DNA of 64,000 nt. Origin: Prorocentrum cordatum. Taxonomy: Eukaryota. Below are positions 1-64,000 of this stretch, one piece after another. The number at the start of each line of letters is the position of its first letter. Within the stretch, counting starts at the first letter, position 1. Location: positions 1 through 64,000 of the forward strand of contig CAUYUJ010000015.1 in the NCBI GenBank assembly GCA_963575745.1, written 5' to 3'. The notes under the pieces are model-generated. The model saw nothing but the letters and a program-made list of their open reading frames with translations. It was not told where the DNA came from and ran no database searches. Position numbers and translations under genes: made by a program.

Positions 1-849
1 GGTTTCGAAAACGAGCCACCATGCATTCGTGAAATGGTTGGAAGGTTGAAGCTTCAAGATCGTAAGCGGCGAGGAGGTCTCAGGCGAAACGCCCAGCCCG
101 CACTGACGACTCGTCTGCATGCACGACAGGCAGAGTTCTTCCCTACACGGCGACTGTTACAGCCGAGCCCACGTGCCGTGCCGTGCCGTGCTTGGCGCGC
201 CGTGCCGTGCCCTGCTCGGTTTCAAGCTTGCGAGGAAAACGGCTGTGCCGGGTCGTGCCCGCGTGCAGTGCCGCGTTCGATTTCCATCGGAGGTTGCCAG
301 GAAGGGTTCGTTGGGCAAGGTCGGTTTCGCTGGACCCGAGGTCCCTCCAGCCCGACCTTGGGCACTCCAGCACGACCTGGGGCGCCCCAGCAGCCGTCGA
401 AATCACCACTCTTGAAGCAGACCTCCCCGCCGTCCTGGATTTCCTCCCTAGACCCTCTAAGCAAGGGCGAGATTATGGGCGCCGAGTGGGCCTGGCGTTT
501 GCATGAGATGTGAGAAAGGTCGTCTTGGCTTTTTGCAGAAGGGTCACGATCTCTCAACCATACATTCGGCCGTAGGTCACCTAAAGAGTGTTGGCAGCAT
601 CACCGCGCTGTGCGGTCTGGGCTGGAGAGTTGTCGCTTTCCAAGGAGCGCGGCGAGAGCCCGAACATGAACGCATGTATCGCTCCGTGTACGTAGCGCGA
701 AGCGCAAACTTAGAGGACCTGGTTTCTTCCTTCTCCTCAAAGGGTCCGAAAGGTCCAACCTGAGTGTTTTCAACATTCAGATTGGAGCACGTGGACCTGC
801 AGAGGTGTCTTTAAGGTCTGCTCTGGAGGTTTTTATCTTCACGTCGTCT

Positions 850-1700
850 GTGGCTTATTCTGGTCGGGCCAACCGAACATCGCAGATCAAACATTGAGTA
901 TTTGTTGCAGGGTTGGACTCATTTTGGCGGCCTCTTGGAAGTCGTGGCGCTTTCCGAAAACATCTTGGGAGTCCCTGGGGATGTCGGGGTGGCCTCGAGT
1001 GGCATGTTGGGGCCACCTTGGGGCCATTTGGGGGCATCCTGGGCCATCTGTTGGGGCCACTTGCGAGTAGTTGGACAGTTTGGCGGGACATCTTTGGGCT
1101 GTCTTGGGGCCGTCTCAGGGCGTGTGGGGGATTTTAGTGGGGCTCCAGGACGCGTTCCCGAAGTCGTCTAAAACAGTATTTCCGGAGTCCTTTGCCTCGC
1201 TGGAGGCCTCCTTGGGCGCCTCTCTGAAGATTGCTGGGTTCTCCCGGAGTGCCTCAGGGGCGTACGAGGCTCTCTGAGGAGCAGTTTGCAGCCATCTTGA
1301 CATGGTCTTGGGCCGTCTTGGGGCCAATTGGCCGCGCGGAAGTGTGGAGAAGCGCCGGCAGAGTAACGCCTCATGAAAGAAAGGCCTTGGAAGTTTTGAA
1401 CCAGGTACTGGTCGATGCTAGACACATGGAGTAATTGATGTCAAACTGCCGACACCGCAGGTGGGAGCGGCTGGAACTTACGGGTTGCGCCCTCTGCCGC
1501 TGCGCAAACAGGTGGAGCCATCACGGGACTATTTTGGGACTGGCTCTCTTGGGGCCTCACTGCGCCATTTGGGAGCTCCTTGGGGCCACCGTAGGGCCAT
1601 CTTTGGCAATATCGGATCTACAGTGGCGCTCAAGTGGGCCGCCTCGAAGCCATCTTGGGACATCTCGGGGGGCCTGCGAGGGAGTTCGGGGGGATCTTCC
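850..1700. repeat. Degenerate low-complexity repeat tract built from gggccatcttggggcc-like motifs
   Basis: Many variants of ggccatcttgg/ttggggcc recur through the interval; the overlapping ORFs are repetitive and protein-unlike. Confidence 0.6.
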
Positions 1701-1794
1701 GTCCCTCTTTGGACCCGCTCGGGCTCCAGCCATTTCTGACAGCTTTTCATTGCGCCCGCTACCCAGGCGGGCGGGCGCCCGGACGGAGCGCGCC

Positions 1795-2850
1795 ATGGCC
1801 GCCTCCGCCCCCGCTCCGCGGCGCGGCAGGGCGGCGGCTCTGCGGCGCTGCGCCCTCGCAGCCCTGGCCGCGGCCCTGCTGGCGGGGCCCCCCCCGCCGG
1901 GCGTCAGGGCGTGCGGCTGGGCGGCGGGGCCGCGGGGCACCCGCGGCCCGCCGCGCCCGGCGGTGGCCAGGGGGCCGCGCGGCTCGCGCGGCTGGGGCCC
2001 CGAGCGGCCGCAGCGCAGCGGGGCCCGCGCGCCCCCCGAGGGCGGCCTGTCGCGGGGCGCCCTCGCCGCCGAGGAGTGGCTGGCCGGCGGGTTCTACCGC
2101 GCCAACGTGTTCGTGACGCTCCTGCTCGCCACGGAGATCGTGTCCGCGGTCCGCTCGCCGCAGATCCTGGAGCAGACGCGCCTCGGCATGGTGCCGGTGC
2201 TGCTCACGACGTCGGCCGTCCTGAGGGTCCTGAGGAACGCCACGTTGAGAAACCGCCTCGGCGGCACCACTTTCCGGGTGCTTGCCCTGGCGAACGTAGC
2301 GGCTTTCTCTGCCATCTTCTACCACATCTCGTTCCAGCTCTGGAGGCTGCTCTTCGGTTTGCCAGGGCCACTTCGCAGCCTGCCGCTCTACCCTGTGTTC
2401 ATTGCCCTGCTGGCTCAGTGCGCGGCGTTCTACTCCGTCAGGGCTTCCTACCGCGTACTTGAGGAGGAGGGCTTGCCCAGTCTCGGCCGGCCGCGTCTCA
2501 AGAACATCCTCGCATTCGGGTACGCGCTCACCATGGTTCACCAGGTCGTGTGGGGCGGCGGGCTGTTGCTGTACTCCAGCGTGAAGACGACCGGAGCTCT
2601 CAGGTGCTTTGTCCTGGCGGCATGCGCGTACGTCTGCCAGGCGGCCGCTGTGGCAGGCCCCAGAAGGCTGTCCTCGGACACCTACAAGACCCTGAACGTG
2701 GTACTCTGCATCGACAGTGCCCTGCGCCTCGCCGCAGCTCTGCGGGCGGAGAGCGTCTCGCTGGGCATCGCGGCGACGGTGGCCCTTCCGGCCGTGGCCC
2801 TGGCCTCCTCGGCCGGCGGGTGGCTTCTCGGGAAGCTCGCGAAGAAGTGA
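1795..2850 (+). CDS. Intronless multi-pass membrane protein (351 aa) with signal/transit-like N-terminus, probably plastid-targeted; function unknown
   Basis: ATG in gccATGG context at 1795, in frame with ORF 1435..2850; strong GC3 codon usage; hydrophobic N-terminus CALAALAAALLAG; several TM-like segments; internally repeated motif RLGGTTFRVLAL / RLSSDTYKTLNV. Confidence 0.75.
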   Translation: MAASAPAPRRGRAAALRRCALAALAAALLAGPPPPGVRACGWAAGPRGTRGPPRPAVARGPRGSRGWGPERPQRSGARAPPEGGLSRGALAAEEWLAGGFYRANVFVTLLLATEIVSAVRSPQILEQTRLGMVPVLLTTSAVLRVLRNATLRNRLGGTTFRVLALANVAAFSAIFYHISFQLWRLLFGLPGPLRSLPLYPVFIALLAQCAAFYSVRASYRVLEEEGLPSLGRPRLKNILAFGYALTMVHQVVWGGGLLLYSSVKTTGALRCFVLAACAYVCQAAAVAGPRRLSSDTYKTLNVVLCIDSALRLAAALRAESVSLGIAATVALPAVALASSAGGWLLGKLAKK

Positions 2851-3240
2851 AGGCGCGCGCTCGGCCAGATTTTTTCGGCGCCCGGGGCCCGCCAGCAGCG
2901 CGTCGTCGCCCGCGGCGTGGTCGCCGCCTGGGCCCGCCCGCACCCGCTCGCCCTCTGCACCGGGGCACGGCAGGCCCGCGCCTTCGGGGGGCCACCTCGG
3001 ACCCCGGAGGCTCGCAACCCATAAAATCAAGGGAGGAGAAACCACCCGGACCAGACGATTGGCGTTTCCTAAGCGGCCCTGGGCGTTTACAAACAGCCCC
3101 GCCCTGCTCGATTCCTTTGTTGGGCGCGCTTGCTAAAGACCTCGCGTGTCGGGGTGGTTATTGTCGGGCTGGATTTTCTGCCCTCTATAAAAGCGCGACG
3201 GGAAATCCGTAGAAGGAGTGGGGACATGTGTAGGCCTCCC

Positions 3241-3404
3241 AGATGGGGTCGGAGGATCGCGCCGCATCGCCGACGCATCGGCGATGCGGCTCGATGTGGG
3301 GCCCGATTTTCTCCACGCCGACATCGCCGATGCACTGCCGACGTCGTCGATGCATCCTGCATCGTCAATGCATCGGCGATTCGGCGCGGTCCTCCAACCC
3401 CGTC
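3241..3404. mobile_element. MITE-like palindromic element
   Basis: ~33 bp imperfect terminal inverted repeats (agatggggtcggaggatcgcgccgcatcgccga ... tcggcgattcggcgcggtcctccaaccccgtct) with internal catcgccga/tcggcgatg palindromes. Confidence 0.65.
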
Positions 3405-3497
3405 TACTCGGACGCTGTTTGGGAGGCCTCCAGCCTTGGACCGCAACCAAGAAGAGCACGCCGGGAAATCCGTAGAAGGGATGGGAGGGGAACAAAC

Positions 3498-3643
3498 ACT
3501 ATCCCAAACTCGAAAACCCAGAGGTCCGCGCGGATTCCTCGGATCGGCGCCGGAGGCGCCGCCAGGGGGGCCCCAGCGCGTTCCGCGCGAGGGAGGGGTG
3601 TCTAGCGCCGATCCGAGGAATCCGCGCGGACCTCCGAGTTTTC
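3498..3643 (-). mobile_element. Short hairpin element: 39 bp inverted repeats plus a one-sided tail ending GGGATAGT
   Basis: Inverted repeats 3512-3550 and 3605-3643; minus-strand tail gagtttgggatagt beyond one arm. Confidence 0.6.
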
Positions 3644-4269
3644 ATGTTTATGTCATTGCTTGTTCCCCCAATGAGTGGTCCCCGGGGGGCCTCCGCTCTC
3701 GGATCGCTCAACGCTGAGGCGGCCTCGCGCGTTGCCAGAATCCAGGACCCTCGTCGTCTCGACCACAGCCCCTCCGTGTGCCCTCGACGTCCCCGATGCA
3801 CAATTTTTCTTCATGTGGCCTGGACTGCGTGGCAGCCCTCGCCCAAGCGCGCAGGCACGCGCCAGTAGCGCATCGTGGGCGAGCTGCCCCGCGAGGCGTC
3901 GGCGTCTGGCCAAGGCGCCGCCGATTTGCTTAAGCCAATGCAATTCAGTACTGCCAACCTGCAGCTTGCCCCCTGTGCACTCGGCATCTGCGTCAGTTTT
4001 GAGCCACTGTACGGACGCCGTGCACATGTGCGTCTCTTGCGGGAACCGTCCCATCTATTCTTTGACCTCCTCCTCCTCCTCTTCACCGAGCCGCCATTTC
4101 CAACCCCAAAGAATTTCGGCATCGGCGGCGATCTCCCATTTCGAGTCTCACCCAGCGGTCGGCACCTCTCACTCGCCATGTTCGGCTGCTGAGGCATGTG
4201 GCGAGGGGTCTGTGGCCTCATCTAATGAACTGTAGGGGGCATGCGGGTCGTTTCATTTGTTTGGTTGCT

Positions 4270-4745
4270 CCTTTGCGCCCTTGCCTCTAAGGGCGCAGCT
4301 TTGCTCCCTTGCGCACTTGCTGCTAAGGGCGCAGCCCTGCTCCATTGCTCCCTTTCCGCTAATGGCCAGCCCTGCTCCCTTGCTCCCTTGCCACCCCGCC
4401 CGCCTCGGGAGGCTAAAGGTGCATGGGCGTGAGGGAGCAATGGTGCAAGGGCGCAAGGGGGTAAGGGTGTAAGGGTGCAAGGGTTTCCTCCCCACTCCTG
4501 GTTCCTCCTCCTCTTCCTCCTCTTCCTCCTTCTCCTCGTCACCCTCCTCCTCAAATCGTTGCGGCTGAACGCGCATGGGCGCCAGGGCGCAATGGCGCAA
4601 GGGTGCAAGGGTGCACGGGTGCAAGGGTGCAAGGGTGCAAGGGCGCAAGCACGCAACGATGCAAGGGTGCAAGGACGCAGGGGCGCAAGAGCGCAAGGGC
4701 GCAATGGTGCGAAGGTGCGAGGGCTCAAAGGTGCAAGGGTGCAAG
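4270..4745. repeat. Degenerate octamer minisatellite (GCAAGGGT)n, two arrays in opposite orientation
   Basis: cccttgc units 4270-4400 followed by gcaagggt/gcaagggc units 4420-4745. Confidence 0.8.
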
Positions 4746-5176
4746 AGTAAAAGTGTATCAAAGTGTACGGTTTTGGGTCCACGCTGGCCAGCATTTCGTT
4801 CCCTTTATCCTGTCGGGACTTGATGCCCCTCCGAGAGGATTGACACAACAAAGAGAGGGCGAAGGGGGGGTGGAGGCGGGGGGCGGATCAAGAACATCTT
4901 TTGAAATAGCGGCCCGCCCCCGAAAGCTCCAGTATAGGGTCCGAGACTGTTCGGTAGTGACTGCGGAGGACGCAGTGGCAGGATGAAGGGGATGGCAGAG
5001 AAGGAGGAGGAGGAGGAGCAGGAGGAGGAGGAGGAGGAGGGATGAGGAGTGAGGAAGCGAGGGAGGAGGAGTGAGGAAGAGTAGCGGGGAGGTGGAGTGA
5101 GGAGGACGATGTGTCATGAGGGGGAGATGTGCAGAGGACCGACCAGGAGTCCCGTCATCACCGCCACCACCAGCAC

Positions 5177-5197
5177 CCCTAACCACTTTGGCTCAAC
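5177..5197 (+). other. Relict dinoflagellate spliced-leader-like motif
   Basis: ccctaaccactttggctcaac matches CCGTAGCCATTTTGGCTCAAG at 17/21 positions. Confidence 0.55.
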
Positions 5198-5532
5198 CTG
5201 TGGCGGATCGCAGCCGGAGCTCCCCGGCGCTCCATCCGCTGGCTGTGTGGGACCCCTGCTTCCCCCCAGAGGGGGGCCAGGTCGAGCAGGGGGCTTCGTG
5301 AGATCCGTACTTCGCTGGATGGCCAGCGGGGGCCGCCCCTCGGCCGTCCCCGCGGCGGTTTCGCCGCCCATCTGTCCATGCGCCATGGGCCGTCGGGTTG
5401 CCGCGCAAGCGCCGATCAGACGCGGGCGCAGAGAGCCACGCCCACCCCGCCGCAGCCTGGGCGCTCGTCCACAGCGCTGGCACCCCGCGCCGTTCTCGTT
5501 CGGGCTCCGCGGGGCCGAGGTTCCTTTGCCTT

Positions 5533-5647
5533 GGCATCGCTCGGACGTGTGCATTTTTCCTTCGGCGAGCGCCAGCATCCTTGATGATTTGGCGAAAAAA
5601 CCACGCACGAAACCGAAAAAACAGGGAATGGACGTCCGAGCGATGCC
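5533..5647. mobile_element. MITE with 16 bp TIR (copy 1)
   Basis: ggcatcgctcggacgt (5533-5548) and acgtccgagcgatgcc (5632-5647); a related longer copy lies at 15975-16315. Confidence 0.65.
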
Positions 5648-5849
5648 CAGTTGCTGATCCTGCGAGCGCGCCGCAGGCCAGCGGCCCGCCGCGCAGTGCC
5701 CGTCATGCCGCGGGGCGCCCGGGAGACACCGCCGCGCGGGCGGCTGCAGAGAGAACCGCCGAAATCATGCAGGATACCCTTTTGAACTGGGAAGGTCTCA
5801 GCTCAGGAGCGAAAGAAAAACGTACACGTACATGAATCCACGCTGGTTT

Positions 5850-7600
5850 CGAGGGTTCGCATTGCGCGAATGTTCGTATTACGCGGCCGGTCTCGCGGGC
5901 CAAAGGGCCGTGTTCATGTACATAGCTGGGCGCGTACATCCTTTGTGGGCTCCCTATCAGCGGGCCCCTGACAGACGCGATCACGTTTTTCAGTCCACGG
6001 CCCAGCACACTCGAGTTCGGGACGAGTTTCACAGTATAGTTTTTCGCTCTTTCCAGGTCGGCCAACTGCCGGCGAATTCCAGCATCGCGACGGGGGTATT
6101 GTTAGATAAGTCGAACGGCGAATCAGGGATGCTCTGTAAACGCATCGTCCATCTTACAAACGATTTCTGGACATGCTGCTGTGGAGTACAATAGGCCTAC
6201 AGGAATAAGGATAAACAGTTGTTTGCTGGACACTGGCAGGGTTGTTTGAAGTACGAGAGGAGTGAAGGAGCGAGTCTGGTACAGCTACGATTAGGCTGGT
6301 ACCCCAAGAAGGCAAGGCTTCCGAACGCGTGCGAGCTGCATGACACGAGTCGTACTGTCGTGTGTCTTCTCGCCAACGATCTACTCTACAGATATTGGTA
6401 CGCGAGGATTTGAAGGACTACGTCTACCAGCGTCGCATCAGCAGCATAGCTAATATTCCAGTAGATAGCAAGTTCGAGGCTTTTATCTGCAAGAGCGGGT
6501 GACTCCAATTCCCCTGCGAGGCACTGCGGCAATTTGCAATCATGTACAACAGATGCTACGTAGAGATCCAGGAGGCCAGCGGGACCCCCATCTTACATCC
6601 ACAGCGCCTTCGGGGCCTTCGTTGGACTGTTCCATGGCAGGCTTCGCTCGCAATTTATTTCGACGCCGACTTTTGCGAGGTTCTTCGGCACTATGGGCCC
6701 CGGACACATTTCGATTCGAAGACGAGAAACTGCATAATGCTTTGGGCAAGTGGCGCTTCAGACAAAACATGAAAACCTAACCTTATTTGGGATCCAACTT
6801 TTCGAGCCGACGTCTCCAGGGGAGCTGCCCCAGCAGATCCGGCACAGTGCGACGTGCGCCCGACATCTAGGTGCGAGACACCAAATGCGCGGCGCGCGGC
6901 TCGACGCCACCGAGCTAGAGCTTCGCCTTCGCGCTATTCGTGCAGGCTGGCCAGTCATAGGATTAGTTTGGCAGGAGCGACGTTTATATCGCCGGAAGCG
7001 TGACTGGTTACTGGGCAATGTCGCGGAGAGTGGCAACGCAGGATTAAATTTTAGGAGCATGGAGAACTCGATGCTTGCATCGTCGAGTATTTGGGAGCTC
7101 TTGCGAATTGTCTGCCACCTCCCACGATCGAGTGCTCGCCTGCCACCTCCCACGCCGGTGCTCACGCTCGATCGTTTCGGTATTCAGAGGAGCTGCGCTG
7201 ATGTCGAATTCCCGCTACTCGTGGGAAGTTGACGGTGCGCAGGATCAGATGGATGCAGAATGCGCTGCTACATCGCCATTGACACTGCGAGGATGTTGCG
7301 GCGATGTTTGGCTACCTCCTGGACGAGACCCCCACTGCGCAGGAGTGTGGGCAGCTCGGTGGCATAGCCAATCCGCGGGCAAAAAGATTCGACCATAATA
7401 TCCAGATGCATCGCGGGATCTGCTGGACCGAGAGCATCTTCAAAGTCTGGGGAAATATTGGTTTACCCTTGAAACAACCGTTCGATTTAACCTCTGGGGC
7501 CCCCATGAGTTCCTAGTGGTTGGCCCCCATCGATCCCAATTGCCGCAGCGCTTACTGATTATGATAAATGGTGTTCTTTATTTCCTGAACTACACTGCCC
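5850..7600 (+). pseudogene. Decayed non-LTR (LINE) reverse transcriptase
   Basis: Frame-shifted fragments resemble LINE RT motifs in the right order: LLDKSNGESGMLCKRIVHL, GCLKYERSEGASLVQ..LHDTSRT, ARHLGARHQ..ELELRLRAIRAGW. Confidence 0.6.
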
Positions 7601-7877
7601 CAGAGCGGCAAGCGAAAGCATCTTCGCGCGCATGATAGAGGGCCCCCTGGACACCCCGCGCGGTCCCCAGTTCGACTCGCTCAGGGGTCGAAGGGGGCAC
7701 CGAACACATGGGCATCGAGTAAACGCATCCTGCGCAGCGGCGCTACTATTAACGGGCGCCCAAACTACTTGAGTCGATTCTGAGGACTTCGCGACGCACT
7801 CCAGCATTCAAAGAATTCCCGCGGGCGCGACAGGACATTCCGACCCCCCCCCCCCCCTCGGCCCCACCACGCGGGCG

Positions 7878-8130
7878 TTGCTGGAGGCGAAACCCGAGAA
7901 GGGCGGCGGCGACGGCAACGATAGGGGCGGCAAGGAATTCAGGAACGACAGGGACGGCGCTGGCACCGCGGCGGAGGCATCGGCCGCTCTCGAAAAAATG
8001 CTGCACGACCACGTTTGCAAGCTGCCGTGTCTCATAATGACGCAGCTGCTCAAGGTGCGCCAGCAAAGCTGATATTTCTCAGGCGTCGTACTCGATGCGT
8101 TTCTGCCCCTGCCACGTGCGCAGTCATCAT
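7878..8130 (+). pseudogene. Possible LINE ORF1-like fragment
   Basis: LIMTQLLKVRQQS*YFSGVVLDAFLP is a helical peptide resembling ORF1 N-termini of dinoflagellate non-LTR elements; recognition only. Confidence 0.3.
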
Positions 8131-8964
8131 CATGATGAGCGAACAGACCGTCGCATATGCCACGGCAGTCTAGCAGCAGGGAAAAGAGTCACAAGCTCGG
8201 CTCACCGTTCATGTGGGCCTCGGGGGGCCCCCCGGGCGCGCTCGTCAGCCGCGGAGATGCAGTCGGAGCCCAGAACTGGCATGCGCTTTTCCCTTTGCAA
8301 AGCCAGAGGCGCACCGCTCCAATTGCTATCCGCAGTTGCGCGGTCATCAGGGTATACGGCTGCGCTGTTGTAGCCAGTTGCAGAGTGAACAGTCACAGTG
8401 GCATGAAGAATGTTGGCGCTGAAGGTGTGCGCATTCGTACCCGTGTCCTTTTTACCGTCCTCCTCCGTTTCCTTTCATCATCGCCCTCGTCCTCCGCGTG
8501 TTCACCCCCCCGGTCTGACATGACCTCTGACCGGAAGGGTCCAACGCCGCCACGCAAAGGAGGATCCCACCTTCGTGGCGAAACCTCCCAAGATGGAGCT
8601 TCGAATCGCCAAGATGGGTGAACATCTCTGCAGGCGTGCTTCCTTTGCTACTGACACTCAATAAGCTCACGTTGGAGATTTGGGGCCGCCCCAAATGTTC
8701 CAAAGTTTTCGACCTCGCACTTCGCATGGCCTTCGCGCCGCGGGCTGTCTCGCGCGGGCCCCCGCGGCCCGAGACGGGCTGCTGAGGGAAAGTGCGCCAG
8801 CGGATCTCCCTGAATCCACTAAAAGGGGGGGGGGGGGGGCTAGACCCCCCCCCCCTCCACCCGTCGGCCTGCTGGAAAGGGGGGGGGGGGTGGGGGGTGG
8901 GGGGGGGGTCCGGAAACCCCCCCCCCTCGTGTAGGGAGTGCGGAGTTGGGGGTAGGGGGTGGTG

Positions 8965-10255
8965 AATAGTGAGTAGTGAGTTAGTGCGTAGTGAGTAGTG
9001 AGTATTGGGTAGTGAGTAGTGGGTAGTGAGTGGCGTTTAGGGAGTAGGGAGTAGGTAGTGAGTAGTGGGTGGTGAATAGTGGGTAGTGTGAACTGATAAG
9101 TGAGTAGTGACTGGCGAGTAGTGAGTAGTGAGTAGTGAGTAGCGAGTAGCGAGTAGTGAGTACTGAGTAGAGAGTAGGGAGTAATGAGTAGTGGGTAGCG
9201 AGTAGTGGGTAGTGAGTAGTGGGTGGCGAGTAGTAATTAGTGAGTAGTGAGTAGTGGGTAGTGCGTAGTGCGTAGTGAGTAGTGAGTAGTGAGTAGTGTG
9301 TAGTGAGTAGTGAGTAGTGCGTAGTGAGTAGTGCGTAGTGCGTAGCTAGTAGTGAGTAGTGAGTAGTGAGTAGTGAGTAGTGAGTACTGAGTAGCACGTA
9401 GTGCGTAGTGAGTAGTGAGTAGGGAGTAGTGATGAATACAGAGTAGTGGGAACTGGCAGTGTGTAGTGAGTAGTGAGTAGCGAGTAGGGAGTAGCGAGTA
9501 GTGAGTAGGGAGAAGCGAGTAGGGCGTAGTGAGTAGTGAGTAGTGAGTAGAGAGTAGTCAGTATTGGGTAGTGGGTAGTGATCAGTGAGTAACGAGCAGG
9601 GAGTAGCGACTAGTGAGTAGTGAGTAGTGAGTAGGGAGTAGGGAGTAGGGAGTAGTGAGCAGTGAGTAGTAAGAAGTGGGTAGCGAATAATGGGTTGTGA
9701 GTAGCGATTGGTGAGTAGTGGGTAGTGGTAAGTGAGTAGTGACTAGTGACGAGGGAGTTGTGACTAGTGACTAGAGACTACGTCGTGACTAATGAGTAGG
9801 GAGTAGTAAGTAGTGAGTAGTGAATAGTGAGTAGCGGGGAGTGAGTAGTGAGTATTGAGTAGCGAGTATGGGAGTAGCGAGTAGTGAGTACTGAGTACTG
9901 TGTAGTCAGTATTGTGTAGGGAGTAGCGAGTAGTGGGTGGTGAGTAGTGATTTGTGGGCAATGCGTAGTTAGTAGTGAGTAGTGGATAGTGGGTAATGAG
10001 TAGTGAGTAGGGAGTAGGGAGTAGGGAGTAGTGAGTAGTGGTTAGTGAGTAGTGAGTATTGAATAGTGGGTAGTGAGAAGTGAGTAGTGAGTAGGGAGGA
10101 GGGAGTAGTGAGTAGGGAGTAGTGAGTAGCGGTTAGTGGGTGGTGGGTAGTGAGTAGTGAGTCGTGAGTAGTGAGTCGTGAGTAGTGAGTAGGGGGTAGT
10201 GAGAAGTGAGTAGCGAAGAGCGAGTAGTCAGTAGTGAGTAATGAGTTGTGAGTAC
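8965..10255. repeat. Heptamer minisatellite (AGTAGTG)n, ~1.3 kb
   Basis: Continuous degenerate agtagtg/agtaggg/agtagcg units. Confidence 0.95.
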
Positions 10256-10329
10256 TCTTTGGGGCTGGGGTTAGTGGTTGGGGGATTATGGTTTTGGGTT
10301 AAGGGTAAGGCCTTAGGGTGGGGGTGGCG

Positions 10330-10610
10330 GGGAGTTCCGGAACGGGGGCGGCGTGCGGGGGGGGTGGGTTCCGGGACCCCCCTTCTTTTTGAAGGGGGGG
10401 AGGGGGGGGGGGTTCCCCGGGGGGGGGGGGGTCCCCGACGACGGATCGGGGAAAGGGGGGGGGGGGGGGGGTCCCCGACGACGGATCGGGGAAGGGGGGG
10501 AGGGGGGGGTCCCCGACGACGGATCGGGGAAGGGGAGGTGGGGGGGGGTCCTACCCCCCCCCCCCTTGGGGAGATCCAGCGGCGCACCCTCCTTCTGAGG
10601 GCGCCCCCCT
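10330..10610. repeat. Poly-G element with three ccccgacgacggatcggggaa units (G-quadruplex-prone)
   Basis: Units near 10433, 10473 and 10511 separated by G runs; each has a cccc..gggg stem. Confidence 0.7.
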
Positions 10611-11445
10611 GACAAAACAAGAATGACGCACCCGAACCGTATGCGGGGTGTGGCTTTACCACCGAGTCCATCCATGACGGACGGGAGTAGTTTGAAAGGG
10701 AATGCTGCCCATGCGAGCGCTGCTTGGGAAACTGATTCGTTGCATGCCCTGTGGGGCCTGCACGAGGCGACGTCGAAGGAAAGGAAACGAGCAGGGGAGA
10801 CGGAAGGACGACGACGAATAGGAGGAGCAGGAGGAGGAGGAGGAGGAGGAGGAGGAGGAGGAGGAGGACGAGGACGATGAATGAGAGGAGGACAGGAGGA
10901 GGAGACAGGGCGTTCATCGATTGGCGTGCGAGGAAACAGAGCTTTCATAGAGGAGGGGGCAAGATGGGCAAGTTTGACAAGGACGAGACAGAGGAGACAG
11001 AGGACGGCGTGGAGGAGATAGAGGGCGGCATGGAAGGCGTAGAGGAATGGCACGCGATCGGTCACGACGAGAGGACTTGTTGTGACATCGCCCATGTCGG
11101 AGCGGCCCTAGCGTGGGGTTTCTTGCGACCCTAAGCCGCTCAGTGCGAGCGCAACAAAATCGAATCCGCGCGCGTGCCCCCGCTGGGGCTCCAGATGCAT
11201 AGAGGAGCACGTGAGGGCGCTGGCAAACTCGCTGGCGGCCTCTCTCGTTGAGCCGCGCAAGAAGCTGGCCAGGCCAAGCTGGTGCGCCAGTGTTTCGGCC
11301 CCCGCCCTGCATCTCTCGGCACGGGTGCTGGAAGCTCACGGGCGGGAGGTCGGCGAGGTCCACGGGGCGGCCCCCGTCCGCAGAGCAAGCCCATGCAGCG
11401 GACCATGCTGAGATCATCCGACGTGGTCGCCCGCATCCGGCACCG

Positions 11446-11580
11446 CGCACGAAGGATTGCAAAAAAACCAAGGATTGCAACAAAAACCCGAAGGATTGCA
11501 AAAAAACCAAGGATTGCAAAAAAACAATGTTTTTTTTGCAATCCTTCGTGCAAAAAAACCCGAAGGATTGCAATCCTTCG
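11446..11580. repeat. Foldback element built from ~20 bp aaggattgcaaaaaaacc units
   Basis: Four tandem units, then the reverse complement tttttttgcaatccttcgtgc and a gaaggattgcaatccttc palindrome. Confidence 0.75.
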
Positions 11581-12022
11581 TTCAGCAACAACCCGCCCAT
11601 GTCGTCGATGCCCGCCCAGAGAGCCGACGTTTGTCTCGGTTTGCGAGGCACCGCGTTCTGCGCGACCTCCCGGGTGCCCACGACATGACGTCGAGCGCTT
11701 CGTTGACAGTGCCCAGGGAGCCGAGATTTGATCTGGGTTTGCGTGGCACCACATTCCGCTGGACCTCTCAGGTGCGCCGGGGGCTCTATCTGGGTACTTC
11801 TTCTGAGCTGTATGGTCATACATTCTTCCAACTAGAAGGATAGAGTGTGGACCATATCCAAAACGGGGTTTGCAAGGCCCTCATCTTTCAAGGGGGCATT
11901 GTCCGAAGTGAACACGCCATGTTTGTAGGTATCTACGGGGGGGGGACTTAAGACGGGAGGTTGCAATGCGGCATCATCGAGGCATCCTGCATGTTCTGTT
12001 GTATTCCTCCTTGTCCTTCTCC

Positions 12023-12083
12023 ACATCATCATGACAGTCATCACCACCATCACCACCATTACCATGACCATCACCATCACCAC

Positions 12084-12120
<37 letters not shown>

Positions 12121-12121
12121 G

Positions 12122-12154
<33 letters not shown>

Positions 12155-12162
12155 ACATCATC
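12023..12162. repeat. (CAT)n microsatellite
   Basis: Direct reading. Confidence 0.95.
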
Positions 12163-12720
12163 CTTCTCCTCTTCCTCTTCCTATTCCTCCCTCGCCCACT
12201 CCTTGTTTTTTCCACGCAGAGAACTTCACAGGCCTCCCGACGCGGCCGGGGTCCTGAGCAAGAGCCGCAGAATCCAGAGAAACCGGCCCTCGATCCTCGA
12301 TCCTGCTCGCCTCTGCTCCCTGGTCCCTCCCTTTCCCCCGAGGCACCTCCTCCTGAAGCTGCTGCGCACCGACCAGCGCCTCGCCGCGCAGGACCTGGGA
12401 CCTGCCGGTTCCTCCGAAGGCGCCTCGGAGGCGTGGGCTGCCGCCGAGAGGCGCGGCTGCTCGTCAACGACGACGACGACGGCGTCGACCCGACGACGAG
12501 GGTCCAGATTTGAGAAAGAGCGCGTTCTGTGGTCGCTTTGAGGGGGGGGGGGTTGGAACTGGACCCCCTCCCTTGCCTCCCCTGCTTCCCCTCTCTTCGG
12601 GCCGGCGCTTGCGACGGCGGCGGCTGGCGGCGGCGGCGGGGACGACGATTTCTTTTTCTGGGCCCGCGCAGGCGCCTGCGGCGGCGGGCGGCGGCGGCGG
12701 GGAGCGTCGACGAGGACGAC

Positions 12721-13975
12721 GGTGGTGGTGGTGGTGGTGGTGGTGGTGGTGGGTTGTGGTGGGTTCTGGTGGTGGTGGTGGTGGTTGTGGTGGTGGTGGT
12801 GTGGTGGTTTGTTATGGTGGTGGTGGTTGTGGTGGTGGGTGGAGGTGGTTGTGGTGGTTTGGTGTGGGCGTGGTGGTCGTTTGTGGGGGTAGTGGTGGTG
12901 GTGGTGGTGGTTGTGGTGGTGGTGGTGGTTGTGGTGGTGGGTTGTGGTGGTGGTGGTGGCTTGGTGGTGGTGGTTTGTGGTGGTGGTGATGGTGGGTCGT
13001 GGTGGTGGCGGTGGTTTGTGCAGGTGGTGCTGGTGGTGTGGTGGCGGTGGGCGGTGGTGGTGGTGGTGTGGTGGTTTGTGGTGGTGGTGGGTTGTGTTGC
13101 TGGTATTGGTGGTGGTTGTGGCGGTGGTGGTGGTGGTGGTGGTGTGGTAGACTGGTGGTGGTGGTAATGGTGGTATGTTTTCGTGGTGGTGGTGGTGATG
13201 GTGAGTTGTTGTTGTGGTGGTTGTGGTGGTGTGGTGGTGGAGTGGTGGTGGTTTGTGGTGGTGGTGGTGGGTTGTTGTGGTGGCGGTGGTTAATGGAGGC
13301 GGTGCTGGAGGTGGTGGTGGCGGCGGTGGTGGTGGTGGTGTGGTGGTGGTGGTGGTGGCGGTGGGTTGTGCTGCTGGTAGTGGTGGTGGTTGTGGCGGTG
13401 CTGGTGGTGGTGTGGCAGATTGTGGTGGTGGTGGTGGGTTTCTGTGGTGGTGGTGGTGATGGTGAGTTGTGGTGGTGGTTGTGGTGGTGGTGGCTGTGAT
13501 GGTGGTGGTGGTGGTGTTGTGGTGGTGGGTTGGTGGTGGTGGTGGGTTGAGGCGGTGGTGGTGGTGGTAGTGGTGGTGGTGGTAGTGGTGGTAATCGTCG
13601 CTGCGTCCCCGCCGTCGCCCGCGCGGTGGCGGTGGTTTATGAGGTGGTGCTGGTGGTGGTGGTGGTGGTGGCGTGGTGCTGGTGGTGGTGGTTGTGTGGT
13701 GGTTTGTGGTGGTGGCGGTGGATTGTGCTGGTGGTGGTGGTGGTTGTGGTTGTGGGGTGGTGGTGGGTTGTGCAGATTGTTGGGGTGGTGGTTGTCGTGG
13801 TGGGTTTTTGTGGTGGTGGTGGTGATGGTGAGTTTTGGTGGCGGTGGTGGTTGTGGTGGTGGCGGTGGTGGCTGTGGTGGTGGTGGTTTTGTGGTGGGTT
13901 GGTTGTGGTGGTGGTGGTGGGTTGAGGCGGTGGTGGTGGTGGTGGTGGTAGTAGTGGTGGTGGTAGTGGTGGTAA
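12721..13975. repeat. (GGT)n microsatellite with higher-order duplications
   Basis: Degenerate ggt array; the block gtaatcgtcgctgcgtccccgccgtcgcc repeats at ~13591 and ~13972. Confidence 0.95.
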
Positions 13976-15974
13976 TCGTCGCTGCGTCCCCGCCGTCGCC
14001 GGCGCCAGCGCCGGCCGGCGCCAGCGCCGGCCGCCGCCAGCGCGGGCGCCGGCGCGAGGGGAGGGGGTTGAACTACCCCCTCTCCCCCTCCCTTGGGCTG
14101 CGGGGGGGTTGGACCCCGCCTCCCCCCTCCCTTGGGCTGCCTCTGGTCATCGTCGCTGCGTCCCCGCCGTCGGCGCTGCCAGCGGCCGCCAGCGCCGGCG
14201 CCGGCGCCGAGGGGGGGGGGGCTTGAACCCTCCCCTTGGGAGGAGGGGGGGGGAGGTTCGGGAGGGGGGGTTTGGGGGGGAGGAGTGTCCCCCTGGTTTT
14301 GGTCGACGGCGCCGAGTGTCGGGGGGGGGCCTACGCCCCCGTTCGAAACGCGCCGCCGAATGTTCCCAAGGCAAGCGCCCGTGAAACGCGTTCTCTCTGA
14401 TTTGACTTCAGGAGGCCTCTTGGGGGCCTTTGGCGGCCGTTGGCGGCTCTCCGCGGCTCTCGGCTGCGGAGGTCAACGGTGGCATCACATGTCGTGCTGC
14501 GTGGCACCACGCTGTTGGCCAGGGCGCGCCCGCGCGGGCGATTGTCCTCGCAGCCGCGCCAGCAACTTCGGAACCTGCCCAACGCCGTCGCATCCGCAGG
14601 GCACCTCGCCTTCATCTGCCTGACCACCGCAGAGCTTCATCATCAATCGACGGGTCCTGCGGAAAGCCAGTCCTAACGTTTTCCACCGACTTAGGGCTCC
14701 AAGGGCCCTCCACGGGCCCCGGGACTGTTTGAAAACGAATCAGGGCGAAAAAATTGTTTTGGGGGAAGTCTCCCGATCCAGGATTCGTTTCCCTGAGGAC
14801 CCGTTTGCTTTACCTATGCCAAGAGCTCGCCGTCGCACTCGCGTGGCGCATGTCACAGAGATCCTGGTCGGCAGCCTCCGTGGCCGCCGCGGGGCTGCAT
14901 CGTCGCCGTCGCTGTCGGTCCCGCTGTCGGCGATGCCGCCGCAAGCGCCTTGCCTCCGAGCGCGCGGATCACTGGCAGGAGCCAGCGGCAGGCACCCCCA
15001 TCCAGCGTCATCCGCGCCTCCGTGCCTTGGAGCCCCAAGCGGCGCCAGGCCAGGAGGCCGCTCAGATGCCGTTGCGGCCCCGTCGCCCCCATAATGCCGC
15101 ATGCGGGCGGCAGCACTTGGGCCTTCGGTGGGGCTCCCTATGGGGCCACGAAGCGTGTGAGGGGTGTGCCGAATTGGGTGTGCGGGACGCATGCGGGCGG
15201 CAGCACTGGGGCCTTCGCGGGCGCGCTTGATCGCCACGCAGCGCCTGCCCAGGTGGCCGCGGAGTTGCCCTTGTGCCACCGTCGCCGCCCGGCGCTGCAA
15301 AACCTGACGCTCGACTTCTTTCCTCAATGAGCCCCCCTTCACGAGACTCACGCTCGGCCGATTCCCGTCGGCCTGCAGGCTGCGCGGGGCGGCCCCAACT
15401 CATTCCCACGGCTTGCCAGCTACCCTCAGCAGGCGCAGAGTGTGCCATGCGAGCACTGCAGCCTTTCGCTCCCGTTATGCGCTGTGCATTGCAGGCCGCT
15501 TGGTGGCCCTCCTAGTGATTATCGTCTCCGACATTGTCATGAGTGGCGCGGCGCCAGTCCCTGCCAGCCGCTGGGCAGCCCATCGATCCGACGTCGCCGT
15601 AGGGCAGCACGCCGCCGGCTGCCTCCACGGCTGCCGCTCTGCTGCCTGTCTCGCCATCCCCCGCCACCGGCGCCGGCTCCGATGGGGTAGACGAGGGGGC
15701 GGCTCGTGGACTCCTCTCCGCCCCTCCGCACGAGCGTCAAGGTCGACAACCAGGATTTACTCTTCCCCCTGCGTCAAAACTTTGGATGTGCTACCTCGCG
15801 GTTTCGATGCATGCCTTCGTCTTCCATGCGCCCCAGATCACCGAGGCTGTGGCCTCGCCCACCTGATCCAAGCCAGGCCCGGACGGTCGTCCGCGGAGGT
15901 GGTCGCGCGTTCGTTCCCCTCCGCAGCGTCCAGCTCGTCCGCCGCCAGCGCCGCACGGGCCACGCCGGTGACGT

Positions 15975-16315
15975 GGCATCACTCGGACGTGTGCACTGTT
16001 CTCGGCGAGGACCATCGAGGAGCATCCTGGATCCTCGTGGCAAAAGATACCCACGAGACCCACTGAACGCACGGGGGAATGGACTCGGGTATAGCCAGGA
16101 CCCCAGGCAAGGGGACCCTGTAAGTGGTAGGGCCCTGGGGCCCTTGACTTGGCCAGAATATCACTAAGCCAGGTCTGCCGTAGCCGGTGTTTTTCGGGCG
16201 ACCGCAGCCCCGGTTCGTGGAACGGGGCGGGGGCGGCCTCCCCCAGCACACATCCCTAAGCCAAGCTCCACGAAACCCAGTTCTGCCAACGCCCGATGGA
16301 CGTCCGAGCGATGGC
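15975..16315. mobile_element. MITE, copy 2 of the 5533 family with a longer interior
   Basis: ggcatcactcggacgt ... acgtccgagcgatggc; the interior start aligns with 5549-5612. Confidence 0.6.
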
Positions 16316-17537
16316 ACGGTGAGCTGCTGCGCCCGGGGCGGCGGGACGGCCGCGCCCATGGCGGGCGGCGGCGCCGACGCCCCGCGCGGCGAGCAGGGCC
16401 CCAGGCTCGGCCAGCAGTTGGCGCGCGGGCACGCCTGCCGTCCCAGGGGGCCGCGCCCACAGGGGCCAGGCGCCAGAGCTTGAGCCTCGGACCGCTGTGG
16501 TGGTGGTGCTTACCACGTGGAGGGGGGCGGGAGAGGGAGGGGGAGGAACAGGACGACGGCGACGGCGGGGAGGAGGAGCAGGAGGAGGAGGAGGAGGACG
16601 ACGACGGCGACGACGACGAGGAGGAGCAGAGGAGAGGAGAGGACAGGACGAGGACAGGCAAGGAGGATGAGGAGGCGGGGGAGGAAGAGGACGAAGATGA
16701 TGACGAGGAAGGGGACGTGCACCAGCGTGAGTAGGAGCACAATGAGAGGCAAGTGGTAAGGACGAGGGAAGGGAAAAGAACAGCAGCAGCGACAGGAGAA
16801 AAGGAGAAGGTCGTGGAGCACAGCAGCGACAGCAAGTGGAAGAGCAGGATGGTGGAGCGGCAGCGGCAGTAGCAGCAGGGCGAAGGGGATGCACTTGCCT
16901 ATCCCCTCTTGCTTTCCTCTGGAGCAGCAGGAGGAGGAGGAGGAAGCTCAGGCGGCTGCGCCTCTAACTAACGATGGTCCAGCTTGATCGGTCGCGTGCG
17001 CGGCGGGCCCGCGGCGCGGCATAGACGAGGACGTGGCCGCCTTCGGCTACGTGCGAGGAGGAGGAGGAGGAGGAAGAGGAGGAGGATGAGGAGGAGGAGG
17101 AGGAGGAGGAGGAGGAGGAGGGGGAAGAGGGCAAGCTAGGTGCGCTCGCGTCATATCTGACGTCCTACCCCTCCCTCCCATCCCTTACCATGGCGCTGAT
17201 TTTCTCTATCCGCGGACGCGTGTCGTAGCGGACCTGTGGCTCCGCGCGCGCGTGCGTAGTGGGTGGTGGTGCGCGTGCGTGCGTGCGTGCGTGTGCGTGG
17301 TTGTGGTGGTGCTGGTGCTGGTGGTGGTGGTGGTGGGTGCTGGTGTGGTGCTGGTGGTGGTGGTGGTGCTGGTGCTGGTGGTGGTGCTGGTGCTGGTGGT
17401 GGTGCTGGTGCTGGTGCTGGTGCTGGTGGAAACACCGATCCGAAAATGAGGCCCACGCTGCAGCGGGAGCACGATTCGGAACGATTCGGGAGCAGAAATG
17501 AGGCCGGCGCCTCAACGAGAGCAGCATTTGGGGAAAA

Positions 17538-19087
17538 TTATCCCGGCAAAGCAACCTAACAGCGATGTGTAGAAGCATATCTGAAAGCATTCCCCTTAAG
17601 ATTCAGATGAAAATCCAGTTGTCGAATTCTGCTGTTCTCGCAGTCGTAGTCGCATTCGCGATGACAGTCGCAGCGGCAACGGCAGTCGCAGTCACAGCCT
17701 CAGCCTCAGCCTGCCTCCTCCTCCTCCTCCTCTTTCTCCTGCTCCTCCTCCTCCTCCTCCTCCTCCTCCTCCTCCTCCTCTTCCTCCTGCTCGTCCTCGT
17801 TCTCGTCCTCCTCGTCTTGCTCGTCCTCCTCCTCCTGGTGCTCTCTCCTCCTCCTCCTCCTCCTCCTCCTCCTCCTCCTCCTCCTCCTGGTGGTCCTCGT
17901 TCTCCTCCTCCTGGTGCTCTCCCCCCCCCTCCTCCTCCTCGTCCTCCTCCTCCTCCTCCTCCTCGTCCTCCTCCTCCTCTTCCTCCTCCTCCTCCTCCTC
18001 CTCCTCCTCCTCCTCCTCCTGGTAGTCCTCCCCCTCCTCCTCCTCCTCCTCTCTCTGGTCGTCCTCGTTCTCGTCCTCCTCGTCTTGCTCGTCCTCCTCC
18101 TCCTGGTGTTCTCTCCTCCTCCTCCTCCTCCTCCTCCTCCTCCTCCTCCTCCTCCTGGACCTCGTTCTCCTCCTCCTGGTACTCTCCCCCCCTCCTCCTC
18201 CTCTCGTCCTCCTCCTCTCCTCCTCCTCCTCCTCTCCTCTCTCCTCCTCCTCCTCCTCTCCTCCTGGTACTCCTCCCCCTCCCCTCCTCCTCCTCCTCCT
18301 CCTCTTCCTGGTCATCTCCTCCTCCTCCTGGTCGTCCTCCTCCTCCTGCTCGTCCTCCTCCTCCTCCTGCTCGTCCTTCTTCTCCTGCTCCTCCTGCTCC
18401 TCGTCCTGCTCGTCCTCGTCCTCCTGGTCTTGCTCGTCCTCCTCCTCGTCGTGCTCTTGCCCCTGCTGAAAATGTGGCCCAGGAATGGGAGTTCTGGGAA
18501 GTCGAAGAGCACGAAGTTGCCTACAGTTAGCTACGGGCATTCAAAATGTGCCCGGGAATGGAGTTCTGGGAACTCGAAGAGCACGAAGTGGCCTACAGTT
18601 GGCTCCGGGCATTCAAAATGTGGCCCGGGAATGGAGTTCTGGGAACTCGAAGACCACGAAGTGGCCTACAGTTGGCTCCGGGCATCCAAAATGTGGCCCG
18701 GAATGGAATTCTGGGAACTCGAAGAGCACGAAGTGTGTGACTGTTGCATCCGGCCCTCCAGAATGTGGCCCGGGAATGGAGTTCTGGGAACTCGAAGAGC
18801 ACGAAGTGTGTGACTGTTGCATCCGGTTATTCAAAATGTGGCCCGGGAATGGCGTTCTGGGATCTCGAAGAGCACGAAGTGTGTGACTGTTGCATCCGGG
18901 TATTGAGAATGTGGCCTGGGAATGGAGTTCTGGGAAGTCGAAGAGCACGAAGTGTGTGACTGTTGGTGAAAAACGAGCCCGGCACCTGCCGCCCGGCAAC
19001 TCCCAACACCTGCCCGGACCCCCCTGTGGAGTGATCTGCTGCTCTCTTTTGATCCCACTAGAAACCTATCAGTCTTCGCTGTTAGGT
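17538..19087 (-). mobile_element. Non-autonomous element family 1, copy A: asymmetric subterminal IRs, ~60 bp tandem array, (CCT)n payload
   Basis: acctaacagcga (17554) and tcgctgttaggt (19076) are inverted; shares both ends and the 60 bp array with 58282-59278; the empty-site version of its host repeat is visible at ~19277-19320. Confidence 0.75.
18465..18965. repeat. ~60 bp tandem repeat (aatgtggcccgggaatggagttctgggaactcgaagagcacgaag...), ~8 units
   Basis: Direct reading; the same unit occurs inverted at 58400-58790. Confidence 0.95.
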
Positions 19088-19799
19088 AAAAATGACGCCG
19101 GCGCCTCAGCGAGAGTCGTTTCCCGGGATTTCCCGGGCATCCTGTGTGTAAAAAACAGTACGCGGAGGGTGCGCGGCTATCACCCGGACGCCATCAGGGG
19201 AAGGATTCGGGAGCAGAAATGAGGCCGGCGCCTCAACGAGAGCAGCATTTTTGGAAAAAATGACGCCGGCGCGAGAGCAGCATTTTGGGAAAAAATGACG
19301 CCGGCGCCTCAGCGAGAGTCGTTTCCCGGGATTTCCCGGGCATCCTGTGTGTAAAAAACAGTACGCGGAGGGTGCGCGGCTATCACCCGGACGCCATCAG
19401 GGGAAGAGGGAGAGTATATTCATATTGAGTAATTGTGGAGGATGAGAGAAGGAGCAGGAGGACGTGGACGGGGGAGAACGAAGGGAAGGAGCGACAGGAT
19501 GAGGGGGAGGAGGGGGGAGTAGTGGGGAGGAGGGCTATCCTGCACCCTCCCTTCCCGAGCTGTGGTACTCAGCGTGGACAGATTCTTGGTGTCACAGAAA
19601 GACTCTGGACGCTGAAGGGATGCTGCGACCTGGTCACGGCGCCAGGCGTCCAAGACCAAGGGGGCTAATGTGCCTGGCCCCGCAGACATGCAGGGACCTC
19701 CGAGTGGGGCCGGGGGGGGAGCTAGTGGGCATCGTCGACATGGTTGAGGAGGTGGGTTCTTGACCACTGAAACTCCAACTCGCTATATGCGCTACGCTG

Positions 19800-22700
19800 C
19801 CTAAGCCGGGAGGGGGTGAGCGCATTTCTGGCGTTCTGCACAACATCTGTGGCATTTGGCCACGAGCGCGTTCAATTGATACCAATGCCTGGTCGGACTC
19901 CAGGCAATGTTTGGGGCATCGCTATTAAGCATTCGTCCCGGCTGCTGTCATAGACGAGGCAGTACATAACCCAGGTTTCGAGGAGCCAGAACTGATGCTA
20001 GATTTTTCAAATTTCATGACAGCGTGAGGGCACCCTGCGGTGGTCACCGTGTTGGAAGCCCGGATTAGTTTGGTGCCACGGGTCTTAAAAGACCAGGGCA
20101 AAGGTCAGCGAGGAGATTCCTACCAGGCACTTGGCGCCTGCGGGGCCCTTCGAAGGAGCGTCGCTGGCCAAAGTCATCTCGGGGCCCAGACTGCAAGAGG
20201 CGCATGGCCAGCGCGCCACGCAGCAAGCCAAAGCCTCTTCGGCAGGCGTGGCCGCACAGCTCTCTGACGCTGCGCGGTCCTAGCCGGAACCGCTTTCCAG
20301 GCAGAGGCTCCAGATTGACCCCAAGACCTAGTTGCAGGCCGGTTATTCGAAACTCGGGTTGGTGATGCCAGCCTCTCTCTTACGCAGAGGACTTTTGATT
20401 TGGGGTGCAATGCGGCTTGTGGCGCGCGGCGTTCGCGCATCAAAGTCCAAGAGCGCCAGAGGAAAGGCCGATCCACGGGCGTTCGGAATCTCAGGCCCAG
20501 GCAGCACGCAGAATCAGACCCAGGCGGCACGCAAAGGAGCCCTTCTGCAGTCGGCGCACGGGCATCAAGCGATGGTCCCTGCCTCTGCGGCGATTTTGCA
20601 GTTGACAACAAGCCGCGGCCGAGTACCATGCAAAACCCTGCGAGGGACGCCTTGGAGCGACAGCGTCGTCGGCGCAAAGCTGGTTTGTCACCATACAGTC
20701 TGCCCGCGATACGGTAGGGTGACCGTGAAGGCATTGCATAGTGCATCGTTTTGAGCAGCTTGCGAAGAATTATTCACCTTGAAGGCGCGAGTGCGGCGGC
20801 GCATCCGCGCTTGCCGACCGTCGGCACGCATCGCACCTGCTCTATCCTCGAAGACAGGCCCTTGCAGGAGAGGCTGAGAATCTTTCAATGAACGCTTGTA
20901 TCGCTGAATCGTGAGTAACCCCAGCGGTAGCACCCTGCGTCGTTAGTTTCCTCAGCTCGCATGCACGCGACCATCGATGCCAGGCCGCCACGAGGCCAGG
21001 AGGCCTGGACGCCAGCATGGCAAAATCCCAGGATGCCATGCTGATTGCGCAACCTGCGGGCTCTGCGGGACCTGCGGAACAGTTCGGGCCAGTGCCGCTT
21101 GCGGGGCCTGCGGGGCATGTGGGACGCGCGCGACTCGTGTGAATTGTGGGGCCAGTGCCATTTGTGAGGCCTGCGTGGCGCATGGGACTCGAGTCTTCTG
21201 GGACCTGTGGGACCTTCGAGACCCATGGGGCCTGTGCGACCCGCGCGACATGCGGGGCGCGTGCAACTTGTGGGGCCTGTCGGACCGGTGACACTCTGCC
21301 AAACCTGCTGAGCTTGTGCTTGGATTCGCGAGCGCCAGGGATACCAGGGACGCCATGGGAGCCTGGGCGCACACTTGCCAGGATGCCCATATGCCAGGAC
21401 GCGAGCGCCAAGACGGCTTTGCGCACACAACCTGGAACCAATATCCATGGGTTCCGCTGCCCCCAGCCCCCTTCGCAAATCAGAGAGTAGCATTGCCGCG
21501 ACCCCAGAGGCTCTTAAGGAGTTCGGGGCCCCTGCGTCGACGCCCCAGTAATTGGCGGCCCCCTGGCAACAAAAGCTCGGGCCTGGGACCGCGAAGACGA
21601 CGACCTGGAGCACGTGGCACGAGGCTCCGGGGCCAGGGCCCTCGGCCACTGGAAGGACACCAAGGGCGCGCAGCTCACCGAGCAGGCGCGACAACGTCCA
21701 GACGTCCTCGAAGCCCTGCGCCATCAGTCCCGCAGATGCCATCAACTCTCAACTACCTGACGTCTGTCGGCAATTGGCCGGGATGCACCCGCAGCCAAGC
21801 CATCTGGCTGTCCCTTGGGGAACCTACCGACGTCCAGCAGATCCACCTCGACGGCGTCGCGTTCGATTTCTACCAGATCATCGGCAATCATTGGAAGGGG
21901 GCTCGCACCACCCAGTTTATCTTGGGTGATGAGCCGTCAGCGGTGACAGACGGCAGAGGGCTGGGCGGAACGCTCGACGACTGCGTCATTGACGTTCCCG
22001 AGGACACCGCCAGCGCTACCGACGGTGGGTCACCGTCAGCCTGTTTCGGCCATGCCGGGGGAGACTGGCAGCGACATGTCTGGCCACGTCCAGCGGCCGG
22101 CGTCAGCGCCAGAGCATCCACGCGCAGTGCCGCCATTACTTGCGCGGGGCCTCCTTGGACGACCATGCCACGCTAGAGGAGGGCGACGACGCGGGCAGAC
22201 AGGTGGAGTTGCATCTGGACCCATGGGTAAAGTGCATATGTTTCGAGAGGCGGCCGCTCAAAGGCGCCCGAAACGAGATGGACCCCAGACGCGTCTTCAA
22301 GTGGAAGCACCGGAACGGACCAGACGGCAGAGCTGCCCAGGTCATGAGATGCAGGGGCTTCCGCGACGCGGGCGCTGGAGCCTCGGCGACGTTCGCTGTG
22401 ACAGCGAAGCGGGCGTCTCAGCGCCCACTACCTGCAGAGGCGGCGCGTCGCCCCGACCGGGCGCGCGTCGCCGTCGACGTCGAGGCGGCACTCCCGCAAG
22501 GCATGGCTTTCGCAGAGATGCAGGAGCAAGGCGAAGCACTTCGAGGGGTGAACTTCGCGCTGCCACCCAGCAGCATAGCCATTCTCAGGCAGGCGCCTGG
22601 CTGCGAGAGCTTCTGCGGCTGGACCGAGCGCCTGCGCTGCGTCGAGTCGAGCCGGGCACGGACTGCAAAGATGCGCCCAGGGCCTTCTCCACGAAGCCCA

Positions 22701-23792
22701 GGTCGCGCGCTCGACTGAACGCGGCGCCAAGCACGGCAGGCGGGGCCCGGGGTTTGAGGTCGAGCGCGCGACGTCCGGCAGCTGCGCTGCCGGCGTCTCG
22801 GAGCTAGTGATCATGTTGTCCAAGCACGTTGACGATCCTAAGATCGCTGGGCAAAGGGGGCACGTCGACCGACTGATCGGCCACGTCGAGAGCGTCTCCG
22901 GCAAGATGAAGGGTGATTACGACGACTTCACCAATTGCTGGTGCAGCAGCACCGCAGTGCCGACTGCGCCGCGACGCTCGACCAGAACGAGTACATCGAC
23001 GCCCTGACGCCCATCGGACACTTTGATCTGGCCAATGCCAAGGCTGACGGGCCTGCCGGAGGTCAGCTTCCCGACCTCTTTGTCTCCCTCCTGGGAGTAG
23101 CTGCCTACGCCCTGCAGAGAGCCAAGAACTAGCTGCTCATCCGACGCGCGATGCAGCTCAACTTTGTTGTTCAGGCCACGCAGAAGATCAGGGCACGCAT
23201 CGCATTTCCATCAGTACAGCGCACAGGCCGACTCAGCGCGCACAGAGACGGGTCTTTCAAGTGGGAGGGGGAGTCTGGATACGGCACGGGAGGGGCCGCA
23301 TACACGCGTCTCGGCAGGTGCCGCCGCACTGGCTAGCGGGCGGGCCAACGGCTGGGCGATGTGAGCCGATCGCACAAGCTCGCGCGCAGATCCTCATGCG
23401 GTTCCGAGCTGCTCGCAGCATGCGGCGCAGCGGGCGGCCTGCTGGCGCGCCTCCTCAAGCTGCGCGAGACGGTGCGCGGCCCCGCCTCTGCCGAGGAGAT
23501 CTGTGGGCCAGGGGGAGAAGGAGGTTGCGCGATCCCCGCGGACGTCGTCATAGACGGCATGTCCGTCTTCGGCACCCTGCTCATGGACCCCCATGGACCC
23601 CGCCCGGCTGCCGCCCGAGAATGGCGCGGCTGGCCGCGCGCGGTGGTTGGCCGACCAGCTGCGCACCAAGCTGATCGACGACTTGCTCTGGTGCGACGCT
23701 CGGGGCGCGCGGGCCGAGGCAGCATTGGCCGAGAGCTAATCCTCTGCGCGATGGACGGTCAGATATACGACATCGACGGGCGAGATCGATGA
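19800..23792 (+). mobile_element. Heavily decayed Ty1/Copia-like pol (integrase, RT, RNase H); no LTRs resolved
   Basis: Integrase-like RPRQHAE..RKGALLQ and GLSPY; RT-like RGFRD..TAKRASQR, VDVEAALPQG, KDAPRAFS, KHVDD, LDQNEYI; RNase H-like RDGSF, RSSCGSELLA, IDGMSVF; order is IN-RT-RH. Confidence 0.75.
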
Positions 23793-24256
23793 GTAGAGCA
23801 CTCTAGTGAGCGGGCTCACCCGGACTGTGTCCGGGTAGCTCGCGGATCCTTAACAGGCGCTCCTATATACCTGCGCATGTTTTCAGGTGGGGGGCAGGTC
23901 AGCCTGTCTCGGCTAGTCCCACGGGCTCCGGCGGGGGCGCTTCCATTCGCGGTTGGCGCAGCGGGGGGTCACTGTACACCTGAATCAAGGGCGTTAAAAA
24001 CGCCCCTACCTTGGGAAACTCTTGTGGGCTGACGGGTGAGCCCTGGATGTCGCGCGTCCTGGCGGCTCTCTGGCCTTTGGGAGCACCCGGGAGGTTTGCG
24101 GACTACGCACTTGTAAGCCAGGGTAGGGGCGTCTTGCATCCCTCAATTGAATGGAGTGAAGTCCGGCAACCCAGGGACATGCCGAAACCAGGGGAATGTG
24201 CCCCCTCGCGGCAACGCAAGCATTATGATAATGGCGGTTAGTATCGCCTTTTTTGC

Positions 24257-24465
24257 ATGGGCGCCCTGGGCAGCTCTTGGGCGCGGGGAGAAGTCGCGGC
24301 GGTGCGTTCGGCCCTTGTCATGCTATTCTTCTTGCTCGTCCGATGCTGCGGGGCGGCTACTGTTGGCTGAGGCGAATCCCCTTCCTGCGCGTCCGCGGGC
24401 GCGTCCGCGGCGCAGGCTTTCGCGATTCGGGATTCGCCTGGCCGCCCCGCATTCGGGGATGCGTT
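24257..24465 (+). repeat. Split direct repeat A1
   Basis: atgggcgccctgggcagctc...gcattcggggatgcgtt, near-identical to 32547-32761. Confidence 0.95.
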
Positions 24466-24919
24466 TTCGGGGCAACAGGAAAGAAAGGTCTAGCTCCCCG
24501 CGCTCGGGAGTTGGGCGCGGGTCGCACGCCGCGCGCGCACGGGCCTCCATGCCGCGACGCGCCGTTCGCAGACGCGCCGCGTGCCTTGCTGCCTTGGCTG
24601 ATTGATTCCGCGCGCGCGCGCTGGCGGCCCTCTCGGCGTCGCTCCTCCTCCTTCTCCCGCGCAGGTTCCGATTCCCCCTCTTCCTCCCCGCGCGCGCGCT
24701 GCGCCTCCGCTGTTCGCAGGTTCCCCCCTCCTCCTCCCCCCCCCGCCGCAGGTGATGATTCCCTCGTCGTTTTGCCGGGCTCGAAAGGTCAGGATTTCCT
24801 GCGCAGGTGATGATTCCCTCGTCGTTTGCCGGGCTCGAAAAGTCAGGATTCTCTCCTATGTCTTTGTCGCGGCGCACGAGGTGCGCGTGGGCCTTGCCGT
24901 CGCGCGTCGCGTCGGCAGG

Positions 24920-25360
24920 AATATGCCTGCGAATGTGGCAGTCTGCCTGCGTGTGTGTGTGTGTGTGCTGCATGCCGCCCCCCCCCCCCTCCCCAGTCTG
25001 CAGCATGCCTGCGACGGGCCGTATGCCGGACTTTCCCCATGGCGCAGTATGCCTGCGAATGTGGCAATATACCTGCGTGTGCGTGCCGTATGCCGGCCCC
25101 CTAGTCTGCAGTATGCCTGCGACGTGCCGTATGCCGGCCCCTCCCCAATGCGCAGTCTGCCTGCGAATGCGGCGAGATGCCTGCGCGTGCGCGCCGTATG
25201 CCGGCCCCCCCCCCAGTCTGCAGTATGCCTGCGACTTGCCGTATGCCGGCCCTTCCCCATGGCGCAGTATGCTTGCGAATGCGGCAATATGCTTGCGTAT
25301 GCGCGCCGTATGCCGGCCCCCAATCTGCAGCATGCCTGCGAAGTGCCGTATGCTGGCTCT
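24920..25360. repeat. Internal ~110 bp higher-order tandem repeat (gtatgccggccc / cagtatgcctgcga subunits)
   Basis: cgtatgccggc..ccccatggcgcag recurs at ~25020, 25128 and 25240, with a partial unit at 25347. Confidence 0.85.
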
Positions 25361-25426
25361 TGCCAGCGCGCGCGAGGGAAGCCGATTAGCTCGTGCGCGA
25401 CGCGCCCCAACGCGTGCCAAGCAACC

Positions 25427-27205
25427 ATGGCGCTGCCTCGCGAGAAAATCGTCGAGTTGATTGGCGGTTTGCCTGCTGGCGCTTTCGGCACCGACAGGAC
25501 CGCCATCAGGGCTCGCGGGCGAAATCCCGCGCGGGGTCTCCCTGCCTACGTTGTGTGCAAGGCCGATTGGGTCCTCTCCGTCGCCGAGGCCAACGCGGTG
25601 GACGGGGAAGAGGCACCGCTGTTCCTGTGCACCGCGGTCGCGCGCCTCATGGCCGAAGCGGTCGGGGCGGTCCGCCCGATTGACTACTCGGACGCATCCA
25701 TGCGCGAGATGTCGACTGCGGCCCTCAAGCCGGGCGCGAAGCCGTTCGCGGAAAACAGGCCCGCGAAGTGGCGCGATTTCGCCATCAAGCCGTGCCGCGT
25801 CAATATGGCGTTGCGGGCGCAGTCGAAGGCGTGCTCGACCTTCGGGCCACAGGCCCCCGCCCCGACCGCGCGCGCGGGCGCGGGTCGGCGCGCGACGTGG
25901 CGCCAGGGCGGGCAATCGGCCCCGGCGGAGGCGCCCGCCATGCCCACGGAGGAAACGGCTCGCATCGCGGCAGCCATGGAAGATTACGTAAGGGCCAGCA
26001 AGGATTTGCTGGAAGACAAGAAAGAGAAGCCCTTGGCGTTCGCCATGGAGGAGCAGCGTGTTCCGCACGCGCGGGGGCCGCCGAGGAAAGGGGGGCGCGC
26101 TTCCGCAGGACCGCGCGCGCGAGGTCTGGCTCGGAAACTTCCCCCGCGAAGGGTTGCCGACGGAAGAGTCGATGCGCAAGTTCGCGTCTGCGGGTCGAAC
26201 GGCCCAGAAGAATGGCCGCTCGTATATCGGGAGCGCCGAGGGCGAGAGCCTGCAGGCGCCCTGGCTTGGCGCCGCGCGTCGCGGCCGATCCCCGCTCCGA
26301 TGTCTCCGTTCCACGCGCAGGACCGCTGCAAGCTCCAATGGGCGCGGGCGCCGAGGCTGGATTCGGCACCAGCGGGGCCAGGCTCGTGGCGCGATCGCGC
26401 GTCGGCCATCACCGCGGCTAACCGCGCGGGGGCATCCCTGGACCGAATGGATTTTCTCGGTTACGCGCGCTTCCAGGCCGCGCGCGCAGCGGCGGGGCGC
26501 GAGCGCCCGCGCGGGCCCAGTCGCGCGAGGCCCACGTGATGGAGTGGGGGCTTCGCTGCATATTGTCCAAGGTGTTTGATTCCGTCGTGCGGCTGGGATT
26601 CATGTATCAGCTCGCGCGCGTGAGTGAAGAGCACGGGGGCGTCAAGGCTAGGCGCGCAGCGGCTGGGCCGCTGCCCGAAGCTGCGCGGGCGGGGCCGCGC
26701 CGCGTGCAGGTATCATATGCGTACGATTTGCTGCTCCGCCAGAAGGTGGCGAAAGATCTGGAGCACGGCGATGAAGCCTCGACGGCCGCGTTCACCGTGT
26801 TGTCGTGGGACATCCTGCGCGCCGCCAAGGTGCGAAGCGATTCGGGCGGGGCCGCGCGGGCAACGCGCATTGGGCTGCCCGCCCCAGGCGAGAGTCGAGC
26901 AGTCGGACCGCCAGGCGTCGATCGCCAAGGGCGGGGGCAAGAAGGGCGGCAGCGACCGGCGCGACCAGGCGCGCCCGCGCGCGAGCGCCCCGCGGACGCG
27001 CGCGCGCGTCACGACGCGCGAGGCGACGAGGCCTGGGCCAAGGGTCCCGAGGAGCCCCGTTCTTCGGCGTTTGCGCAGCCCGCGCCGTGACGCATCTGGC
27101 ACAGCCGGCAACAAAGGGAACGGCAAGCCTGGCAAAGGAGGGGCTTCCAAGGACGCGGGGAGCTCGTGGAACAGGCCCGAGAGGGCCGATGCCTGGCGGT
27201 GGTGA
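25427..27205 (+). CDS. Gag-like ORF1 of the YR retroelement, spliced
   Basis: ATG at 25427; introns 25853-25906, 26256-26320, 26477-26529, 26647-26709 and 26830-26887 (plus one near 26050-26108) join the frames; YAYDLLLRQKVA resembles DIRS gag; basic G/K-rich tail. Confidence 0.7.
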
Positions 27206-27390
27206 CGCCAGAGCGCTGGCGCTTTGCATACTAATTATTCGCTCGCCCAAGGCGCGACCCGCGAGCGCGCCCGCGTGATTGTCGCGCGACGAGCCGCGTA
27301 GGCGACGGGGCTCTCCCACTGCGCTCTGCCGACAGCGGTGAGAGCGCAGCGTGGCGTGGGCCGTCGCCCGAGGGACAGGAGGCGCCGCGA

Positions 27391-30200
27391 TTGCGCCGCG
27401 GCCAGGACTGCCCCGCCCGCGCGCGCGCAGCGCAGGGCGCGAATGCCGATTCCGACAACGATGTCGGGGGCGGGGGCGGCGATCTGTGCCCCCAGCAAAT
27501 TCACGATGCCGGCTGCGCTTTTGATGAGGCCCGCAACCATCATCCGCCGAAGGCGCATCGAAACACCGCCGCGTTGCCGCGCGCGGTCGGGTCAGAGCCG
27601 CCGTGGAAGCACTGCTTGTCGACGAAGGCAGGAGGGCGGGCATGGGCCCCCTCTGCCATGTGGCCTGGGCGGCGCATCTGCCGCGGGTCAGCGAAATGGC
27701 GCCGCTCGCCGGGGCTGCGCGCGACGCGGCGGTGGCAGCGAGCCAGACGGCCGATCAGCTCTTGCATCAGAAGCGCGAGGCGGCCCTGCAGTTCTGGCAG
27801 GAGCGCAAACGTGTGACGGCTCCAGCATGGAAGGCGCCACCCAGCATGCCCGCATCGCGCGCCGAGTTCAGCCGGGGAGCGCGCTTGCGGGGAGGCGCGC
27901 TACGCGAGATTACCATGGCACGTGCGTTCCGTTCTTGGGCCTGACAAGAATTTGTTGCTCTTGGCCGAGATGATGCAAGCCGCTGGGGTGGCCCGCGACG
28001 CGGCGCGGGCACGCGCCGGCGGAGCGCGGCCTCGTGCGCGAGGCGCCCGACATTAATTTGGCGCGCGATTTGGAAGAAGGGTTCCAGCTTGTCGGGGTCC
28101 TGCCGCGTTCGGGCATGAACGCGGACGTGGCCCCGAAGGAGACCGCGTGCCCGTCCGAGCTGCGCGGCCGGGCGGACGCTTTGAACGCCGCCACTCTCGA
28201 GCGCGCGTCTCGGGACCTGGGGGCCGACGCGGAAGTCACCCAGATATTGCATCAGAAAGCATATGAGGAGGCGCGCGCGCGCGTGCGCCCCGCGTGCTGG
28301 AGTGGGCGGCCTGCCCGGGTCGCGGCGCCCGCGCGCATGCAGGTAGCCGCGGGTCAGGCGGCATGGGTGCGTCTGTCTGACTTGCCGCGAGGGGCGATAT
28401 TGAACCCGCGTTTCCCCGTCGACGAGGGATGGCGATGGAAGGAATCGGGCTGAGCGCGCAAGGAAAAACGCATTCTCCGCGGCGCGCAGTCTCCCCGTGC
28501 CCTGCCCCGGGGGTCGGTGCGCTTAGGTTCGCGCGATTGACGACTTTACTGCTACGGGAGTGATTGACTGCGCCGCGGCAGCCGAAAGGTGCAGGTGGGC
28601 CCTGGCGCGCGCGGCCCGCCCTCACCCCTCCCCTTGTGTTGCCGCGGCCGCGCGCAGGGCCGATTCTCTCGACGCTCTGGTAGAGCTGGCGCGGATCGCG
28701 GCCGCGGCCGGCACGCCGGCGTTGAGCAAGGAAGATTTCGTCGGGGCTTAGAAGACGCTGCCTGTGCGAGGCGCCGACCTCCCGCTGGCCCTCACGGCTT
28801 GGGCCAAGGGGGCCAGCGAAGGCTACTGCTTGCAGCTCCTGAGCTGCCCGTTCAGCGCCGTGGGGAGCGGGTGCGCCTGGGGCCGCGTTGGCGCGGCGCT
28901 CCAGGCACGGGGCGCGACCGCCGCGGCGTCACAGCGCACGCCCCCCCCGCGCGGCAGGCGATCCTTGCCAAGTTATTCTGGCTTGCGTCGGGGCGGTTTG
29001 TGGACGACCTGTTCCGGGCCGACGCCGACAGAGGGCCTGGCGCGGGCGGCCCCCGCGACGCCGCCGAGGTGTTGAGAGCGGTCGTCGAAGATCTGTTAGG
29101 CTGGCGCCTCGATGCCGGCAATCGCGTCGTTGCCGAGCCGAGGGCAAATGTGCTCGGCGTCGACGCGGAAGTGCGCGGTTCGGGCGAGGAGCTATCGCTC
29201 GTGTTCGCGATCGGTACTGACAAGCGTGATAAGTGGAGCCAGGGGATCGAGGGGGTGCTGGCGGCAAGGCGAATGTCGCCGGCGGCCGCCTCCAAACTCG
29301 CCGGCAGATTGGGATGGGGGTCCAGCGCGGTGTTCGGCAGAGGCGCGCGATGAGTCGCGCGCGCAGGCAGCGTGCGCGAGCGGGGGCGACGGCAGGCGCC
29401 CGAGTATACCTGGCACCGCTGTTCTGGCATGCGCAACCGCGGGGGTGGGCGCTGAATTCTCGGCTCCGAAGAGCACTGGAGTGGTGGCTGCGCTTCCTCC
29501 GAAGCGCGCCAGAACGGGCGGTGCCCCTGCGAGTGGGCCCATGCCGTCCCCGCTACCTTGTGTATTCCGACGCGACGGGTGGTGGCAGGCGACGTATGCG
29601 CGAGCCCACGGCGCCGGCCCCGCCCGGACTGCGCCGCCACCGCAGGCTCGCGTGGGTCATCATCGGACCCGATCGTAAGCAGTATGCGGCGGCCGATGTG
29701 CCCGGTCCGATCAAGCGGTGGGCGCGGCACCGCAGGACGCAGGCGGGAACGCCCCACCGACCGCGCGCAACGCGGCACGCGGCCCCCCGTGCGCAGGTCG
29801 CGACTTGGGAGCTCGTCGCGGCAGTATGCGCCTTGCATCATTTGCTCTCGGAGTTGCGCGACGCCGAGATATGGATGTTTGTGGATTCGAAGGCGTGGCC
29901 AAGCGCGGACCGTCGGGCCGCGCGCGCAATGCCCGTCGGATGCGGCAGGCCGCGCTCGGTGCACTCTTGCGCGGCACCTCGCGCCAGCCAGATTATAACG
30001 CGCTGTTTGCCGACATCTGGTTCGCGGCGGCTACCGCGCGGTGCCTCCTGAGCGCATGGTACGTGCCATCGGCGCTCAACGTGGCGGACGCCCCCACGCG
30101 ACCCGCTAAGAAAGCGGCCGAGATAGCGGCCATGCACCGCGAGGGCATCGCCCGGGTGGCGTGGCCATGGCCCCGCGCGGCGCCCTGGGACTCACGCTAG
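27391..30200 (+). pseudogene. DIRS-type reverse transcriptase-RNase H with 10 mapped introns and 2 premature stops; start approximate
   Basis: Spliced product: DLEEGFQLVG, EE|VAAG, RK|VRAIDDF, DFVGA*KTLP, CPFSAVGS, RFVDDLF (~28997), KLAGRLGW, YSDATGG, WELVAA, FVDSK|AALGAL, VPSALNVADAPTR; stops at 28451 and 28749. Confidence 0.9.
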
Positions 30201-30303
30201 CAAGGGCATCTGATGGCATGTGAAACGGGAAAAGGGGCACGAGTGCCGACGCGGCGGGCACGTGGCGACCGCGGCGCGCCGTGAGCGAAGATCCGCAAGC
30301 GGG

Positions 30304-32517
30304 ATGCTCGCGTGTCTGTCGTACGCATCGCGATGGGCGCCCGCAAATGTTGCGGACCCGGTAGGCGCAGTTGCTTTGCAATGTCTGGCATCCAAGCTCG
30401 CGGCCGAGGGCGCGACGCCCCCCTCCGACATTTCCGAGTTCTCGGCGGGGGAGCCGAGGGAAATGTTCCCATGCCTCCGTGAGTGTTCGGTATGCTTTAC
30501 CTGGGCACTTGTCGCGCGTGCACGGGGAATGGTCCATGATAAAGCTTAAGCGACCGCGGGAGAACGCGGCGGAAGCGTTATCCCAGGTTGCGCGCGCAGC
30601 GCCACCTTACCCACCGAGGTAGGGGAGCGCCCGGCCGCCGCGCGGGGCCCGCGGTTGTAAAGGCGGCGGAAGTAATAATCGAGGAGGCCGCCAAGCGCCC
30701 GGCACCGGCTCCGGGCTTGCGGGCGACGCGCCGGCCTGGCGCGGCATTGACCCCTCAATATGCTCTTGCGTTACTGTCGGCGGCGCGGCAGGCACAGCAG
30801 GCACCGCGTCACGGCGCCGCGGGCCCCGTGCGCCGCGTTCGGCGCAGAGGTGCCAGTGCCGTCGCTACTGGCAGAGGCGACCCGCCAGTTGACGAAGCTC
30901 CAAACGCCGCCCGTAATACTCGAATGCGAAAGCGGGAATATGCACGGGGTGCGCGCAAGATTTGTCATCCGCGCGCGATGGTTGCCAGGCACACCTCGTC
31001 GGCGTGCCGAAGAGTTGCGGCTGTCAGGAACAGCGCTGGAGCGCATGCGCCGCATCCAGATGGCCGCGCTGTGGAGAGAGTTCCACGCGTGGAAGCTCTC
31101 GGCGTATCCGTATGCCTCAGCGATTGAATTATACGGCCAAGCGTGCGAATCGGCCAGGGCCTCACCCTGGCCGCCGCGCGCAATCACAAGGGACGTGATG
31201 GTGGCGCTCTGCCGCCGCCCGGGTACTCTGTCACATTATTTGCAAGGCATACGATTTGTGCTGAATTTGCTCCGCGCAGACACGGGGGCCCTGGCGGATC
31301 CGCGGACCCTGGTGTTCGGCGCCCGGAAGGTGTGGCCACCGCGCGCGCCGCCCAGAAGCTCCGTGAGTCCGTCGGAAGGCGGAACCGCCTGGCGCGCAAA
31401 GGTTTCGTGCGCGCGCCACAGCGGACAACGTCCGCGCGATGGCAGATTGGTTGCGCGAGGCACGGCCGCGCGCCCATCGGGCGGCGGGCCGCGCGCGCCG
31501 ACCGGCGTGCCCTGCGGTCGGCAGATTGAGCGCGGCGACATGGCCGACGCATTCGTCATCTGCTGGCAGTTTTGCTTGCGCTTCGGCTCCGAAGTGGTGG
31601 GGCTGAATGCGCCGGCACATAGCGTGATTTCGCGCCACGAGGACGAAGGGAAGCACCAGGTGCAGGTGCCATTCCGCCGCCGCAAAGGCAAGGTGGCGCC
31701 AGACCCGGCGGGCCGCTCGCGCGCGCGCGCGCGCCACGGGGTCGCGCCAGGGGCCCGCTTCGCGAAGGTCTGGAGGGTATGTGTGTGCCAGCTTCAGGAC
31801 AAACGACTGCGCGCCCTATGCATTATTAGGCGCCAGGTTCGCCCCGGCGAACAGCTCCTGCCTGGCGTCACCTACGTGGACGGGCTGGCTTGCGTCAAGC
31901 TCGCCGCTGCCCACCTGGGGCTCCATCGCGCACTGGAGTGGGGGGCGCATTGCTTTCGGCGCGGCCGCGCCGACCAGGCGGGGCCCCATATCCTGTCTGC
32001 CCGAGCTTGCACGCGGCCCGGGCCGCTCGCGCGCGAGGCATTCCGCGCCGGGGGGCAGGCGGCGTTGTTTTTCGAGGGCGGCTGGAAGTCAGTGGCCGCG
32101 CTCGGGCACCGCGTAGGTGGCGGGCGCGGCCTCGCTGCCTGGGCCGCGATGGCACGGCGCGTTATGAAGCGCAGGTACACGGCAGCAAAGACGAAGGCCA
32201 TGGTGCTAGCGGCCGAGGCGGAAATCGCGCACTCTGATTCCGACGAGGCGCCGCCCTGCAGGCATCGGGGTCGGGGCTCCGCGGCGGCGCTTGGCGTGCA
32301 GGACGCGCCGATCGCCGCGGAAGCAATGCAGGGGTCGCCCAGGCCGCGAGGGAAGCAGACCAAGCATCTGCAGTCTGCACGGTGTGCGCGCGGGCGTCGT
32401 TCCGCCGAGCATGCGTCGGGAGACGTCGGCGAGGTTGCTCGGCTCCGCGACGCCGACTCGCGCTCCCACCACCGCCAGGCCTGGGCCCGCGCCTGTCGAC
32501 GGTTGTGCCCTGCGTAA
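30304..32517 (+). CDS. Tyrosine recombinase, spliced; ends approximate
   Basis: Catalytic set: R in LRFGSE (31579), RRRK, CVC..LC, HCFRRG (31948), GGWKS (32083) and Tyr at 32176; normal spacing needs removal of introns 31978-32037 and 32106-32174. Confidence 0.85.
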
Positions 32518-32984
32518 GCGCGGGCCCAGCCTCGACGCGACTTCTCATGGGCGCCCTGGGCAGCTCTTGGGCGCGGGGAGAAGTCGCGGCGGTGCGTTCG
32601 GCCCTTGTCATGCTATTCTTCTTGCTCATCCGATGCTGCGGGACGGCTAGTGCTGGCTGAGGCTGAGGCGAATCCCCCTCCTGCGCGCCCGCGGGCGCGT
32701 CCGCGGCGCAGGCTTTCGCGATTCGGGATTCGCCTGGCCGCCCCGCATTAGGGAATGCGTTGTCCCGCCCACCCGACCCTGCTGCGCGAGCGCGGCGGCG
32801 TCGCGGTGGCTCCTGGGCGCGTCGAGGCTGGGCTGGCCCAGGGCTCGGCGGGGGGGGGGGGCGTCGGCGAGGTTGCTCGGCTCCGCGAAGCCGACTCGCG
32901 CTCCGACCGCCGCCAGGCCTGGGCCCGCGCCTGTCGACGGTTGTGCCCTGCGTAAGCGCGGGCCCAGCCTCGGCGCGACTTCTC
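32424..32984 (+). repeat. Right-end repeats B1 (32424-32546), A2 (32547-32761), 100 nt spacer, B2 (32862-32984)
   Basis: B1 and B2 are both 123 nt, cgtcggcgaggttgctc...gcgacttctc, with few substitutions; B1 abuts A2. Confidence 0.95.
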
Positions 32985-34394
32985 GGCCTTCTGTTTCATT
33001 GTATAGAGCACGACGGACTCGATTGAGCGCCAGACTCGAACGGTGGGTCCTTCTGCAGCGCCTGCTCATCCAGCCTGTCCGCTGCCACTTTTGCTTTGGG
33101 GCTAGTCCGCTTGTGGGAACGATTTTCACATCTACATCCCCATTCGTAATCTCAGGTTCGCCGGGCTCCCTGGGTTCCTCGGGTTTCCCGGTTTCCTAAG
33201 GTTCCTCGGGTTCCCCGGTGTCCCAATCAGCGCCGGACAATGCAAAGCAAAGCCGAGCATTGTGACCATGCAATGGGGAGTGCTCCCCCACTTGGGGTCG
33301 CGCCGGGCTCGTTTAATTTAGCAGAGTTACTTGCATATTGGCTGCGTTATTCACTGCTGCTCGCTGTTGAGCAGATGATTGAACACACCACTCACTTAAC
33401 AGTCTGGTAACATGGCCTTCGTAGTGTGCGTTTAGCTTCATGTTCCTTGCTCATATTCTTCATCAGTGTTCCTCCTCCGTTCCATCCCCGTCCTCCGTCC
33501 TTCGCTGTTGCTCCTCCTCTTCCGCTGCCCTCATCACCTTTCTTCCTCCATCATCTTCCTCCCCCTGGAGGAGGAAACAATGGAGGGAACGGGCCCTCCC
33601 CGACGCCCGCCAGGCTGCGGCTGGACGCCGAGGGCGCGCGAGCGAGCGCGTGCAAGGCATTCCACAGGGCCCGCGAGGCGGAGGGCGAGGCGCGCCAGGG
33701 GGGCGCCGACGGGGGAGAACCCCCACTTCCACCCTCCGCCTTCTCCTCTTCCCCCACCTCCGCTTTCCTCCCTCCCCCCACTCGCCCTTCTTCCCCCGCA
33801 TCCTCCTCTGCCTCCTCCCTCCGCTCTCCACTCATGGCTGGTTTTCTCTGCCTTCGTCGTCATCCCTTGTCCGTCCTTCCCTTGCTGGCCAATGTCCCTC
33901 CGCCTTTGCCTCCGCCCCCTGACTGGGCTTCACTCTTTCTTCATCGATGACGGATTGGGCGAGTGAGCCAGGACCGACTGGAAAGGGGCGGTGCCTTCTG
34001 CCTTCGTCCAAGTCCTCGTTCCCTTCCTCCGCCTCCTCTGGGGGTCGTCCTCCTGCTCCGCTTCCGGATCGCCGTCTGAGGATTCGAGCAGGTCCGACTT
34101 GCTGTACGGCCAGGAGACTAGCGGCCTTCTGGCCGTCACCCCACGGCCACGGAAGTTGAAAAGGCTCGAGGACCCTTCCTTGAGTTTTGGACGTTGTTGG
34201 TCATGTTTGGGCCGTTGGAGACATCCAGATGCCTCGGGGGCCCTCTGGAGGCTTGCACGGACCTCCTGATACCTCTGGACGATCCCATCCGAATCCGATT
34301 CCTCCGCGTCCGCCTCATTTTCTTGATTCCCCAAACAGCTTGCTGAACGGGGTGCTGTTGTGATAGAAGCTAACTCCGGCCGAGGGAAAGGGGA

Positions 34395-35830
34395 GCAGAG
34401 ACATCCTCAAAAAAATCTGATGGTCGGGGCCGTTTCGCTTGAGACATCCTCACAGCTCTCGTTTCTGAGTTGGCCGGGATTGGCCGTTTCGCCTGAGACA
34501 TCCTCGAAAAGTTGCGCTCCGTTTCGCTTGAGACATCCTCGGAACTCTGAGCCCCGAGGTGCCGTGCGAGAGGTGGTCCGGGCCGTTTCGCCTGAGACAT
34601 CCGCGAAACTCTAAGCTCTGAGATGCCTTGCGCGAGGTGGTCCGGCCCGTTTCGCCTGAGACAGCCTCGAAACTCTGACCTCGGAGATGCCGCGCGAGAG
34701 GTGGTCCGGCCCGTTTCGCCTGAGACATCCTCGAATTTCTAAGCTCTGAGATGCCCTGCGCGAGGTGGCCGGACCAGTCTCGCCTGAGACATCCTTGCAA
34801 TTCTGAGCTCTGAGATGCCGTGCGCAAGGTGGTCTGGCTTGCTTCGCACAAGACATTCTCGCAATTCTGAGCTCCCAGATGCCGCGCAAGAGGTGGTCCA
34901 GCCTGGGGGCCCAGAAGACTACACGTTACATATCCTCCCTGGGAGCCCCAGAGAGCTCCAGGAGGCCGCAGGACGCCCAGGACAGGCCACAGGGGTCCCC
35001 AGGAGATTCCCAGGAGGCTCCCAGGAGGCCCCAGGAGGCCCCCTATCAGAACGTGTCAAGTTAATACAAATCCGGTGTCGATTCGTTGATTCTTCCTGCT
35101 CTTGTGCCCCCCCTCCATTTTGAGGGGCCCAAACGGCCACAGGTTCGATATCCCCCCTGGGAGCCCCAAGAGGCTTCAGGAAGGCCCAGGTGGAGTTCAG
35201 GAGGCCACAGGAGTCCCAGGAGGAAGCCCCAGGAGGCACCAGGAGGCCCCCGCAACTCGGAGCTCTGAGACGCCGCGTTCGAGGTGGTCCAGCCCGTTTC
35301 GCCTGAGACTTCCTCGCAGCACGTTTCACCCGAGACATCGTCGCAACTCTGGGGTCCGAGATGCCGCGCGCGAGGTGGTCCAGCCCGTTACGCTGGAGAG
35401 ATCCTCGCAACCCTAGGCTCCGAGGTGCCGTTCGGGATCAAGAGGTGGAGGAGGAGGAGGAGGAAGAGGAGGAGGAGGAGGAGGAGAAGGAGAAGGAGAT
35501 GGAAGAGAGAAGGAGGAGGCGGATGATGTGGATGAGGGAGCAGGCAGGAGGAGGGGGAGGAGGAAGAGGAGGAGGAGGAGGAGGAGGAGGGAGAAGGAAG
35601 GGAGTTGCAGGAGAAGACCTAACGGGAAGCGAGTGTGACGTGGACTTGTCAGAACGTGTGCGAGAGGTTGTCCAGCCCGTTTCGCTTGAGACATCCTTCC
35701 AATACTGAGCTCCAATATGTCGCTCGCGAGGTGGTCCGGCCCGTTTCGATTGAGCCATCCTCGCAATGCGAGGCTCGAAGATGTTGCGCGCGAGATGGTC
35801 TGGCCCGTTCTGCCTGAGACGTTTCGTAGC
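34395..35830. repeat. ~60 bp degenerate satellite (ccgtttcgcctgagacatcctcg...gaggtggtccggc), interrupted by ccaggaggc and (GGA)n tracts
   Basis: More than ten recognisable units. Confidence 0.85.
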
Positions 35831-36502
35831 ACAGGGGCTCCAATCACAACCTCTCTCATTCCTTCTCCCGCCTCCTTCTTCCCACTTCCCGCCTGGCTCC
35901 TCTTCCCTCCTCCCTCCTCCCGCCTCCCGCCTCCCACTGCTGCGCCTCTGCCTCCGCCTCCCCGTCCCCGCCGTCGTCGTTTCTGCCGCCTCAGCATCTG
36001 TCATGCGCGCACTGCCTTCCGCCCTCCCCAGACATCCGACGTCACGATTTTTCCTTTGAGACGAGCGCCGCGTGCCTCTCGATATCATCCCCGGGGGAAC
36101 CATGACGACGTGCCCCCCCGCTTCCTTGCCCTCCCCCGTTTCCTCGTACAGTTGCTTCCGAGTTCACAGCATGGCGGTGGAGCCTCTTACAGTGCCGACC
36201 CGACAGCTTATTCGTCGACCAGGTGCGAGAGAGTACGACACCCTCTAGCGTTAGCTTCCTGATAGGGATGCGTCACACAAGTTTTCGTGCAAACATCTCA
36301 TGTGCAAACATCATGGAATCATGTTCTTACATGCCATGCCAGTCCGCACTGGACGGGCACGCAATCGACCTTGGAAACCGCAGTGGGTCTAAAAACCCTG
36401 TTTGGGGATACTGCACTCCGGCTATATATTTATCTTCACCCTTCGCCTCATCGTTCTGCTCTCTCATATGGCGTTCTGCTTCCTCCTTCTTTTTTTTCAT
36501 CG

Positions 36503-37085
36503 GCATCATCACCACCACCATCATCGTCATGATCATACTAAGAATCATCGTCATCATCAGCATTACCATCGGCATCATCATCAGCATCACCATCAATATC
36601 ATCATTATCAAAATCACCGCCATCGTCATCGTCATCAGCACCATCATCATCACCACCATCAGCATCAGCATCATACTCACCATCATCAACATCCCCCTCA
36701 TCATCACCATCCCCCTATTCCATTCCCCCCTCATTACGATAAGCATCACCCTCACCACCAACATCTCCAGCAGCATCATCTGCAGCATTCTTCTCATCAT
36801 CAATCGCGTCATTACCATCAGCATCGTCATCACCATCATCATCATCACCACCACCATTGTCCCCTCATCATCATCTCCCCCCCTCCCCCTCCTCGTCCGC
36901 CTCCTCCTTTTCCTCATCATCAGCATCATCATCATCAGCATCATCCTCACCACCATCATTGTTTCCAGCAGCATCAGCATCATCAACATCAACCGCATTC
37001 TCATCCCCATCATAAGCATCAGCGTCAGCATCAGCATCAACATCAGCATCAACGTCATCATCATCATCATCAGCATTGTCAATAT
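36503..37085. repeat. Degenerate (CAT)n tract
   Basis: Direct reading; similar low-complexity DNA resumes after 42862. Confidence 0.9.
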
Positions 37086-37102
37086 TACTCATATTATCTG
37101 TA

Positions 37103-37339
37103 TGGGCGAATCAGGCACCTGGTGAGGATCCCTTTCTTCCCTGAAATCGGGTTTGCGCCAAAGCGGTTGAGACCCACTTCAGCTCCCGTCTTCATCCTCG
37201 CACGCACGGCAATCCTCTACCCCCACCTTAGGGGTTTAACGGGGCAGGTACCTTTAACCTCCCCACATATTCACAACACAACATTCCTGGGATTCCGCAC
37301 GTCACCGAGCACGACCATTAGGGCATACATAAACGCACA
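37103..37339 (-). repeat. 3' LTR
   Basis: Aligns end to end with 42609-42861 apart from substitutions and a ~20 nt indel. Confidence 0.92.
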
Positions 37340-37471
37340 CCCCTCGGAGACGCGTCGAACCGTCGTCCGACTCCGCTTTCATATCACTTCGGTCGTTCCA
37401 GCTCGCCTTGCAACAGAAACGTGCGCAGAATGCGCGCCAAATCAAGTCTCATACGCATCGCGACATTCTTC

Positions 37472-40400
37472 TTAGCGCCACCAACACTCCAACGCCTTCA
37501 GGCGCTCCATTAACTCTGACTTGCATCCGCTCGGATTGCTGCCGGGCCTGCACAGACGCAGTCTAACAGCATCGATCGTAAAATCATCAGCACATACCTT
37601 CGTACAGTTAGGGCAATCCCCTGGCGAAACAGATGTTTTCGGGGTCTGGGCTGTCACAGCGCATACCTTCCCAGAAACAGGTAGATCATCCTTATTTAGA
37701 CTCGAGATGGCACCCGCCTTCCCGATATGGTTTCCGACACGTATACCCGCGTAGAAGATCAAACCACCCATCATGAGAACGAGCATCATCGTTATCTGTG
37801 TCGAAACAGAAACGCTCCAATATTCGTCCACCGTCTCAATCGTTGAAACCTCACCAGCCGCATCCGTGCCCTTGACCATGGTAAGCAAATCGCCTAAACA
37901 GAGAACAGGACCCTGTCGAACCTCGCCTTCACCCTTGAGCGAAACCACTTTCGCATTCTGAACCCTATCCGAAACCTCAAGAACATCTCCGCCATCAAGA
38001 TTGCGCAAGCCCACAACCCATCGATGCTTTTCAAAATCCGTCTTCTCAAGATACTTGATTCCCAAGTCACTGCTGTTGAGCGCGGTCGGTATCCTATAAA
38101 TCACCAAGCGCCTTTCTCGAATCAAACCCTGAACAAACATGTGACGCAAGTTGACATGCTTGAGCTTACCCAAGCCCAGCCTGCTCTGATATGGAATAGT
38201 TGCCGAGCTGTCTGACTCCAACTGCAAACTGACCTGATTGTTTGGAAAGAGCTCCTCCACGAACGACTTCACAAGCAGCCTTCGCACGGTCCTGATCCCA
38301 TGCTATAGATCTCCGCCTCTGCTGAAGACGTCGCTGGACTCGCCTGCGTCCTGCTGTAGGCTGAAACCACCGTCTCATTTAGGTAGATGCGTCCGCTGGA
38401 AGTGCTGTTCCGTCCAATCCTGTCGCCAGCCCAGTCGCTATCGACCTTCACCTCGACGACGATGTTGTCCATGACCTCGGGCGCGATGAGATTGACAAAG
38501 TCCCTGGTGCCGCTGAGATAGCGAGCGACTCTCTTCAAACGTATCGCACCTCCGACCGTGGGTTGTTTCATGCCTCTGCTGATCTCCTTCGTCGCGAACT
38601 GCAAGTCGCACCTCTCCGCGGCCACAAACAGAAGTTTGCCGGTGCCCGTCCTGAACTTCTTGGCTTCGCCCTCGCTGAGTGGCTCCACATCTTCCTGCTT
38701 CGCCTCGGACTTGAGACCTGGAGTCGCCAGGGCCTTCGCATCGTGAGCTCCCATGTGTTCGGGCAAGCTGTCGATCGTCTTGGGTGCCACTCGAACAGAC
38801 AACCCCATCTCGTTCGTGAGCATTCTGATGGTATATCCCAAGTGTGCCTGGGAACTGCCTTTCGACATGTCTGGAGAGATCTCCAACAAGAAATGCTCAT
38901 TCGACGCATCTAGAACTCATCGGGTCCATTGCCTTCCCCAATAACCATGCCGTCATCCACGTGCCTCGCCACAATTGTCATCGCATCCTTGCTGACATAG
39001 ACCCTCGGCTCTGAAGCCAACCTCCTCATATTGAGCTTCTCGAAGTTGGTCTGGCTGTAGTGCGCATCGAAATCCACCGTCGTCTCGTTAAGTCTGTAGA
39101 TCGCGCAATTCAACCTCCAAACTACGTCGCCTGGGTCCGCGCCAAAGTTCTCGCTGCAATACCTCCTGTGCTCAGCTGGAGGCTCGAGGAAGACCTTCTC
39201 CCGAATTGGCGCATGTAGAAAAGCCTTCGATATATCAAAGAACTTCACCTTCCACTTCTTGATAGCCGCCAATGCTAGCAGAACTCGTGGAGCGCCCGCT
39301 CATGGCGTAGGGGTGTAAAGTAGTTCCTTCGGCTTCTTAGGCGTGTTGAACGGCCTAGCGCAGATCCTCGACTTCGCCCCTTCCGATCTGGCTTCGCCAA
39401 CCCAAACGACAGAAAGTAAAGAAGCATCCACTGCTGCCTGTGCGCGTCCCCCTTGGCCGTGAACTCATCGAGCCCATTCAAGTCGGCGAACCTCGCTATG
39501 ATGATCTCCTCCTGGGTGAACTCGCGTTTCAGGATCATGCGCGCGTTCCTCTGCTGATCGTTTTCCTCCTCGTTCGGCCTCAGTTCCTCCACTGCCTGAA
39601 TAGAGATCTCCACGTCCTCAGTCCTGGCCTGCATAGCGCTTCCAGCCACCCGAGTTCCGAATTCTGCCTCTCGCTTACCGATATTGCCGGGTGAATGTTT
39701 GCCGTACATCTTGACGCTTGGAGCTGGTGCCGTTGCTGCTGCTGATGAACCCGCTGTTGTCGCTGATGGTCGCATCGCGTCCTGTGCCTCCTCTTCTGAT
39801 GCCTTTGATCTTGGCGACTGTGGTCTAGGGCGCTTTCCTCCTCCGCTATCTCCTCGGTCAGCTGCTTACCTCTTTGGGCTCGAAGCTTGTGCCGGCCTTG
39901 CCTTCGGAGCTGCTGCAACCTTTGCTGCCGCTGCTCCTCCTGGCGCCGGCAGCGCCACCGCGGGTCCTCCGAGCTGTTGTCGCTTGATCTCAGCCTGTCG
40001 CTGCAAACGCGCCGTAGTCTGCGCCTTAGGTCGTCCATCTCGTCGAACTGGTGCATGGTCGTCGTCGCATGCCTGACACCCCTCTGTAGGCGTCCAGCCT
40101 GGTACTCCTCGAACCTCTTTCAAGTCTGCTTGCGACCACATAAGAAACGCCATCTTGTCGAACGCCTCCTTGTCCCACTGCAACTCCTCTGGCCTCTTCC
40201 TAACTGTAATAGCCTTCACAATGCCAAGCGCCGCGCCCGCGATATGCTCGTCGGCGTCTGTCGAACGCCCAGGCCACATTCCCATCTGCCAAGCTGATGC
40301 AAGTCGGTTGTCCGGAACTCCTGACTTCTGCGCTACGACGTTCTCGCCAAACGGGAGAAGCGGGGACTTGTATTTCGCCATCTTCAAATCTTCGTGGGTT

Positions 40401-42169
40401 GCCCTGCCATTGCGCTTGTACTGAAACATGTTCTGAACGAAAGCAACCTGTCTCACGATCCAGCTTAGAATGGCAGAGCCGCTCTTGACTACAACGAATA
40501 CTTCTTTTGAACTGCATGTGCCGTTGCCCTCACCGGGCCTTCGATAACCTTGACTGGTGCCTCCGCTAAACCGTTGCTGGCATGTGAACCTGGCGCCGAT
40601 TGCCGCAATGAAATATGAGCAAGAATGTCCCTGGCCTGCCTGTTGCGCCCCATGACAAGAGCGTTCCCGAGAGCAATAATCGATGCCTCGCCGTCGCTCT
40701 GAATGGCAATTCCCGGGTGCCCCAACTCATCCAAGTAGTTGTTAAGAAACGTTCCTGCATATGGAGTAGGGTCCTTCGCTGGCACCTGAGCCGCACCCGT
40801 GCAAGGTTGCAGCTGTCTCCGCGTCGCTATCCTCCAAGGCCAAAGAGCAGTAGTCCATGCAAACTGTCTTTGACGTCGTTGGCGTGCTCCCTGTTGACCT
40901 CGACCAAAAAGACAATCGTCACACCACGGCGCATGCGGAACATGGGCAAGGTTATGCCTCCCTCACCCTCGACGCTCGGAAGAACTGGGGCTCACATCCC
41001 GACTGCCCCCGCCGTTTCCAACTTCCCCCCGCTCTCGATGATGCCTCCCGTGGGACTTCCCGACGGATTTGGCATCGAAGCAATGTTGCTGGCAATCGTC
41101 TCGACTGGCCTCAGATCCTTGATCGCCTCGGACCTGTCCAACACTGTTAGGTAGTATCACCGCGCGCCCCACTCCGGGTAGCTGAACAGTCAACCCATCT
41201 TCGGACATATACCCGCGAGTTCAAAACTGAAACATCTATCATAGTTCCGCGAGTTCGCCAACCGATATCAATGGCCTCCGAACATCCGCGATCGCAAACG
41301 GAGCCACCACCTTTAGCAGCTCCCCGCACACGGTTGTGACTCTGAACTGGACCAATCGTTGTCCACGCACTCTCATCCTCTTACCAGTAGCTGAGAACAC
41401 CTTTGGCTCCTTGATCATGCCGGTCATCTCCACATGCTTGGTGCACTCCTTGGGCGCCACGCGCGCGCGCCCCGCTGTCAGACAACGGGTCCTCATCAAA
41501 GCCCCCGATGGCCATGATAGTTGTCTGACTGATCATGAAAATCCATCCAGCGTCGGCTATCCCAAGGGCAACTACAATCCCACCTGATTGAGACTGTGCT
41601 GGCGCCTGGGAATTGCCTTGCACTGCACCTCGTTGTCCTCCTGCGACTTCGTCGTGGGTAGTGCCTGGGGCTTGCCTACAGTTACGTGCGCAGTGTCCTC
41701 GCTGCCCACAGCGGTGACAAGCTACATATCGATATCCGTTTCCGCTTTGAGCTTTGCCCTTGCCGCGTTCCTCTCCTTTCGCGGTCTTCCTTTTTGTGTC
41801 GTTGTTGCCCTTGCTCTTGTTGTCCTTACCTTTGCTCGCCCCCTTTCCTTTGGTGTCTTTGCCTTTGTGAATGTTGCCGATGTCCATGGGCGCTGGTCCT
41901 GAGCTCGCTACCGACGCGCTCATCTGCAACTGCGTGTAGTTCGACATGGCGTCCTTGAGCGATTCCGCTGAAACGGACGTCTGCGGGCCCATCTGAGCCT
42001 CGATACTTGCTGGCGCGCTCTGCTTCAAAACTGCCTGCTTGAGCGTATCCGAAAGCCTTTCGTCATGCAGCTTCTCGCACGTCTGGAACCTACTCCCCAA
42101 GACTGCGTGACTTGAGCGGCTCAGCAAACGCTGTGCTTCCAAACCGTGATCACCTGAAACATTTATCAC
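37472..42169 (-). pseudogene. Copia gag-pol, frameshifted, with C-terminal TM and SAP-like extension
   Basis: ORF fragments 41381-42169, 40489-40785, 39866-40456, 38910-39272, 38269-38889 and 37472-38287 carry the domains in order. Confidence 0.9.
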
Positions 42170-42582
42170 CAGCTAAAGCGGATTGCCCATGAGAGCCCGC
42201 GATGACAGGAAAGCCAAGATCCTGCAATGGCCACGGCGAACTTCATTGAGCTCCTGCACTGAAATCGGATTGACTTGACGCTCTGTCTGCTCCAGACTCT
42301 GAAAGCTCGCCATCCAACGCGCCGATGTAGGCCTTGAAACCATACTTCCGCTGAAGCCAGCCCGTGCGATTACCTGAATAAGCCCCGGGCTTTCCCAACA
42401 ATTTGGTACCAACTAGTGGCATCGGCCCGCCTTGATCACCCGTTAATTCGTGAAGCTACACATAAGTTCGCACTCGGAATTGAACTCCTCCGACTCCAAC
42501 GTCAAGGGAATCTGGAAATCGATGTTCGTGGAGATCTCGAAACTGAACTTGGCTCAGCAATCGCGGCGCGCCAGGACCCCGT

Positions 42583-42608
42583 GGATTAGACCACGGGCTC
42601 CGCTACCA
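42583..42608 (-). promoter_or_regulatory. Primer-binding site, initiator tRNA-Met-like
   Basis: Minus strand TGGTAGCGGAGCCCGTGGTCTAATCC directly follows the LTR-terminal CA and resembles the complement of the tRNA-iMet 3' end (TGGTAGCAGAG...). Confidence 0.8.
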
Positions 42609-42861
42609 TGGGCGAATCAGGCCACTGGTGAGGATTCCTTTCTTCCCTGAAACCGGGCTTGAGCCAAATTGGTTGAGGCCCACCTCAGCTCCCGTTTTCA
42701 TCCTCGCACGCACGGCAATCTTCTACCCCCGTTTTAGAGGTTAAACTGGGCAGGTATTGACCTCCCCACATATTCACACCGCACCTTTAGCACGGCACAA
42801 CACAACATTGCTGGGATTCCGCACGGCACCGAGCACGACCATTTGGGCATACATACACACA
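42609..42861 (-). repeat. 5' LTR containing an SL-like motif
   Basis: Aligns with the 3' LTR; CCTCAACCAATTTGGCTCAAG at 42658-42678 (minus). Confidence 0.92.
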
Positions 42862-43429
42862 TCGTAGTCGTATTATTATCGCCGATAACAACAACAACAA
42901 CGTCGTCAGTACCATCATCAATTGCCCTTCCCCCCTCATCCGATTCCGCCTGCTCCTCCCGTTCCCTCCCCCCCTTCTTTCTATTGTGGGAAGAGAGAAG
43001 AAGGGACAGGGAGGCGGAGGCGGAGAAGGAGGAATGGAAGGGCTGCACAGTGAGATCTTGCTGCGTCTCGGGCATTCTTGGCGATAGGGGGCCCCTTTCC
43101 CCTGCTTTTCCCTACTGTTCCTCCTCCTCCTCCTCCTTCCTCCTCTTCCGCGTCCTCCTCTTCCTCCTATGTAACGCTTGGTCCTTCTCCTCTTCCTCCT
43201 CGTCCTCCTCATCATCACCATCACCACCATTATCATGAACATCCTCATCCTACTGATCCTCCCCTTCCTCCTCATCCCTCATCCTCCTTCCTCCTCTTCC
43301 GCGTCCTCAACATCCGTTCTTCCTGCGCCTCCTGTTCTGTCCTCCTTCTTCATCCCCGCTCCTCATCAATAATTTCTCCTTGTCGCACCCCCAGAAGTGT
43401 TGGTAGGGTGGGCCGTGCGTTCGGCGTGA

Positions 43430-44140
43430 GACTTCACCCACCATTTCTGATCCTGAAGCTTGACATTCGCAACAGCTTCACGAATGGAGAGCGGTTTTCA
43501 AAATGTGGTTCTCGCGTGCCGCGCAGATACGTTTGTCTAGTTTGCAACAGCCTCACGGATGGAGGGCGGGTGGCTTTCAACATTTTGTTTTCGACTAGTC
43601 GCCGCGCGCTCGTCTTAGACAGATGCAGAAGCTTCACGGGTTGAGGGCAGGCCGGTTTCAATATGTGTTTCTCTTTTTAGCGCCTCGCACATGCGTTTTT
43701 AATGGTTGCAGCAGCTTCAATGATGTAGGGTTAAAAATGTGGTTATCGCCGTAGCGCCGCGCACAGTCGTTCGGAAGGCCGACAACCGCTTCAAGGATTG
43801 GCCTGGTTGAAGTCCCGGTACTGTCGTTCTGGCGCAGTTCAGGATTGTCAAAAAGCATCGGTCACATTGATTACCTGTGTTGATTTCCCAGGAATTGCGT
43901 TCTGGCATAATGCCGGACTGTCAGGACACAACAGTCACGTTGATGCGTGGCGTTGAAGTGCCAGGAATTGGCCATTGAGGATGATCCGACGGGTGTCTTC
44001 CACCAGGGCAGTTCCCACAATGAAAATAAATTCTTGTAGGGGCCTATGAAGATGGAACTTGGAGGAAGGTTTTACTGCAACATCGTCGATGCTATTGATG
44101 CGTCTTGGGTTTGCACTCTTCCTCCTCCGCCTCCTCGTCC
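43430..44140 (+). repeat. Dispersed composite repeat (~62 bp gcttcacggattgagggcgg..ttcaacatgtggtt units plus a ggggcctatgaagagg tail); other copies at 45520-47500 and 57650-59400
   Basis: Same unit and same tail (at ~44040, ~47410, ~59310) in three places. Confidence 0.7.
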
Positions 44141-45310
44141 TCCTTTTCAAAGGCCCCGAAGGGCAGCAGGTGACTCCCGAGGGAGCTCCATTTCACCCAC
44201 CCGAACCATCCCTCCTGACGGAGACGCGGCCCGAGTCGACAGCGCGGAGACACCCCCGAAAACGGGCCAGGGGCCTCTGAGGCACGTCTCTGGACTTCGC
44301 CTCCCCGCGACGAGACCAGCCATAATGTTTCCTGCAAGCATCATCCTCAACATTGAATCCCCAAATCCAGAAGCAAAAAAAACTCATCACACAAACCCCC
44401 ACCCACCCACTTGCCCACCATGGCAGCAGCTGCAAGGCCACGAAGAAGACTGTGCCAGAAGGGCCTTCGACACGCCGCCGCGTAGGTTGACGGACGCTAC
44501 GCCGCCGCGCAGAAAGGTATCCACCACCGCCACCTCACATTCAATGCCCCCGCTTGCCTTTTCCGTTATGTGCTATCGTCGGGCCAGCGTTCCCTCGCCG
44601 TGGGGCACGGTCTCAGCCCCCACCAGTTTGAGTGCTTCAGCGATGGCCGGGGCACGCCAGACCGTCTGGGCACCTCCCGGAGAGCAGATTGTGGCGCTGC
44701 CGCTGTGGCGCCAAGCGCGGCGGCCTCCCGCGCCCGCTTGGAGATTGCGGGCCGTCCGATCGCTGGGCAGCCCCCCGCAGCTGGCCAGGACGGCGGCAGC
44801 GATGTGTGGGCCTTTCGGCACGAACGAAATGGTTACGGAAAGAGTGGGCACAATGCCCAACAGCGGTTCTTGTTCATTTCGAACAGGACTCGCTTTCGGT
44901 GTCGCCGCGGCCTGTCCAACAGCGGCCGCTGTTGGTTTGGGACAACATCTGTTGTTGAGCATTGTGCCCATTTTTCCGTACCCAACTCGGGCGTCCAAAG
45001 CCTCGGGGGGCTCCCGCTGTTCCCCCGCCGCCCCCCGTCCATGGCGCCACCTGGCCCGCTGCGCGGCGCCCCGACGGGCGGGGCCGATGTGGCCTCCTCC
45101 TCCTCCTCCTCCTGCTCCGCTCTCCCTCTCCTCCGCTCTCCTACTCCTCTTCCTCCTCTTCCTCCTGCTCCACCTCCTGCTCTCCGCCTCCTGCTCCTGC
45201 GCCCCCTCCGCCCAGCCCTCCACCAATCACTCGCACCCTTCCGCGTCTCCCTCCGGTTCCCTCCTCCTCCCCTCCTGCTCCTGTTCCTGCCTTTCCTCCT
45301 CGTATTATTT

Positions 45311-45343
<33 letters not shown>

Positions 45344-45873
45344 CTTCTCCTCCTGCTCTCCACTTCCTCCTGCTACTACTTCTCCTCCCCCTTTTCCTTT
45401 TCCTCCTGAATAACTCCTCCCTGTCGCCCCCCGAGGCCAGTCGAAAGGGCGGGTCGGGCGGTTTGCCTGATACTTCCTTAACATCTATGGCCTTGAAGCT
45501 TGAAAGTTGGCAAGGGCTTCGCGGATTGAGGGCGGGTGGCTTTCAACATGTGGTTGTCGCCTGAGCACCGCGGACACTCGTCTTAACAATGACAAGAGTT
45601 TCACTTATTGATGGGGGACGTTTTTTTACATGTAGTTCTCGTCCTAATGCCGCGCACATCCGTTTTAACAAGTTGTAAGAGCTTTACGGATTGAGGGCGG
45701 GCGGTTCTCACTATGTGGCTCTCGCACCAGCGCCGCGCACATTCATTTTAAACATTTGCAAGAGTTCCACGGATTGAGGGCAGGCGGTTTTCAAGTGTGG
45801 TTCTCCCCTTAGCGCCGCGCACATTCGTTTACCTAAACAATGACAAGTGCTTCACATATTGAGGCCGGTTTTT

Positions 45874-47089
45874 CCCTACCTAGGCTCTGCCTAGAAGGGT
45901 TCTTATTCTGAGGCCTAAAGGGCCGGGCAGTGGGGCACGCCCCGGGCGGTTCCCCCAGGATCCGCCCCGCGGTTCCCCCAGTGACGTTCCCTTAGCTTCG
46001 CGTTGCTTATCTCATCTTAGCTTAGCTCATTTCATCTTACCTTAGCTTAGCTTTATATTACCTCAGTTTGATCTTAGCTTAGCTTACCTTCATCTTAGCT
46101 TCGCTGAGCTTTAGCATCGCAGAGCACAGCATAGCATAGCATAGCGTAGTATAGCATAGCGCAGCTTCGCATATCATAGCATGGGTGTAATTCCCTACCT
46201 AGGCCCTGCTTAGAAGGTTAGCTTAGTTTAGCTTAGTTTAACTTAGTTAGCATAGCGCAGCGCTGCATTAGCATAACATAGCATCACATAACATAGCCAA
46301 GCATAGCATAGCATAGCGCAGCATATCATAGCATAGCATCGCATAGCATCGCATAGCGCAGCTTAGCATAGCATAGCTAAGCTTAAAGGGCCGGGCCGTG
46401 GGGCTCGCCCCGGGCGGTTCCCCCGGCATCCGCCCCGCGGTTCCCCCAGTGACGTTCCCTTAGCTTCGCATTGCTTATCTCATCTTAGCTTAGCTTATTT
46501 CATCATACCTTAGCTTAGTTTCATCTTACCTCAGTTTTATTCCCTACCTAGGCTCTGCCTAGAAGGGTTCTTACTCTGAGGCCTAAAGGGCCGGGCAGTG
46601 GGGCACACCCCGGGCGGTTCCCTCGGCATCTGCCCCGCGGTTCCCCCAGTGACGTTCCCTTAGCTTCGCGTCGCTTATCTCATCTTAGCTTAGCTTAGTT
46701 CATCTTACCTTCGCTTAGCTTCATCCTGCTTCAGTTTTATTTTAGCTTAGCTTACCTTCATCTTACTTAGCTTCGCTGAGCTTTAGCATAGCAGAGCACA
46801 GCATAGCATAGCAGAGCGTAGCACAGCGCAGCACAGCATATCATAGCACAGCTCAGCATAGCACAGCATAGCGCAGCATAGCATACTATAGCCAAGCAAG
46901 GCATAGCATAGCGCAGCATAGCATAGCATATCATATCTTAGCAGAGCATAGCATATCATATCATAGCGCAGCATAGCATATCATAGCATAACATAGCGCA
47001 GCATAGCATGGCATAGCATAGCATAGCATAGCAACTAATGCTGCTTTCCTAGGGGCTCAAACTTCTAGGTAGGGTCGCACTGGGGTAAT
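45874..47089 (+). mobile_element. Non-autonomous element family 2, copy A: three 5' ends, (TTAGC)n/(TAGCA)n payload
   Basis: tt|ccctacctag at 45874, 46193 and 46542; single inverted ctaggtaggg at 47065 followed by tcgcactggggtaat. Confidence 0.8.
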
Positions 47090-47959
47090 TTGTTCAACAT
47101 GTTATTATCGTATTCGCGTAGCGCACATTCGTTTCCTTAAATTGCAAAATGTTCACGGATTCCACTGGTCAGGGTACCAGAAATAGTGCTGTGGAGCGCG
47201 GTTCAGGATTGTCAGGGCGCAACAGTTACGTTGATTTGCTGTGTTGAAGCCCCAGGGGTGGTGTTCTGGCAGGGTTCTGGATCGTTATAACAACAGTCAG
47301 GCTGACATACGGCTTCGGAGTCACGAGTATTGTGTTTCGGCACGTTTCAGGATCTTCCAACGGTTGTCTCCCAACGGGGCATTTCCTTCAGTGGAGAAGA
47401 ATGTTTATAGGGGCCTATGAAGAGGGAGATTGGAGGGAGGGTTTACTCAACCATCGTTGATTAATCTTGGGATTTGCAGTGGTCCTCCTCCTCTTCCTCT
47501 TCCACTCCTCCTCCTCCTCCTCCTCCTCCTTCTCCCTCTCCTGCCCCCGGCGCCCGAAGGTACCTGACGCGACGCTGCCCTGGACAGCCCGAAGGTACCT
47601 GCCAGTGCGCGTCCCTGCACAGCCCGAAGGCACTTAAAAATGCGCTTCCCTGGGCAACCCGAATGTACATCCCTCCCCCCATCCATCCATCCATCCATCC
47701 ATCCATCCATCCATCCATCAATCCCTCTTCAGTGCGGCCTTAGATGCGCTTGCGCTCGCGGCTTCTGCATTCAAACACGGCCTGGCGGCGGGGCCGGTCG
47801 CAGGGGAGGAGATCCTCTCTCACCTTCTGTATAGTTTTATTCATTGTTCGCCGCGCCTCCCCCCCCGCCCCCCGATGTTTCATGCTTTTTCCTCCCCATA
47901 TTGTCATGGTCCTTTTCCCCACCCTCCTCCGCCTCCTCCTCCTTCCGGAACCATGTGAG

Positions 47960-50900
47960 CTCAGAATGCATGGCTCTCGCGAGAGTCAAGTGGATACCGC
48001 TAGTCCGCGGCCAGCCTCCGTCCATGTACACCCCATGTGGGGACACTTCCGATCTTGGTGCTGCCCGCGCAGTGGTCGGCACTCCAACCAGAGCCGCTGC
48101 TGTGCCGAGGCGACAGGTCCATGCCAAATGCAGCCCACGAGCCCAAGAAGGGTGCTAGCACCAAGAAGAAGAATAATAATAAGAAGAAGTCCTCTGGCGA
48201 TGTTGACGCTGCTGTTCCTGTTCTTGGCGCTGGTGATGAAGAAGCGAGACCCCGCTCGGGCAGAGGGAGCGGCAGCGTCGTCGATGGTTCCGAAGACCTT
48301 GCCCAAGAGAATTGGTACGACGAGCACGTTCGCGAGCTCGTCCGCATCCAGTTCCAAAAGCAGTTCAACCATTTCAAGGAGAAGAGCCAAGCCAGCTTCA
48401 CACCCACAGCTGCTGCAGTCACCAAAGTCGCCGTCGACCCTATTTGGAGAGGCAGCACGGCGCCTGGCTGAAGCTGCCAAAGCTGCCCCTGACCAAGCCG
48501 CCTCGGCCGCCGCCGCCAAGGTCAGCCCTGACCTAGACGACCTGGAGCAGCGCTTCCAAGAGAAGGCCCAGATAATATCGACAAGCTGGGAGAACTGTCG
48601 GGGCGCCGCAACAAGCTCCTCGACGAACACAACAAGCAGCCCTTCGACATGCAGATCCAGATGGCCGAGCTGCGGAAGGAGCTGGCCAGGGCAAACAAAG
48701 CACCTCCTCAGCCGAAGCCAGCGGGCCGATCCTGAAAGCGGGACATCGACGCCATCATCCTCAAGGTCACGGCCTCGGCGCTCGTGGGCCGCGACGCGGC
48801 CTCTGCCTTTCTCGATGCGCGGTTCAAGGTTGCGGACCTCTCAGGCAACTGCCGCGTCGAGTCCGAGCCTCAAGTCAAGCCGTTCATCGTGCAATTCACT
48901 GGCGCTGCGGGCACTGCTGCTCGGCGGGTCCAGCAAGCCCACGGCGCGCTCCGTCGCAAGGGCGGCTGGGCCAGGTTCCCCGTGCCCTCGGTGGAAGGGC
49001 CCGTCGACGCAACTTCGCGCGGGCCCTGGCAAATCCCCGCGTCGGACCAGGATGGAGGTCCAAGGGGGGCGGGCGGGCGCCCGCCTGCGCGACACCTGCC
49101 CGAGCGGCAAGCTCTTCTTTGACAGGAGGCAACGGGTGGGTCTCGGGGGGCTGGGCGCCGCTACTGCGGCACCAGCCATGTCCTGGCAGAGGCCCAGCCG
49201 CGGTCTTCTGGAACCAGACATGGCTCGATGAGTAGGACCACACGCGCGACAATATCCACGACCTCACAAATTCCATCGTTTGCCCCGACGCTCAACCAGA
49301 ATGGAGGGTCTGATCGGTTCCCCGTTTGGTCAGCATGAAGTCTACCTCGGCTCGTCGGCACCGCGCCCGATGACGGTCATGCGCAACTTCGGCACGTGGA
49401 ACGCGCGGGCGCTGCTCCAGTGGGGGGGGGGGGGGGGCGCGTGGCGCTCGAGAAGGCAGACTACCTAGGTACCGTGAACGCCTCCAGCTCATTCCCGGCC
49501 ATCCAAGAAGTCCACCAGACCCAGCTGCAACTCGGGGCGTTCATCAAGAGGCTGGCTCCGCATGCTACGGTGTGCAGCTCGTTCATCCATGAGCGCGCGG
49601 ACCGGCAGAGTGGTGGCGTTGCGACGGTTCTCCTTGCGCCTCCGTGTTGATTTCCCGCGGGGCCAAGGATCCCCACCCGCGCGCCTTGCGGCGGTCGCAG
49701 GGGGCATGAATTCCGTGGGTTCCGCGTGCTCGGGCCCGAGGAAGCCCAAGATGCAACAGCCGCGCGCCAAGCGCAACAACGGCAAGTCCCATGTGGCCGG
49801 GCGGAATCAAGTCCTGGACGAGCGGGTGGAGCTGGCGGCGGATGGCCCGACTCACGTCTGCAAATACATCGGCAATTTCTTTCAAGGCCGACGCAGGATT
49901 ACCGCGCCAGCGTGGGTGCCCAACCATGGGCGTCACAGGCGCGGTGGTCGAGTCGCCCGAGCAATTCCGCGACGCGGGCGTCCCCGACCATGCTGGCCTT
50001 TTGCTACAAGCGCGCCCACTCCCGCCGCGGCTTTAGCGGCCCAAGCAGCTCGTGACCGAGGCGGGCAAGATTATCATGGAGCGCGCGGTCACGGTCGACG
50101 TGAACGACCTGCCCCCCCAGTAGTCCCCGTGCGACAGGCTGCCCGCGCGATCTGGCGCAACGACCAAAACTTGCCCAAAAAGCGCAAGCCTCTTCGGGGG
50201 CGGCGTCGCGCGTCGAAGCCGGAGACGCCCGATTCGCGTTATATCGCCTTGGGATTCCCCATAGCTGGTCGCAGCGCATAAATTTCCACGCCGCCGAACA
50301 GGGCACCCCCCGCGCGCAAGTGGCCTCGAACAAGACGCGGAGAGAGAAATCACTTGAAGGACAGGCGGCTGCAGCGGGGCGTCGCGCCCTGCTGCGGGCC
50401 CCCATCGGCGCGCGGCTCAGTCTTCGAGGGGCGCGAGAATGCGGAGTGGCCCACCCCGGCCAACAGTCCCAGCTGCGGGCCCTTACCCGCTACTGGGCCG
50501 TTGTCTCCTCTAAGCGCGACATAGCCATATCGGCGGCTACCTCTTACATCAAGCACCGCTTGCCGTCTCGCCTGTCCATCAATCTGGCGCTGCCGAACCT
50601 CGGGCCGGTGCTCGAAACTGCGAGCGAGATGGCTTGAGTCCGCTCGGCACCATGCGTGGGCGGACTTCCGCGCGCAGCATGGGCAGCCGCCCCGGCGCGC
50701 GCGGGAAACGCGCCTGTGGCTTATGAACGGCGAGCGGCTGCTTCGGGTCAACGGCGACACGCATCAAGTTGTTCTTCCCAAGGTCTCTCATCTTGATGAC
50801 CACCCTGGCGGAGGTGCCACGCGGGCGGCCAGCGAGGCGCGCGCGCTGGGACGCAATACTGACGCCAAGAGCATCTCGGCGGTGCCCAACGCCGCCATCA

Positions 50901-52950
50901 CCCCGATGGTGCATAGGGCAGTACCATCCGCTCAGCGCGGATTGGCCCCAGGGCGCCGCTCCGCGGACCACGTCCTGGAGGTCGACCCCGCCCTCGTTGC
51001 CTTGGACTTCGGCCAGGCTTCCCCTAGCCTCTCGCAGGAGTTTCTGATGGCCCTTCTCAACGAGCTCCTGGCCCCAGATGCATTTATCGCTGCTGTTCGT
51101 GGCTTGTGCGCGTCGGCGACTGCGGTCGCCGCGATGGATGGCCCTGCGCGCCTCTATTTCCGATCTCGCGGGGCATCGCACAAGGGTGCGCACTTTCAGG
51201 GTCTCTGCGCGCTCTGGCCATTATCCCACTGGTCTCCCATCCGATGGGAGATCCTGACGTGGCAGATCGTGGCCGGTTTCGCGCGCGTGCTGACCACGCT
51301 GGCGGCGCATTGTATTATTGCCGATTCTTGCCAAACCTCCGCGACACCATGGACGCCGCGCTATCCTTGTGGAGGGTGATTAATGGAGAGGAAGCATGCT
51401 GCCACCAAAATCCAGATATCTAAAAGATGTTTCAAATATGTGTTAAAACTGCCTTAAAAATGTTTGAAACATGTGTAGAACCTGTTTCACACAGTTTAAA
51501 CGCATCTTTACTTGAATGATATGATTGTTAGAGTGCCCATTGTTATGGCATCCACAACTCTATCCGCGCCACGCTCTTTCTGAGGTAACCGAATACAAAG
51601 TGGTCACCTCGCGCGCCCGTTTTGCGCCGAGCGTCGCGGACAAGTTCCCCGGCGACATCAGCGCCTTAGTTCCCGTAGCAGGAGTTTGGTGCGACCAGCA
51701 ATGTATTGCACTTGGGCTTTTGGCTCGGGCCATGCATGGCCGCGAGATCAACTGGGCGGCACCTTGGGCCAAGTGCAAACTCCGAACGACGGCCCTCTCG
51801 CGCTCCACTGCGGCCGTGGGCGCCAACGCCTGGCCCCACAGCGCCCGCGCCATCTCCGCTTCGGGCTACGACGCCCAGTTGTCGCCGCTGCCAGCTTGCT
51901 GCTCCACTGAGGAGGCCCGCCAATGCCTCGAGATTTGCAGGCCCGCTGGGGGCGCATTTCGGCTGGCGAATTATGCTTCCTACGCGATTGGGGCGGGCCC
52001 ATGCTATTGTCGGCTCGAGGCATGGCACAGGCAGCCCTGGTCCGCAGCGCGGCGGTCACCGCCCGCCCGCGCGCCGAGGAACTCCACCGCAGGCTGGAAC
52101 AGGCGGCCGCCACGCGGTGCGACGAGGGGCCCCTGGCCGAGCCGCCCTTCTCACCCAACCTCCCGTTTTGAGTGGCGCCTGCGCTCGCCCAGACGCTCTT
52201 GAACGCCGAGCGCGGCACCCCCTTGCCACGGGCGCTACTACGACGCGCGCGAGGCAGTCCAGGCATATCTACGCGAGCGCAACACCAAGTGCACTAAACC
52301 GAAGTTTCAGCAGGCCGCACACTTCATGATCGTCGCTTGCTGGCACCAGCGCATGCTCGATAATATCATCGACAGGCCCCCCCCCCATTGCATTGTAATC
52401 TCGATCCCCCCTGTATCAACCACTGGACCACATGGTTTCCTTCTCGCACCAGGGAGCTTCGTGAAGCACCATGGAGCCGCATCATGCACCTCATCGAGCA
52501 GATAACGCACGCTTGCGCCCACACTTTGATCTCTCGCTGGCGGATGGCGCGCCTCATGGTGGATCCCTACCCTGATGGCTGCATTTACGGATGCCCGGAG
52601 GCCGAGGACGGCATGGGCCGCCTGTTGGTCTGGCCGAGACTTACGTTCGGCTTGGCCATGGCACAGTCAGGCAAGCGGATATTCTTCCGCGAGGGCCCGC
52701 TGGTGCGCTGGGGTTTTCTGCAGCCGTCTGAGGAGCATCTCGACCTCCCTCCCCGCGCCCGCCTCGCATGCAATGCGATTTGCTAGAAGAACAGGATGCT
52801 GTCTGAACAGGCCGAAAAGGCAGCTCGAGCTGCGTTCCGCTTTGGAGGCCCATCAGCTCCCACGCGGCGAACGAGGACCAAACCTTCGACGGCCATGCTT
52901 GCGACCGCCTGGCGTTGGGGTGCACTCCAATCGACGCCTCCCGCAGCGAG
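47960..52950 (+). mobile_element. Decayed near-full-length LINE (ORF1, AP endonuclease, RT, C-terminal Cys motif)
   Basis: ORF1-like FIVQFTGAAGTAARRVQQA; APE GTWNARAL, IQEVH, SGGVATV; RT SAPCVGGLP, NTDAK, QRGLAPGR, LDFGQASPSL, RGIAQGCALSG; C-terminal CIYGCPEAEDG. Confidence 0.85.
51367..51559. mobile_element. AT-rich MITE-like insertion in the LINE RT
   Basis: Abrupt AT-rich block; ctatcc directly repeated at 51361 and 51560; imperfect ends ttgtgga..tccacaa; internal tgtttcaaa..tttgaaaca. Confidence 0.7.
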
Positions 52951-55900
52951 CACAGTGGAGGTCCACCGTCTTCGAAAACACCCTGGCCAACCGACCTGCA
53001 GCACAGACATGCGCACCCTCCCCCGCACGGAGACTGGTTTTCTCTCCCTATTCGAGCTCCACCTCGTCTGCGTCGTCGTAATCTGCCGATCCCAGCGAAG
53101 AGGCCACGCCGCTCTTGCTCGGCAATGCCTCGGATTTCGCGACTGATGGCTCCTGTCCTTGCCCCGCCGGTGTGTCCGCAGAGGAGCGACTTGTCCTACT
53201 TGCCCATGATGGCTACGATTGGACGAGGTGACATCTCGGCGTCTGCGAAGAAGCCGCTCGCACCGCTCGGCGCCGTGCCTGTCGACGGCGGCTTGCAGCT
53301 GATAGGGCTCCCCCCTGGTTCCCCTTTGGTGCTTGACGTCGCGGAAGCAAGGTCTGTGGTCCTGCGGGATGAGATCAGGCGGCGGGCATCGGCTTGGTTT
53401 CCCAACGGCAATCATCTGAGGGTAGCTATCGCCAAGACTGGTTGAGGTGGTGCCTACCAGTCACCCGCGCGGCTAAGGACAATGAGCTGGGGCGCCGGTT
53501 CATCGCCGAGCGCGTTATTACTGCGGGCGACTCAGCAACAGAGCTGCGCGTTAATGCCGGGGAACATTGCGCTCCCAGTCGGCGGCTACCGGCGGATGCT
53601 CGGCTTGCATTGGGCGCGGAGGGCCGTGCCGAGCTTGCCCGCGCCCACCTGGCCTACCACCGCAACGTCCCGAGGTGGCGCCAGAGCGCGCTTGGCCCAC
53701 GGGCGCCATGGACGGCAGAGGTCACGACGGAGCCCGCTACGCCGCCGAGCGAGGACGAAGGCTGACCTGGGACCCCAGCAGCGCGTGCTCGCGCGGCCGT
53801 TATTCTCGCTAGCGAGGGTCGGGAGATGGGAGCTACCTCGCCCCGCGCCTTGCCGCTTGCCCCCGCCGATCCTCTGGCGGCCGCCCAACCCGCTGCCGGC
53901 GCCCACAACGATCAGGCCCCTTTCGCGCAGCATTCCATCCCCCTGTCGCCCCGGAGCCGCGTTGCAGAGCCCGCCAAGCTCCTACAGAGCGACGCCGCAT
54001 TTGCAGACATCATCGAGATCATCATCTCGATGTTACTACCGCGTCTCCATCGCGCCGCGGAATGACCCTGTCAATTCGAGCCCATGAACCCACGGACCGA
54101 GGGGATTCATCCGTCGCGGCTCGCCGAGCGCGCGGATGTTGTGCGAGCTTTACTTCGCCGGCGCGGCTGCGCTGAGCATGTGCGAATGCGAGCTCTTTCG
54201 TGGATGTCCCGCATCACGAACCACCTCTCTGTCGAAACTGCCGCGGGCATGCCTGTGGAGGATATAGCGCAGGCAGTTTGCGAGCGACTCTGGCGTGCCC
54301 ATGGATCCCCGATCACCTACGTCCTCTCAAGGAGGCGTGATTTGCTTCCGGATCCTGAATATCGGCGCTGCATATTGGGGGGGGCGCTACTGGCTTGGCC
54401 GTGGCACTGACAGCGACGGGCGCCCCTTGCACTTGGGCGCTGAGACGCGTTCGGCCCACGGCGCTGGAAGAGTTCATCGTTGGCCCCCTTTCGAGGCTGA
54501 CCGGCGCCGCGCTGGAAACGCCAAGAGCTACGACGAGCAGCAGCACCTCGACCTAGCATCGAGCCTGTATGAGCGCGCGGCGTCAAGGGCCCCCATCAGC
54601 GAATGCAGCCACCCTATGGTCCATGGACGTGCCGCTGGTATCGGATGTCTCTCCTAGCGGGCCTACCCAGTGTCAATCTCGACCTCTGCAGCCCCCTGAG
54701 CAGCGCCGACGGGACCTCACCGACAGGGCTACCTGCTGGCAGAACGACTGGCTGCCGCCCCTGCACGCCAATACTCCGTGCTTGGGCTTCCAGAAGTCGA
54801 TTGGCGCATGTGGGGGGCGCCCTTAGGCGCGGCGGCTTCGAGCCGCCGTTCGGCATTACTGGCGGCCCCCTTGCCCGAGACTTGTCGTCGGAAGGGCTAC
54901 GAGACGAGATGGCCCAGGAGATCTGCTTGGCGGGGCGGCATGGGCCTGCCGCCCCCCGAGAGCAACTCCACCAACATTTGCTTGGGCCTTGGTCGCGCAA
55001 TGGATGGAAGCGGCCGGAAGCTCTGTGGCTTCGAGCTCCAGGACATCTCCGCCAGCAGGTGGGCTCAGGACCCTGCGCGAATGCGATGGACCGAGCGCAA
55101 AGACTTCGCGTGGGATCGCTCCCATCGACGGCACGATGTCCTGCTTCTACTTTATCCTGATAGGTTCCTCCACCCGAGCCTGGTTCCATCGCCTCCTGGC
55201 CCTGGCCTCGATCTCCCCGATAAAATGCGCCATCGGATCATGCAATCGCTCGCTGGTGCCCACGAGCATCTTCCTGACGAAGACGACAGCAGCATATATC
55301 ATCCTGGGTACCCAGTGCCCACCGAAGTCGGCCGGACACTACGGAAGAGACGCACTCCGACGCTCAAGCAGGCGCGCCAGTCGCAGAAGGAGCCGCAGCC
55401 GGCCAAATTGATTTTTTGGGGGGCTACGCCATGGATGAGGGGGGATTCCCGTGCCATCCCGGGCAGGCTACGGAAGCGGAGCTATTTGATGACGAGGCGG
55501 CGCCCGACGCTCATGTTGACCATCTGGTCGCTCTAGCAGAGGAAGTCAGTCTGTCCCCCGTTCGCGCGGAGGACCACGATGACGCCCCGCATCATGCGGC
55601 TGGACCTTCGGCTGGCTTTGGAGGTTGAGCTACCCCTCCTATGGGACCTCCCACCTCGTCGTCCTCGGCCTCTTCTGGCAACTTCAGAATCACGATGGCC
55701 CTTTATGGGTCCTCAGTCCTCTACCCGAATGGCTCAGTAGGCGGCGCCTTAGCAATGCCAGCAGTTCGAGAGCCAGTGCCGACGACTTCACCTGCTGCGG
55801 AAGCTCTTGGAGGCCCCAACTAGCAATTCCATGGGCTCTCTCAGGACGCCCCAGCTGCACTGCAAGTGCCTGTTCATGCGCTACGACGGGAGCGCGCGGG

Positions 55901-58281
55901 CCAGGGCGCGCACCCCTCGTCGCCGCCCTGCAGGTTCTCTGTTTCGTCTCGTGGCCGCGGCAACGGCGGCGGCAACATCTCGGCCAATGGCGACCCGCTT
56001 GTCCCGCCTGGGCCACGCGAAGTGGCGACGGTGGCGGGCGGTTCCCCCGCGACGCCGCATTGGCGCACTGTCGATAGGTCATGGGTCATGCTTTGTTGAC
56101 TTTCCGTTCTCGTGCATGAAGGAGCTCCTGCCGCTCTACAATATCTTAAGTCGCCTGGGATAGCGACGGAGCAAGCAGTTCCCGTGCATGGTGGAGCGCA
56201 TGCTGATCTTCTGTCTCTTATTTTGCCTGGAGGTGCGACGGAGGTGGGGGCGCTCCCCGCGATTTGAACAGGACTGGCAGCCCTCGTGGATGATGGGCCT
56301 CACGCTGTCCATCTGGCCGCCTCGTCTCTCGGCGATGCGACTATAGTGGGTGCGTCCCCCGCGACCTCGCGCGGGCACGTCGGCATCTGGCCCGATGGTT
56401 CCCGGAGCGCACCTCTGTCTGCTACGTCGCCCCGGGGGGGGCGACGGAGGCGACGGGGGCGGGGGCGGCTCCCGCGACCTCGCATGAAGGGGCCGCGGTG
56501 TCGCATGGTGCTGTTCTGGCTTCTGGGAATGATCGCGCGGCAGATGCCCCAGAGGTTTCGCGAGGCATTGCTGCTGCGGCCAACGTCGCCACAGGGGAAT
56601 CAGCCCTTGCAGGCATGCAGGTCGGGAACGGGGATTCAGCCTCCGCCCGTTCCCAAGCCCCCAAATCTCGCTGGTATGAAGCCCTTGGGGCCACTCCCTG
56701 CGGCTGCTACCGATCCAGACATGAGCCGCGGCATCGTCGTCGACTTTGGGGGCGCGGACGCCGCCGCCTCCACCTGCCTGGCCACGAGCAACCACGGGAT
56801 GGGGGACTTCCGCGCGACTTCGCAGGCACCTGCTGCCCCCGTGCCCGAAGGGTCTCTTTGTGTTCCACGGTCTTCTACGTCGCCCGGGGCTGCGACGGAG
56901 GCGGGGGCGTCGCCCGCGAGATTGCTGGCGACCCTTTCCTGAGGAGGCCCACGCTGTTCCAGCGTCCTCTACGTCGCCTGGGCAGCGACGGAAGCGGGGA
57001 CATCTTCCGCGATCCCCCCATCGTCGCGAAGGATTTGCTCACGCGATTGGGTGCGATTGCGCGGTTAACAAAGGCTGGCGGGCGGCCGGGCCATGACGCA
57101 GACCACGGCATCACAGGAATTGAGCCCTTGCACGAGATCGGCTCGGGAGCGGGGATTCAGCCCCCGCCCGACCTAGCGCGCCCCGGCCTCTGCGGACGAT
57201 GCCAGCTGCGGCACGCCAGCTGCAACATCACGCGCGCAATGAGCGGCGACGACCGCGCCATGGCGAGCGAGGCGGGCCCCCCCGTCGGCGCGGGCGACGC
57301 GTGCATGGGCGCCCCCGCCCTGCATCCTGCCGCCGCTCCTGACCAAGAGCACCTCGGCACCGACTACATCGACGACCTCGAGGGCGCGCACTCTGTCGTC
57401 TCCAACTTTCAGACCACGGTCGCCCGCCAGGCGATTAATGGCGGGTGCCGCAGCGGCCGCGGCGCCTAGTGCGGCGAGGGAGAATTCGTGCACTGGGGAC
57501 GATGATCGCTCCTCCTCCTCCTCCTCCTCCTCCTCCTCCTCCTCCTCCTCCTCTTCTTATTCCTCCCTTCCTTATTGTCATCCATATCCTGTTCTCATGA
57601 GGCATTCATTTCAGTCGTATCGCATGAGACTCATCACCAGATTCGGTCCTGAAGCTTGTGAATTGCAGCGGTTTTGTGGATGAAGGGCGGACCGTCTCCG
57701 AACTGTAGGTATCGTCGCAACGCCGCACCTGCTCGTCTCTGAAGTGTTTGCAACAGCTTCGCGGGTGGAGGTCGAATCGTTTTCACAATGTGGTTGTCGC
57801 AGCAGCGCCACGCACATTCGCTTCCGGCTCAAGGATGGACGTCGGGCCGTCTTCAAAATGTGGCTGTCGCCTTAGCGCCGCGCGCACTCGCCTCAAAATA
57901 TTGCAGCAGTTTCAGGGGTGGAGGGCGCGCCGATTTCAGCATGCAGCTCTCGTTTTAGCGCCGCGCGCATTCGCCTCACAAGCTTGCAGCAGCTTCAAAT
58001 TCGAATGAAGGGTGGCTGTGTTTCAATATGTTGCTCTCGTTCGTTTTAAACGTTTGCAGCGATGTCAGGGGCTCGCACGGCTGAAGCCCCAAGAACGGCG
58101 TTACGGCACGGTTTTGGATTGTCGGGGCGAAAGGGTCATGTTGATATCGCGGTGTGGAAGCCCCAAAATGGCAGTACGGCGCGGCTTTGGATTGGCAGGG
58201 CGCAACAGTCATTTAGGTTCGCGGCGTTGACGTCCTAAGAATGATAACGCTGGGACGATTGAAGATTCTCGGACGGCTGTT

Positions 58282-59278
58282 ACCTAACAGCGAAGACTGA
58301 TAGGTTTCTAATGGGGTCAAAAGAGAGCATCTGATGACTCCCCAGGGGGGTCTGGGCGGGAGCCGGACAGGCGAGTGCCAGGCTCGTTTTAAGCAAACAG
58401 TCACACACTTCGTGCTCTTCGACCTCCCAGAACACCATTCCCGGGCCACATTTTGAATGCCCGGAGCCAACTGTAGGCCACTTCGTGCTCTTCGACTTCC
58501 CAGAACTCCATTCCCGGGCCACATTCTGAATGCCTGGAGCCAACTGTAGGCCACTTCGTGCTCTTCGAGTTCCCAGAACTCCATTCCCGGCCACTGAATG
58601 CCCCAACTGTAGGCCAGTTCCCAGAACTCCACTCCCGGGCCACATTCCCGGAGCCAACTGTAGGCCACTTCGTGGTCTTCGAGTTCCCAGAACTCCATTC
58701 CTGGGCATGATTTTGAATGCCCGGAGCCAACTGTAGGCCACTTCGTGTTCTTCGAGTTCCCAGAACTCCATTCCCGGGCCACATTTTGAATGCTGAGGCA
58801 GGCTGATGCTGAGGCTGAGGCAGGCTGAGGCTGAGGCAGGCTGAGGCTGAGGCCGAGGCTGAAGGCAGACTGAGGCTGAGGCTGAAGCAGGCTGAGGCTG
58901 AGGCTGAGGCAGGCTGAGGCTGAGGCTGAGGCAGGCTGATGCTGAGGCAGGCTGAGGCTGAGGCTGAGGCTGATGCAGGCTGAGGCTGAGGCAGGCTGAG
59001 GCTGAGGCCGAGGCTGAAGGCAGACTGAGGCTGAGGCTGAAGCAGGCTGAGGCTGAGGCTGAGGCAGGCTGAGGCTGAGGCAGGCTGAGGCTGAGGCTGA
59101 GGCAGGCTGAGGCTGAGGCTGTGACTGCGACTGCCGTTGCCACTGCGACTGTCATCGCGAATGCGACTACGACTGCGAGAACAGCAGAATTCTACAACTG
59201 GATTCTCATCTGAATCTTAAGGGGAATGCTTCTAGATATGCTCCTACACATCGCTGTTAGGTTGCTTTGCCGGGATAA
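58282..59278 (+). mobile_element. Non-autonomous element family 1, copy B, with (GCTGAG)n payload
   Basis: Reverse complement of the ends and 60 bp array of 17538-19087; starts tt|acctaacagcga and ends tcgctgttaggttgctttgccgggataa|tt. Confidence 0.75.
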
Positions 59279-59427
59279 TTTTCCAATGGGGCAATTTCAA
59301 TGGGAAGTATGGGGTTCACGAAGAGGAAGCTTTGAAGGAGGGTTTCTTGCAACGTCGTTGATGCGCCTTGGTTTTACACTGGTCCACGCCCTCGTCATCT
59401 TCCTCCTCTTCCTCCTCCCCGGCGCAG

Positions 59428-59881
59428 CGAGGCGAAGGAAGCGGCGCGCAGGGCCGCGAAGGAGGAGGAGGAGGAGCAGGAAAAGAAGAAAGACAAGGAG
59501 CGCGAGACCGAGCGGCACCGCGCGGCGGCGGAGGAGGAGAGGCGCGGGGCGGCGGAGGGGGAGGAGCAGCTCGCGGCGGAGCGGCGCCAAGAGGAGGAGC
59601 GGCGCGTGGCGGAGGAGATGAAGCGGCAGGCGGTGGAGGAGATGGAGCGGCGGCGCGCGGCGGACCGGCGCCGCGAGGAAGAGCGGCGCGCCGCGGAGGA
59701 GATGAAGCGGCAGGCAGCGGAGGAGATGGAACGGCGGCGCCGCAAAGAGGAGCGGCGCGCGGTGGAGGAGCGGGGCGCGGCGATGGAACGCCAGGCGGCG
59801 GAGCAGGAGGACCGGCGCGCGTCGGCGGGTTGCACTCGCACGACGAGGGAGGGAGGAGGGAGGGGGCGGGAGGCTGGCTGA
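59428..59881 (+). CDS. Candidate exon encoding an E/R/K-rich helical (coiled-coil/SAH-like) segment
   Basis: Pyrimidine tract plus cag before 59428; open frame EAKEAARRAAKEEEE...AEEMKRQAVEEMERRR with a 20 aa internal duplication. Confidence 0.4.
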
Positions 59882-60414
59882 ACGCCCAGGGGGCCGACTT
59901 TGAGAGCCGCGGAACAGGGCCTCGGAGAATGCCCGTCGGCGGCAGGAGCCTCGTGGACGGCCTGGACGGTCTCCATGCTACATCACCCCGGCGCCTTGTC
60001 GAGGGAGGGGGGCGAGCGGCAAGCCACAGGACGAATGGAAATTCCACCAGCACAAGTCAGCGGGCTGTGCCATGCGCCGCCCCCAAGCAGGCCGGCAACT
60101 TACTGTAAATATGTGCGTGGCGCACAGGCGAGTGGAGCGGTACGCGCCTCGCGCCCCTCAGCTATCACACATATTGCCACGTGGGTTCCAGGATTTCAAC
60201 ACGAAAGCGAAAAACATCCATGCTGAGTAGTGGGCAGGGCGTCCCGTTTTGGCTTGTTTCGATGCGAGGACGAGGGGAGGGGGTACTTATTCACAGCACG
60301 TAAGGATACGGGGGGAGGAGTTGGAACGGAAGGAGGATAGGGGGAGACAACGACAGACGAGGAGGACGGATGCTGGATAAAGTCGGATCAAGAGGGGCGA
60401 AGAGGAGTGGAAAA

Positions 60415-60811
60415 AAGGAGAAGTGAGGGAGAGGAAGAGGTAGAGGTAGAGTGAGAGGGAGAGGGAGAGCTAGAGGGAGAGGGAGAGGGAGGGAGAGAGA
60501 GAGAGAGGGAAGGAGAGGGAGAGGGAAGGAGAGAGAGAGAGAGGGAGACGAGCCGAATCGGACCGCGGGTCCAGGCGCCGCCTGGCAAGCAGGGCGTGAG
60601 CCTAGCGCTTGAGGATGGCGTTGCAGCTGATCCACGTGGAAGCGAGAGACAGAGAGAGAGAGAGAGAGACAAAAAAAAAGGAGAGAGAGAGAGAGAGAGA
60701 GAAACAAACAAACATTATGTTTTTATTCTCCTTTCTAAAAAGAGAATAGACTCACCCCCCCGGACTTATCGCTTCCCCTTGGGATAATATAATGTCATAT
60801 ATATATATATG

Positions 60812-60860
<49 letters not shown>
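60415..60860. repeat. (GA)n and (TA)n microsatellites
   Basis: Direct reading. Confidence 0.9.
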
Positions 60861-61457
60861 GCATACTCGTCCATCCTAAATATGAAATCATACCATCCCA
60901 GCCAGGCCGGGTTCCACCCCCCTGAGGTTCCCTTGTAAAAAAACACTATGCGGTGACATGTTTTGTTCTAGCATAACACTTTTTCACGAATCGCTTGCAA
61001 AAAATGGGACGAGGTGCACACGCGCGCGCCGTCGCGCGCGCATGCCGAAATCCTTCAAAAACCTTCGGTGCCGGAAGGATTGCGCAATCGAGTTTCCAAA
61101 ACACATACAAAAACACGTGGTTTCGCAACACTGATTTGCTAAAACAGTTTCCGCGCGAGCTCTTGCGAAATCTTAGGAAAACCATAGGTGTTTCAATATT
61201 TTCACAACATTCTACCAAACGGGCTTCGCGCGCGCGCATGTCGAAATCTGTCGAACGCCCTTGCGCGTGTGCCGTCGCGAGAATCCTCTGCAAAGAATGG
61301 GACGAAGTGCAGACGCGCGCGAAGTCGCGGGCGTATGCCGAAATTCTTCAAAAACCTTCGGTTTCGCAAGGATTTCAAAATCGTGCGTCCAAAAAACTTA
61401 CAAAAACCCAAGGAGTCTCAACACGGGTTTTCAACAAAAGCGTGCGCGCGCGCTTTT

Positions 61458-61486
61458 GCGTCGTCGTCGTCGTCCTCCCTCCTCCC

Positions 61487-61518
<32 letters not shown>

Positions 61519-62070
61519 TTCTGTCTTTCCTCGTCGTCGTCGTCGTCTTGGCGTCGTCGCTTCCGTCGTCGTTGTCGCCGTGGTCGTCCTTCCTCCCTCG
61601 TCGTCTTCGTCGGCGTCTCGTCGTTGTCCCTCCTATTTCGTCGCCGTCGTCGTCGTCGTCGTCGTCGTGGTCTTCACTCCTCCCTCGTCGTTGTCCTCCT
61701 CCCTCGTCGTCGTCGTCGTCGTCGTCCGTCTCGTCGTCGTCCCTCCTATTTCGTCGCCGTCGTCGTCGTCGTCGTTCGTCGTCGTCGTCGTTGTCGTCGT
61801 CGGCGTCGCCGTCCTTCCTCCTTCTTCGTCGTTCGCGTCGTCGCCGTTTTCCCTCCTACGTCGTTGTCGTCGTTGTCGTTGTCGCCGTCGTCGTTTTTTC
61901 TCCTCCCTCGTCGTCGTCTCCGTTGGCGACGTCGTCGTCGTCTTCGTCGTCGTCGTCGGCGTCGGCGTCGTCGTCGTCTTCGTCGATGTCGACGTCGGCG
62001 GTGTCGTCGTAGTCGGTGTCTGCGGCGCCGTCGTCGTCGTTGTCGCTGTCGTCGTCGGCGTCGGTGTCGT
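61458..62070. repeat. Degenerate (GTC)n microsatellite
   Basis: Direct reading. Confidence 0.95.
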
Positions 62071-62200
62071 GGCCAAGTGCCATGTGGTACATACCGTCAC
62101 GGTCTTGTCTTAAGAAGTCTTGCGACCAAGTTGCGGGTGGGAGGGTGGGATGTATGCACGAGCAGTAGAGAGGATAGCTTCAAGACGGTCAAAGTGAATT

Positions 62201-62854
62201 CCCTACCTAGGCTCTGCCTAGAAGGGTTCTTACTCTCTGGGCTTAAAGGGGCCGGGCAGTGGAAAGCGCCCCGGGCGGTTCCCCCAGTATCCGCCCCGCG
62301 GTTCCCCCAGTTACGTCCCCTTAGCTTAGCGTTGCGTATCTCATCTCAGCTTAGCTAATTTCATCTTAGCTTAGCTTAGCTTAGCTTTATCTTAGCTCAG
62401 ATTTATCTTAGTTTAGCGCACCTTCATGCTAGCTTCGCTGAGCTTTAGCATAGCAGAGCACAGCATAGCATACCATAGCGTAGCATAGCATAGCGCAGCA
62501 CAGCATATAATAGCATAGCCCAGTATAGCATAGCATAGCGCAGCATAGCATAGCATAGCATAGCATAGCATAGCGCAGCACAGCACAGCACAGCATAGCA
62601 CAGCGCAGCATAGCATAGCATAACAGAGCAGAGCATAGCATAGCATAGCCCAGCATAGCATTGCGCAGCATAGCAGAGCAGAGCAGAGCAGAGCATAGCA
62701 GAGCATAGCATAGCATAACATAGCGCAGCACATCATCCACTATTGCTGCTACAACTACGACGATGAGGAGAAGGAGTAGGACGGCGTTTACCGCTCCTAC
62801 GAATGTTGCTTTCCTAGAGGCTCCAACTCCTAGGTAGGGTCGCACTGGGATAAT
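62201..62854 (+). mobile_element. Non-autonomous element family 2, copy B (single unit)
   Basis: tt|ccctacctag ... (tagca)n ... ctaggtaggg tcgcactgggataat; colinear with 46542-47089. Confidence 0.85.
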
Positions 62855-62880
62855 CTACATATATATATATATATATATAA

Positions 62881-62924
<44 letters not shown>

Positions 62925-64000
62925 CGACGTGCAGGGAACACGACAGTGTGGTGGGAATGGCGCCCGAGCGCCAGGCAGCGGAGGCCTACCGGGGCACCCG
63001 TGCGGGGAGGGGCCGAGGGCACGCGCGGGCACGGCGACGCTGTGCGCTCGAGTCTGGGGCGGAAAAAGCCGCCCAGGCACCTAAGGCCAAGGCCTGGATG
63101 GACCTCCTCGCGTGGTGCCCGTCGCGGGAAGTGTCGGGGCCTGCCCGGGCACCCGAGGCCCAGGCGGCGGGCTCGACCCGCTGCCGGACGCAGGAGCGAG
63201 AGCACCGAGGAGCGCTCGGGGGGCAGCCAAGAGTTCCGATTGCTTTCGCGTCTCGGCCGCTGGGGCAGCCTGAGCGACGGCCAGCCCTGGGGCGTCGACG
63301 GCCGTCTGGTCGAGGACCTCGTCGCACTGTCGTTGGAGGGCCTGAGTGCGCTGACGGAGGACCCTCTCGTAGGCTTGGGCGGCGTGGTTGTGTTCCCTGA
63401 GACCTTCGACGGGCAGTGGATCAGAAGTGGGTGGGCGTGGCACCGCAGCCGAGGCCCAGTAGAGGCCAGTGCGCGCGGCAGGCGCTTGCGAGTACGCCAG
63501 CCCGTGACGCCGCCAGTGGGGCGCGCGGTCCCGCGGCGGTGGGTGTGATGAGGTTGAGAGTGGTTGGCGACCCGCTGCGCTTGGCAAACAGGGGCGCGGG
63601 TGTGTTCGTGGGCGGCCCCGAGACGGTGCAGTGGGCCTCGCCCGTGCAGGGCCGCCAGTGGGCAACGCTGCGGCCCTTGAGGGGGAGCTGGGGCGGGGCG
63701 GGGCGGGCGACGTCTCGCCAGGATTGTCGAGATCGCTGCCGAGCCCGAAAGGCCTTCTCCTTGTCGTGGTGGAGTTGCGGGCGTGGCTGGGAGCCGTCGT
63801 GCGGGGAGCGAAGGTCGCAGGTGGCCGAAGTGTCGGCCTCCTTGAGCCATGCAGCGTGGACCTTGCCTCCGTCGTTTGCTCGCGCGCGTTGCGCCCAATA
63901 TTTCATGCGGGCGGCCTTGGCCTGCCGAACCCGGCAGTAGACCGTCGAAGAGTTTGGAGATGCGCTCACCGGCGGGGAGGTCCGCCACAGCCCTCGGAGG

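Follow-up and report, generated by a model that had tools for sequence, protein, structure and literature searches.

Positions 24257-32984 of the window, the 64,000-nucleotide stretch of Prorocentrum cordatum DNA analysed here (contig CAUYUJ010000015.1, forward strand, on which all features below lie), hold one old, decayed and inactive retrotransposon copy, whose split direct repeats are arranged as A1 ... B1-A2-B2. Its family is that of the tyrosine-recombinase (DIRS-order) retrotransposons with repeats of the Ngaro/PAT type, and at least 21 short introns interrupt its three genes, which follow one another in the order gag-like ORF1, RT/RNase H pol and tyrosine recombinase. Comparison with related copies shows, at the level of sequence, that the introns belong to the family and not to the window locus, having been inherited through transposition with the spliced frames under purifying selection. 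The reading we favour, at a probability of roughly 0.6, is that of a decayed DIRS-order element whose family introns were kept by way of an unspliced sense-RNA template, its proteins being made from spliced mRNA.

Ends and repeats of the element

The left terminal repeat, A1 (24257..24468), begins where the left flank ends (24256) and matches A2 (32547..32764) with 93% identity by blastn, or 203 of 212 identical positions with 6 gap positions in a second alignment. At the other end, B1 (32418..32546) abuts A2 and is identical at 123 of 129 positions to B2 (32856..32984), the right terminal repeat, which follows a short A2-B2 spacer (32765..32855). The paired repeats of the window copy (A1/A2, B1/B2) are thus 95-96% identical. 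In the 5′ leader (24469..25426), where the direct-repeat families D1, D4 and D7 lie, a short stretch is duplicated at about 24754-24850, and some four units of 108-112 nt, mutually 80% identical by self-blastn, stand in tandem at 24922-25364. The B1-A2 junction, equivalent to the two element ends when joined, is conserved in two related metagenome sequences, L002 and L003. L003 also has the same last bases as the window element and then diverges completely into another flank, so that the ends proposed in the preliminary description, 24257 and 32984, are borne out by the A1/A2 and B1/B2 matches and by the shared last base. The termini that it calls intact are conserved between copies but belong to an old, inactive copy with two stops in pol. 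No target-site duplication is visible at the ends in the window sequence. In run X1, where the depth is otherwise about 10-15, parts of the element reach 100-300, contig depth being no more than a rough guide.

Introns across the three genes

The 17 inserts listed in the preliminary description all start with GC, GT or GA and end with AG, measure 53-72 nt with 70-91% G+C, and include nine whose length is not a multiple of three; excising them rebuilds all four junction motifs quoted there. The list is sound in every entry but incomplete, four additional introns being needed (26051-26108 in gag; 31330-31378, 31460-31524 and 31708-31767 in the recombinase gene). The resulting 21 are a minimum, about three further introns being likely upstream in the recombinase gene. 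They are 49-72 nt long (12 of non-3n length, 9 in frame), with 15 GC, 4 GT and 2 GA donors, an AG acceptor throughout and G as the base after the acceptor in all but one, at a density of about one per 220 nt of coding sequence. The inserts are short, GC-rich introns of spliceosomal type, mostly GC-AG, whose splicing we infer; among the contig joints listed for four runs (DNA or of unknown kind), none equals an intron excision.

ORF1 (25427..27205), gag-like by position only and without a family match in a Pfam search of window pieces, has seven exons and is open from its ATG (25427) to its TGA (27203-27205) once six introns are removed. GC3 is the highest codon position in the assigned phase in all seven exons, and the introns are without periodicity. 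Support for these six introns comes from the window's own sequence, the cross-copy comparison having covered pol and the recombinase. Intron 1 (25853..25906, 54 nt, GC-AG) is spanned without a joint by a run X4 contig (record 25). Intron 2 (26051..26108, 58 nt, GA-AG), one of the four additions, is needed to connect two gag frames and is placed by frame, motif and GC3 phase only; intron 3 (26256..26320, 65 nt, GC-AG) is placed by frame and borders. Another X4 contig (record 26) spans both intron 4 (26477..26529, 53 nt, GC-AG), with 0 gaps, and intron 5 (26647..26709, 63 nt, GC-AG), and an X1 contig (record 2) spans intron 6 (26830..26887, 58 nt, GT-AG).

The pol gene (27642..30200; N-terminal domain, reverse transcriptase and RNase H in 11 exons) is broken by two in-frame stops, marks of decay: a TGA at 28451..28453, which is TGG in L002, and a TAG at 28749..28751 in RT motif A, where L002 and the homologues P0003, P0004 and P0005 have Tyr. 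The uninterrupted homologue P0007 aligns from its Met1, at 27642, to its end, at 30188, and each intron coincides with a gap or a break between HSPs. No Pfam RT or integrase domain was found directly in window pieces or in P0001-P0004, P0155, P0156 and P0157, and P0007 and P0010 gave sub-threshold RVT_1 matches only (E about 0.006, 16.6-16.7 bits; cut-off 29.6). A search with P0004 returned 575 relatives at E<=1e-3; among the 22 long ones scanned with Pfam, eight matched RVT_1, of which only P0031 (36.6 bits) exceeded the gathering score, and three matched RT_RNaseH or RVT_3. Downstream of RNase H the window element showed no methyltransferase domain, which presumably fits Ngaro better than PAT or DIRS1.

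The first three pol introns, 7 (27834..27894, 61 nt, GC-AG), 8 (27988..28042, 55 nt, GT-AG) and 9 (28271..28342, 72 nt, GC-AG), have counterparts with the same borders in L002 (56, 55 and 65 nt), and at them the P0007 alignment breaks, shows a break or gap, and has a 24-residue gap, respectively. Intron 10 (28463..28526, 64 nt, GA-AG) is GT..AG and 63 nt in L002, and its read-through segment is missing from all 11 pol homologues. Intron 11 (28595..28657, 63 nt, GT-AG) is polymorphic in the family: present in P0003 and P0005, it is precisely absent from P0004 and from L002 (where 59 columns are gaps and 4 bases ambiguous), which could reflect a loss, a deletion between the GCAGG microhomologies at both ends, or an intron gain elsewhere. 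Introns 12 (28905..28957) and 13 (29343..29395), both 53 nt and GC-AG (GC..AG, 51 and 55 nt, in L002), each coincide with an exact 17-column gap in 11/11 homologues; a 14%-diverged contig at depth 113 (X1 record 5) spans intron 12 with 0 gaps. Within the RNase H part lie introns 14 (29589..29645, 57 nt), 15 (29743..29796, 54 nt) and 16 (29893..29948, 56 nt), all GC-AG here and GC..AG in L002 (64, 54 and 57 nt), at which P0007 shows a 19-residue gap, an 18-residue gap and a frame change.

The tyrosine-recombinase gene (30940..32517, at least six exons, stop at 32515-32517) runs with its C-terminal tail into B1, and its spliced frame is conserved in L001, L002, L003 and P0156. Further exons are probable upstream (30250..30939), with about three more frame switches and ambiguous candidate boundaries: synonymous excess against L002 marks blocks in f1 (about 30250-30460), f2 (about 30520-30600) and f0 (about 30640-30760), then f1 again, and P0156 residues 70-112 align weakly at 30385-30513 (E 0.043). 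Because searches of Pfam, PDB sequences and PHROGs returned no recombinase match and the AlphaFold model (pLDDT 41.5) is too poor for use, the assignment is drawn from language-model and structure neighbours together with motifs. In the ESM Atlas the relative P0002 has clusters of Phage_integrase and DUF3504 as its neighbours (score 0.96, TM 0.55-0.65), and the residues R / H-x-x-R / W / Y, identified by eye, are conserved in the window, L001, L002 and P0156.

Three of this gene's five introns are additions to the earlier list. Intron 17 (31330..31378, 49 nt, GT-AG), with the middle exon in another frame, is GT..AG in L002 (49 nt) and, at the same place, in L001 (62 nt). Intron 18 (31460..31524, 65 nt, GC-AG, followed by A) is GC..AG and 54 nt in L002 and GA..AG and 55 nt in L001, and P0002 and P0156 have no insert there. 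Intron 19 (31708..31767, 60 nt, GC-AG) is in frame in the window; its L002 counterpart of 55 nt shifts that copy's unspliced frame, that of L001 is GTGAG..AG and 66 nt, and P0156 has an exact gap. Intron 20 (31978..32037, 60 nt, GC-AG) is 58 nt in L002 and GT..AG, 54 nt, in L001, facing a 20-residue gap in P0156. Intron 21 (32106..32174, 69 nt, GC-AG) lies directly 5′ of the catalytic Tyr codon (70 nt in L002; GT..AG, 58 nt, in L001), and P0156 is continuous across the predicted junction, with a 23-residue gap relative to the window.

Related copies and the inheritance of the introns

L002 and L003 are about 85% identical to the window element and 99.5% identical to each other over 1417 nt. 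In the region compared with L002 (pol and recombinase, 15 introns), 14 introns are kept with their G[C/T]..AG borders, intron 11 being the exception. Introns are 75.5% identical between the two copies with 6.0 gap columns per 100, against 85.4-85.9% and 0.2-0.6 for exons, and 11 of the 14 common introns differ in length, always by a non-3n number. In the spliced frames (dS about 0.5), pol has a dN/dS of 0.128 over 652 codons; the value is 0.161 in its RNase H part and 0.090 in the RT core, where constraint on the element is strongest. The recombinase core, taken as far as the catalytic Tyr, has 0.152, whereas two shifted-frame controls gave 1.15-2.43. Once the projected introns are removed, and only then, L002 has open frames of 747 codons (pol) and 390 codons (recombinase). 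In the more distant metagenome copy L001 (169 of 377 aa identical, 45%), all five introns of the recombinase gene fall at the same codon positions.

It is hardly credible, then, that we are dealing with a dead pseudogene whose inserts are translated linkers of low complexity, accompanied by frameshifts, or with segments bypassed in translation, and not with introns. Long ORFs do arise by chance in such GC-rich DNA (a 758-aa antisense ORF covers 24323-26599) and 9 of the 21 inserts are in frame, but only the inserts undergo length changes of non-3n size, every intron shared with L001 or L002 keeps its border dinucleotides, codon periodicity is missing within the inserts, and the L002 frames are intact only after excision. 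Nor do the inserts align as conserved protein: all 11 pol homologues are gapped at the read-through segments, and P0007 and the recombinase homologue P0156 are gapped exactly at the window inserts. These uninterrupted homologues, among others, could be DNA of intron-free relatives or transcripts.

Only slightly less improbable is an origin of the introns at the window locus, whether by host intron gain (or an introner) after insertion or because the whole is a domesticated, intron-bearing cluster of host genes. The age of the window copy, with its diverged paired repeats and two stops, is compatible with gain after insertion, as are the AG|G...AG|G intron borders, which resemble short direct repeats. 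The introns, however, show only short low-complexity matches to one another (the longest 23 nt at 91%) and are therefore not copies of one inserted element, and the same introns recur in L001 at 45% amino acid identity and in copies with a different flank and identical terminal repeats. In L003, B1 and B2 are identical over all 127 aligned bases and both are 7-11% diverged from the B repeats of the window element, a pattern that points to repeats regenerated in concert and to a young insertion carrying introns; the different flank of L003 also argues against L001-L003 being the orthologous locus of other strains. Dispersed copies thus keep the introns at the same positions, which supports the reading in the preliminary description, and other copies are not uniformly intronless, since L001, L002 and L003 all carry introns. 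Its doubt about a domesticated host gene was likewise justified, given terminal repeats and precise ends conserved between copies, the flank and concerted repeats of L003, the decay of the window copy and, as a rough guide, the high X1 depth of element parts.

The replication template and known systems

The split direct repeats (layout as in PMC6681497), the gene order and the lack of a visible target-site duplication are shared with Ngaro/PAT elements, as is the identity of the repeats in a young copy (L003), which the published replication model predicts (PMC6681497). Unlike them, the window element has at least 21 introns across all three genes; the word "intron" is absent from the surveys of tyrosine-recombinase elements in PMC3266345, PMC3783388 and PMC6681497. 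The recombinase of Cryptons is related, and P0002 has clusters of the DUF3504/Crypton type among its Atlas neighbours, but Cryptons lack RT and RNase H and move as DNA. It is conceivable, though improbable, that the present family does likewise, its recombinase excising and integrating a circle so that introns are never exposed, with RT serving another step or persisting as a relic. In favour of this, Cryptons are DNA transposons with a recombinase alone, an excerpt of PMC13465315 reports a Crypton subfamily with copies that contain introns, and the B1-A2 junction is exactly a joined-ends sequence. Against this, constraint is strongest on the RT core and extends to RNase H, and B1 and B2 are homogenised within the L003 lineage but apart between lineages, as regeneration from one template in each replication cycle predicts.

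The template itself was most likely unspliced sense RNA. Full-length sense RNA with its introns would be reverse transcribed, and the fully spliced fraction of the same transcripts would be the only translatable mRNA; we therefore propose that Gag, RT/RNase H and recombinase act in trans on the unspliced RNA. The A and B repeats would be regenerated every cycle and the recombinase would insert the product without a target-site duplication, while occasional reverse transcription of partly spliced RNA could produce precise single-intron losses. A competitor hardly stronger than movement as DNA, and likewise unlikely, keeps the element and its introns but makes a full-length antisense transcript the template, sense transcripts serving only as spliced mRNA. 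Sense-oriented introns would be unrecognisable to the spliceosome in antisense RNA and so retained automatically, which would explain full retention of at least 20 introns without inefficient splicing, and the preliminary description had already named this alternative. It is without positive evidence, however; the repeat layout is asymmetric (one repeat left, three blocks right), the published Ngaro/PAT model assumes a sense transcript (as cited in PMC6681497), and the apparent precise single-intron losses (intron 11 in L002, intron 18 in P0002) would arise more easily from partly spliced sense RNA.

For the unspliced sense template, partial parallels exist. DIRS-1 of Dictyostelium discoideum is likewise a tyrosine-recombinase retrotransposon with an RNA intermediate, although with terminal repeats that are inverted, together with an internal complementary region, instead of split direct repeats. 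Passages of PMC7192593 describe unspliced cDNA of an intron-tagged DIRS-1 and, in a section heading, proteins acting in trans; the marker intron was spliced out of new copies, and those passages mention no native introns. Penelope-like elements are the retroelements known to retain spliceosomal introns through retrotransposition, which an excerpt of PMC8557442 calls "highly unusual among retroelements", but they combine a telomerase-like RT with a GIY-YIG endonuclease and with pseudo-LTRs, and according to the same excerpt their introns usually number one or a few and often lie in the 5′ UTR, most Naiad/Chlamys ORFs being uninterrupted. The window element, by contrast, combines a recombinase with host-like intron density in every coding region. 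The host is probably a marine alga of high GC content with GC-AG-rich and leaky splicing of its own, from which both pools of RNA would come; for E. huxleyi, passages of PMC4028052 give donors of 56-65% GC, 35-40% GT and about 4% GA, and reads running through 478 of 535 inspected introns.

No published precedent for such an intron-rich element was found in the literature. In retroviruses and LTR retrotransposons with spliced subgenomic mRNAs, unspliced RNA is the genome and spliced RNA the messenger, yet splicing is confined to accessory or env messages, gag-pol being translated from the genome in its unspliced form; the unspliced RNA of the present family, judged from its reading frames, could yield no protein. 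Retention of the element's introns over many rounds of copying goes against the usual rule that RNA-mediated copying erases introns.

Architecture of the element and its predicted introns

The element (24257-32984) is bounded by two pairs of split direct repeats in the order A1, internal part, B1, A2, spacer, B2. A1 (24257-24468), at the left end, pairs with A2 (32547-32764; 93% identity by blastn, 203 of 212 positions identical in an alignment with 6 gap positions), and B1 (32418-32546) pairs with B2 (32856-32984; 123 of 129 identical), at the right end. One survey describes the same layout in tyrosine-recombinase retrotransposons of the Ngaro-, PAT- and VIPER-like groups (PMC6681497). A search of the element revealed no inverted terminal repeats, and self-comparison of the 64-kb window found no second copy. 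The G+C content per kb is 48-73% in the window and about 66-73% in the element. Because a G+C content of about 70% readily produces long ORFs, an open frame by itself says little in this sequence; a 758-residue frame antisense to the leader and gag (24323-26599, minus strand) is taken as an artefact of composition. The 5′ leader contains a short duplication (24754-24850) as well as a tandem array of about four units, each 108-112 nt long (24922-25364; 80-92% alike), and contig joints in two public sequencing runs, X1 and X2, skip parts of it (24529 to 24742 and 24662 to 24762), so that its length may vary among copies.

Three coding regions follow. ORF1, from the ATG at 25427 to the stop at 27203-27205, is open once introns are removed; it has no family match in Pfam and is called gag by position only. 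The spliced frame of pol runs from the ATG at 27642 to the stop at 30198-30200 and is open except for two in-frame stops (28451-28453 and 28749-28751), both of which are sense codons in L002, a related metagenome locus of 5130 nt spanning pol and the recombinase gene. The spliced recombinase frame covers 30940-32517. The 4-5% divergence of the paired repeats and the two pol stops indicate that the window copy is old and dead.

The preliminary description listed 17 short inserts in these genes. Each of them does begin with G[C/T/A] and end with AG, measures 53-72 nt and has 70-91% G+C; nine are not multiples of three, and removing the 17 restores the junction motifs quoted there. The list is sound but incomplete, as four further introns are needed: one in gag (26051-26108, GA-AG), which mends one more frame break seen in the same translation, and three in the recombinase gene (31330-31378, 31460-31524 and 31708-31767), revealed by comparison with relatives. 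The resulting 21 predicted introns (1-6 in ORF1, 7-16 in pol and 17-21 in the recombinase gene) have 15 GC, 4 GT and 2 GA donors (71%, 19% and 10%) and AG acceptors throughout, with G after the acceptor in 20 and AG before the donor in 18. They are 49-72 nt long, 1242 nt in sum, 12 of them not multiples of three, and they are richer in G+C (81.6%) than the exons (67.5% over 4671 nt). The gag introns were judged on the window copy alone, the comparative data covering pol and the recombinase gene; in seven of seven gag exons the third codon position (GC3) ranks highest in the assigned phase, and the introns show no periodicity (0.82/0.82/0.80). The introns do not behave like introner-like elements: compared all against all, the 21 sequences have in common only short GC-rich or low-complexity matches (at most 23 nt at 91%, or 17 nt exact), and they are thus not copies of one another.

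The recombinase gene probably extends further upstream. Blocks rich in synonymous differences from L002 change frame three times between pol and 30940, and the N-terminus of P0156, a database relative of the recombinase, aligns weakly to 30385-30513 (E 0.043), which together suggest a gene start near 30250-30300 and about three more introns; their borders have many equally good candidates, with none in the first zone. The stretch 30250-30939 looks coding in three successive frames and probably adds an N-terminal domain to the recombinase.

Around the element no host gene was found, a Pfam scan of the longer 146 of 247 outside ORFs of at least 110 residues giving three sub-threshold matches only. 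An ORF at 17606-18520 (minus strand) has a sub-threshold AAA_11 helicase match (E 8.7e-4, 19.6 bits against a cut-off of 27) and may represent part of a helicase gene or a piece of some other mobile element. Segments 9001-11000 and 13001-14000, with GC skew of 0.50-0.79 and AT skew as low as -0.80, probably consist of simple or tandem repeats with a strand bias.

Intron conservation in related loci and at a second site

One scan of metagenome contigs gave 163 pattern matches, from which three related loci (L001-L003) were confirmed, and ORF-called relatives of the recombinase ORF comprised two among 8000 scored candidates, P0001 (91% identity) and P0002 (47%). L002 keeps 14 of the 15 introns in the compared region, all with G[C/T]..AG borders, and precisely lacks the remaining one, intron 11 (28595-28657; 59 gap columns plus 4 ambiguous bases). 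Identity between the window and L002 is 85.9% in pol exons (1687 matches, 276 mismatches, 4 gap columns), 85.4% in recombinase exons (1133, 194 and 8, a count that includes intron 19) and 75.5% in the 13 shared introns then known (556, 180 and 47), with 6.0 gap columns per 100 in introns against 0.2-0.6 in exons. Lengths in the window and L002 are 61/56, 55/55, 72/65, 64/63, 53/51, 53/55, 57/64, 54/54 and 56/57 nt for the shared pol introns and 49/49, 65/54, 60/55, 60/58 and 69/70 nt for those of the recombinase gene; they differ in 11 of 14 cases, never by a multiple of three. Removal of the projected introns from L002 leaves one open frame of 747 codons across pol and one of 390 codons through the recombinase gene.

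Selection on the proteins is visible in the spliced frames of the window and L002. For pol, dN/dS is 0.128 (652 codons, dS 0.50), with 0.090 in the reverse transcriptase (RT) core and 0.161 in the putative RNase H part; it is 0.152 in the recombinase up to the presumed catalytic Tyr and 0.594 in its C-terminal tail, against 1.15-2.43 in the two shifted frames used as controls.

The introns reach deeper still. L001 (1429 nt), whose recombinase shares 45% protein identity (169/377) with that of the window, carries an intron at each of the five recombinase positions, with G[T/A]..AG borders (GT..AG 62, GA..AG 55, GTGAG..AG 66, GT..AG 54 and GT..AG 58 nt); P0002 has no insert at the site of intron 18 (31460-31524) and reads straight across. 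Intron 11 is absent from L002 and from P0004, the ORF call of an L002-like copy, and present in the window and in two further relatives, P0003 and P0005. These form three lineages (window, L002/P0004, P0003/P0005), whose distance matrix is contaminated by the out-of-frame ends of P0003 and P0005, and the difference as read from the sequences could be either a loss or a gain within the family; a loss could have resulted from partly spliced RNA being reverse transcribed, or from a deletion joining the terminal GCAGG microhomologies.

That copies with other flanks should exist was borne out at one second site, on which the mobility test rests: L003 (1848 nt, holding the recombinase end, B1-A2-B2 and flank) shares the final bases of the window element, beyond which it runs into unrelated sequence. 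The B1|A2 junction is kept in both L002 and L003, which are 99.5% identical over 1417 nt. B1 and B2 of L003 agree at 127 of 127 aligned bases (3 gap positions), yet each differs by 7-11% from the window's B1 and B2, so that the repeats evolve in concert within a lineage, as would follow if each replication cycle rebuilt them from one template. The identical B repeats also point to a recent insertion of the L002/L003 subfamily, with its introns in place.

Contigs from public runs, four of the eight listed, whose material is DNA or of a kind not on record, read through introns with no joint while diverging by 1-14%; marine metagenomes are the source of some, and one contig with 14% divergence and a depth of 113 crosses intron 12 (28905-28957) with no gaps. 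Among the 10 contig joints listed for these runs none is an intron excision. Two joints in run X4 (29671 to 29793 and 29867 to 29942) overlap introns 15 (29743-29796) and 16 (29893-29948) and were rejected as candidates, since they skip 121 and 74 nt and look like divergent stretches. X1 may be the window's own source and is thus not independent. Short contigs of X3, of a kind not on record (27764-30060; 0-5 differences from the window), run through introns 7, 12 and 16; if X3 were RNA, they would be unspliced transcripts.

Homologous proteins read continuously where the window is interrupted. A HMMER search with P0004, which itself reads through three in-frame introns, retrieved 575 proteins at E<=1e-3, 183 at <=1e-10 and 15 at <=1e-30. 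The pol alignment took 11 of the 150 relatives listed, chosen among the longer ones; each of the 11 is gapped at the three segments that P0004 reads through, two of the gaps being exactly 17 columns. The relative P0007 (659 residues, 52% identical), which aligns from the window's Met at 27642 to 30188, has an HSP break or gap at each of the ten pol introns. In P0156 (533 residues, 37% identical to P0002), an uninterrupted recombinase homologue, introns 19, 20 and 21 correspond to gaps and the sites of 17 and 18 are free of inserts; the protein is continuous across the predicted junction preceding the presumed catalytic Tyr. Together with P0009-P0011, P0007 and P0156 are full-length uninterrupted homologues (pol at 37-52% identity) on metagenome-type contigs of 2.7-8.9 kb from JGI, ENA, NCBI or Logan, which may be DNA or transcripts; if the contigs are DNA, there are sister lineages free of introns, and the gain, or loss, of introns took place within the clade. 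With P0007 as query, viral_contigs gave no match and genome_contigs only a weak one, on a bacterial MAG contig (L004:6001-6186; 34% over 58 residues, E 7e-5 relative to the candidates), probably an unrelated bacterial RT or chance.

Encoded domains and affiliation

Pfam returned nothing relevant for 10 window pieces, P0001-P0004 or P0155-P0157. Among 22 long relatives of P0004, ten had a match at E<=0.001, with RVT_1 in eight, RT_RNaseH in one and RVT_3 in two. The only RVT_1 match above the gathering score is that of P0031 (36.6 bits against 29.6), over the region aligned to P0004; P0007 and P0010 match RVT_1 only, at E about 0.006, below the cut-off. RT_RNaseH in P0058 scores 23.2 bits, under its cut-off of 24.8, and RVT_3 scores 22.0 bits in P0042, against a cut-off of 21.6, and 20.4 bits in P0061; by our own reading by eye, the D...E...D pattern is kept in the pol protein alignment. 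In the ESM Atlas, whose placements serve as leads, P0004 lies beside RVT_1 clusters, one of them with Dam and RT_RNaseH (score 0.94, TM about 0.5), and P0002 beside Phage_integrase and DUF3504 clusters (score 0.96, TM 0.55-0.65). Through the matches of its relatives, pol is assigned the RT domain expected of order DIRS, and RT motifs A-C can be seen in it by eye; terminal repeats characteristic of this order, and mobility, are found as well.

The putative recombinase has no match in the PDB (phmmer and profile) or in PHROGs, and an AlphaFold2 model of P0156 from a 7-row alignment (pLDDT 41.5) was too poor for use. The presumed catalytic set consists of the Arg in L-R-F-G-S-E, H-x-x-R, and a Trp eight residues ahead of the Tyr, and these candidate residues are conserved in the window, L001, L002 and P0156.

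A methyltransferase domain in pol is a feature of DIRS1-like and PAT-like elements. Unlike these, the present element has none after the putative RNase H: the Pfam scans of window pieces, P0001-P0004 and the 22 relatives gave no Dam or MT match, and pol stops three codons past the region aligned to the P0007 C-terminus. One structural neighbour cluster in the Atlas has Dam in 26% of its members. From Penelope-like elements, which have a GIY-YIG endonuclease, a telomerase-like RT and pseudo-LTRs, it differs in giving no GIY-YIG match in these Pfam scans, in its recombinase-like integration enzyme and in carrying split direct repeats. The preliminary observation is real and stronger than first reported, with 21 predicted introns, and comparative evidence gives good support to the assignment to an intron-rich tyrosine-recombinase retrotransposon family.

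Proposed replication with introns and its implications

Retrotransposition is expected to purge introns, whose absence is a hallmark of retrocopies. As for how this family replicates, we infer the mechanism from two considerations. The strongest constraint falls on the RT core, and each cycle regenerates the repeats, which leads us to take replication as RNA-mediated, movement at the DNA level being a possible alternative. Unspliced RNA would be untranslatable, yet the introns are inherited, and messenger and template would thus be different RNA pools, with the element's proteins acting in trans on the template pool and a host with leaky splicing supplying both; the template might also be an antisense RNA. 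A bolder reading, held at somewhat under even odds (roughly 0.45), is of an obligate two-RNA cycle in which fully spliced RNA alone would be translated and unspliced RNA alone copied, and in which the 21 to about 24 introns (one per about 220 coding bases), a host-like gene architecture kept down to 45% protein identity, would be under selection, for example for expression, export or passing as a host gene before RNA-based surveillance, and not merely tolerated.

The donor mix, invariant AG acceptors and G+C content of the element resemble those of Emiliania huxleyi, for which one study gives GC donors at 56-65%, GT at 35-40% and GA at about 4% in a genome of 65% G+C, and reads running through 478 of 535 inspected introns (PMC4028052); in pelagophytes GC-AG introns make up only 14-17%, according to a preprint (bioRxiv 10.1101/2024.10.30.620910). 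From Emiliania huxleyi, a single DIRS1-like sequence is recorded in a survey of 2011 (PMC3266345).

The literature covered, which lies outside the founding DIRS1, PAT, Ngaro and kangaroo papers and a 2015 review, all of which may mention occasional introns, holds no report of intron-rich DIRS-order elements. The word "intron" is absent from three surveys of such elements (PMC3266345; PMC3783388; PMC6681497), and the DNMT-carrying retrotransposons of Symbiodinium are described as intronless (PMC5890265). Penelope-like elements are called "highly unusual among retroelements" in keeping introns, with most ORFs uninterrupted (PMC8557442). The present case differs from that exception in belonging to another retroelement order and in carrying twenty-odd introns, within every gene, through transposition and deep divergence.

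Intron-rich retroelements will be missed or fragmented in ORF- or tblastn-based surveys, and gene callers may take them for host genes. If confirmed by RNA, the family would be a natural system offering a retroelement whose genome RNA and mRNA are set apart by more than 20 splice sites, and in which the competition of splicing, export and packaging or reverse transcription would be directly measurable. Should the two-RNA reading be true, ORF-based transposon annotation would largely overlook such elements, and they could bring introns to new genomic locations.
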